A program made the translations under genes and the position numbers. DNA of 64,000 nucleotides, from contig CM068753.1 in the NCBI GenBank assembly GCA_035084275.1, positions 12,648,001 through 12,712,000 of the forward strand, given 5' to 3'. The notes under the pieces are model-generated. The model saw nothing but the letters and a program-made list of their open reading frames with translations, ran no database searches and had not been told where the DNA came from. Source of the stretch: Hydrolagus colliei. Taxonomy: Eukaryota. How positions within the stretch are numbered: position 1 is the stretch's first letter; every line of letters starts with the position of its first letter. Of the stretch, positions 1 through 64,000 are shown one piece after another.

Positions 1-903
1 CGAATCGTGGACGAGGGACAACTTTTTGCAATTGAACGTGAGTAAGACCGAGGCCCTCCTGATTGGCTCAAGCCAGCGCCTCCGCACATCGGGCGCTGCC
101 AGCCTCAACATCCAAGGCTGCACTCTCCACCTCACAAAGCCAATCAGGAACCTCGGCATCATGTTCGATCAAAAACTTTCCTTCCTCCCCCACATCCGCG
201 CCTTGACCGGCACCGCCTATTTCCACCTGCGCAACATTGCCAGGCTCCGCAACTATCTTACCCCCCGCGCTGCCGAAACACTTGTGCATGCTTACATCAC
301 CTCACGGCTGGACTATGGAAATTCTCTCCTCGTCGGCCTCCCCAGTTCCTCCATTCATAGGCTGCAGGCCATCCAAAACTCTGCAGCCCGTGTACTATCC
401 CGCACCCGCCTCCGTGACCACATAACCCCCACCCTCGCCCGTCTTCACTGGCTCCCCATCCTCCAGAGGATCGAATTTAAGATCCTCGTCCTCACCTACA
501 AGGCCTTACACGGCCTTGCCCCATCCTACCTAACCGATCTACTCTCCCCCTACACGCCCACCCGGGCCCTCCGTTCAACAGGACTTGGCCTACTCCAAGC
601 CCCCCCGCCCAAACCGCCCCACCATCGGAGGCCGGGCCTTCAGTTTCTCCGCTCCCACCCTATGGAATGCCATCCCTCAATCCCTCCGTTTCGCCTCTTC
701 CCTTTCCTCATTCAAGGCCGATTTGAAGACTTTCCTCTTCGATCGTGCCTTTTGTTTCACCCCGAACTCTTTTACCTCCCCTTCGTGTTTCACCCCTTCC
801 CAAACACTCCCCTCCCAGCTCGGGTCACACGCCTCTTGTTTAGCGCCTTGGGACGTCCCCCCGACGTGAAAGGCGCTCTATAAATGTAAATTGTTGTTGT
901 TGT
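1..903 (+). mobile_element. L2-clade LINE, 3' end of ORF2 plus 3' stem-loop and (TTG)n tail; runs off the window start
   Basis: ORF 26..883 has L2 motifs LNVSKTE, RNLGIMFD, SRLDYGNSLL, HITPTLARLHWLPILQRIEFKILVLTYKALHGLAPSYL. After a frameshift near the C-run at 600-606 it continues in ORF 585..869 (GGRAFSFSAPTLWNAIP...FKADLKTFLF). Ends AGCGCCTT..AAGGCGCT then tataaatgtaaa(ttg)n. Confidence 0.92.
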
Positions 904-3024
904 TCCTTTCTTTGCTTGCTTCTTGCGGACAATGAAGTAGAGCACAAATTTATTTCCCTGCGACATCGCACTCAGAATGTGTTTTGGGCCTGCGTACGAA
1001 CACATTTTTCAGCAACCACAAAAAAGACAAATTTTCTTCAAGGGGTCACTGTTTGAGGAGTCACTTCGAGCAGTAGGGCATTGCATTACAGAAAGCCTCA
1101 TTTTATATCTCCCTATTTTCTTACTGCTTTGGTCAGGGATATTTTTTTAAAAAATCATAAGACCTGATTTCACAGTTCACTGCAAAATATCTAGCTTTCG
1201 GTCAATTTATGTTTCTCACTTGCTATTGATTTAGAATTTGTGTTTCAAAATTAAATTAAAAGTCCCCTTTTTTTATGGTAGAAAACATTTTTTTCCCCGA
1301 TTCAAATTAATGTATTCAAATTCCGATCACGAGATGGTAAGCAAATTAAAACTGGAACAGAAAAGCTTGATTTGGAAACGGTGGAATAGTTTAACAAAAA
1401 CCTAAATGGAATTACACAAGCTACTTTCTGTATTAATGACTGCAATTACTTGTAGACCTGTTGCATTGCAAATTTCACTCTTCCAGTTGTACTATATCTT
1501 TGCATTTTTAAATTGTAGCTTAACACCATTGAAACGTTTTCAAGGCACATCAGAGTGTTCTGTAAAGTGCAGTGACTCAGTATTTCTGGACTAAATTAGC
1601 TCATTTAGACACAGCAATGGCCCACAAACAGCTGCAAATGGAGTGACCAATTTTTAACTGGCGGACATGACTAGCACTCCCCCACCACTACACTGTTGTG
1701 GCAGCCTCATGTTGATGAGATCAGAGTCCTGACGTGGGCTTTAACCCACAACCTCCTGAATCAAAGGCACCACTCGATGTAGGGCTTGCGTAGGGAGTTA
1801 TTTTGCTGTGTTTTACTATTATACACAGTTCTGCTACCTGCTCCAGATCATTTGCCTTCGGTTGAATTCAAATTCTTATGATGAAACTTAGTTACAGCTA
1901 ACTTTATTTAGAGAATCCGAAGTGGCCACTGGCGGTTTAATAACCAATAAGGGTCATCCAATGGGTATAAATTTAATTAAGTTCAAAAAATTCTAGTTCC
2001 ACCAGCTACAGTGAAAATGAAACTAAGCCATGTAGACTCTGATTTGATTCTGAAATCACTTCCAGGAGATGGTTTTTGGAAGGGTGATTTGGCAGCCAAT
2101 TGTTGCCACTTTATTTGGGGTTCCTCTGAACTTTGTGTTGGTTTTATACTGAAGCCACAAACTCAGTGGCTTCTTATTGTGCTGCACAACGGGGTCACTT
2201 TTGAGTTGTGGAGCAAAACGGCTGGCTCAATGGTGGAGAAACCAAATGGTGCTTTTTTTAATCAGTTGCATAGTTAAGTCAATTAATGGAGAGAAAACCC
2301 AAACTCCTAAAAGTGAAATTGATAAATATAAGAACACGCTATACACTCAATCAATATCAGGGCTTTCTGAAACAAAATGACATATTGGGACACCAATATT
2401 CGAGTCAGATGCTGTTTGCTAAATTATAAATGTCTGTAATTAAAATCCAGGGGCTGTTTCTATGAATGATTTAGTATGTTATTTCATGTTTTGTCATGCC
2501 TGATTAACAACATTAAATGAACTTTTTCTTCAGTTCTTTGACTTTTCCATTTAGTTTTAAAGATACATTGTCAAAAGAATATTTTGTGGGGAGGCTTGCA
2601 AGACAGACCTCATTTCATCAGCTGTCTTTCCACAAAGAGTATGTGCACGGCCCATGGGGTACTCTGAATAGGTTGGAAATATTTTGGAAAACTTTTTAAA
2701 CTCCTTAAAAGATTTTTACTGCAGAATTTATGGCAGGGCAAATCAGACACTGCCATTTTAGTCCTTTACCTCCAACCCTGAATCGACCATGTTTTACTTA
2801 GAAGAATTTTTCTTATAAAATTCTTCATAGTGTGGTGTGCTCCTTTCTCAGGTCTCAACTCACCCCCGTTTGGTCTCTCTCCTGTTAAGCTCAACCTTAT
2901 TGTTCGTCATTTTATTTTACGATTATTTTAGTTTCTGTTAAGAGGGCACGGCTCGTGGGTGAAATGGATTGATATCGCACGATGAATCATTAATCTCAAA
3001 TATTTCTGCCTTTTCTTATTTTAG

Positions 3025-3178
3025 CAACAGCAGCCATTGTCTCACCAGTTAGCTCTGCAGCAGCAACTTTTACAAGTGCAGCAACTTCAGCAGCAACACA
3101 TTATGACATTGCAGCGTCAAGGCTTGCTCACAGTTCAGCAAGGACAGCCGACTCTCTCTCTGCAAACACTGGCACAAG
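3025..3178 (+). CDS. FOXP1: FOXP1 coding exon, glutamine-rich region (154 nt)
   Basis: ttttag|CAA...CAAG|gtaggt; [51 protein letters not shown](G). Earlier exons lie upstream of the window. Confidence 0.93.
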
Positions 3179-5207
3179 GTAGGTGCTCAAGCCCGACATG
3201 GGTCCTTTTCTCAAGCGAGCCTGTGTATCGGTCGGTGCAAATGGGGGCTGCAAAGCCACAGCAGTTAAGTTGTTCAGGAGAGGGCAATTGAGCAATGACA
3301 GGGCACACCAGCGTATAATATGAAAGCTATGAGTGTGACGATGCATGAAGTGTAATCTGTGCAGCAACACATCAGGGACACCCTTAGGTAATTCAGCGGC
3401 CATGTCATTGATTGATTTGAATAGTTGTATGTTATAGCTAGCTGTTCCTGTGGTGTTTAAGGAGCATATTTAAAGCCTAAGGGTGTCTATCTGTGAGCCA
3501 TTGACGAAATAACCTAAACAGAGTTGCTTCAGAGCTACACTTCTAGTGGTGCAGTAAACTAATAGTGGTGACATCTGTCCCTATGGAACCGGGGTCTTTG
3601 GAAAGCAACTGAGAGTTTTGGGCAGGCAGAAATACAAAGCAATTTTTTATCACTGTGATAATAGCCCAAAACTGATGTCATTATGAACCTTAAATCAACT
3701 TTATGCTTGCTTGAACATGGTCACCTGGGTATAGAGGTACAAGGACGAAAAAGGTTGAGCAACTGTGTTTGTCTTTCAGCCAGTACTACCTGGGATTGGG
3801 AAATTGAGTTCTATGAGTAGCAATCAATCACGTTTTCCAACAACACACATTTTTCAAAGTAGTGTCCATTTTTTTTTCATAATGAGGAAACAGCGTTGAG
3901 TGTGCTTAAAAGCAAATGAAACGTATCTCAGATCCATCGGAGAGAATCCTTTCAGCCTAATCTGGTTAAAGCATCAGGCCCATTGGCCCACCTGCTGTAT
4001 CTGTGGGTTAGGATCAGACTGTGCCCGTTCACTTTCTTTTTTTTTGTTTCAACTGTTTTGAGCAGTGGCCTTCAGGTCAGCAGAGGTAGGTAGTGGGTAA
4101 TTGTTGTCGTGCAGGCGGCTTTGTTCAGCCCAGGCTGCTATAAATAAATACATCCAACATCTTCTCTTGCAGAAGGTGTTTGGAAATGGCAGGAGGGTGC
4201 AAGGAAATAGGACAGTTCTGCATGGTGTTTTGCTCTGACCTTCTTCCTGATAGATTTGCCAGTCATTATTACAGCCTGTGAGAATCCAGGAAGGTTGTTC
4301 CACTGTCCTGCTATAATTTGCCGTTCTTTGATATGCAAACGATCTGCTGAGAATATGTAAAAATCCTATCAGTCTCATTTCACACTTCTTAACCACTTAG
4401 ACTCTCTGGAGTCTATTGCCTTATTAGACCTACACTGTCCAATGCTACCGTAATTAAAATCTTTAGCAGTAGTTTAGTAAAGTAAAGATGTTTTGGCTGA
4501 TCACTTTGAGATTATTATCTAATTCCTGCACCCAAATGAAAGTAATAAATTAGATTCTGACCCTAGTATTCTTACTGATCTGAAATGCTTGAATATTTAA
4601 TTGTGATTTGTAATTAAAATATAGTTACAACCACAGGTTTTTACTTTCTGCTTTGAAATTTCCACATTGGCTTTCAGAATGAAATAAAATTTTAATGATA
4701 AAGACAGGTGATTAAAAAATAATTACTGACATAATATTCTAATTTTGTAGTAAAATTGTAAAAGGCCTTTGAATATGGTTTAAATGAACCCGTTGCGTTT
4801 ACAGCACATTATTTTAAATTGTACTTTTTATATTTAAAGATGAATGTGTTTTGCCGTTAATACATTGCAAACTATCTGCAGTAATAACTCGAAGTGCTTT
4901 GATTTCAATAGCAGAGTGAATATGCAGAGAAGCCTTAGTCGTGTTGCAATTCATGGTAAAATAAGCAGATCAATTATTAGACATCTGAAGAATTTACTTT
5001 TAATTATCAACACTAACAGAATATTCACTGGGTTACATTATGTCTTGTTGCAAGTATTGTGGCACGTAGGAATATTGTTAAGGATTGTCTAATTAACATC
5101 AGACCTTGTTTACATACACTTTGGTTTTTAATTAGTGTGTGAAGAGGGTTTAGTCTGCTCTACATGGATCTGATTATATAATGTGGGGCTATTGCTGTTT
5201 GACACAG

Positions 5208-5406
5208 GCATGACTCCAACAGAATTGCAGCAGCTGTGGAAGGAAGTGACTGGAGCTCACATAATGGAAGAAAGTATAACCAAAAATGGCAGCCTAGATC
5301 TTTCCACAAGCTCAATTTGTTCTCCCTCAACAGCAACACCTAAGACCTCACTACCGGGATCCCTGATGAACGGACAGTCCACGCATCACACTCCAAAAAG
5401 GGAAGG
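5208..5406 (+). CDS. FOXP1: FOXP1 coding exon (199 nt)
   Basis: acacag|GC ATG ACT CCA...GAA GG|gtaggt; [17 protein letters not shown]...LDLSTS...HTPKRE; phases 1 and 2 fit the neighbouring exons. Confidence 0.93.
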
Positions 5407-6031
5407 GTAGGTACCAGCCGAGATGTGATTTGTCCGCAATGATCCAACTCATTTGCTTTACCTTACGAAACCCTTTTTATAGCCCGCGCTTTCAAATGAC
5501 GATACGTCCACCGTTCATCATCACCCATTATGGGTAACAATGCCTGTATTTCCTTTTTATGCGTAGAAAAGTCAAACCTCAGAAGGATTCTGTGGGAAAG
5601 CAGCCGTGCAGCGATAATGGGAGATTCTGAACAGAGTATTATTTGGGGACAAAGAACACCCAGTGTTTTTGTAACATGGCCGTTGGCCCCAATCTGATCG
5701 CTACACTTGCTTGCTTTTCAAGTTGGGAGGAATGCACCCTTTTAGTTGCAAAATTCACAACAAAAAAGATCCTGGAGATAAACTGTGTGCTGGTTCTTAC
5801 TGCTGGTTTTTTTTTAAAAAAAATGAAATTTGTACTTTTCAGCACCTAGTAGCACCTAGCACCAATTCCCATTTTGCAAACGCAACCATTTCACACCACC
5901 CTCAGGTGACAGTTCCAAGTAGTATTTGAGTTGAGAAAAATGGTACTGGGTGAATATTGCCAAAAAACCTTCAAACGACAACAAAATGACATTTATAAAG
6001 CGCCTTTCACGTCGGGAGGAGAAAAGAAACC

Positions 6032-6150
6032 TTTTGCCCACAAAATATACAGTCAATTTACTTTACAGTTTCTTCTTTGAAGTGCTTTAGTATGTCTAGA
6101 AGACGTGGAAAGCGCTATATCAAATGTAAGGATCACTGTTATTATTCTTC
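6032..6150 (+). mobile_element. SINE 3' fragment, with an opposite-strand tail fragment at ~5975-6020
   Basis: gcccacaaaatatacagtcaatttactttacag...agacgtggaaagcgctatatcaaatgtaagg. Confidence 0.8.
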
Positions 6151-7104
6151 TTATTAAAAGACTTTAATTTCCACATGTTGTCCAATGAATATACCCCTAA
6201 ATCTTATTTAATAAAGATTTTTTAAAGAAATAGATTATATTTTAAGATCTTCATCATAAATTGATCTTTCCTGTGCTTCTCAAACTCGAACTACAGAATA
6301 TGCTAATTTGTTACTTCCCTGCTCTCCCCCTCCCTTCCCAACCACTTCTTTTCCACGATAGTGTTCAGTGAGCAGCAAACACTGCTGAAAGCTGATGCTC
6401 AGTAGGAAATCCTGCTGCACCACCACACTCTTTCCGATGGCTCAGTTGGCAATGTGTTTATCCCAGGTGTACAAGTCTCAGTTTAACATCCAGTCTGTTC
6501 TGAGTTAGCTGGTCTGAGTTACCTTGTTGAAGTAACGATTAAAGTGTTACAGTCTGAAGTGGACTTGGGTGTAACACCCACTGCTGTGTATGCCAACGGC
6601 TATTTATTTGAGATACTGCCAACACCTGAAGCTATATGTAGTTCAGTAAAAGTCTGAGGAAGAACAGAAAACATAAAGAAACAAACATTAAAAATTATCA
6701 TGTATCCATAAAAATTAGCAAAGGATGTAGTCCAGACAGTATCTCGGAAAGGGATTTTTTCAAATTAAAAGAAATGTATTTTTTCTCCTTTTTTTTTCCC
6801 CGGCCAAACAAAATTGAAGCCGGGTATATTTTTGGGTTTGGTTACAAATGCAGTAGATTCCCCTGGAGTGATCCATTAAAGATCTCAGTGCCACAGATCT
6901 TTTGATGTGGAGTTGTAATGGAATTCCCCGTTCAGAGTCGTGCGTCTCACCCCAAACACTGCGATTCGTGAGCGGAGCAACTAACTCCCTTTGTTTTTCT
7001 TGTCGGGTCATCAATATTTTCAAACCTCATAACCCCTCATTTGTTTTTGCGTGCGTTCATGCGTGTTGGCTTCCTTTTTCTGAATGAAATGCTCAAACTA
7101 TCTC

Positions 7105-7216
7105 AATAATAATAAATAATAATCTTTGCATCTGATAGCGCCTTTCGCATCTTCTCAAACGCGTCGCGGAATATACCGTAATGTAAAGAGAACTGAATGT
7201 ATATTTGTGGGCGAAA
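7105..7216 (-). mobile_element. SINE 3' fragment
   Basis: (aat)n ctttgcatctgatagcgcc...tatttgtgggcgaaa. Confidence 0.75.
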
Positions 7217-10200
7217 AATATAGTAAATATGGAATCGGAAGAATATTTCAGCACAGAGAGGAGGAGAGCATGCTCTCCGAAAGAGCAAAGAGGTATTCAG
7301 TGCAATATTGGTTGCATAATGTAATGAAATTTAGATCAGAACATGTTTTTATTTCATAAGCGAAACGAAAACCGTTTGAATCTCTTGTTATTACTGTTAC
7401 CACAGCCTAACAGTAACCCAATAAAGGGAGTGTGCCTTCTACCCCTTTTGGTTAATGTCCCAAATATGGAAATGATTCCCAGATGAAAGCTCGGTTTGAG
7501 CCCCAACCTCTCTCTCTCGCTCTCTTTTTTTTTAAAAAGGAAAACAATCACATTTAGCTTTCCATCGATTCGTAACATTTTTGTAATACAACTAAAGACT
7601 TCTGTTCCGACAAACCAGCTTCACAATGAATTGATTGCATTGAACAAATGGGGTTAAATCCTACAATAAATTCAGGGCAGGGAGGAGGTAATGGGCAGTT
7701 TAGTTTGATGTGGTTTTGTTTTGCTTCTCTTTGTACGCTGTAGGTGTATGCTATCCATTTGCTCAGAGGGATTGAATTACAGCTGTGTCCTTAAGTAGGG
7801 CATAAGAATAACTGAGGAAGGGTGCCCGCAAATGCATTTAGGGTTTTAGTTGCAGTCTTGTCAGGCATCTTGGTGCCTGAACAGATTTCATGTGACACAT
7901 GAAACTTTGCTTCTTGAGCTGAATGCTGCTCAGTTTTCATTATAAATGAAGACAGAACCAGGGGCAAACAAACCTGTCAGTGGGGCAGACTGCTGGTTTT
8001 TTTTGCTGCCGCTGGGAATAAAGACAACTTTCTTAGGACTCCCGAAGTACGTCAATGACATGTTCGAAGCGGAAATGTTCACGGAAGTGTCGTTTTTTTG
8101 CCCACTTGTAAGGTGAACAGGAGAACACGCAAGATTCTGTCTGTCCCATATTCAGCCTAGCATCCATCAAGCCGCAGCTCTGGGCTTTGGAGCTACAGCA
8201 ATCTGTTAAGGAGATAAATAATCTGATTTGGCATGACACTCCCACTCTCCTCTTTAATTTGTCTTACACAAGGAAAATTATAATTAAATCATTCAGGGTA
8301 AAACCCTTGAGTGTATGGGAGGAAAAACAGTTTGATGGAGATTGCCAGTGGAGACCATCAGCCCTGTTGTGGTCTGGAGATATTTATCCACTGAAAGAAA
8401 GAAAAGAAATGCTTCTACATACATTGTGTGGGGAATAACTATACTCAAATCAAAGCCTTTATAAAATAAACATCTAGCCTCTGTGGTGGGACTTTAAAAG
8501 GGCAACAAGAGAGTCAAATAATACTTTTTTTTGTGTGTGTGTGAGAAACTACGTACAATAGTTTTTATTATAGTCATTATGGTTTTAGAGGAAAAAAAAC
8601 ACATTGTAAAGTTATTTATATCAATTCTGTCAAGCATACTAGAACGCCATTGGGCACTGATGTGTGATTTTTATTGTATATTGCTATTGACTGAACAAAG
8701 CTGCTGCCTAGCCACAGCAGCTGTTGAAACCAGAATAGTCAATAGGAAAAAAAATGCTGAAAATTGCTGGTAGGAGCACAGAAGATTTACCACATTAATA
8801 AAATGAGATTATTTAAAAGTTTTGTTTTATGTTGGGGTCAATTTTTTAATTTTTTTTACAAAAAAGCACACCTTAAATAATGAGTATCAACATAATTAAC
8901 ATTTAACACATACTTTACACAGTCTTGTATGGCATTTTACACATTTGCTTTCATATTCCGTAGCTTAAGATCTTCCTGTTAAATAGCGTCTGATATTTTT
9001 TGCCCTGTTAGAATTTTTGGGGGTTTTACTGTCGTGATTCAGATGCGAATCATTAGACAATGTATCAATCAGAATTTTGGGGGAGTGAGGAGGGGAGTGG
9101 AAGAGATAGGTGGGGGAAGAAAAACTTGTTTATTTTAAACGGAAATCTGAATGATATCCTTATTTAGACTTGACTTCACGCACCAGGGCACAATACTGTA
9201 TAATGAGTTTTAACATCTCTTTCTCAGATCAATTTGCAAAATCATAATATAGGTTCTTGATATGTAATTGTCACTTTTAAAGGGGTTTTTCGTCTGAAGA
9301 AGTATAGTTAAATCTCACTGTGAACGCTTCAGCAGATTTTGATTGCAGTGCAGTTATGACTTGTTATGCAAAATACCCAAAAGTAATTATATACTTTGTA
9401 GAAAAGCTGTTACAACACCCTCAATTAAATGCTCCTGGTACAGCTTCACCTGTACCTAGATTCTCTTTTGTTCATATAATGCCTTTCAGTGGGCAAATCA
9501 ATGTAAATTTGACCTACTCAAAAAGTCTAGCAGACTTTGGTGCACATTTGACCTAGTGCTGGATATGAAATATGTTCTTAAGACCCTAATGGCCAGTTCA
9601 TATTCTCAAAGAGATTTGATAGCACAGGTGGTGCTAATGTAGAACAGACCCCTAGGCACTTGTAGTCCAGAGTTGTACAGATTGTAAGCTGTCTCAGTCC
9701 ATATGGCAGGCTGTCCTGCTCTCTGAAAAGCACTGGAGATGTGCCTGCAGGTGGAATGGTCAGTTTAGGGTAAAAAAAGATTTTGTTTAACCATTACCAT
9801 CCTATTCTGATCAAAAAAAGACAAAGAACGTGTTTTCGGATTCGCTTCTGATCACATTTTATTTTAATAGTTCATCTGGTTTTGCTGAGACTTTGCTCAT
9901 GATGTGGTCAGCCACAATTGCACTTAGCCACTTTATATTATACAACCTCTAAAATCTCAATTTAAAAAAAAAGTGCATCATTTTGTTTGTCCTTCTGAGA
10001 AAGCAAGGCTTGGAATTATAAATAGAAATTGGGAGCTGCCTCTTTGAAATGTACAGTGACAAAATGCTGCCCTACTTTAAACAAAGGATATTTATAACAT
10101 AGATATATTCTTCTCCCACCCCCCCCCCCCCCACCTCCCCAACCATGTTTTTTGTTTTTTTTTCCCTCTCATTTTTCTCTGCTGTAATTAGAATCTTGCC

Positions 10201-11530
10201 GATTAACTGTTTGGCTTGGGGGTAGGGGAGCAATTGGACAATTTGATCCATTAGTTGGGCACTAGTCATGCTTTAATAATTCGTTTGAAGAATTCTATTA
10301 CACTTTTGAACCAAACTCTCTGATTGAAAATAATAGCAAATTGGTACCAAAGAGCGTTGGAGCTTTTCTGTGAGCTCTGGCTAATATTACGGGACAGGCT
10401 GACTCCAGAATTGCTGGGATACACTTGTGGTGAGTTTCATCAGATCTCAACCAAAGTTTCAGCCCTGCTTATCAAAGAGGAAGGAAAAATCAGAAACTCA
10501 AGTCATCCCTGGCTCCTCTTGCATAATTCTTAGCAACTGGTTATAGAATTCGACTGAAAGATGGGAAACTACACATGAGTTTTTTTTAAATCCCACTTAT
10601 CCGAATGTAGTTTCCAGAATACCTCCACATGCCCCAATACCTCCTCTCCCTACAGCTAGTTTAGGGTAATTGTGTCTCTACGTTCATAGGAGACTGGTGT
10701 CATTTTGAATGCAAATACCACTTGAAAACAAGTCAGCAGAAATACATATATGGACTTGTAAGTAAATTTCTCCATACCAGACTCTCAACTTTATGATGAT
10801 TTGAGCAGCAAATGTACCAGGCCTTCATTGAAAATAAATAAGCATCTGAAATGTCCTTTACTAATGGCAGCACAGTTTGCTTTGTGGAGTTGGGCGTTGG
10901 GGGTGGTGGGGAGGAGGGTTGGGGTAGGGAGGAATGTGGTTTAACACTCGGTTGAACAAAGATAACATCTTGCTGTTTACCACATGACCTGGATCATTGT
11001 GTCTTTTGACTCAGATCTATGCAGTTGAATCATTCTGTTTCAGTCTGGTTATAACGAGAACAGTGAGCAATATAGGCAAATTTACATGATATTGAACAAT
11101 GAGTGAATATTTATTTTTAGACTAGCGATAGTTTTCACCAGCCTGCTCGTGCTCTCGCCTGCCCATCGCTAACCTCCAGCAAAAAAAGTGACAGACCGAC
11201 CGACAGTCACCCATTTTCCAGCGTTGTTTTGATAAACTGAGGTGTGGCAGGTCCACAATCGCACAGTAACGTGGCTTAGCAATCACTGGAGGTCCTGGTA
11301 GCACAGACGAGAACGGTTCAACCTCCATGGCACTGTACATGGAGTGGATGGGAGCCTCTGGCACAGCTGAGGTTAGGAAAGTCTCCTATTTGCCAAAACG
11401 TGAACCAAGATGGTTCTACAGCAGTAATATTAAAAAAAAAGATTAAAAATGCTCAAAGGAGTAATTCTGTGTGGCACAACAGCACCGATATATGAATCAA
11501 CTTTTTAACAATACGTTCTGTGTTTATATA

Positions 11531-11820
11531 GTCTAGCTCAGTGGTTAGAGTGCACGCTTTACAAGCGTGAGACCTGTTGGAATCCAGGCAGGCGAAACCT
11601 TGGACAAGCTTTCCTACTCCACGTGCCTAATAATAATAAGCCCTCAAAAAAAATTGATCATTTAAATTTCAACCCACGACTGTTTGTGGGACACTGCTGT
11701 GTTTCGCCCACAAATATACAATCAATTCAATTTACATTACATTCTGTAGAGTCCATTGAGAAGTCTAGAAGACATGAAAAGCGCTATATCAAATGCAAGG
11801 ATTATTACAGTATTATGATT
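11531..11820 (+). mobile_element. tRNA-headed SINE with Deu-like domain and L2-type tail
   Basis: A-box tagctcagtggttagag; ...tgtttgtgggacactgctgt...; tail agacatgaaaagcgctatatcaaatgcaaggattatta. Confidence 0.88.
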
Positions 11821-12582
11821 TTACACTGTATAGTGGAATGCCATTTACAACAATGTATTTTGCATTTATTTAGCGCCTTTCACGCTGGATAGTCATGGGA
11901 GTGCGTCAATGTCGCAATATCTAATTTATTCAATGTTGTACGGGTAAAAATCCCAGAAAGGGCTACGGTTTGGTATGAACAAAGAGCAAAAGGTTTCACA
12001 GAAACTTGAGGTTCAGTGATATGTCTGTAGAAATGCTGTGCAGAAATACAGTTTGCAATCGTATAAAACCTTTCACGGCAGGAGGACATCTCCCAAGAGC
12101 TTGTTCCATGAGTTGCTGTTTCACTAAGAAGACTTTCTTGCAATGTGGGCATTCAATGTTGCTGCGGCGGCAGATCAGATTTAAACCCGTATTCAGCATT
12201 GTTTTCAGTTTTCTAGGCAGATTTGTTTGATTAATCTCTCGGAAATCTCAACGAGCCTGCATAGATTGTGTAACCGCAGTTGATCAGTTTCTGTAAAACA
12301 CTATGACACTGCGCTTGTACCTCTTTTCATTAGTGTTGTAATGGAATAAAACGTTCTCCACAAACCCCCAATTCAGGTTTGGTTAATACTGCGTAAACTT
12401 CAATATATATTATGTTACATTTTGAATGGGTTTCTTGTTAATTGAGGAAACCTCTTATAAATGCATACCCATTATACGTAACTCTTTAATATAACATAAC
12501 CGTGGAACAATTTTTTTTAATATATAACTCATTTCTTATTTTATAACATTACCAACCTTCTATAATTTGGTTTGACTGTGAT

Positions 12583-12610
12583 TCACACACACACACACAC
12601 ACACACACAC
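12583..12610. repeat. (CA)n microsatellite upstream of the zinc finger exon
   Basis: Directly visible. Confidence 0.9.
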
Positions 12611-12695
12611 TGGTGGGCTTATTGAGGGGCCCGACTTATTGCACTTGCTGTTTGTGGCAGCAGTGTAAATGTATCCTTTTCTCTTCTCGCTTTAG

Positions 12696-12800
12696 GTTAT
12701 CCCATGAGGAACATGCGGGCAATCATCCATTGTATGGCCACGGTGTGTGCAAATGGCCTGGCTGTGAGGCATGCTGTGATGACTTTGGACATTTCTTAAA
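12696..12800 (+). CDS. FOXP1: FOXP1 coding exon, first half of C2H2 zinc finger (105 nt)
   Basis: tttag|G TTA TCC...TTA AA|gtaagt; [34 protein letters not shown](K). Confidence 0.96.
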
Positions 12801-14817
12801 GTAAGTCAACTTTTTTTTGTGTGTGGCAATTTGATTGATAATTGGTTTGGTTTTTGATCCACTGGGGAATCTAGCAGATGCATGCATTTGACCTGAAAAC
12901 TTCACCCGTCCATTTTGTAACATTCCAGTGGTTTGATAGTACAACAGCAGTTATAGGGATGGGGGTGAGTGAGTGTGTAAAGGAAAGCAATCTTGTTGCC
13001 TTGCGTATTGCTGGGCGAAGGAGGAGATGGAAGTCAAAGTATCTGATGCCTCCAGTTTATCTAGCTCTAAGTATACCATAAAATCCCATTATTAATCTAA
13101 CATCACATACATACAATTCCCAATGTTTTATTTCTGTGAACACAAAATACTGTGAGCCAATGTGTATATTTATTTCCTTATTTGCTTTTCGACTTGGCTG
13201 CAATCTCGGCTCATAAATTCCTGGTTATTAATTAACAGTAATTGGCCAACTGTTGTTCCCGTTTGGGGATAGGACCCGCAGTGCTGTGTAGGAACTCATC
13301 AGCAAATGCCATTGTCCACAAACAGTTTCCTCACCCCAATTCCGACTCAAAAGTCCAACCAACACATCAATTAATATAGCCCTATTCGTACCGATTTCAC
13401 TTTATTTAAAAACCAAATCGCTGTGGAAAAGTGCCACAACGTTCGAATACCAAGTGATCTCAAAACTGCATATGTCATTTAACACTTTGCGGACTTCTAC
13501 GCCAGGAAAATCCATTGGGCTTACGGGATTTCATTGAAAGAAATATTATGTCTGATTTATCATATGTGGTTATTGGCATTGAGTATTCACAGGGCCGGAT
13601 CAGTATTAAATAATGAGATAATTATCGTGTTTTATAAACCGAGGACTTTTCAATCGCTAAACTAGCAGGAGATTAGGTACTTTTCAGACACAAATACAGT
13701 CCCATCTGTTTTTAATGCTGAAGTATACAAACAGCATTCCAGAAAAGAGTCCAGCACTTGAAACAAATTACTGACAACTTGACTGTTGCATATTAGTTCA
13801 GCTTCCTTTAATAAAATCTTACACCCAAAGGACTTGACTAACATTTAAACTGTATGGAAAATAAAAGACTTATTATAGGTGAAACTTTTACACAGCACTT
13901 ATGTTTTTAGGTCTCTGTGGCATAGTTCAGTTGTTTGTGCAGACTATTCAAACTCAGTAAAACATTTAAAGAACAACTTTAATTTACAAAGAAACCACTA
14001 TTTCGTAAGCTCTCTGGTTATAAGGCTGCAAAATTCTCTGCTTGTAGGTGGTGTGGACATGCGCAGAAAATTGCAGATTCAATGCTTTGTCCTTTTGAGG
14101 GAAGAATATGTTTAACTACATATATATGCAAATACTGCTAAATTGTTTTAGCAAACGTTTGCACAATTTAGGATTGTGCCAGGAAACTATTGCCAACGTT
14201 AGATAAATTATCATTTTCATGTGATTCATGTGACTCATACATACTCTTCAATTCCCCTCTCCCCTACCCTCTCCAAACAGTTTTTAAAGATGAATTCTGG
14301 AGGACAATAAGCTTTCTTATGTTGCACTTGCTCAGACGTTGCTGTATAGTGATCCAAATCGCAGTGTATATTATTTTAGGGTGATCAAGGCTATTTGTGT
14401 CGAGCAGAAGTGTTAAAACCCAATTGATGTGTTGGTCTGAAAGGGTCAGGGTGACCCATGTGCCACAGTGCCCTCTAGTGATCTTGGAGTCACAACAATA
14501 AAATGTGTCCGTGGAAGATCAGTCAGTGGGATTCTTCATCAGCTTGTAGTAATCTAAAAGTTCACCTTTGTACACTCGATGCTCTTTTTACAAGATATGA
14601 CAGGTGAGAGAAGAAATGTTCCATTTTTTGTTTAGAAATCCAGGGAATGCAGCGTTATGAGAGTACCACCTGGCCGCGAGCACTTTTTATTCTCTTTATT
14701 GGTCATGAAATCAGAGCTCTCGCTTATTCGTGGCTTAATGGGTAACATTAGGCCATACACGCTGCATGTTTGGATCCTGACGTAGCTGATCTGCGCAGTG
14801 CGTTGGTGGTTTATGGA

Positions 14818-14940
14818 ATCATAGAATTATACAGCAGAGAAGGAGGCCATTCGGCCCATCGTGTCTGTGTTGGCTCGTTGAAAAGAGCTGTCCAAATTAA
14901 TCCAACTCCCCTGTTCTCTTCCCATAGTCCTGCAAACTTG
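14818..14940 (-). mobile_element. CR1-type LINE 3' end fragment
   Basis: atcatagaattatacagcagagaaggaggccattcggcccatc... is the typical reverse complement of a CR1 3' terminus. Confidence 0.7.
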
Positions 14941-15409
14941 CCCTCCCCAAATGATCGGGTATAATTCGCATTTGATATAGCGCCTTTCATGTTGGGAGGA
15001 TAGCCTTGGATTGTTTAGGTGAAGACAATTTTCACAATCAACAGCAGTGTCCACAGTCTTCTTTGAAGTGAATGACTGACATTATCTGGGACACGGGCGG
15101 GGTAGTTGCCCAAGACACTGGGATAAACGCCCTTCACTTTTCTAATAGTGTCATGGGATGGGTTTATGGGTTTACTGTCTCATTTGAAGAACAGCGACTT
15201 CAATGATAAAATGCACCCCCAACACTCTTATTTAGACAGTCAATGTAGACTGTCCACAAACAATTCACACAGGTCGATTCAATAAAGTAAAAGCAGATTT
15301 GTAGATCGGATAACCTTTGCAGACATTAAAGGCTAACTTTAACAGACCTAATTCAGCCTTATTTAGGATGCCTTGAGTTAGGAACACAGCCTGTCCTCAG
15401 CACATTACA

Positions 15410-15560
15410 CGCATCTGCATGCAATTTGCTGCCATTGCCTACAAAATACACAGTCGCCTACTCTTGATGGTGAACCCTGTGAAACGTTTTGAGATGTCAC
15501 CCTGAAGTGAAAAATGCTATAATTAAAGGCAGGGATTATTATGATTATGATTATTGTTAT
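15410..15560 (+). mobile_element. Degraded SINE 3' fragment
   Basis: gcaatttgctgcc...tgtgaaacgttttgagatgtc...gggattattatgattatgatt. Confidence 0.65.
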
Positions 15561-17117
15561 CCTTGCAGCACAGAATTATACATCAAATGTGTGTCAAACG
15601 CCTAACGTGTTAACCAAACCTCCCGTTTGGCTTGTTCTGGTAATTTGACTCGCGAAACGCAGGTGATCAATAAAGCTGGTAGTACTGCGGACAGAACAAT
15701 AGGGCGATGGAAGCCGGATTTCTGTCTTATTCCACGTTCAAGTTATAAAATGTTCGGCGCGGATGGAGTCTTAACTGGAGCAATGAGAAACGTTTGCATC
15801 TAGTCTGCTGTACATAGAAGCTAATGGGGGGAATCTCCCTCTTTATGGTATTTGAGTCATATAGGGAGAGCATTAAATTACACGATGTTCTTTCTATCTA
15901 GTACTTTGCTACCACAATTTTTGCATACTTCAGAATTGCACAGCTGGAAATTTTGAAGCAGTTTTCTGAAGGCAGCAGATTTGTTTTTAGAGAAAAAAAA
16001 CAACAAAACACACACACACACACACACACCGGAACTGCTTACTGCAGCCCAAAAGAAAGGGGGTTGGAGTTTTACCAGGAGAGACGGTGAGATCATACAG
16101 CAGCAGCTGAACATTAGATAAATGGTTTCAAACAGATTGGACCAATTTTATCACTCTGTGTGGGGAGAACATTTTGCTGTTCTTATCGATGTAACAGTCT
16201 TGTTGTCCACATTTTTTTCCCAATCCACTGCCCTGTACTACAAATACAGCTCAGCCAAAATAAACTCAAATCAGTTCCCAGGATAGACATTTGCTTGCCT
16301 CAACTTCCACTCTTGCTCCTATTCAAGTACAGTTCTTAAAAAGTTTTCGAGCTCAGGAAAGGAACTTTTTCTCCCCCTTTCTCTCTCTCTTGTGCTTTCT
16401 CAGTTGACGTCTGCAGATATTAGCCAACCAGGAAGTCCACATTTATATACATGCAAATGTAAATAGTTTTGTGTATTTTTTTTTCTCTCTGCCACTGGCC
16501 AAAGGTTCATGAATCATTTCTGGGTGTGGGTTAATATTTATATTTATTTTAATGTGGAGAGGAAAGTAAACATAGCTAACTACAGAGGGAAAGGGCCAGT
16601 ATTGTCCCATGAAAGGGTCTCTATATAGCTGACTGTTTTATGGTAGTAATTTACATTAGTGACTGTCATTTCACCAGGAAGCTTTAGCATACACTTCATC
16701 TGAGGTCTAAAAAGTGACACATGCCAACATTCATAGTCTCTCTTTATGTCAATTCCACACTTTTATAGCCTTTTATTTAAACCACATTTCATGAGGCTGC
16801 ATTAGAGCATATTTGAATATTTCATTTCCTATTAATTATGCACTGTGACCCACGCTGTCATTATGAGAAAGAGAGTGACCTATCTAATGTAACAGTCTGC
16901 AAATAAAATTGCTGAACATTGCTTGCGATAGGGTGGGATGTTATGCGTTGGGGGTAGAATCCTGAACTGTATTGATAATGTAACCAGGTGTGGTCAGTCT
17001 TCTGTTGTGATGTCCATTAAATGATAGAAATAAATTTCAGAAAGCAAGCACGAACGAGATTTTGCTAAACTGCCAAGCTGAGCATGAAGGCATGCTTAGT
17101 GACAGTGACCTACATGG

Positions 17118-17345
17118 NNNNNNNNNNNNNNNNNNNNNNNNNNNNNNNNNNNNNNNNNNNNNNNNNNNNNNNNNNNNNNNNNNNNNNNNNNNNNNNNNNN
17201 NNNNNNNNNNNNNNNNNNNNNNNNNNNNNNNNNNNNNNNNNNNNNNNNNNNNNNNNNNNNNNNNNNNNNNNNNNNNNNNNNNNNNNNNNNNNNNNNNNNN
17301 NNNNNNNNNNNNNNNNNNNNNNNNNNNNNNNNNNNNNNNNNNNNN
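17118..17345. other. Assembly gap (228 N), intronic
   Basis: Run of N; the flanking exons join in frame, so no constitutive exon is missing. Confidence 0.95.
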
Positions 17346-17968
17346 CTAGACCATTTTATATAAATCATGAAATATGCTGTCTGCTGGCAAGGTACTTATT
17401 TAGATTAGTTATAAACGTGCAGAAAAAGGGAACATCTTTGCAGTATAAAATAATCATGCATAATTATATTCATAATTCAAGCCTGTGACAGATTCCATCT
17501 TTCTTATTCTTGTTGTCCTTTGCCTTCATTCTGGCTTCATTTGATTTCTGTTATCTTGATGACATAATTAACTGTTAAAGCTCACAAAATAAAGAGACCT
17601 TTGAGAAGAAAAAGGTTGTTGCTTTTTTTTTAATGGCACCAAAAGCATTACCCGCAATACATATCGGCCACAATTTTCAGCAGCAAAAATAATTTATTGT
17701 TGTTTTGGTGAATTATACCCCCAAAAAAGGTAGCTTTTTTTTCCCCACAGCCTGTAAATCTATTTACACTGCAATGCCAATTTCAGCATCAGCGCTGTTC
17801 CTATTTGGCTTCTAACAATTGTAATTTGTGGTAGAAATGTGACTTTGTTTTAAAATACAACCCAATCGACGCAAGTTTTCAATCTCGGGAGAGGAACATC
17901 ACTGTTTTCCGCGCTTTGGCGGAGACGTGTTGTGATCTGAAACTCCCGCTTTTATCTCCCCTTCTCAG

Positions 17969-18056
17969 ACATCTCAACAATGAGCATGCACTTGATGACC
18001 GAAGTACAGCACAGTGTCGAGTACAGATGCAGGTAGTACAACAGCTGGAACTTCAG
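17969..18056 (+). CDS. FOXP1: FOXP1 coding exon, zinc finger end and leucine zipper start (88 nt)
   Basis: ttctcag|A CAT...CTT CAG|gtacgt; [29 protein letters not shown]. Not in the ORF track in this frame. Confidence 0.96.
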
Positions 18057-18594
18057 GTACGTTTTTCTCTCTCTCCCCCGCACCCCCCCATCTGAAATAT
18101 GATCTGTTTACCCAGTCATCCACCCCAATCTACACACAATCACAGTTCCATCTTGATTTGGGAGGTAACATTTGCTTAATGACTAACAGCAAAACAGAGA
18201 CACATTTACGTATGCTGACATGGTACGGCTGCAGTACAGCTCTGACTGTCTCTGCCTTAGTGTGTTTTTTTCCCCCAAATCTCGTGTCTGAATCTGTCTG
18301 TGTTTTACCAAAATCCCTTGTCTCACTAGTTGACAGTGTAATCTGAAGACTTTTCTCCATTGTAGAACCATGGGACATTTGTTGTTTTGCGCGTGTGCCT
18401 GTTAAGCTTTACACACACCCAGTGGAGACTGTTTCTGTGCGTGTTTTTCATGTGTCGTGTGTAGAGCTAAAACATGAAACTGACTGATATTCCACTATTT
18501 AACTTACCTGTTTGTCATCCGTGTCTCCGCTCCAGTCCCCAGCTTGTTGCAGATATCAGTTACTGGTTTACTGGTGCCAAGGTTCAATGAATAG

Positions 18595-18859
18595 CAGTGG
18601 CTTCCAAACTTTGAATATAGTGGCGCTCCCCACACTCAGCAACGTTTTCGATGTGCACCCCCACCCCCTCCTTCACATTCGGCTCCACACACTCGGATCC
18701 TCAGCTCTACACACTCGGATCCTCAGCTCTACACACTCGGATCCTCGGCTGCACACACACTCGGGGGCTCGAGACTCTAAAACTCTGCGCACCCCAGCCA
18801 ACGGTACCCCCCCCCCCCCCACCCCAAGGGAGGTGCGCCCCACAGTTTAGAAACCACTC
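18595..18859. mobile_element. Non-autonomous hAT/Charlie-like DNA transposon (MITE)
   Basis: TIRs CAGTGGCTTCCAAACT / AGTTTAGAAACCACTC; flanking 8-mers atgaatag / gtgtatag (6/8 identical), a putative target-site duplication. Confidence 0.65.
18688..18764. repeat. 22-bp minisatellite, ~3.5 copies
   Basis: Unit cacactcggatcctcagctcta twice exact, third copy diverged, then a partial copy. Confidence 0.9.
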
Positions 18860-20309
18860 GTGTATAGCTCCCTCTCAGTCTTCAACAAACAAAAGCAAGG
18901 AAAAGCTATCAGATTATATAGTTATCTCAGGTTTAATAGTACAACTGTAAAGCTTCAAAGTAACTCGCAGTATTATCCCATTCTAGATAAATTCACCTGT
19001 GCTGTTGTAGCTGGGACATACTAGTCTCTTGATTGGGTTCCAATACCACCAGCTGATGTTGGCAGTCAGACTTCATGGGGAATGGAGCAGTGGGATAGAG
19101 AATGGTTAGACTGTGGCAAGCCATGGGAGACAGATAAAGTTTACTTTCCTGCGTATGGGACCTGTTGTGTAACCTTATTGCACGCAGATGATCAAAAATG
19201 TCTCACGGTTGATGAGATCCGGTTAACAACCTGGAAACTCAAACGCTTTCCACTTTATTGATTCAATATGCTTTACTTACCCACTATGGCTTTCAGTTCA
19301 AGCAGGTATATTGGGTGTACTTTCAGATTCTCGGTGTTAGCACATTTTTACATGACCCAGTTAGGACTGGTGGAACCAACCTATGAAAGTCTGGTCATAA
19401 GCAATTTTGAACTGCTGTTCATGTAAAACGCACGCACACGTACTGAAATAACCGTTGAGCGAAGCGACACTTTTAAGTGACCCGTAAATATGTGAAAATA
19501 GTGTTTGCTCTTCAGTGCAACAGGAGCCTTGCAGCAATCCTCTCTGCCACCAGCTCAAGTCAAGAGCTACAGGAGAGGTCTAGTTCTTGTGGTCAGTCAA
19601 TAGTAACACATCCATATGCAATAGTCCATTTAATCAATTCTCTTCAAGATATGGTTGGAATACTGTAGAGCAGTTGCAGTGTCAACCTCATGCATAAACA
19701 GAAAACCCGTGTGTATGTTTCTGAATAAACTCAAAATAGTTCAAGCACACACAGTCGGAATATGGAAAGGCCGCAATGAAATCTGATTGTTTTCACAACC
19801 AATAATAAGTTGCTTTTAATATGAAGATCAAACACACACAAAACCTTGCATGGATTCAGATAGTACTACCAGAACGGCTGTTGAATCATTTCTGTTCTGA
19901 TCAGTGGTGGAAACACAATGGCATCTGAAAACAGTTGAAACGTTTTGCTCAGCCACGCACCGTAACCTGATTGCTTTGTTAGTTGACTCAAAGATTTGCC
20001 TTTTTTAAAAAAAAAGTGTGAACTTTATACTGACATTTTCTGTTTGATTATCTGTTTGTCACCCTTGCATTCTGTTTTCCTCTGGTATAAAGCCAGGGTA
20101 AATCTTCCATTCATGCCAGGGACTCTACACAGTGATCCACTCTTTCATCTTTGTTTAAACACTGTTCAGTTCACTTTTTTTGATCGGATATTATCTTTCC
20201 ATATTTACCCTTGAAAGTATTTTGTTGACAGTATACGTAAATTGATCCAACACTTCAAATATTTCTCACTGTCATATCCTTGATGAGAAAATGAAATGAA
20301 CCCACAAAA

Positions 20310-20424
20310 ATAATCATAATAATCCTTGCATTTGATATAGCTCCTTATCATGTCTCCGAGACGTCTCAAAATGCTTCACAGAATATACTGTAAAGTGCAT
20401 TGACTGTATATTTTGTGGGCGAAT
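20310..20424 (-). mobile_element. SINE 3' fragment
   Basis: aataatccttgcatttgatatagctccttatcatgtctccgagacgtctcaaaatgcttcacagaatatac...gtgggcgaa. Confidence 0.85.
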
Positions 20425-20667
20425 ACATTAATCCTGATTTTTCTTTTCCCCTTTTCTACAATTCACTTTCTGTGTTTTTTTTTTACAAAAGTATATAACA
20501 TTGGGAACATTGCATTGGTAATGACATTTGGTGTCTGAATACCCAATTTATGCTTTGACACAAAGTTCCTGTCTCTATGTGTCCCAATAATGATAAATGC
20601 CTGAGTTCGCAATTGTTTTGGATTGTTGTGGTTTTGCTTCGGAAGCTAAAATGTATTATTTTTGCAG

Positions 20668-20751
20668 CTTGCGAAAGACAAAGAGCGCCTGCAAGCTATG
20701 ATGACACACCTGCATGTGAAGTCAACTGAACCAAAACATACCCCTCAGCCT
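20668..20751 (+). CDS. FOXP1: FOXP1 coding exon, leucine zipper (84 nt)
   Basis: ttgcag|CTT...CCT|gtaagt; [40 protein letters not shown] is FOXP1-type rather than FOXP2/FOXP4. Confidence 0.96.
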
Positions 20752-23700
20752 GTAAGTAGTTATTTGTGGAATGGGGTGATAAATGTTTAGAAGCAACAGC
20801 AGATTGTTGACTTGCAGTAGAGCTCATGTTCTTCATTCTTCATTTTGTTCTCTGCCTTCCAATGCACTTTTGAACCAACCCTCCAACCGATTAGATTTAA
20901 ATTTTGACCATGAGCTTTATTCGATTGGATCTATTATGTGCATTGGCTTCGCCATGGTGGCAGGCAGAGTCACAGCCTCGTCTTACTCAAGAACAAAAAA
21001 AACCCCGTCAATTTCTTCATAGGCTGGCTACACTGGCCAAACATGTCACCCACCCGCTGTGGGTGGGTTTACATTGTTAACCAACTGATTGAAGTGGCAA
21101 ATGTTGGACTGCAGAGGTGGGTCATTGAGCTCCCAGTTCAACTTTCAGCCTTATCAATATTCGAATGTACTTACCCTCTTGATCAAGATGCCTGGACTGT
21201 GAGATGAAGCGATGCAACAGTTCTGCCACTCTGGGTAAAGGGAAATGTAATGCGATGCACCTAAGCCCACTCTTTGAAATATACGTGTTAGCTACTGACA
21301 GAGAGCTGTGCTGTTGGCAGCCACAGAGAAGTCTGTGGCCCACACCATTCAGTCCTCCCAGCTAAAATGGATCACAAGTTCGATCAGGGAATGGAGTGAG
21401 AAATTAAATATCCAGCAAGAATGAAAATACAATTTTTCATATTTTTTTCTAAGATGTTTCTGATGCCTAAAATCAAGGGGCTGTGTTTGGCCATTACCAG
21501 GAATAAGGTAAAGAAAACAAAATTTGTAACCTTATAGAGTAGTGTGCACACACTCGCATGCAGACACACTTCACAGAGCCAAATCTATGAATAATATCCA
21601 TCCCCCTGCCTCTCTCTCTCTCTCTCTCTCAAACACACACACACATGCGCACACAGTAAGCAAAATGAACCACTGTTGCCTTGTTTAGAGCAGGGGAAAA
21701 AACAAAAGCCAGAAAGACCCCATAGGGATTTACAGCAGAGTTCAATAAACTTCTAATAATGTTCATACAAAAAGGTCATTCTACTTAGTGTTAACAGGTG
21801 GCAGATTACATCATAATCATTATTCTGCTACAGTCCTGTAATTCTTTAAATGAACTAATCAATTACAGTGGAAAGATTACCTTATTTCTTGCTTGAAACG
21901 TGTATTATTCAGTCTCTGAAGGTACCCAACCAACAGCAGTATCACTCAACATCAATATGGGAGAATTAATTGAGCATGACCAGCCTTTAGTTGCTACTTG
22001 CAACTTCAGTCAATATGTGTTGATGCAGGATAATGGTAAGGTAGAGGCTCATCTATACAGACTAGCTGTCTATTAAGGAACCGTGTGTATATAAAAAAAA
22101 TGCATACCATGCCTTAATCTGATGATATGTAGAAAAATATTTCTGTGTAATCTGTATGTTGGCAATCACCGATTTAATAACACTCGAAAATAGGCTGAAA
22201 TCATAAATATGCTGTGAAATTTGATTTTCAGTGTGTAAATACAATGCCTACAAGGGCATGTTTCATTATTAAGCAACTTGAATGTATTGGAGAAATATTA
22301 GGCAGAAAGCAGCCGGAAAATAATTGAGATATATAGCTTTGATTTTCTTCTCTTTTTGGTTTCTCCTCAAACATTTAACGTTTCTCGAACGCGTTTGCAC
22401 TTTATACCATTTCAAGAATAATACTTTTTCAAAATGGTTTACTTGCAAACATAACTCTGTGTTCCAGAGTCATCAAGTTTGAGTTCCAGGAACAGACTTG
22501 CCTTGTTAAGTTTGCATCTCGAATTGTTTCTTGTTTGCATTCTGCTTAATACCCTGCTTACCTTTTACCTAGAATTTTGTTCTTGCCAATTTGCAACACA
22601 GCAAAATAGGATTATTGGCCATTTTAGTAAAGACTACAAATGCATACTTAAACTTTGCACGGAAAGCTTTATGCTTGGCCCTGTATTTTTCAGTGCTCCA
22701 AATGTACCATTTCCTTTTTGTGTATGGTCCCCATTCAACTTTTCCTTGTATGTTTGGGATTTTAAAGCATTTTTTTCATTTAATAGATTTTACTTACTCC
22801 TCAATTGTTATAATTGTGTGCTAATGGAACAATTCAAGGCCAGAGCTATTAGTCAAACTACTCGATTGCCAAATATTGCTTCTTGTAAGAAAGTTAGAGA
22901 CAATATGATTATTAACTAAGTGATTTGTCTGTTATCTTCCAAGCGGAACCTTTGTATGATGTACAAGGACAGCAGATAAAGAGAGAACCGTCAAACATAT
23001 TTGTGAAAAGGAAATACATTTGTCTATCAGAAAATGCATTTTTATTAACAACCACCTTGTAGCTTCCCAATGCCCATTTCCGAGTTCACATTATTGAAAC
23101 AAAGTACGTGTTTAGAGACTGCTATTACTATGGAAGTGAAGCACTTTCATTCTCAATGTACTCGGCCTGGAAAGGCCCATGCTAGAAGAGATATTGGTAA
23201 TTGTGTGACTGGAGAAACAGTCCCATGGAATGCTACCAATTTGGGTTTCCCAGTTGGAAATCGTGACATATCTAAATGCTAGTCATCACAGCAAAGGATG
23301 GCATCCATTCTACTTGTAGTCACTCCCACGCCTGAAATGCAAATATAAAGTTCAGGACCAGGTGGAATCAAGAACCTGATGTTTCCATTTCACGTGTCAA
23401 AATCAGGGATCCAGGAATGGAGAGCTCTGTTGAACCTTGTGGAGATAAATGAGTGAGAGAACAGAGATGAACCTCAGAATCGATCATTCTATTTCGCCCA
23501 CAAAATATACAGTCAGTTGACTTTACAGTATGTTCTGTGAAGCGTTCTGAGCATTTCGAAGACATGATAAGGTGCTGTATCAAATGCAAATTCAAGGATT
23601 ATTATTCAAAACTAGTCTCTTGAATCTGCCTTGCCATTCATGCAAATCCGAATGTCTCATCTCAGGTAGCTGTTTTGACATCTGTTTAGTATTTGCCTTG

Positions 23701-23896
23701 AATTCAGAGATTAGATTAACCCTCTTTGGGTTCACTGGTAAAGATGTGTGTATGGTCTGGGTGAGGTGTTAAACTGAAGAATGTTTGATTGTTCCTCTGG
23801 TGGCATGTTTTGAGAAGAGAAGAGAGGTTTTCCCAATTTCCTGCTCCCCAATCCTCCAGATGAATTGATTATTTACTTCATCAGTGAATGTAGCTC

Positions 23897-24241
23897 AGTC
23901 CTGTAGCTCAGTGGTTAGAGCACTCGCTCGCCTTACAAGCGTGAGACCCGTGTTTCGAATCCAGCCAGATCAGGACGAAACCCTGGGTAAGTTTCCTTTA
24001 CTCTTCTAATAATTCCTTACTCTTCGCCTAATAATAATTCCATCTCAAAAAATCCCCCAAAATAAATTGGTCATTTTCAATCCACGACTGTTTTTGAGAC
24101 ACTGCTGTGTGCAATTGGCTGCCACGTTTCGCCCACAAATATACAGTCAATTCACTTTACAGTATATTGTGTGAAGCGCTTTGAGCTGTCCAGAACATGC
24201 GAAAAGTGCTATATCAAATGCAAGGATTATTGGTATTATTG
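23897..24241 (+). mobile_element. Full-length tRNA/Deu-domain SINE
   Basis: agtcctgtagctcagtggttagagcac, B-box-like ttcgaatcc, gctgtgtgcaattggctgccacgtttcgcccaca, shared tail. Confidence 0.9.
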
Positions 24242-24961
24242 TTTTCCATCCCTGGCCAATGCATCTCATTCTAATCGTGCGGGAGATCACCAGCTTTCCG
24301 TTAGTTACTGGATAGCCCCCTCCAAGAGAGGGAGTAGGAATGATAGTTGAAGAGAGAAGTCGCTTAAAAAGAGGAAACTCAACATTACCTGCCATTACCT
24401 AAAGCAATCTCTGTAATAGCTGCTGGGATGCGTGGGAGGTCAGTCTGTGCTGGCTCTAAAATAGCCAGAATGGAAACTGTCGTTCTCCTGCGCTCAGAGA
24501 ACATTATCAGACAACAATATTTGTGGCCTGCTGGCCTGTCGTTTCAGCTGTAGTTGGTGGTGGGTGCACTGTGGCGTCAAAAGGGAAAAAAATAAAGCAA
24601 TTACTGGAAAAGTTAGATTGTTCTATCTTACCTGTTTTCTATCGTACACAACTATATAGATAGAGTTTTATATACGACAGACAGAACTGTCACAGCCGTC
24701 TGCATCCTCTGTTGATGTCTTTCTGTTAATATAATTAAAGCAAATAGGAAGCTAACTCCTAGACACAGGTTTTTCCCTCCTATAGTAAGTAGGGATTTGT
24801 TTCAAGTATAAATTTGAGAGAGTTATTTGAGAGGGTACTCTGTCTTAGTACCCGAGTGAATGTAATATTTCTATTGCTAAAGAATAGCCACTTTAAATGA
24901 AGAAGAAAATGAGGAATATTCACCCCAATGTTCAGTGTCCCTCATTCTTCCAATTAAGTTA

Positions 24962-25086
24962 TTATAATAATACTTGCATTTGATATAGCGCATTATCATG
25001 CTGTTGAGACCCCGGAAAGCACTTCACAGAATATACTGTTGAGTCAATTTACTATCTATTTTGTGGGTGAAATGTGGCAACCAATT
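24962..25086 (-). mobile_element. SINE 3' fragment
   Basis: cttgcatttgatatagcgcattatcatg...tgtgggtgaaatgtggcaaccaatt. Confidence 0.8.
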
Positions 25087-25924
25087 ATTCAACCAATACA
25101 ACTAGCTGTTCAGTCTCTCTCGAATCTGCAAATGTTTTGAGCCTCTGTTCAAGCAATGAGTCATTTAAACTTTTTTCAATGAGGTTCTGCAACAGTTGTG
25201 AAAACATTTGTGTCGCTGAATGACGCACAACTTGTGCACTTTCCACCAAGGGCTGCAGCAACTGACAAGTGGGCAGATGCTCCTCGAACCAAACACATTG
25301 TCATTCTGAGACTTGTAGACATCTAGTAGTTTATTTACCTCGCGTGTTGCTCACCTAGACTTGATGCCAACCACTTGGTGAGAGAGGCAGCTTAGCACAG
25401 AACTGGTGAACAAAGCAGAGGAGGGAGGGAGAGAGACCCCATCTCTTCAATATTTCTGCATTATTTCCATCAGCCAAGAATTACTAATGTCACTGAGGCA
25501 GTTAAAACATTCCCACCGTACTTTTATTGTGTTTTATAAGAACCTTTTACTGGGGAGATTAACAATACAGGGTGAAAAATGGTGGCGGCTGGGGGGAAAT
25601 CAGAAAATGTTGAGACTAAACGAGACTGGTAGATTAGCGAACGCAACCTCAAAGGAAAACTTGGAACAAAATCAGTTTAAAATGCATTACAAAGACTATT
25701 TAATACTCATTAAACTGACAGCAGCACTGTAACAGGTCAGTTGTTGCCAATGGACATTGAGCACTTAAGTGCTTCAAAATGTCTATTTTATTCTCAGGGG
25801 TTGTTTTTGCCTTTACCGATATTCCTACTTTTGCTTCTCATCTACAGCTACTCCTATATGTTTAGCTCATCTTCAGTTACCTTAGATTATGGCTTTAGGG
25901 TGGGGGAAAGTGTGTGCCTATCCG

Positions 25925-26241
25925 TTTATCCCTGGTTTCGATTCCAGAGCTGGGTGAAACGTCGGGCAAGTTTCCTTACTCCACACACACCTCTGTTTAC
26001 CTGGCAGTAAGTTGGAACCCGTTTGTTAGTCGGGTGGCAATAATCCTTTTTTAAACAAAAATAGTAGTAATTTGGTCACTCATTCCTTGGCAGTTTGTGG
26101 GACACTTCTGTGCACAATTGGCTGCAGTGTTGCATCCACAAAATTAGTCAATTCACTTTACAGTGGTGCTGTGAATCGCTTTGAGATATCTCAAAGATGT
26201 GATGAGGCACTATATCAAACGCAAGGATTATTTATTACTAT
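25925..26241 (+). mobile_element. SINE, related subfamily with a longer middle segment
   Basis: ggtttcgattcc...gggcaagtttccttactccacac...tgtgcacaattggctgc...tatatcaaacgcaaggattatt. Confidence 0.8.
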
Positions 26242-28249
26242 TGGTACCCCACATTACTCTCTTCTTTCATGACGCGTAACAAATTAGAGTAGTCTTACAC
26301 GCGAAAGGTTCTAAATGTTCTTTTAGTCCCCCTCCCTTAATTTCCAATTTAATTATTCTTTCGAGGATAACACAAACTGCTGATTACCAATATTTTTGGC
26401 AAACCCAAGACTCAAGGGCTAGTCCATCTGTACTGATTGGTAGTTTCAATAGTAGACTTACACGGGGCTGCAAACAAGATAATTATGATCATTGTCTCTT
26501 TTTGCTTAACCCTGTCATTTGTGCCTCAAGCAAGAAAAAGATATATCATCTCTTAAGCACTGGTTTACACAATCCGTCCCAGAAAAGTCTACAACTAACC
26601 GCTTCTAGTCGCTCTCTGCAGTCGCTTGCGGTCATCTCAACATCACATCTGGATAAAGTTGTGAAGGATCAGTAGTTTCCTTGGCAAGGGAAAGAAAATT
26701 ATGCGAGGAGAGGTCAGGTAGATTTCTCGCTGTTTTTATATTTTAAAAAAAGCTTCTAGTACTATTTAGCGTGTTGAGCAGTCAATAAGGTCAGAGAACA
26801 AAGTCTGCTGGCGAGGGCATGTTAAATACAAAATCTGCAAATAGTGTGTTGCAAGGTCCAGGAGAAGCCTAGCTATGGAAAAGAGTATGCCAGTAGTGTA
26901 CATCTGTGAAACCATTTGTGCACAGAAAGATGCCATGACAGACTAACTGTATAAATTTCATAAAACTAAAATGCATATCATCAGCATCTTATCGAGAGAG
27001 AATTTAGCGCCCGAACCAATCAGGCTGGCAAATAAACGGTCAACGAGCCACAAGGCCACTTACTGCAAATAGGGTTAGAGAATACTGATGAGATACATTA
27101 TTGATCAGAGGTAAACAAGGATCCCATGCACTGGGCAAAAGTAGCATTCACAGGCAGATTCACACCATTACATTGAATGATGCAAGTGAGTTTTTCAAAG
27201 CAAAGTCGTCTTTCCAGTTTTCTACGTGGGCGAATAAATGGCTGCTGCACTAACGGGCAAAATCAGATCTCAGTTGTGGGGGAAACCCAAAGGTAAATTT
27301 TGCTTGGGACAGAGGGAAAGCTGAACCTCAGATGTTTTTTGCTCCAAAATCCCAAAGCTTTATCCCAGGGCAGCTGGAGCAGGGTATATTTCCATCACTC
27401 ACGCCAATTATAGTGATTCTCCGACACATCAGCAGAGACAACAATTCGTATATTTTCCAAGCTTCCAGACTCCCGACCTTCCTGTACCTGGGAGGGATAC
27501 GCTCTTCTTTCCTGACCCCTCCACGGTTGGGGATGTGTCACTGGATGCAAAAGATCACAATGATTACATAGAAACTCTTCAGAGTAGGCTATTTCCAATA
27601 GCAAGTGAAAAGCGGTTACCTTTTGATGCCAGTATGTATGTAAGTATGTCTGTGTGTATCCAAGCCATCTGGACAACATTGACTGAAGTCCAGTTTGGCC
27701 AAGAGTTGCACCAATTCCACTTTCTTACGCCTCAGTGGCAAATGACTGAAAACTCATCAGATTATGTTTCATGAAGGGAGTCTATAAAATTGCACTTCCT
27801 CATAAGACCTTTGCACTTTTTTTTCTGGAATCTTCAGACTCTTTGGACCCTTTGGAACCACAGCTCCCTGGATGTAAAATAATATTGAAATCAATTTCAG
27901 CTGCACTTGATTTAACTAGAAGGGCTCGGGAGTTCTCGCTCCTTGTTGTCGACACTCCTTACCTGGAATTGGGTTCTGGGTTTGCCTTTCAATTGCTACC
28001 CAAGATGTTATTTGAGCTCTATTTGGTTGGATGTATTTATCCGGCGTTTCTTTCCTACCCCATTCAGGCCAGAAGAGAAATAGAGGCTCATTCATATTCA
28101 TATCCATTTCAACATTTTGGTTTTACAGTGACAATATCCCTCAGTTTTTACAGTGTTTTGAGTGGAAATTGCGGTTCGAAATGTCAATTTCTATGTGGGA
28201 AACAAATAAACAATAAGATTAATCCTTGCCTTGGGTATAGCACATGAAA

Positions 28250-28745
28250 TTGAAATTCCTTGAAGCCCTTCACAGGAAATTGTCAAGTTTCACAAGTGTA
28301 TATTTGTAGGCAAATGTAGCAATCAGTTTGTACACAGCAAGGTCCATCAAACATCCTACAAACAGACAAGGTGAAACTCATTCCACGTAAGTGTCATGGG
28401 ATCTCGCAGCGAGACATCGACTTGAGTATTAAAAAAAACTTATTTGCATGCGATATAAAACTTTCGACAACAGGAGGACATCCCAAAGTGTTTCACGGCA
28501 TTTAGTGTAAACTGTAGTGACTGTGTATTTTGTAGTTGAACAAAGGCAGCCAATCGAGGGATCGTTTTAGCATCCGTCTGTACAGGCAGATAAGACTTTT
28601 AGTTTAATATCTCTTCTGAAGGACAGCACCTCAGATAATTCAGTACTACACCAGCACTGCATTAAGAGTGTCGCTGAGATGTGGGGTTTACATCCACAAA
28701 CTTTAGACTCTAGAGGCAAGAATCATGCCAACTGAGCCAGGCTAA
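28250..28745 (-). mobile_element. Older DeuSINE-like element with a nested tail fragment
   Basis: Opposite orientation to 43970-44375: agtgtcatgggatct...gtttaatatctcttctgaaggacagcacctcagataat...ccaactgagcca. Similar fragments at ~15040-15250 and ~1670-1770. Confidence 0.6.
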
Positions 28746-31700
28746 AAAACAGTAGCTTTGGCCGTCGTAATGCAACTGAAGTTGAAAATTCTTGAAAATA
28801 ACATTTGGTGTAAGACTGTTTAGCCTTAGTGGCTCCAGGAGATTAGAATATCTAATGTAGGGAAACAACAGTCACTCAGTTTGAGGATTTCCATTGTCAG
28901 AAACGTAGATTGTTTGGACTATCTCACATCAATTGTGTTAACCTTTTTTTAAGATACAATTCATGTTTGAAAAGTAGTTTATTTTCTAAGACAGCGGTGT
29001 TTATTCCGATCCTTTGTTTTACTGAGCGAGGATTAGAACTCGCGGCCTCAACACTTAAATTTTATTGTAAATAAAGCTATTCAAACGACATAAAAAATTA
29101 ATTTCAAAATCCATATTCATAAAGCCAGCACAATGCATTGTATCTAGATTTCAGTTGCATTTGATGTCAAAAGGCTGCATCAGTCTTTGTAAATACAGTA
29201 TGAATGTAGAAAACTTGGCTTTTTCCCAGTAACAATTCACACAGTATTGATATAGCCCACACATTGTTTTGCTACAAATATTTTCCTCTGGAAAAATTGA
29301 ATTTACACGGCAATTTCAACACAAATGTGCCGATAGTTAACTCGCAGTCCACGGTGAGTGATCGTGGCTCACTTGCCTGCTAACTTGGTAATTATTTTTC
29401 TATGACGAACAGAGTATCCCGTGCAATTGATAAATATTAATATTGTCTTATTACCAAGGAGAAGTGGGCTCTGATGATTAATCATTGTGCTGAGTAACAG
29501 ATGTCAGAATGTGAGCATACTGTTTATTAGTGAAATTATGCATCATTAAGTGCCTGCCTTTAAACCAAGCTGAGAATACCAATTTTTGTTGTTAAGGGAC
29601 TTCAGTTTGCCAATTACCGTTTTATTCAATCTGGCAGTTTACAGACAGCCCAGGAATAGCACTGAGCGTTGTAAGGTGCTTCCATTACACACCGTTCTGT
29701 GTTGCAATTTCTCATTTCATATGGTTTAATAATAAAAAAAACTATACCAATGTTTTTTAAATCTTGTTGGGGATTTATGAACAGTTTAAGGCGCTTATAA
29801 ACCTGTTCAACAGCACCTAGCAGGTGATCAATATAAAATTAATATGTTTGGCCTATAGAGCTGCTTCTTCCATAGGAAGCAATGTGCGTAGTGTCTGAAT
29901 GGCTAATTCATTTTCACAGTAAGTTTTGTAAACTAACGATGAAGAATGTGACCTGGAGATGCCTCCATCAGCCAAGCTTTAAAATGTGTAACTGATGGAG
30001 AGTGCTGTAAAGGCAACAGAAACAGAAAGTGCATTTTAAAACAATAATAAATATCCAAATTTGTAGGTTTTGCAAAACTCATTCCCAACTTGAAACCTAC
30101 AGTTTTTTTTAATTAAGAAAAAATGGGTTTTGTTTTTTAAGATGGAAAGAACTGCATTTAGGGTGACATACAATGGAATATTAATCTCAAAAGCTGTGCC
30201 TTAAACCTTGTTAGGGTTAGAACACAGCGCTACTGCCAAGAGTCTTGAAAATAGAAAAAAGAATAGGCGGGGCTCCAGATTTCTGGCTGCACTACAGTGA
30301 CTTTTCTTTTAACCTTGGCATTTAACCAGCATTTAGTTTAAGTGCAAAACAAGTGTCCTTAACCATTGTTAAAACATTTTTTGGATGATATTTTTAAAAT
30401 ATTCGCCAAAAAGGTACACTGAAGGTTTTTTTTGTGCGAAACAGTCATTGGTGCTGAGATTTTTTTTGATTCATGGGTTTTTATTTTAATATCCCGATAA
30501 GTTTCGGAAAGTTTACCCATCACATTATCTTGACAGCGGTTTACATTCTCTTCGACTGGGGAATGCGGGGATTGTAAAAACCATTCCAACTTTTGGTTTT
30601 ATTTAACGCCTGCGTTTAAAAACAAACCTTATGAAGCGTATTTATTGCTGGCTCTTTGTAATCGTGAATCCCTAGTTTATATAATTACATCAAACAATTT
30701 TTTGTCTTAATATTGGACAAAGAACAAGGGATCCGAAAATCCTTATGCCTCCAAGTGTTGCTAGTTTGACAGTGTGCTCTGGCACAGCTGAATACCCCTG
30801 TTAGTGCACATCAGGATTGTCAGTGCACTTAGTGACATGAGGCGTTTTTTTGCCCACGGTTTTCTGATCTTTTTATACTTGTATGTTGTGCGCATTAAGC
30901 CAAAGAGATGTAGAAAGGAGTCCAAATAAGTTAGAAATGAGTCCTAAACTCAACCGTGGCTTTTTTGTTCTTGCCTTTGCAATTCTTCACTTGCGTTTGG
31001 AAAGGTGATTTAACAGGACGGAAGCTGTGATGGAATTTTTAATTGTGTACCGTTTTTAAGTAAGCAAGTGCGTAACCTCTAGATAATGACTATTAGCAGG
31101 ACTCTGGTAATTGGAGAACTTGTGAACAAGGAGGGACAGAGGGGTGAGGTGTTAAACATGGGTGATATACTTTTCACCCGAACTCTTTTGCTTCCACCGC
31201 CCGTGCCAGGCTGAACCTCATCAGCAGTAATTGATGCCGTTATCAAAAAAAAATTGAAAAGTGACACTTCCAAAGCAATTGACAGAGATGACATTCCATT
31301 AATTTGTTAACGCAATTCGCAAGTGATTGTCACAGATGAAACACCTTTTCCCCCCATGATGCCTTCGTTGGTGCTTTCCTTCCTGCCGATTTGCAGTCAG
31401 ATTTAATTTGGAAACTCTGTTCCTTCGGCAAATTAGCAATTAGAACAATTTTGTGGAAATATGTATATGTGTCATTAGTTTTCCTCCAAATTAATAGCAG
31501 GAGCAGAGGTCAGCCTGAAATTTTCCAGTTGACTGGAGTGGCTCTGTTGAGATTTGGAGCTTGTTTGGAATGGCTGCAGCTGCAAGCCAGAATCGAGCAG
31601 CTGCTTACAGCCACTCTAGCTTCCGAGCTCCACTTTAATTAGTTTACCTCGCATAGCCATTATTGCTAATATCGCTGCCTCCCCCTCAAAAAAATTACTG

Positions 31701-32000
31701 TTTCGCAAAAAAATCTTCAGACATCTTGTGTCACTACAGGCTGATGATGGGGGTCAGTTTGATGCAGCGTTTAATCATTAGATCACCTCCATAAGCATCT
31801 CCTAATTAGAGTCCTTTCAATACAATTTCATCTTGTAATTAGCGGAGATTGTCTGCTTCCTCTGTAGCTTATTAGTGCCAGCGCAGTGGTGGGTGTGAAT
31901 CACACTGTTATTTGTCAAGCCTGTTAAAGCTTTCCCTTTTCTCCTGTCTCTTGTTTTTTTCCACCATTACCCAAATCTCACCCCCAATCCATCTTTGCAG

Positions 32001-32202
32001 CTGAACCTAGTGTCGAGTGTCACATTGTCAAAGACTGCATCTGAAGCATCTCCGCAGAGCTTACCTCACACCCCTACCACACCGACAACCCCCATTACCC
32101 CTGTCACACAGGGACCTTCTGTTATTACCCCAACCAGCATGCACAGCATGGGGCCCATCCGGAGGAGATACCCAGACAAATACAATGTGCCAATTTCCTC
32201 AG
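32001..32202 (+). CDS. FOXP1: FOXP1 coding exon, CtBP-binding P|LNLV motif and Ser/Thr/Pro-rich region (202 nt)
   Basis: ttgcag|CTG AAC...TCC TCA G|gtagga; [67 protein letters not shown]. Confidence 0.96.
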
Positions 32203-32414
32203 GTAGGACAGTTTGTGCCGCAAGTGCTCTGTGCCGTTGGTCACCGTTGCTTTTCGGTAGTTATTTTAGTGAAAGATTACCCGTCAAGATTCAAAATTGG
32301 AAATTTTGTTGTAAATTTGTTTTTTTCTCTACGTCAATTAAAAAAAGAGAGAGAAAAAAGCGTAGATCCCCGATTGCATCGGTCTCCTACAAACCTGTAC
32401 GTTTTTTTTTACAG

Positions 32415-32491
32415 ATATTGCTCAGAATCAAGAGTTCTACAAGAATGCAGATGTTCGACCTCCGTTCACATATGCTTCTTTAATAAGGCAG
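32415..32491 (+). CDS. FOXP1: FOXP1 coding exon, start of forkhead domain (77 nt)
   Basis: ttttacag|AT ATT...AGG CAG|gtgtgt; (D)[25 protein letters not shown]. Confidence 0.96.
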
Positions 32492-32879
32492 GTGTGTATG
32501 GCACTGTAGTCTCTTGACAGAACAATTCAGATCCTCAGATATTTATTAAATAAGAGCACAAAGGTTGTCAAACTCTAACGACTTCAAATTCACAAAACCT
32601 AACGTGTAAGCTGATAAATGACAAGCGGTATATCGTGTTACCGTGACTGATGAAAACACTACAGCACCAAGTGTTTGGCGTCTTGCTTTGCCATTGCGAG
32701 TCTTTGGTTTTTACAGCAGCGCAGAATTATAAAGACATCCCTTTAGCAAGTAGCAGGAAATAATCACACACAGGTCTTATTTTTGCTTTAACACATATTT
32801 TACAAATCTACATTTTAAACCACATCAGTTCAAGAATTTAATTGATATTTCCTCATCTTAAATTTGTAGTTATAACTAA

Positions 32880-33065
<186 letters not shown>

Positions 33066-36000
33066 TAAACATGAAAGTGTCCTCATCAGTTCTTTTTGCT
33101 TTTACTCTCAGCAGGCCTGGCCATTCTGCGTTCCGTGGTAAACAAGACATTGTATCTGACTTTTGCCGAATTTAGTCATCAGATTTTGGCTGTTTGGTTA
33201 ATCTGCTGTGATTCTTAATTCAATTACTTTTGCACCATATTAAACGGTAAAGGAGATTCTTATGGATATTACATTTCCGCCTTGTGCCTTTCATTCAGCT
33301 TCACATCCCAAGAATAGGTCACTAGCCGTATGTATGCAATACGAGCTGCTGCTTTTGTCGTCGGAAGCCAATGCCACAAAAATGTTCAGGCGTGATCCGC
33401 TAATTAGATGAAAGAATGGCTGTTTATCTTGCAATGCAAACAGCCGTTGCAGTCTCTGTCCTTGTGCTTCAAATCCTCTCCACACACCATAGTTCATCCT
33501 GCAGTCTGTGCTTGCCACAAGTGCCGTGGCTGTGCCTGCTCAGCTGAAACCTGTAGAGTAAGGGCAGCAGATATCATCATGTAGTTGCACGACAGAGTTT
33601 GTTTATGCGGACAAAGCCTTCATTCATCTCCCTCTATGAGCACAACACTCGTTTGCAGAGCTGCAGAGCACCCAGGTTCAACAAAAAAGGGCATTTTGTT
33701 GGGCTGAAATCTCTCCGCCAACATTAGAACTATTCTGGGGCAATCTCAATACGGGACACAAGAGTTAGTGAGAAGAAATCTATCACAGGGACAGTGTCAA
33801 GGCTTCTCATGGCTGTTTGACGCTTCAATGCATCAAAGCAATGTGATACAGCTTTTTTTTTCCCCCAAAAAAATCTTATCTGCAGTGCTTCTCAAATGAA
33901 CCCCCTAACGTGAAAGCAGTTTGGCCTATGTTTTATTTACCTACATTGCTGTCAGTCATCATGAGGACCTGCCCACATGCATAGGCCAGTGTCAGAAAGA
34001 GCCCACACTCTCTCTGCATTGGTCACTGACTGATGCAATGATGAACAAATGTTTGTGAGCACCCCCAAAACGAAACCAAATTAAAAGATCATTAATTTGT
34101 CTCCACCATACCAATCTTTACTGGAAGCATGTCAGTCTTTCCAAACTCCGTTTACATTTGACTGGAGAAATAGCCTTCAAGTCTTATCAAGTCAAATGGC
34201 CTATATGGTCACAAGCTTTAACAGAATAGCTACCTGGTCATCCTTCATCAGGATATAGGTGTCCCTTTAAACTGCGTTCTGATTACTTCTACTGGGTTTC
34301 AAGTGTCAAGAATCAGGGGTCGAGGAATGGAGAGCCTGGTGTAGCTAAATAAATGATTGAGAGAACAGAAATGAACCTCAGAATCATTCTGTTTCACCTG
34401 CAAAATACTTTGAGACGTCTCGAAGACGTGATAAGACGCTATATCAAATGCAAAGTTTATTATTATTAAGCCCTCCCCATAAGACAGCTACTGCAAGGCT
34501 AGAAACTTCGCCCCAACAATATGTTTCTGACCCAGCCAGCCACATTGTGTGGCTCATTGGCTTTTCCAATGTTAACTAGGTGCCCCTGCCCTCACCCTAC
34601 CATTGAATAACTCCTGCCTTGAAAACGTGACCCCCCATCTTTGTTCCCTTGTAGCTACATCAGATATGTTTTGAAAACGAGACGTCTCTCAGCTCCAGAT
34701 TCCGAGAGGGTGCGCACACTTTATTTAAACTACATGACAGATTCAGTCCATCCTCTGCATGTCAGATCTACAGCTGTGACTTTGACAAGTATCAACTCAG
34801 TAGATTCATTCAACTCTTTAGCAGAATGCTCCACCAACTGCTGACAGTCCTTCCATGGGGCACATTTTAGTGATGAACATTCATCCTCCCTACTGTGACT
34901 CAGTCCTGCATGGCAGCATGCAGTATTTTAGAAACACAGAATTGGTTAGCTATGTATGAAAGTGCGTTCCATCTGTTTATGAATAGTTGGCCTGCATATA
35001 AATAGCCTGTGAAAAGCATATATGCCTTCCGTAATAACTTGTGAACTCTTCCTTTAAACTCACTGCTGGGAGGCACAAAGCTCAACTGGTTCTGGCAAGT
35101 CAGACGCAATGTCTGTTTACATAGTTTTTCATTAAGAGCAGAATGTGGCCCAACAAAAGGATCGTGGCTCTGTGAAGCGTCACTCTGTCCTTCTCTCAAA
35201 GGGTAAGCTTTTCCTCGGACTGCTCAAATAGGTCATACCATGGTCAGTCTGGAGAAATAGCTGTGAAGTGAAACGATTTGCTAGTCGTCTGTGTATGGTT
35301 TTTTTTGGAGCGCAGGTTTTGAACCAGGGGCTGCTCGTCAGTAAACAGCTCACACAGTCCACAATATCTCCCTATTTTGCCAATGCCTTAAGCACGTAAA
35401 ATGTTTTCACGCAGCTCCCAATGAACGTGGTGACCCACAGCGTCGGTTGTTTTACACAGCAAAATTTCAAACACATTTTGAATGTATATATACATGTTTC
35501 AGGCAGATGTTTACCGTATTAAGCCGGTGGTTTCATGGTCAACCCTGGGTGGGATGTTGTGTTAGTGCATTACTTTTCACCTCATTGACCTTGATTGAAA
35601 TTGATGCCAGACTTGTGTTTAATAGAGGTGTCCTTTGTCTGATTGAAGGCTACCGAGTCCCAAGTGGAATTAATTTGGCCAGCGCCATTCTGCCTACCTG
35701 CAGCCAAAGTATACAAATGCCCTGAATCCAGCTCTGTTTTGGCAGTCGTCTCCTAAACAGTTGCGAGGATGGGAATTTAGTTAACGTCAACTCAGCGCTG
35801 GCTAGTGAGGGGAGGGAGAGGTCACCATTTGCACTGAAGACGCGTTGTCGAAAAGATGCATTGTCGAAACATTTGCGGGGATTCTCATCCGCACAGTCTC
35901 TGACCCTTATCACATAAAGAATAAGCTCCAGAGTAATTTGTAAATCAATCTGAATGGGCTATTTCACCTCCGGTCATTTCAGGTGAGTGCAGTGAGGCGT

Positions 36001-36500
36001 CGAGTGACCGAGAGCAACTGTGATTGCCTATACGGCGGTTTATGCTATTATGAAATCCCGATCTGTATTCCAACTCCCCTGTCACGCTGCTGTGTGGTAG
36101 CTGTTATTGGAGGTCAAGTGGAAGACATTGCAATGTCCAGTACCATCATCTCTCGACTTTGCTGTGAATACATTGGGGGGGAGGGAGAGGAAACACGTCT
36201 GCATTTACATATCCTATCTGAAACGTTTTCATACTTATCCCAATGAATGAACTGAACTTTGTTTCAGCTTTGCAGAAGCAGCACTGATGCATTCTCTTCT
36301 TACACACACAAGCAATTGATCTGAAACAGACCGAAGATATAATTATTGTTGGCATATTGCAGCGATCTGAACACAGCTCGGGCCTTATTGTAAACATCAA
36401 TGATGTGATTCTTCAGTCTCACCTTGGCAACGCTTATGATTTACACTTGCTTTTTATATAGACAAGTTTTTGAATGTTTTCTTCTTTGTACTTACTATAG

Positions 36501-36622
36501 AANNNNNNNNNNNNNNNNNNNNNNNNNNNNNNNNNNNNNNNNNNNNNNNNNNNNNNNNNNNNNNNNNNNNNNNNNNNNNNNNNNNNNNNNNNNNNNNNNN
36601 NNNNNNNNNNNNNNNNNNNNNN
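36501..36622 (+). CDS. FOXP1: Inferred canonical forkhead helix-3 exon (human exon 18, NAVRHNLSL...), almost entirely inside an N gap
   Basis: Pyrimidine tract plus ttactatag|AA immediately before the Ns (AA fits an Asn codon). The expected 122-nt exon fits within the 148-N gap and was not seen elsewhere in the intron. The end coordinate is inferred. Confidence 0.65.
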
Positions 36623-36650
36623 NNNNNNNNNNNNNNNNNNNNNNNNNNNN
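36503..36650. other. Assembly gap (148 N) masking the canonical forkhead exon
   Basis: Run of N starting 2 nt after a 3' splice site. Confidence 0.95.
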
Positions 36651-37063
36651 CCTCCTAGTATAGCTAGCTCCCGTGTAGTTTAACCTACAGCTTGTGGCTG
36701 CTTGCAGGTGATGGAGGGGAGGCTGTCACTTGGGTACATCCGTGCTGTCTAGGAAAATCTGGGGCATGGAAAGCAAATGCTTTTAACACGGCATCCTTTC
36801 CTCTCCCCACATTTTCCAGTCTGTGTATTCCATGGTGCTCAACCCACGTTCTTTCCATCTGCTTGCCTGGTGTTTTGCGTCATGTGCTTCTGCTTGCAGG
36901 CTACACATATTAACCCCACAAACCATTTGCTTATTTCATTTTTTTTCTCCTTTCCCCATCGCCTACCCCTTTGTGTGTGATTTTTGTTTTTGTTCCATCC
37001 CGATCCCCATTTGCCCTTGTTTGTCTTTCCATCGCATCTGCTTGACTGCTGCTATAAACCCAG

Positions 37064-37233
37064 GGTGCCATACGCACCAATTTGTCACTGCATAAGTGCT
37101 TTATCAGAGTAGAGGATGAGTTTGGGTCCTTTTGGACTGTTGATGATGAAGAATTTAAACGTGGCCGCCACATTCAACGAGGCCGTCCTCGAAAATACTA
37201 CCCTGATGAAAGCTTTGATGAACAATTTGCACA
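37064..37233 (+). CDS. FOXP1: Alternative mutually exclusive forkhead exon, orthologous to FOXP1-ES exon 18b (170 nt)
   Basis: aacccag|GGT...GCA CA|gtaaga; open frame [56 protein letters not shown](H); phase 0 in, phase 2 out, matching the flanking exons. Confidence 0.93.
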
Positions 37234-38964
37234 GTAAGAGCTTTTGCTTGCTACTATTTTGCTTCTGCTTCGCATTGCATGGTTACCATCTATCAAAACC
37301 TCTCCTGATTATTATTAATGTAAGCTAAGTAAGAATTGTTTTCTACAATGTATTTATTGTGTGCATTCTCCTTTCACTCGGTTTAAACTTGTCAAACTTG
37401 TCCGTTCCCTTCCTGTTGGAATTTGCCCAAATTCAAATTCATCCCAAACTTTAATGAATGATCTTACAAATTCTGCCGACAGAATATTTTTCAAGTACTG
37501 TAGTTGGTTTAAGGAAAGGTTCAGATGACAACAAGAAACTTTGTTCCCATCGTGTAGCTAGGCCACGTAGTCACTTCTCCCTATTCTGCCTTAGAGGAGG
37601 ATTACACACAAGGTTCTAATGTGTCATGTCAAAAGGATTTCAAACGAGAAACTATTGGAATGTATGTAGTGTACAGTATTATGACAGAGTGTTAAAATGG
37701 CAAGAATTTGCCTATTGGGTTTGCACAGTTGTGGTGGAAATGCCACCGCGAATAGATACAAAGAAGAATGTTAGCACATGTCCATTTAGACAAAGCAAAG
37801 CAAACCTAGAATAAAAGGCAGTATAAGCAGATTCATAAGAGAGATTTCAAAAAGCTAGACCCAATTGCTCCACCCAATTGTTGGTGTGAACACTAAAATG
37901 TACAATATCTCTGAGCATCCACAAGCTTCCCACCCTGAGAGAAGCAGTTACATCTCACTCCACGTCCTTCCCAGTCTTGTACAACACCCCAAAGTTCTCT
38001 GTAACATATAATGCACCAGCTAGTCACTATGGGAACCTGACAATTCATCATGAACATTAGGGCCAGTACATCACTTTCAGCTAAACCTGAAGCATTCAGC
38101 AACTCCATTCATCAAACCGAGAACTTTTCCTGTGTCAAACATGCTCAGAGCATTGAGCTATGATGCCCCAGGGCTCTCTGTCAACAGCCCAGTAAGATGA
38201 CACCACACCTGCATACGTTCACAATTCTGTTACAGTCGAGCCAATGTGAGACACTCTTTACTATTCACCACTTTCATTAAAGTGCAGAGCAGGTTTGTTT
38301 AGAGCAGCGTTTACGCACCGCCAAGTAATTGTGAAAGCAATGCACGATTTTCTGCAACTCTATAAAAGACTCTCTCTCAACATGCTACCTAACTGGAGGT
38401 ATTTAACACTTATTTTCAATGCAAATGTGAGGAGGCGGGGGAATTGTGAAAACGAGGGATAATTTGTACACTCTAGCGTGTGTGTTTTTTTTAATTTTTT
38501 ACTCTGGGCTTCCATGTGTAAGCTTCCAATTCAATTCCCTGACCCTCCCATAGCTTGGCTGAATTTCCCAAGATTTCATCCCCACTTATGCCCCGATTAT
38601 CCTCTCATGAATCATGACATAAACAGGGAGGAGGGTAAAAAAAAAGAGTCAATAGCTCTAAAAAGATGGGAACTCGAAAATCACCTTTTTAACTTAGGGG
38701 AGAGATTGCTAAACGGTTGTTCACTTTGACTTATTTGAATAATTCTGAAATGTCAACCCGTCCTTTCCTTTATTCCAACTGCAAAACAGAAAGAATTCTT
38801 CAATGAAAGAATTCTGAACGGCACCGTTAGTGTTTTAATCTGTTATGAAAACTCAGCGGAACCCTCTTCCTATCCTATCATGCTAATCTTTTATCTCATA
38901 ATAGCGATAATGATAATAATAATAATGCAATTTGATTCCTGTTTCCCTGATGCCCCTGTGCTGA

Positions 38965-39350
38965 TTGCCCAATGTGATGCTGCACCTTATACAGACCAGG
39001 CAGCTCTCAGATCGATTTCCCTGGGTTTGTGCTGAGTTCAGAGCATTTAGACACCTGAACTGACGAGATGCTGCAGTTGGCTTCAGTTGCTTCTCTCTTT
39101 CCCCATCCACGACCTCACCCCCTCTCCACCACCCCCTCTCCACCACCCCCGTCTCCACGCTACTCTTCCTCTCTGGGCTCAGGAGGTGATAAATCAATTC
39201 TGCCGGAAAGTATATGTGTATCGGGTGAACAGGTCGAGCTCGATTGCTACGCACCCTGAGTTGAGAAGGCCACAGTCTTAAGCTTACAGATAAATAACGG
39301 CCACTTAAACCAGGTGCCAGAGGCTGCTGTGCCCATTGAGCTGCGCCACA
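38965..39350 (+). mobile_element. Old SINE-like repeat of a second family
   Basis: Aligns by eye to the reverse complement of 40290-40590 (tacagaccaggcag...ggtttgtgctgagtt vs tactgaccagcag...ggtttgtgcttagtt). Confidence 0.6.
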
Positions 39351-40289
39351 ACCCAGTGTGAGCTGCTGCCGCCTTCACAACAGAAGTGGAAGACAAATAT
39401 TTAAAAACTCCCGAGGAATTATTAGTCATGCAGCCATTTCATACAATTCGTTCATTGATCGGGTGGAGCAGTTCCATTTGATTCCTGTCAACACCCCCTG
39501 CATCATTTTAATTAAAGGAAAGTCAATCCTGGACGTGAATTCCCCCCTTACCCTGTGATCATTTTTTAAAAAACATTTCCTCCCTGCATTCTAAGTATCA
39601 TTCACAATTTAAAATTATTTCCGATCAGTTGACTGCTTTTTGACAACTTCCTCTGATTGAGATGTTTCCTTTCCATATTTTTTCTCCTTGTCAAATTGGA
39701 GTCGTTTCACTACTGTAAGACCACTTACAGATTTAATACTCCTCTTAATATTGTTCACGTGGTTGCCAGTATTCGTTGCAATCAACTGAGCAAACATCTA
39801 TTTACTTTAAATTCTGAGCCACATTACTTGTTACCCAACATTTCCATCCAAACTTCTGAGCAGTCTAAAGATTACACACTGTTTCTAAATCCATAAATCC
39901 TTCGAAGACTATCATCAAAAATTTCAGATGAAGTTGCAGACATCAGCTACTTTTATTTGAATTCTGTGCACTTGGATATAATGCCACTTTATTTTTGGCA
40001 CATCACTTTGATTCAAATTATACAGGGATTAAGGAGGATTATATTTTGTTCTCTATTCACATCAAAAGATCTACAGAGAGACAAATCCATTTACTGAATC
40101 ATATCCAAATCAGTTATTAAATAAATGACACATTTAGAGTTTTGCTATTTTATTGAGCGAGGGAAAGTGGATTTTGTTTTCCTCCCCCCAAAAAATGGTC
40201 TTAATTCTAACCACATAGATTAAAATCATTTTAAATTCAACCATTCTTATGGAGAGTATGAATCCTATAAAAGTGCTGCTTTCAATTTC

Positions 40290-40590
40290 ATTCTTAATGT
40301 GTGAGCCTTGACATTGAGTGTCAGCAGGCAAACTGTTCAGCCCCGGGGATATTATAACCAAGTCTGTCCCGTCCTCAGCCAACACTGGTAGACATTCCAG
40401 GAGTCATCATTGGTTAGTAGTCTGAATCAGGCAGGAACCCCTGTTCTCTGCCTCCCCTATGCCCAGAGATATTGAATTTAACGAAAATGAACCTTCCACA
40501 AGCCTCACTTAGATCATCAGATAACTAAGCACAAACCGTGGATCAAATCTGCAATCTGCTGGTCAGTAATAATCAGCACTACATCAGGCG
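40290..40590 (-). mobile_element. Old SINE-like repeat of the second family, inverted copy
   Basis: See 38965-39350; a related head fragment lies at ~6435-6520. Confidence 0.6.
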
Positions 40591-40775
40591 CAGCATTCAG
40601 CTACTCGGGGAAAACCACTTTCTTCAATATTAAGGCCAGTTTCAAAGTTTCCTCTTCTTTTGTTTGACGGTGAGCTTTCAATAGCTTAACATAACAAACC
40701 GAAAGCCACTTACAATGTGCCGTTTGCTTACTGTTTGGTGAATTGTAAATATTCTTTATCCTCTCCTACACGCAG

Positions 40776-40845
40776 CAACCCTTCTATCATAAAAAATATA
40801 CAGACCAGCCTTGGATATGGCTCACCTCTCAGTGCTGCTTTACAG
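40776..40845 (+). CDS. FOXP1: FOXP1 coding exon after the forkhead domain (70 nt)
   Basis: acgcag|C AAC CCT...TTA CAG|gtaaga; NPSIIKNIQTSLGYGSPLSAALQ. Confidence 0.94.
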
Positions 40846-41442
40846 GTAAGATCAGCGACTGGCACGCTTGGGTCTGCTGAGCCCAGAGTCTCCAAATTCC
40901 TTGTTCAATCCGCAAAATGACTCTCGCACTAATTAGATATTAAAATTTAATTTCTTTAAACTTTTTAAGTGCGCGAGGCATTAAAGCCCTGGGGCGGCCG
41001 CATTGTAAGCCACTGGAGCGTTCGCTGGTTGTTTCGCATTTTGAATATTGTGGCAAAAATTAAAAGTTCACTTATTAATATTTATCAGTGGTATCACAAT
41101 TTCCACCATCTTATTTCAGAATGTGGCTCGAGGCGAAAACACCACAAGTGTAATTACTCCGGCACAACTATTAATGTGCTGCAATGATGGGATTCAGTGT
41201 CACATGGCCCCCTATTGTTACCGACTATAAGGAGGAAGCACGAGGGCAGCTCGGTTTCTGTTATCATTAGCATATTTTTATCTTGAATCGTAGTTCAGTC
41301 AGATTTTCCCTGTCCTCCTCCTCTCCCCTCCCCTCCCACCACCGCCACCACCACCCCACTGCCAGTCGGGTTCATAACCCACTTCCGCTGCCAAAGGGAG
41401 GGTGTCCAAATCGATAGACATCTTTTGCTACGTCGTGGCACG

Positions 41443-41600
41443 ATAATAATCCTTGCGTTTGAGATAGCACCTCGCGGCACCGTTGGGACGCCTCAAAGCG
41501 CTTCACGGAATATACCGTGCAGTAAGTTGACTCGTATATTGTGTGGGCAACGCGAGGTGCCGTGTGGAAGTGTCGCAGGTCACGCTGCCCAGAAATGAAA
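41443..41600 (-). mobile_element. SINE 3' fragment
   Basis: ataataatccttgcgtttgagatagcacc...ctcaaagcgcttcacggaatatac. Confidence 0.78.
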
Positions 41601-43288
41601 GCCGCCCGCCTCCACTTAAGTGGCACAGCCCAAAGAGAAACAAACCTGTCGAGATTTCCCCGGCTGGGAGGGAGCCGGCTTCGGACACATCAAATTCAAA
41701 AACATGCAGATAAAGAGTTGTACGAGATTTTACACCGCAGGAGAGCGCCGGGCTCACTGTGCCAGTTCTCTCTGAGGGAACTCGTCCCTGTCGGGTCCCA
41801 CTCCCCGGCACCCGTTTCACGTTTTTATTTTTTGAAACGACGTTTAATTCCTTCGTTTAAAAAAAAAAAGAAGCCAGTGGTGGTTTCTGCTTCAACCACA
41901 GTTTTTGGTGGGGCAGTCACTGTTTAATATCCGTGTTTGTGTGTGTGCTTTTTTAAAGAAAAAACACACCCAAGGGAGAACACATTTTAGAAATTCCAAA
42001 AGCAACATTTCTTCTCGTTTGATTCTGTCCGATTTTCTGCCCCCCAAATATTGCAGAGCAATAGGCTGTAACATGCACTTGCTTAACCAAGGAGACGACC
42101 ACCATACAAGGATATTGACAGTGAAGAAAACATATTTGTCCTCTTTTGACTCTTTAGATGCGTACTGACCTTTGACATGAAGGGTGGGTGGGGGAGAGAG
42201 AGAATGAGGAAGAACGCTAATAGGTAGCTAGAAGGAAAATAGTAAATACCATTTGCTGTCAGCTTGTAGTCCTCTGGGACACATCAAATAGTTTTAGAGC
42301 CTATTTTATCTTGCAGAAGGTATTAAAAATTGCAAGCAGTTTTGTGGCTTTTTACACATTATGTGCCATAAAAAAAGGCTGGCAGCAATCTCCAACTTCT
42401 GTGCACATCAATGTGGTATTTAACCAATGTGTAATTACTGCATTTGACGTACTCGCTCCAGTAATAAGAAGTACATTTGTGCCCAAATGTTCTACTCCCG
42501 ATTTGCAAAATGGAGTGGATATGAACGGGGCAAGTGCAAAGATATGAGGACATGTAGACATGTATTAACGCAGATTGTCAGGAAAATGTTTAGTACTAAA
42601 AATTAACTGTGTGAGAACTCGGGGGCGGTGGGTGATCATTCACTTCTTTCAAGACACAGTCTGCCTTGGTGGAAAAAGACCCAGGTTTTCTTCAGGGCAC
42701 AAAGTTCCTAATCTCAAACGAGCCCTGGTCTGTAGGAAGCACAAGGCAGAATGACGCCCAGCTAATGGTCCAGGGTTTGCTTTTGGGTGAGCATGGGAAT
42801 GTAGCACGTGCAAACACACCAAACCAATTGCTCCAGTCTGCTCATCGTATGTAGTCAGCAGGACACTCGGCTCAGAGGCGTATGTTTTGTGCTCGGTGGG
42901 GACTTTAAGCTCACTGCCCAGGCATCCTCTGATTAAACGCTGGTGCAATTTTAGCACTGTCAGATTTGCTGTCCACTTGATGAGACATGAACCCAAAATC
43001 CAATGTTGGTTTATTTGATATATTTGCATCCAACTGTCTCAAATCACTGATTCCGCAGGAGTAGCTGGGTGGGTAGCCTCTTTTCTCCCTCATCCTCACC
43101 TACATGTCTTAATGCAAATACAATGTTTCCCCATATGGTAAAAATGTAATCGTATTAAATGTCAGAGACTATGTAGGATATGTTACTTGCCATAGGGAGC
43201 GAGGGAGAAATAGCCAGTCGGCTAATCAGTTGAAAGAAACCCTGTGTATTTTTGTTTTAAATGAATTTTCCTTGTGCTCTTGTAACAG

Positions 43289-43455
43289 GCTTCCATGGCT
43301 GAAAATAACATACCTCTGTACACTACTGCTTCCATGGGACATCCCACTATAGCTACCATGGTGAGTAGTATACATGAGGAGCTAAATGGTGCAGTGGAGC
43401 ATGGAAATAGCAACGAGAGTGACAGCAGTCCAGGACGCTCTCCACTGCAAACTAT
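43289..43455 (+). CDS. FOXP1: FOXP1 penultimate coding exon (167 nt)
   Basis: taacag|GCT TCC ATG...ACT AT|gtgagt; [55 protein letters not shown](M). Confidence 0.94.
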
Positions 43456-43969
43456 GTGAGTACACTGAGCAATGCTTTCTGTCGTCCTCTCCGCATGTTC
43501 GTTTCACCTAGTTTCATATCCCCCACATTCCAATAATCTTCTAACCGGTTCTTTATATATATATACATATATACACACACATATATATTGAGATATATAC
43601 TTCCAGCCCTGTTTCTTAATTCGGGCTTAGTTGGGTATTGATAGCAGCTGTGAAAAAACAATAATGTGTCCCCATCAAACCTTTACCCTCCGTAACAAAT
43701 TTTTGAATTCAAAATGATAGTTCAAAATTGTAATTGTTCCAACTTCCAGCTCTATTTCTTGCTTCAGTCTTATTGATTTTTGAGCCCTTTGCCATCGAGT
43801 GGAGCAGTGTAGTTGAACCTGAATCAGGCTATTTTGTTCTGAAAGGTTGCCCACAGGCTTCTTTCAAGCGGTAGACACAGAATAGAGCACGAGGATGACA
43901 AGCATGAATTAGTAATACACCTGTAATCATGCTTCATGTTGGGGAGATGCAGCAGGGTTTAGGAGTCGG

Positions 43970-44375
43970 TCTGGCTCAGTTGATAGATAGCGCGTTCCAC
44001 TCAAAGTCTGCAGGTTCCGGCTCCGCATCAGGACCTTGCGCTCACAGTCTGTGCCAAAGCTCTCAGTGCATTGCTGGGGGGTGCTGCATTGTTTGATTTG
44101 AGGTGACATACTTCAGATGAGCCATTAAACTGATGTCCCGCCTGCCTGTTCTGGTGGGACTCGAGGAAAATGTGATACTTTTCGAGAAGAGGAGGGAGCT
44201 TCTCTCGATGTCCTTGCCAACAATTCCCACTCCTCCCACAAACATTTTTTTTTAAATGAAGTCATTCACTTCATGCCTGTTTCCGGGAGGGCACTAATGT
44301 GCACAAATTAGCCACCTTCAAATACCCGGTCACTAACCTTTTACAGAAATGTCATATAAATGCAAGAATCATTAT
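43970..44375 (+). mobile_element. Older, diverged DeuSINE (SacSINE1/AmnSINE-like)
   Basis: ggctcagttg head; tgctgcattg...gaggtgacatacttcagatgagccattaaactga...gatgtccttgccaacaatt...tgtgcacaaattagccacc. Recognised from recollection of the family. Confidence 0.65.
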
Positions 44376-47300
44376 TATGAACATTGGCTGCGATATAAAG
44401 AACAACACATTTTTGCATGATCCACCTCCCCCCCACCCCACCCCCCACAACAACCACGTTGGTTTTCAGCCCCACCCTCCTACTCTCCCGTCAGGGTGGC
44501 AGATACAGCAATTTGGGCAGCAAGGTAACATCCAGCTCTCTGCCCCTAGATGTTATGGTTTGAATGTGTGGAAGGGAGAGTGTGTGGGGGGTGGGGTGCG
44601 AGGCAGCATAAACTGAGCCAGCCCCTACACACCATTTGTTTTATTATTGGCCCGAACAGAACTTTTTTTGGGGGGTCCCAAGAGATCCGAGGGAGAATCC
44701 ACAATTAAGAACCAATTTCACGCCTGCCAGCTTGAAACCAGATTCTCAATTTTAAAACCCAGCTTGGTGCTGTGGTGGGGGGAAGGTAGGGTAGGTATTC
44801 TGGAAGGGTGAGACCCAAACTAAGCTGGCCTTGCGAAGGTTGAGTGCGTCCACGTACACCTCTTCATGTTGCTTCAGGGTAAAGATCCCAGCACCTCCAG
44901 CTTCATGGGGCTTCACGCTAAAAGGTGCAATAATTTAAAGCTAATGCCTTCATTCACTTCCCTGTAGTATAAAACTTGGATGGAGGAGTTTCGAGTTATC
45001 TTAGCTTTCTCCAACTCTGCTGTATATTTCTCTGGTATCAGGGTGAGCTGGTGTTACCCCCTCTCTCCCCCCCCCCCCCCCCCATCCCCCCATCCCGCCT
45101 TTCCAAAGTCTGTTGGTATTTGTAACAAGGTGTTGTTAAAAGGAACCTGGTTAAAAACTTGGCTGATCATTTTCCCCCCCTCCCTCCTCAGGAGATATGG
45201 CTTTCCCCTGGACTCACCAGCTTCTATCTCAGCTCAGCTGAGATCAGGAATTCACCTTGTGAGCAACCCCAGGTGCGAACCCACATCCTATTACAGCCTG
45301 CTTATATTCGGTCCCGATGCGCACTTCTACACCTCCGCCTGTGTGTTTGTGTGTGTGTGTGTGTGTGTTTTTTTTAACAAAAAAGCCCAGATTGTTTTGA
45401 TCTCAAGGCTCTTTAGAATACAATTGCAGTGCAGTTTACATCGCAAATTTACATCTACAACCGCAGAACTATTATAAGAGAATTGACATTTGTTAATGTC
45501 TTGCTGTTGGATTTGAAAACAACTTGAACTTTATATGGCGCCTCTCGGATTAGGATAACATCTCAAAGCGCTAGACACCGAGCACGGAGGGAGGGGAGGG
45601 AGGGAGGGGAGGGAGGGGTGAAATTGACCGAAAGTGCGGTCGAACGGGTAAGTTCTCATTTGTGTCTAAAACTAGGGGAATGGCAAGAGAGGAAGAGCGA
45701 GAACAAAGGTGAATGAATTTCGGGGGGTGATTCCAGAGAGCTAGTGACAAACCAAGAACTGTTCGCAAGAGCTGTTTAGGGCACACTGCAGCCATCTCCA
45801 AAGGGATGCGATGCGCAAGTTGCAAGGTGAACAACTGTCAAGCCAGCAAGTGTTGCTCCATAATGAGAGCTTCACACGGCAGAGCTGTGTGAATTCCACA
45901 GCTAGGTTTCCTGTGATCTCTTGAAAAATAACCATTCAAACGAGGTTGAGTATACAAATTCAAAAAGTGGGATAATTAGATCCAGGATGGCCTACAGCAA
46001 ACCCGGCTTCTTTTTTTTTTGCAAGCTTTTTTTTTAATATAACTTGGTTATTGTACAATCTTTTGCATGTTTTTTTTTCATAAACAAATGATGCCAACAA
46101 CAAAACAAGCGTTCAAACAAAGGTGTTGAATATTTTTCTGCCTCCAGCCACTGTAAACCTAAAACTTGTAATAAATTTTGCAGAATAAAACTGCTCATTC
46201 ACTTGCTTACATTATAAGCTTAAAATAATATGCTACAGACAGCATCATTGCCAGGCATTAATGGTCGCTCATATGAAAGGCTACATGATTTATAGATCAC
46301 TCTTAAAATATCAAAAGGAAAATTAATAGGAGCATTACAGTACCAGACGGCAGTATAATGAGCGCATATATAACAGTATGAAGTAATGGGAGATTGCTGT
46401 CCACACTAAGTATGGATGGCGTTGAGGGCAGAATGGAACAGGAAGGGTAAGGCAGGATGGGTGGGTTGCTGTCCTATGGGTGTTCGTAGTATTTATAGGG
46501 ATTATTGAACAAGTTTCTCTCTCTTCCCCCCTCCGCCCCCACCTCCCTCTCTCTCTCTCTGCTCTCCCTCCCTCTCTCTCTCTGCTGACTCTGGGAAAAA
46601 ATGCATCTTATTGCAATCTTTAAAACTGTCAATACGAGAGGAAGTTTCTACGCATGTGAGATGAGTTTGTTTGATTACTCAGTGCGGTTTGTTGCATTTT
46701 GTTACATCTGCTTTACATCTCGTGAGTTGAGTCTGGCCCAAAGAAAAATGAATCCCCAAATTACATTCAAAAAATCTGGGAAACTCGCGGTTTGACGCAG
46801 TCGGGAGTTAACCGATCGAAAGCTGAACGTGTCAATGTGTGCTGTTCGCTCACTCTCTGGCTTGTTTGTTGGCAAACTTTGGGCCACCTTTGCAGAAAAG
46901 CGAATGTTGTTCTTTAAAATTGCATCTGTTTACTCTTAACACATGTGGTTTGTTGTGCACAGAATGTACCTTTAGATAAAAATCAACATCACTTTGAACC
47001 TAATGTAAAGACTGCGCAAGGGAAGCGCTGAGTGAAAAAAAAATAGAACACAGCAATAGCTTTAAACAACAGTGTTTAAAACCCCCTTTGCATTGCCGCC
47101 GAAGCCCTGTATCCCTCTTCAAACACCGCAACAACAAAGTACACATTGTTAGCGAAGAATTTTTCTCATTGTGGCTACAAGCCACTGAGGCTTTTGTTTT
47201 CTTTGAAATGCTGGAAAGTACATACACATGCAGTAGAATAATTACTGCTTTAGGACAGTGCACTTTCATCCTGACATGCTCCAAAGGTATAGTCACAAAG

Positions 47301-48639
47301 CAAACTGTGCCATGCTGTGTGCATCAATGAAGCACAATGTATGTCTAAACCAGCAGAGCTTCATTGAAAGCTCTTCCAGCCCCATCCCAGCCCCAGAGAA
47401 ACAAATGAATTATTACAATGTGAAAAGCGTCAGATAAGAATTGGAAATGTGTTTGCAAGTGGCTGTTTACCGAGGCACCCAGGGAGATTAGGGGATAGGG
47501 TCTGTGTGGGTGGTGGGTGTCAGTCAGCGGGGAATGAGCTGGGAAAAGGAGGGGACGGGGAGGACGTGGGGGGAGGCCCCCGGGCAGAGAGGGGCCCAGT
47601 GATAAGAGTCAAATACGCAGTTGTTTTTTCTTAAAAAAAGAAAAAAACAATGAATGCCTTTTAAAAAGTGACTTGTTTTGAAAGCAGCAGGGCGTTCTCT
47701 ACTTTTCCACTTTACTTCCTGTTTCAGTGTATGATAGTCAAGCAAAAGAAACAAACCCATCGAGAACACACAGTGTCTTTCAAAAAAAAAAATCCGAAAA
47801 AACAAACTCTGTTAGCTCAGGAAAAAAGGCACTGTTTGCTCACTGATGTGTTTACATGAGCTTCCTGACAAAACCGCCCCCACCCCCCGCAAAAAAAAAT
47901 CTATTTGTGTTTCTGACTGGATTGTTGTAAATGTGATTTACGCAGGACATTTTTCAATTGATATCACTGTGGTTTCATAAAATCAACCCACATTCTCCCC
48001 CATGGGTTATTCATGTGCTATTCAGTAATGAGAATTTGGCAGATCTCATCTCCTTAGTGCATCCCTTGCCCAGTCCAAGGGCTGGGATCATGTTCTGCCT
48101 TGTTTACAACTGACAGCATTATTATTCTCGTTAGGAATGCAGTTCCGTATCGCACTGTTGTGTTTCGTGGGCTTTTTCCTTTCAGCCTGTGTTTCCTGGC
48201 AGCGCTTTTCTTCCATTATTGACAGTTTGTAAAAATATGCATTAATTTGGAGTTTAAAGCATGTATCATGGTGTCTAGTTGCTGTGTTCGGTTGAAGTTG
48301 ATTAATGATAGAACCTCACTCAGGGTCATCCTCTGGAGACAAGGCTCACAGGTTCTGCATGTTAACTAGAGCAGCGCTGCTCGCCCTGTTCAGCGATCAG
48401 CCTTCACTAGGTGCTTGACAAACAGCTGCTTTGTTGTGCTTATTTTCCTTTAATTTATGTTTTCTGGATGTTGTAAATCTATTGCATTATCAGTTTAAAA
48501 AATCATTTTATTTCAGTTACAAGCGTTTTCTCTGTAGATAGTGTCGCTTGCCCTGTCTCTTTCCTCTCCCACTCCCTCCTCCTCTTCTCAGTTAAGTCAT
48601 GTGGAGGGGGAGAAAATAATTGTTGAAGCTTCCTCCGAT

Positions 48640-48927
48640 ATAATAATAATCCCAGCATTTGATATAGCGCCTTATCTCATCTTCGAGACGCCTCTAAACT
48701 CGTCCACAGAATATGCGGTAACATGTAGTGCGCACAGCAGTGTCCCTCAAAACAGTCGTGGATTGAGTGGCCAAATTATTATTTAAAAGAAATTTTGAAG
48801 GGATTATTTTACAATCTAATAAGAACAGGCTTGTGGAGTAAGAAAACTTGCCCAACATGTTGCCCTGCCCGGGAATCGAATCCAGGTCTTCTTGCTGGCG
48901 AGGCAAGCGCGCTAAGCACTACTCCCA
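48640..48927 (-). mobile_element. Full-length SINE, antisense, ~90 nt upstream of the last exon acceptor
   Basis: Reverse complement of the same tail, middle and tRNA head (gggaatcgaatccaggtc). Confidence 0.88.
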
Positions 48928-49014
48928 ATGGAGTTCCAGAGAGCGAGGGACAAAATGGCGATGGCGGGACAGATATGCCTCTCTTTCCCTCATGGTGATG
49001 TGGTTCCGTTGCAG

Positions 49015-49162
49015 GTATCCTATCCACGTCAAGGAGGAACCTGTGGATGCAGAAGATATGGAGGAGGGTCCACTTTCCTTGGTGACAACAGAAAACCATA
49101 GTCCAGAGCTGGACAATCACAAAGAATATGAAGAGGACCAAGGGAATGAAGACATGGAATGA
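49015..49162 (+). CDS. FOXP1: FOXP1 last coding exon with VKEE SUMO consensus and stop codon
   Basis: ttgcag|G TAT CCT...GAA TGA; [48 protein letters not shown]. The NEDME terminus is FOXP1-type. Confidence 0.95.
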
Positions 49163-50820
49163 GCATGTTTTCGTCATTTCCTGAGAAGAAGATATATATT
49201 AAAAAAAAAGAGCGAAAGTTTGTCAGACTTACTTGTGAGATCTCTCCATAATGTGGCAAGTTTGGAGGAGGTTCAGTCCCTTTTTTGACAAAAGTAACAA
49301 AAATGTTTTAAAACGACTTTTAGTGCCATTGAGTATCCCGTTGGGGGAGATGTTTCTGATTTTTTTCTACTTTTTTTGTTGGAAAAAAAGGAATTTGTAT
49401 TCTACATACATTGAATGGACTTGTTTGGTACTTGGGAATCTCCTCTCCTGAAGTCAATGTCAGTGTTGAAAGTTGCTGAACTGTACAGTCATACACACAC
49501 AGACTTTGCAGCAGACTTTGGACAGCAGTCCTGCCAAGTTGGACCCGTGGGTGGGAGGGGGTGGGTCGGGGTGAGGTGGGGGCGGGGAGGGGAAGGGGCT
49601 TCTGATCGAAACTGTTCATAGCTCAAAACTGCAGGTAGAGCTCTTCCCAGAACGCTCATATTTCAAATGGAAGACTGGGGCTTAAACTGATTTGCACAGT
49701 ACTGGGAGTGGATTGTTTTAATATCACTGCCTTTTGATCCACATTTGTTTCCATGGGACAAGGGGGAGAAGGGAGATAATTTGTGAAAAAGAAATGATTT
49801 AGCTGAAATTTTATTGTGTCACTGTTTGCTTCTGCCGTGCCCTAGCAGTTTTTATAATCTCTGGAGGACCTCATTATGCTCTATGTTCAGCAGTAGTGAT
49901 TGAATATGTGTGTGTGTTTTTTTTTAGAAAACAAAAACCAATGGCACAAAACGCCTGATGTCGGTTTGTAACACACTCAGTAGTTTTTCTGTCATCCATT
50001 CCCCTTTTAAGATCACCGAAAAGTTGTTCTTTTGTTGTGTGTCAAAAAACAAAGTTGAAACCTCAGGCCAGTTTTTATTCTGTGTAACTATACTGCTTAT
50101 TCCATTTGCTTTCAGTCAGCGATCAGAGAGCCCAACACTGCACTGCTCTTGCGGATGATGCATTTTTAGGAAAGTTGCAGCAAAACAACTAGGGGAGAGA
50201 ATGACAGAAAAAAGGAAAGGCGGGATTTATTATTACACAGCTCTTGTCAAAATGTTCCTGTCTTTTTGTTTATTTGGGTTCACCAAGTAGGAAAGGAGAC
50301 ACAAGCAATCGAGTCAAATTAGAAACGCGTGAAAATTTTTGTCTACTCAATTAAAACATTTACACTGCAGTTGGAGGCTTCTCACTTCTCACTTCAGGCT
50401 TATGCCCAGTGCTGTGCTAAGTCGCTCAGTAGGTAGAGATTTTTTTTTGTCTTTTTTTTTTTTGTCTTTCAATAACTTCTTAGATAAATTCACGGTAGGT
50501 AGTGAGAGTAGAAAGCTATGCCATTGGGAGCTCGGCTTGCGAGTTTAAAATGATTCAAAACCTTGCATCCAGATCACAATTCTGTTGATTGTAGGTCAAA
50601 GAATTATTTTCCAAGAACACTCAAAACACCTTTCCTGTTTCAAGGCTGCGACTGGTCACTTTTCTGTCCCCCCCCCTCCGACCCCCCTCCCCCCCCCCGG
50701 CCCACCCCATCCCACCCCTCATGTATTTATTTAGGACGATAGATTTTCAGTTAAAGAAGCTTACGGAGCTGTATTTATTTTTTCTTTTTTAAAAAAAAAT
50801 CAGATAAATTTTCTGAGATT

Positions 50821-50828
50821 ACCAAAGA
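50821..50828 (+). promoter_or_regulatory. miR-9 8mer seed match in the 3'UTR
   Basis: ACCAAAGA is complementary to miR-9-5p nt 2-8 plus A1. A second ACCAAAG lies at 51039-51045. Confidence 0.6.
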
Positions 50829-53148
50829 TGATCTAAAAGGTAAATTATATGTTCTTCTCTGTTTGATGCTTTATCTGATGAAGCCAAATAGCCTCTTATT
50901 GTTGATCAAAAGGAGGTACAAGAATCTAGAGAGGGAAATGGCTAAAAATGGACGGATGCATAGACAATAAGTAACCTGTGACTTCAAAAGGCTCCTCTTT
51001 AATCGTGTCTGTCAATGGGCCTAAAGTTTGTGACTTGAACCAAAGGTATTATCTCTGAAAATTCACATTTTGTTTCCCCCCCCCCCTACGATGATCAAGT
51101 CCACTCGCTCCATGTGGGAAGATGGAATTGGAGAAACGTGTGACCAAACCAGGGAACTGTATCACAGAGGCCACACACACACGCAAACACAAACACATAT
51201 ACACACACACACACAAAGGAGCATTCTATCACGAGAAGGTGAATGTAGATCCTCTCTGTGCAAGCGGGAGTAATGCAAAGAGATGGTGAAGATGTAAGAT
51301 TCCAGTGGTAATACAGAGAGCAAAGGAATAGCTTCTTCCATGACTGGACTGGACGGACCACATAATGGCGTTTTAGGTTAAGGTTTATTATGGGACGCTG
51401 TGTTTGAAAGACAGTCCGCCACTTGAGTTTGCAGACCCAATATCCTTTATTGTGCCAAGGGCACCGATTTTTGGTTTACCGTGGCAGCCACCTTCCAAAT
51501 GTATTTGGTTTTGTTTCAGCATTCTTCGTCAACGAACACACTCCTGTGCATTCAAACATTCGCTTGGTACAACAAAACGTCGCAACAGTTACTTTTGTTT
51601 TTGAGCTTAATCGTGCTTTCTGTTAAAAGGGCAGTCTGTGGTCTTTTTCAAGAAAACAACCCTATTCGTAATGGCATTCCAGGCAGCTTCATGAGGATGT
51701 GCAGGCAGTAGCTAAATGGGATGATGAGAAAGGATCCCATGTTTTCAAACTGAGTGAGTGGTCTGTTGGCTAGCTCTGTATTTTGAGGGGAATAAGGAGA
51801 TGGTTAGATTAGTACATTCTCAGCATGTGTAGCTAGACATGACTAAAGTTAACAGCATGAGAAACTGTTAGTACGCATACCTCAGTTCAAACGTTTAGAG
51901 AATGAAAAATAAAACATTTCACTCAGTTGCACTTAGTTGTATGTCTTGCATGTTTTAGTCTAAAGAAGAGCAGAATTAGAGCTTGCATATCTAGCGGGTG
52001 CCACAGCCTTTCAGCAGAACCAACTCTGAACCTCAGACTCTTTATGTACAGGATTCCGATATGATTGAACATTGTCACCATATATCCCTTTGGATATACA
52101 GTAGCTCCTAAAAGGGTAGGGGTTTGTTACGATGTACATAAAATATCCCAATGTGTCGGTGCAAGCCTTTGTCTTTTTTTTCTGTTTCTTTTTAAAACAC
52201 TTGTTTCTTTTAAACAAAAGACAAAAAAAAACATATCTGTTAAATCACATTTGCTTTTTGTGCAACTGCTTTGTATTGACTATATTAAAGAAAAAAAAGC
52301 TTTGAAAAACTACTGTATGTATTGAAACTGCAAAAATGTTCTGCACATGTATTTTACTTATTAACCCTTGCTTTGAGAATTACAGAGACATTTGCTGACA
52401 GTTGGGAGTAAAGTTCCCTTACTTTTTTTGCTATAACTGTAGTACAGTTGACAGAAATTTTAAGTTTCCATTTGAACGAAGCATTTTGTACAGTTTTGTT
52501 TGTGTTAGGCTGTTTCGATACCTCCCTTCGCTTACAAAGGTCCAACCACTGCCCTCTGCAACGGTCTTAAACATTTGAAGGATTTGAAGAAGACAGTTTA
52601 ACAAAATAAAAGTCATTTCTCTTCCTGCTGTCATGAATACTTAGCATGAGGGATTCCAGGGCCAGTTGCAGTGAAGTAATGATTATTAAAAACTGGGGAG
52701 TGTCAACCTGTTGATAATTTTTTAAAAGAACTTTACAAGGTGCCAAGATGTAAAGATAATTTGTTACATGCTTTTTCTCTAAGAAAAGCGTACATTATCA
52801 TGATCGAAGTGCCATGATTCAGGTAACTTCAATGTCAGGAATGAGAGTCACAGCCTTCTATACCGTCGAGAGAGAAAGAGAGAGAGAGAGGGGGAGAAAA
52901 AAAGCCAGTGAATATATAACATCTGATTGTTTCTTAAAGGTTGTTTGAAAAATGGTACAGATTGGGGACGTTGTGTTATCATGGTGCTTTGAATGTTGTT
53001 GCTGCCAGTTAAGAGATTATTGTAGAGGCATATAGGAACTCATTCCTTACATCAGTGTAATCCATCATTCCATGTCTGTTGATGCAGACAATAAAAAAAT
53101 TCATGTGTGTAGTCAGTACTAATTACTGACATTAGCATTCTCAAATGC

Positions 53149-53154
53149 AATAAA
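53149..53154 (+). terminator. Probable distal polyadenylation signal
   Basis: AATAAA followed by GT-rich sequence (ggttgttcacactgtttg). A second AATAAA lies at 53090-53095. Confidence 0.7.
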
Positions 53155-56030
53155 AATGCTGGTTGTTCACACTGTTTGCAGCGTTATCATTTTCAGGGTC
53201 TGTGTTAAACCCAAACTGATCACTTTACAGCAGTGGTCTCTTTCCAATATATATATATATATTTTAAAAATTCCCCATGAAACGGATGAATTGGCTAGTT
53301 ATCAAACGGCATTCTGACATTTCCTGACCTAGCCGTAAAGATGACCAGGACAAGTGTCAGTGCTTAAACATTACATTTTCCCCATAATTAATAATGGCGG
53401 TTAAACTGTCTCCTTGTAACAGCAATTTAGGTAACTGCATTTGATCAGCTATAAATTCTAACTGCATTAAAATTCTAGAAATATTAGTAATATGGATTTC
53501 TTGATGGAAATTATTGCTGATCACAAGTGGTTTGTTTTAACGACCAATGCACAGGTTACGTTGGCCACAAAACTGAGTACACAGGTCAAGTCTGTACACT
53601 TTTAATCTTGTGAAACAAGCAATTACAAATAGCTGCATCGATTTGTTAAAAAGCTTTAGGTGACATGAATTGTTTCCAGTTTATATTATTGCTCAGGCTT
53701 ATGAATGTCAGGGGGGGGATAATTTTAATTTGGGTCACAAAATGATCAGGGTCACTGCAGGAAATGTCCAATCAAATATATGATTACCTTGCTATCTAAA
53801 TCTCTCATCTCTCCCTCTCTTCCCCCCGCGCCCCCATGTAATCTCCATTTTGTTGGTATAGCAGGTTCACTTGGGGGCGGGGGGGGGAAACCGTTGGCAA
53901 AAATGTTCAGAAAAATTTGTTTAGCAAATATTAACACATGTTGTAATGGGATACAGAAGTAACTCTATACTTGCATTCCTCATTAACTTGACCTTTTTTT
54001 AAAAAAAAACACACATGCTTTTTATTATTCTGTGCACAAGTTGAAAATCCACATTTCAAAAATTTCCATCCAGCTCGGAATGTCTCTGGCACATAACACA
54101 GCTGAATTATTCAAAATACTTAAGCCTAAAGAGAACAAACAATTCAAGACTTTTCAACAGCTGGTATGTTACTTATTGAGAATTCGTTTTAGCAATGAAC
54201 GTAATCCATTTTTTAAATTAAAAAATACCTTGCTTGGTGCCGACACCAGAGAACGAGCATTGAACTTGGCATTAAAATCTTTACAATAAGTGGTATTACT
54301 GCACAATAATAACATTAAATTATCCATTTGCTGTTTTTGTCCACTCCGTTCAATTCTGCAAATGCTAATTATAGGGCAGTAAAAACATTGCCTGGTGTTC
54401 CAGGTGAAAGCACATTAAATATATGGAACTAAAAACACCCAATTTAATAAATAATGAGCGAAAGCACTAAATGTGCTATATTGTCCATTTGCTACAAAGA
54501 CGTTGTATTCAATGTGTTTATTTTGAAATCGGGGGGTTGAGAGTACAGGACTGAAGTGGAAGTCTTACACATTATTGGAATGTGAGCTTGCGAGCACTTT
54601 TTCTACAGCGAGCATTGGAAATGTGGAGTTGAGATGATGTATGCGATGGAAACAATTGATGCAGCTTTGCACTTTTACAGTAATTAGCGATAAAATGTCA
54701 TGTTACTGCCACCCGGTGTGATTAAAACTCGGTCTTTTTTAGAAAGGAGAAGGGGAGTGCGGAACAAACTGCTTCCACTGAATATGCAGTAACTAGGCTC
54801 CAAACATTCAATCCATTCATTAAGTTTTACATGGGTTCTTTGCAAAGTGTGCCTCCCAGCTCCTCTCTTTACACCACTAATGAGCTTCATGCTAAGCTGG
54901 TTGCACATTCCCATTGTTTCACGTTTTAAGAAATTACAATAGGTTCGAAAACAGGCTTGCTGTTCATTGCGGAACGGTCCCAGCACTCACATTAGTCGAG
55001 ATTAAAAGGTTTGAGGAATAAATGGACTCGCATTCTAGTCAGGATAAGTCTTTAATCAATATCTTAAACTTTAATTATCTCAGCAAGCGGGACTGACGAA
55101 AACTCTGTCAAATGTAACATAATGGATTCTTGTTAAAACACAACCAAAATAATGAGTTCTTTACTAATGTAAAATAACCAGCTTGACTAGCAAGCACCTC
55201 TAAAACACGCAACCTTCAGCATCTACTCATACAAAGTGTCAACACTGTGTTATTTCTCTGTCACAATTTGGATAGTGTTATGTTCAGATCCTATACCACT
55301 TAATCTCACACTCCGGATCCTTTTGTTCGGTTGGTGAGTTTTTAAAGTTGCTTTGAAACTCACTAGAATTTTCCCACTTGTCGTTTTCGTGCATTAAAGG
55401 CAACCGAGTAGGAATATGGTGAGTTTCGCAAACAAATTCGAATAAGCTCAGCAGTAGAATTTTCAAACAATCAAACCTGTAGCCTAAGCTGGGCAGAGAA
55501 ACAGCTGAAGGAAACGAGAAGATATTTTCCGCCCAATGCATAGTTTTAATAATACAATGAGTTTCTTCCATTCTTAAAACGCTTTTTGAGTTGCATTTTC
55601 GCACTCAAAGCAGTATTTTTGAATCATTGTTTCAATATAAAACATTGAAAAAAATCGCCATCAAATCGAGAGGAGAGAAAAAAGCAACAGGCAAATGCAA
55701 TTGTCTGCGAATCATTTATAATGCGAAACTTCTGAGGCTAAAACGCAGTGTTATAATTACTAAGCTTGAAGTGGAAATGTAGTAAGATTGGTTGGGTCCA
55801 GATATAAGCATGTCTATCAGATCAAGGGATGTGGGGCGGCGGGGGGGGGAAATAATACAGCATGAGAACAAAGCTCTTGATATCTTTCAATAGGATGTGT
55901 TATTCGTTATGATGAGTTAGTAGTCAGACATCAAATTATGTGTCAGTGTATCTCAGTGGTAGCATTCTCGCACTCATAATGAGTCAGAAAATTGTAGATT
56001 CAAGCCTCACATTGCGACTTGGAATCACAG

Positions 56031-56347
56031 AGTAATCCTGGCATTTGATATCGCGCTTTTCACGTCTGCTAGACGCCTCAGAGCGCTTCACAGAATGTAC
56101 TGTAAAGTGAATTGACTGTATATTTGTGGGCGAAACGCGGCAGCCAATTGTGCACAGCAGCGTCCCGCAAACAGTCGTGGATTCAAATGACCAATTTATT
56201 ATTGTTTGTTTTTGTATTGTTTTTTTGAGGGATTATTACTAGGTGTGTGGAGTAAGGACACTTGCCCAAGGTTTCGCCCTGACCTGGAATTCAACCCAGG
56301 TCTCTCGCTTGTAAGGCGAGTGATCTAACCACTGAGCTACAGGACTC
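56031..56347 (-). mobile_element. Full-length SINE
   Basis: Reverse complement of the family sequence, ending ...ctaaccactgagctacaggactc. Confidence 0.9.
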
Positions 56348-56399
56348 CACAGAGATCCCTTTGGCGCTATTCGAACCGAAAATGGAGTTTCTCCTGGTG

Positions 56400-56598
56400 A
56401 CCTGACCAACAAATCCCCCGAATAAAACAAATTGGTCACTCACTCCATGGCTTTTGTGGGACGTTGCGGTGTGCAATTGGTTGCTGTGTTTTGCCCGCAA
56501 AATATCCAGTCACTCCACTTTACAGACTGCTCTGTGAAGCACTTTGCGGCATCTTGAAGACGTGGTAAGGGGTTACACCAATTGCCAGGATGCAATTA
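56400..56598 (+). mobile_element. 5'-truncated SINE, inverted relative to the preceding copy
   Basis: ttgtgggacgttgcggtgtgcaattggttgctg...gaagacgtggtaagggg. Confidence 0.8.
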
Positions 56599-57439
56599 CA
56601 GTGCACAACTTCAGCTGAAGGGATACAAAATTAGAGCTCGTGCCTCAATCTTTGGGTATGTGACTGATACATGGATAATAAATATAGTGTCCTGTATACA
56701 TTACAGCAGGACAGATGAATATGAATCATTCATGTGGGTTCAATCATATCAAAATGTCTTGACAGTATATATGGCAGTAGTGATGCAATTTTTTTTCAAA
56801 GTCAAATCAACAGTTTAGAGCAGAGTTTGGCGTAAATAAAAGTGGCAGAACCTGTTTTTTTTCCAATACCTTCCCACATACTATAGAATTGAATGTATTT
56901 TACCTACTTTCCATAGGTCTGTCTTTGAAAACATTTCTGTGAAGTTTTGCTCTGTGAGTAATCTGGTTAAGATTTTCCATACAATCAACAGCTGTATTAG
57001 ACAGTAAATAAAATTAAAGTGACTGACTCCCTTGTGGATTGCCAATTTATTTTCGTGCAGTGACTATTGAAAATGCTGACGTTTTATCGCCAGCGGTGTC
57101 TTGATGACTTCCCGAATCCTCTAAAGGGGGGTACGCCTTGTTGTAACTGACAAAAACCCTGTGAAAAGCGGAATTGCGAGCGGTTCTGTGGGGTTTTGAA
57201 GCCGCCACTATGCCTGGTGGAGTCGCTAGGTTGACTGCGAACCACATCCTCAGAATGTGAGTGCGGTGAGTGGCACAAAATCCCCTGTCTGGTACACTAC
57301 TTTTATAGTCCGATTGCAGAGCAGGAGAAGCTGAAGGGTAGAAGGCTTTGAGGTGCGAGCGACTACAAAACAAGGTGGTAACGTACCTACTCGTCGATCT
57401 CAGAGTATGTAACTGCAGAGGTCTGCAATCCCAACTGCA

Positions 57440-57712
57440 ATCCAGTGAGAGAGACCTGGGTTCGGTTTCCGTCAGGGCAAAACCCTGGGCAAGTTTCCTT
57501 ACTCCACAAGTCTGGTAATAATCCCACAAAAAAACAACAATAATAAATCAGTCACTTCAATCCACGATTGTGGGACACCGCTGTGTGCAATTGGCTGCCG
57601 CGTTTTGCCCGCAAACCTACAATCGATTCACTTTACAGTATATTCTATGAAGCGCTTTTAGACGCCTGCAAGTCGAAAACAACGCGATATCAAATGCAAG
57701 GATTTTATTATA
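57440..57712 (+). mobile_element. SINE, slightly 5'-truncated
   Basis: gagagacctgggttcggtttcc...gggcaagtttccttactccac...tatcaaatgcaaggattttatta. Confidence 0.88.
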
Positions 57713-58109
57713 GTCCTGTTGCTGACAGTAACAATTGTCCCTTTTAAAGCCCGCTCCAGTCCAGCTAAAAAAATTGGGGATATTTGGAAACCTAAGTGGT
57801 CACTTAGGACATGTCCAAAGAGCATGGACAAAAAATATAAATTCACTGTGATCTTCACGGCAAAGAGTTTTCATTTTGATTGCTTGCTGCCGCATAATAC
57901 TCAAATTGCAACGCCTCCATTGAGCAGAGTACCTAGAAATGAATGCGTCATTTTTGGAGTGGTATTGAATGTGATTTACCCCACACTGTGTGTGGCAAAG
58001 CAACACCGAGGCATCTTGTTTTTCTCCCATCGCACGCACGAAGCTCCTTCAGCGCAAAGTATGTCGCGTTTCCGAACTAAAAGCCCTGTAGACATCCCAA
58101 TGCAGTGTT

Positions 58110-58415
58110 AAACTGTTTTTTAATCAGGTCCCAGTCCCTGCCACCCTCCCCGCCAGCAATTCCAGCTGTCGATTACTCTCTGTGTGAAGAAATACCTTGT
58201 ACAGTAGTTCCTATTTGTGCCTGATTTTTACCCTTCACAACTCTGTACCTGCGATCACTTGTTCTGTTGCCCCGACGCATCTGAAAATATCGTGCGTTAG
58301 GTTTTTACTTACACAATCCCATTCAGAATCTCACACAAATATCTTTCATAAAGTCTCTTGTGAAATGTCTCTTTAAAAGGCTGGAGTGCCCTGGTTTATT
58401 TATTTGTTCCTCGCA
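58110..58415 (-). mobile_element. Degraded CR1-like ORF2 3' fragment
   Basis: ttccagctgtcgattactctctgtgtgaagaaatacc reads on the minus strand as RYFFTQRVIDSWN, a CR1 RT C-terminal motif. Confidence 0.6.
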
Positions 58416-59604
58416 GCTCGTCCCTTGAGTTAATAATACACGCCTTCCCCATAAGGAGAAAAGCAGATTGTCAGAAAACGATTAACTCAGAGTTTGTTTC
58501 GTGGGCATGACATTTTAGGACTGATTGAAGTCAAGACAGCTTTCTGTACGTTCTCTTACGAACGACTAACCCACAACTATCAACAGTCTGTAAGGCCAAT
58601 GAGAATTGAGCTCCCCAACTAAGGAGATTAATAAATCACCTATTGGCATTTTCAGTCCAATGGTTGTAAACTGTTGATCCTACCAGAGTCAAGCACTCTG
58701 AGATGTTATCCTTAGTGAAAGAGGCTGATAGAAATTGTGCGTTTCACTTAGGAAGTTGTTGTCGCCACTTGCACAGTGTGATCAGTTGACTCGTGGGTTT
58801 GCTAACTAAGTAAGATGAGAAACATTAATGCGCCGTCAGATGATAGAAAAGATACCCATAGGTCAGTGTGCGTGTGTGTGTGTAAAAAAAAAAGCCATGT
58901 ACTTTTGTCATTTCTAATAAGCAACAAAAAAAAACACAGTCTGGAAACTTCAGTCCAGTCAAGAAAGTCTTAGGACGGCCAAACAAGCTCTTAAAGGAAA
59001 AATGCAAACTGTTGACTCTGCTGACCATTATAAACACACAGTGTGTTTGAGGCACTGGCTGTGCTTTCTAAGGCTGAAAAATACATATTTCTAAATCGTC
59101 GTCAGAGGAAGCCGCAGATAATTCCTCAGGGTTCGGCATGGCAGGCAGTTACTACCTTTAAAAGGTTCTCCTTTTTCGATCTGGCATCTGTGTCCGTGGG
59201 GTGGGGGGGGGGGGGGGGGGGGGAAAGGTACTCAGGATCAGCTCCCTCCACCACACAGCTCTCTCTCCTGTGAAGGCAGCTCCTGGCTACCCTTGGAAAC
59301 TCTCCCGCAGCACTCACAAGGGGTCAGCCTCATGACTGCACAGGAATTGTGTTCTTGGCAAAATGAACGTTTTCTGGAAATTCAAAATACTGGCAGCGTT
59401 CACCGCTGGCCACGGGATCAGAGGAGAGCATGCCTCAGATGTTTGATCAGCTGATTGCAGCCACTTTGGCAGCACGCTTGTCTTTTCACCTGGCCTTTTC
59501 CAACGCAACCCAAATAGATCTATAGTCACCAGAAGTCTGCCCAGTGTCACGCACAGAGAGGAGTGGAGGGGAATCGGTACAAGTTGCTTAGATCTGCTCG
59601 CACA

Positions 59605-59945
59605 GGAATAATAATAATAATACTCCTTGAATTTGATATAGCACCTAATCACATCTGTGAGATAATAATAATAATAATCATGCCTCAAAGCGCTTCACTT
59701 TGACATTTTCGGTTGTGGCAGTGAGTAGCGAAACGTCTTATATTGTAAAGCGAATTGACTGTATACTTTGTGGACAAAACACGGCAACCAATTGAGCAAC
59801 AACAAGCCGTCACGAGCGACCAAATAATTACTTTTGTTAATAAAATAATGCTATTAATCCTTGCATGTGAGATAGCGCCCTTCATTGTCAGGAGGATGTC
59901 TCAGAGCACTTCACAGGATTTACTGTAGAGTGTAAGTGACTGTCC
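59605..59945 (-). mobile_element. Cluster of nested or tandem SINE 3' fragments
   Basis: Several (aat)n + ttg(c/a)at(t/g)tgat(a)tagc tails and ctcaaagcgcttcac segments. Confidence 0.75.
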
Positions 59946-60414
59946 AGTAAGTCTAATGACCTGACAGAGATAAGATGTTGTCTGCAATTATCTGTCCCTG
60001 TCACAGATTACAAATGAACAGAGAGAATAAAATGTCCAGGGGTGCAATATTTCTTTGACTAATATCCAATATGACTTTGCTAACCTCGTGCTCTGAACAA
60101 GAATAAAGGAATACGTTTCTTTTCAAAAAAAATCTTTCAGAGAGAAAAAATAAGTGAGCAAAATGCCACAGAACACAAAACAATCTTTTCAAAATACGAA
60201 TGCAAAAAAAAAATGGGAGAATGTATAATTTCCTTAAATTGCCAAGGAATGTTATCTTGGCTTCTGGTCAAAAGAATTGTTGAGATTTAGTATGGGGGTA
60301 GCGTATACTGGGGCATGGGAAGAAGGCATGTGATACACTGTGAGTGTATCTTAAAATTCCTGAAAAGCTCTCGAGTGGACTGTGTTACCTTTAGATCATT
60401 CTCACACTATATAA

Positions 60415-60550
60415 CATCATTATCTGTATGTTTGATATAGTGCCTTGTCATGTCATCGAGACGTCTCAAAGCGCTTCACAAGATATTTTACTGAAAAGCA
60501 TAGTGACCACGTATTTTGAAGATGGACGTGACAGCCAATTTGTGCACTGA
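60415..60550 (-). mobile_element. SINE 3' fragment
   Basis: tttgatatagtgccttgtcatgtcatcgagacgtctcaaagcgcttcaca...agccaatttgtgcac. Confidence 0.8.
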
Positions 60551-60770
60551 TCATTTTTACGTGGGATAAAATATACATGAAAAGCTGCATCGGAGGTATA
60601 ACGCACTATACCTCTAATGAGTTAGTTGATCTCTCGAAGGTTTCTAAAATCCAAAGTATTCCTGGCAAAATAACCCTTTACATTGAAAACTGCGTGTTTT
60701 TGATTTGCTCAAAAATGTGCCCACTGCAAAAATAGTCCGACTGTGTGTGAGGCTGCTTCAAGAGGATGTT

Positions 60771-61063
60771 ATAATAATAATTGTTGCATTTGATATGGCG
60801 CTTTTCACGTCTTCTAGACGTCTCAAAGTGCTTCACATAATATACTGCAAAGTGAAATAGCTGCATATTTGTGAGCGAAACATGGCAGCCAATTGCTCAC
60901 AATAGTTTCCCACAAACAGGCAAATTATTATTGTTTTTTTTCCTTGAGGGATTATTGTCAGGCATGTGGGGTAAGGAGACTTGCCCAAGGTTTCGCTCTG
61001 CTGGGAATCGAACCCAGGTCTCTTGCTTGCGAGGCGAGTGCTCTAACCACTGAATTACAGGAC
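60771..61063 (-). mobile_element. Full-length SINE with tRNA-Ala(CGC)-like head
   Basis: Reverse complement reads gtcctgtaattcagtggttagagcactcgcctcgcaagcaagagacctgggttcgattccc... Confidence 0.9.
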
Positions 61064-62742
61064 CGTTGATGATGATCTTGTGGCACTGCTACAAAGAAGA
61101 GGCAATTTACAAGAAAAGTCAAGACGCTTCACTTTAGAGAAAAAATTGGATGATTTTGTCTCTATTTTTGGTCAAACTTCTTTGAATAAAAACTACTCCC
61201 TTTGGAGTATATCACTTCACTTCTCCTTTAAAGGCTGACAAGAGAGTCTGTCTTGTTTGAGTCAGATACCCACCCCTCCTCCCCCCAGCCATTGTCTTAA
61301 TTGGACTTTTAGTTAGTGCCTGCTAATCCCCTTCATCTGGGTTTAATTACAGTAAGGAAAATCTGAAATTGCAACAATTAAGGTAAATGTCATATTAGCA
61401 CCTAAAACACATGTGAAAAGTGTGTGGTGAAAGTCTCGCAAACGAGGAGATGCAGTGAATAATTCCCTCTAGTGTAACGTGGTGAAAGAATTCTGAGTTC
61501 AGATTGGCAACGCACGTGATATTGATCGTATAGGCAATGGATGGATTCTCTCCCTCCCCCCCCCCCCCCCCCCCACCACCACCACCCCGGCCCGCATCCT
61601 CACCCACAATCTCAGACTCTGTGAAGTGTGCCTGAGAACCTGCCAGTGGGACAATCAACAACGAGCTCAAAGGCTGAAAGCGCTGGCGACTCGCAGCCAA
61701 AGACTGGCAAGTAATGTGAGACCGACAGACAAAAAAGCTCGTCTTCAGTTCATTTTAGTTCAATCATGATTTATTTCTCGAATATTGTTTCTCGATGTGC
61801 GGTGACCATTTACTCGCCCCCTCCCTCCCTCCCTCCCTCCTCAGCCTCAGTGACACCCAATACAAAATGTTGTTTGGATGGTGCTTTTGGTACCTGAACA
61901 GAAAGATGCACAGAGTGCACAGCGGGATTGCAACGCATGCAATTGCATCACGTAGGCACTAATGAAATGCTCCCGCGCATCACACAGAAAGTATCAGTTG
62001 AATGTGAAACCAGTGGCTTTTTAGTTGACTTTAAGAAAGCATAACAGGAAACAAACATTAGTCAATTTGGTGAAATATTAATCGTGCGATTCAAGTTAAG
62101 AGTAAAGCATTGACTTGGAAATACACAATTATTTCATCCAAGAGAGTTTACAGTTTAACGCGTACGTGGGCAGTAAATAGAAACGCAGGCGTCAGCATTA
62201 CCAAGGAGACTTGGGGGTAACACGAGATTAAGCAAAGACTTCAGTGAAGGGTAATATCTTCAGCTAAAATCCATTTTTAGTTTAGTGAAACAATTAAGAT
62301 CTTTGCAATTAGTATTTGAAGGAGCTGAAATGAGTGTGAACCACAAAATCATTATAACAAGTGTTAGAACACTTGAAAAAACAGTATTATACACTAATTG
62401 CTAAGTTGACTGAATTAGTTGACTGGGTAGTTGCTAATCATTACAGTGCATTGGAACATTGCTTTTCCTGTCCTGCAAAACACTAGCAAGAAGCAATGGT
62501 ACCAAAGATCTTTCGTGACTCTTCCAATTGTCCTGAAGGAAAAACAACAATATCACAGTGTGAGCTCTACTCGTTCAGATCCAGTAAAACATAACTAAGT
62601 CATATTAATTGGAACCATACATTTAAATATATATTTAATATACAAGCATGAGTTATGCCATACTTGCATAGAATATAAACTCTTGAAAGGGACTTGGACA
62701 AATTATGATTTAGGCAGGATGAAACCGTGGGCAAGTTTGGTG

Positions 62743-63052
62743 GAGTCCTGTAGCTCAGTAGATAGAGCACTCGCCGTACAAGCGAGAGACCTGGGTTCAA
62801 CTCCTGGCAGGTCAGGGCGAAACCTTAGGCAAGTTTCCTTACTCCACACGCCTGATAATAATTCCCCCACAAAACACAATAATAAATTGGTCATTTCAAT
62901 CCACAATTGTTTGTGGGACACCGCTGTGCGCAATTGGCTGCTGCGTTTTGCCCACAAATCAATTAATTTTACAGTAAATTTTGTGAAGCGCTTTGAGACA
63001 TCTCGAAGACTTAAATCGCGCTGTATTAAATGCAAGGATTATTATTATTATT
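62743..63052 (+). mobile_element. Full-length SINE
   Basis: gagtcctgtagctcagtagatagagcac...gctgtgcgcaattggctgctgcg...aatgcaagg(att)n. Confidence 0.9.
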
Positions 63053-63524
63053 GTTAAATGATTTAAACAGGGCAGACTTACGTGAGTTTTACTGTATAGC
63101 AAGATGGGCCTTTTGTTTGGTTTTCCCACGTGAAAATCATTTTAAAAGTTACTCTCTTCCCACTCTTTCAGAAATCGGTGACTCATCTCGACGGACCCTG
63201 AGGCCAGATGTTGATCTCGCATTGCACCTTGCACATGCATGTGTTGCTCAAATGGCTGTCCTTGTCCTGAAACAACTCTTGGGATTCACAAACAAAGTCG
63301 ACAATGTATCTCAAAATATGTGACAAAGAATCCCAAACTCAAATGGATTTTTCTTGACCCCAAAATGGCAAACTTAAAAATTGTGTTTTATTTGTTTTTT
63401 TTTCAGTTTTTTGGTCTCATGCTTTTTAGATTATTCAATAATAATAAGAATAATAATTCTATTTGATACAGCACGTCTTCAAGATACTATACTATATACT
63501 ATATCAGATAGTGTCTCGCCCTAT

Positions 63525-63665
63525 AATGATAATAATGCTTGCATTTAATGAAGCGTTTTTTAGGCGCTTCTAGACGTCTCAAAGCGCTTCCCAGAATATA
63601 TTGTAAAGTGAATTGACTGTGTGCTTTGTGGGCGAAACGTGGCAGTCAATTGTGCACAGCAGTGT
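63525..63665 (-). mobile_element. SINE 3' fragment; another starts at ~63925 and runs off the window
   Basis: tagacgtctcaaagcgcttcccagaatatattgtaaagtgaattgactgt...caattgtgcacagcagtgtc. Confidence 0.82.
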
Positions 63666-64000
63666 CAAATGTTCTCTCTCTTTCTCCCGCTCCCTCCTTC
63701 CCTGTTACCATTCCCTCTCCCTCCCTACCCTAGTTGGTAGCCAATGATAGATGATCAGTTCCTGCACCTATGCTGTACTGCTTTGTAACTAGCCACTAGG
63801 AGGTGTACACGAGTGAGGTTAGAATGTCCCTAGATTCATCCCTTTGAGACACTGGAGAGTCTCCAGGCAGAGACCTCAGTGTCTCATGTTGTCTCGTCTA
63901 AGATCTTGATTTTCAATGATCCATAATAATAATAACAATAATAATCCTTGCATTTGATATAGTGCCTCATTACTTCTTCGAGATGTCTCAAAACGCTTCA

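Follow-up and report, generated by a model that had tools for sequence, protein, structure and literature searches.

Exon 18b of FOXP1 replaces the second half of the forkhead domain with an alternative version whose recognition helix is altered, and it also adds a tail in which the short basic stretch RGRPRK stands just past the domain. What is this stretch, and could it help the altered domain to read DNA? We examined a window of 64,000 nucleotides from Hydrolagus colliei (the whole stretch of DNA analysed; contig CM068753.1, positions 12,648,001 to 12,712,000) together with homologous proteins and loci, and conclude that the motif is real, deeply conserved and specific to the alternative exon; judging from sequence comparison, a role in the minor groove is likely.

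The exon itself is already known; the conserved motif past the forkhead domain appears to be unremarked. In the available part of their paper, Santos et al. (2011; PMC3002244) describe exon B as a tandem exon duplicate that occurs throughout Bilateria, has been retained by vertebrate FoxP1 and is expressed in fly neurons and mouse tissues, with a recognition-helix change from His to Thr and, in mouse, also from Asn to Gly. The work of Gabut et al. (2011), as conveyed in accessible passages of two reviews (PMC11701043, PMC5423462), credits the FOXP1-ES isoform with favoring CGATACAA and with contributing to pluripotency; the site as given in the former review (PMC11701043, same passages) carries no extra AT tract. 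The motif past the domain is not discussed in the accessible portions of accounts of FOXP1-ES and FoxP isoform B, and the word “hook” is absent from the main text of PMC3002244, PMC11998571, PMC8501956, PMC7776582, PMC9701222, PMC8189919, PMC13759329, PMC2570691, and PMC6372147. A 2024 list of about 100 AT-hook proteins (PMC11354804), in the part available, gave no matches for FOXP1, FOX, or forkhead. We found no prior report of an AT-hook on FOXP1-ES or on a forkhead wing 2 in the literature searched, which misses most subscription papers, including Gabut 2011, so that an earlier mention is possible.

The window exon is the same as that of Santos et al. and Gabut et al. in identity, position and helix changes (Table 1): it is a tandem second copy lying 3′ of the canonical exon that encodes the second forkhead half, it preserves the frame (its length gives a phase that fits the next exon), and GAIRT in place of NAVRH combines the His-to-Thr change with the vertebrate Asn-to-Gly change. 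A catshark FOXP1 isoform in the database contains the exon B junctions and is 100% identical over the 56 codons of exon B, and its other exons match the window at 71-95%. Pfam Forkhead matches codons 2-30 of the exon (23.7 bits), and a further forkhead exon match (62% identity) lies upstream of it. The preliminary description had placed RGRPRK within 37157-37195, and it is indeed there on the forward strand, in frame within an intact exon; the stop that follows the motif in the raw translation is intronic, beyond the donor, since the last two bases of the exon and the first base of the exon at 40776 together form a His codon. The same description took the canonical exon to end in QKRRPQKISG without a hook, which is supported by the homologues and by the upstream forkhead exon match, the canonical exon itself being unreadable in the window. 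YGCY is the motif of MBNL, and the YGCY words that flank exon B in both introns are likely to be MBNL sites, putative as these are from their sequence. MBNL1 represses inclusion of exon 18b (PMC8189919).

Table 1. Features of FOXP1 exon 18b and its surroundings in the window, and of the decayed copy of the exon in FOXP2 of the same genome.
Feature	Position	Strand	Remarks
FOXP1 exon 18b (FoxP exon B, FOXP1-ES)	37064..37233	+	170 nt, AG/GT ends, open frame
GAIRT, recognition-helix residues	37064..37078	+	replace canonical NAVRH (Asn to Gly, His to Thr)
KRGRHIQ	37157..37177	+	end of last forkhead helix and linker
RGRPRK, AT-hook-like motif	37178..37195	+	Trp+15 to +20 (Trp of last strand)
Acidic tail of exon B	37196..37233	+	alignment columns 45-56; conservation loose, vertebrates only
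Segment upstream of exon B	32949..33050	+	junctions in homologous proteins
Downstream exon	40776..40869	+	end approximate; its first base finishes the split His codon
YGCY-rich intron flank upstream	36850..37063	+	10 YGCY in 214 nt, against a window average of 1.2 per 100 nt
Downstream intron flank	37234..37300	+	4 YGCY in 67 nt
Dead exon B copy in FOXP2	L048:4458-4627 (G000:C13); also L002:1501-1670		

The motif has the core of an AT-hook, G-R-P with an arginine before it (RGRP at 37178-37189). AT-hooks carry basic residues within 1-5 positions on each side of the core (PMC4615771), and in exon B these are the RK after the core, the Arg before GRP, and, four residues ahead of that, another conserved Arg; the KR or KRP typical of HMGA proteins directly before the core is absent. 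The six frames of the window contain a single match to RGRP[RK][RK], compared with 0.03 per shuffle (30 shuffles), and RGRP[RK] arose in 208 of 200,000 shuffles of the 26-residue tail; bare RGRP is common enough (2 seen, being one site on both strands, vs. 1.0 expected). The motif codons (37177-37190) also form a short inverted repeat, so that the opposite strand too reads RGRPR; this is probably incidental, since invertebrate codons differ. Scoring with Pfam, which had been proposed as a check, came out against the AT-hook identity: AT_hook (PF02178) gave 12.8, 13.8, and 15.1 bits, below the gathering cut-off of 17.4 bits, and 14 homologues yielded five sub-threshold rows, nothing in the other nine, and none that passed. 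Four AT_hook matches above the cut-off are found in the same genome, the exon B motif not among them, and three of these four end in RGRPRK. Because the cut-off is missed, the motif is best called AT-hook-like: its core, its specificity to exon B and its conservation speak for the AT-hook identity first put forward, and the Pfam cut-off speaks against it. The sub-cut-off score would explain why automatic annotation misses the motif. The preceding KRGR, also pointed out earlier, is present but does not hold as a part or flank of the hook, as it aligns with the KRR at the end of the canonical helix and becomes xKRR outside vertebrates; of KRGRHIQ, among the matches listed, only R and H are common with the non-vertebrate consensus. 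Likewise, KRGR as a second hook was rejected, since it is a basic patch at the helix end that is not kept outside vertebrates.

We then pooled the best 120 of 157 and the best 150 of 491 matches (265 distinct proteins), placing each segment by the forkhead Trp and classing it by wing 1, with the tail not used. Among the matches listed, 121 out of 123 vertebrate-type exon B segments have R/H-GRPRK at Trp+15 (119 RGRPRK and two HGRPRK) and the other two end or skip before the motif, while RGRP is found in 102 out of 106 non-vertebrate segments (98 RGRPRK and four with other ends); these rows are not independent, as many come from primates and insects, and no tree stands behind the counts. The preliminary description had proposed to check invariance across vertebrates and would have taken a lack of conservation among orthologues as refuting; conservation holds far beyond vertebrates, so that this objection fails. 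The four non-vertebrate segments that lack RGRP diverge after RG, three of them from one leafhopper species, and the 106 are 107 minus P0237, a canonical-type segment misfiled by the wing-1 rule. In the diverging segments (P0124, P0126, P0215, and P0212) the next residues possibly fit read-through of an intron inside the motif. None of the 56 canonical-type segments among the matches listed has the motif within 40 residues, and three proteins are unclassified, one of them with the motif. Since the best 150 of the 491 already reach canonical exons, full-length exon B segments without the tail would have shown, and some did. The carriers named (15 of 20 proteins looked up) include fruit fly, mosquitoes, butterfly, wasp, beetle, water bug, copepod, barnacle, nemertean, and amphioxus; the snail keeps RGRP only. 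The amphioxus protein P0198 keeps RGRPRK, although the forkhead part of its exon B has diverged and the place of the canonical His is taken by Tyr rather than Thr. Seven gene models (P0011, P0033, P0041, P0046, P0048, P0049, and P0092) fuse the canonical exon to mid exon B, giving a canonical forkhead followed by the hook.

The constraint has clear borders. In a 50-sequence alignment G, R, and P are invariant, and among the matches listed the vertebrate and non-vertebrate consensus sequences agree at 26 of 31 columns in the forkhead part, 2 of 7 in the linker, all six in the motif, and 2 of 12 beyond it. Invariance in vertebrates alone was rejected as evidence, since most linker columns are equally conserved there; the vertebrate check first proposed would therefore have fallen short. 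RGRPRK is encoded at six of seven invertebrate-type DNA loci, two of them with identical codons, and silent codon differences occur at five of the six motif positions (six invertebrate-type loci plus the window), which argues that selection acts on the protein; on this comparison of codons and columns, we take the constraint to fall on the peptide and to be sharply bounded to the motif. The seventh locus (L016:175-250) has a stop before the motif's place, for which a sequencing error, an intron, or decay of the copy may be responsible.

The position of the motif invites comparison with wing 2 of other Fox proteins, many of which have an Arg run near Trp+17 to +21, in the same register. According to the available parts of the sources, FOXC2 and FOXG1 touch DNA with wing-2 residues (PMC8501956), wing 2 of FoxH1 contacts the minor groove flanking its core site (PMC9701222), and FOXP2, whose wing 2 is well ordered, does not touch DNA directly with it (PMC8501956). 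The shared register, together with the contacts of FOXC2, FOXG1, and FoxH1, makes it plausible that a tail of such length can reach DNA. AlphaFold2 models of the copepod and gecko homologues give a confident forkhead domain and place the motif as coil after the last helix at pLDDT of about 55, low confidence not being proof of disorder. The best fold-comparison matches are the FOXP3 and FOXP2 domains (2a07: Z 15.5, rmsd 0.9, 83 aligned), and the aligned part of the FOXP2-DNA structure stops four residues short of the motif. In other Fox chains, wing 2 overlapped with the low-confidence tail too weakly to be counted, and a PDB search with the 21-residue tail gave no matches at E-values up to 10.

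The same register raises the rival that survives best, which we nevertheless regard as unlikely: the motif may be a basic wing-2 tail, acting as a nuclear localization signal (NLS) or through non-specific backbone contacts, that replaces the basic stretch lost with the canonical exon. In its favor, two NLSs flank the forkhead domain of FOXP1 (PMC6212433), the wing-2 contacts of FOXC2 and FOXG1 are of this kind (PMC8501956, available part), and the KRGR of vertebrate exon B, standing instead of KRR, may weaken the canonical nuclear signal. The Arg-run register, together with the RGR without Pro seen in FoxO tails, means that a general basic tail could explain part of the motif. However, non-vertebrate exon B has the motif in addition to a KRR or RRR retained at the canonical site, and neither a nuclear signal nor a charge patch has an obvious need for an invariant Gly, an invariant Pro, or Arg over Lys throughout Bilateria. 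As a control we took 27 other Fox loci of the same genome, 24 of which could be anchored; each of these tails has 6-13 basic residues, and GRP occurs in none of the 24. The possibility that the motif is only an NLS, allowed for from the start, is therefore weakened by the retained KRR/RRR and by the invariant Gly and Pro, and keeps a minor share of our belief.

Less probable still is that the motif tunes exon-B isoforms without reading DNA, whether by binding RNA or a partner protein or as a site of arginine methylation. Some AT-hooks do bind structured RNA and proteins (PMC11354804, in its available part; PMC4615771), the conserved neighbors of the motif (Arg-His before, Tyr/Phe after) fall outside the HMGA pattern, and exon B has an altered wing 1 as well, acidic and conserved. 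On the other hand, none of the present results points to a partner, and DNA would be the nearest ligand beside a DNA-bound domain.

The last rival concerns the nucleotides, and a decayed copy of the exon bears on it. In the same genome, the homologous intron of a paralogue contains a copy of exon B; the canonical exon of this paralogue agrees with FOXP2 in 40 of 41 residues. This copy has kept its acceptor AG, lost its donor GT, and acquired three stops, and its motif reads RGQP-stop-K; it is the visible relic of the loss that Santos et al., in the accessible text, inferred from the tree (PMC3002244). It is identical to FOXP1 exon B at 133 of 168 bases (79%), the differences being spread 12/10/13 over the codon positions, and none of the six CpG sites in FOXP1 exon B survives in the copy; between the live upstream exons of FOXP1 and FOXP2, differences fall 3/4/17. 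That the dead copy is as near in DNA as the live neighboring exon (76%) suggests late death, nucleotide-level constraint, or gene conversion. YGCY words flank this copy too (8 in L002:1287-1500 and 3 in L002:1671-1737), and short intron stretches align between FOXP1 and FOXP2 around exon B. In the third FoxP-like gene of the genome (on contig C430), we found no exon B remnant within the 1.2 kb from the canonical exon to the contig end. That constraint on the nucleotides of a regulated alternative exon yielded the peptide as a by-product is very improbable. The vertebrate linker (its columns, among the matches listed, mostly as conserved as the motif), the closeness of the dead copy and the inverted repeat could be cited for it, but it is largely refuted by the other codons with which invertebrate loci encode the same residues. 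In addition, FOXP1 retains the three Arg codons of the motif that contain a CpG, each of which is altered in the dead copy.

We therefore favor, with some confidence, the reading that the motif, in the position of wing 2, acts as an AT-hook-like clamp on the minor groove. The forkhead helix would sit in the major groove and contact fewer bases there; the RGR core would settle into the neighboring AT-rich minor groove, adding affinity or a flank preference to a helix that is without the His contact in all exon B forms and without the Asn contact in vertebrates only. Nuclear import may be a further function of these residues. Besides the Pfam score and the non-basic left flank, the FOXP1-ES site without an extra AT tract, the wing 2 of FOXP2 with no direct contact, and the four segments and one locus in which the motif is missing speak against this reading. 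The preliminary description proposed that such a module offsets the loss of both contacts, of which at most the His part stands: among the matches listed, 78 out of 82 distinct non-vertebrate exon B sequences keep the Asn with the hook already present, so that the motif goes with the loss of His and predates the loss of Asn. More tentatively, and with the balance of our belief slightly against it, the FoxP splicing switch may since the origin of Bilateria have traded a major-groove reader for a two-part reader (a relaxed helix plus a wing-2 AT-hook), the hook having come first and allowed the vertebrate Asn loss; the stem-cell targets of FOXP1-ES and the fly-neuron targets of FoxP-iB would then depend on an unrecognized minor-groove module located beyond the point where the solved FOXP2-DNA chain stops.

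FOXP1-ES supports pluripotency and reprogramming, and the fly isoform B is tied to a form of learning; in their accessible portions, accounts of these isoforms attribute the DNA preference to two helix residues alone. A conserved hook, if true, would be a second determinant of that preference, and would represent a pairing of forkhead and AT-hook that is missing from the available part of the 2024 list. Constructs ending at the usual forkhead boundary would omit the motif. If the motif is only an NLS, it amounts to a minor annotation.

Among known systems, the closest in sequence are the HMGA hooks: in hook 1 of HMGA1 and hooks 1 and 3 of HMGA2, the last six residues are RGRPRK, as in exon B (PMC11354804, available part), and the exon B motif, like them, may be disordered when free. 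HMGA hooks have a basic or Pro left flank, whereas exon B has IQ or LS there, with the conserved Arg-His further back, so that a lone hook of this kind may bind weakly. Unlike them, the exon B motif is a single copy, scores below the cut-off, is joined to a forkhead domain, and is switched by splicing. In standing beside a DNA-binding domain it may be likened to PATZ1, ELF3, RFX5, and WhiB7, in which, according to the accessible text of PMC11354804, a hook assists a sequence-specific domain. Wing 2 of FoxH1, FOXC2, and FOXG1 is the same fold region as the motif; as far as their available descriptions go, it makes its contacts by folded helices or Arg runs, with no GRP motif, and in FoxP, unlike those proteins, the chain exits the sheet via a helix first. 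As for the exon B of Santos et al. (PMC3002244), the alignment in the available part of that paper comprises the first 28-30 residues and the model 76.
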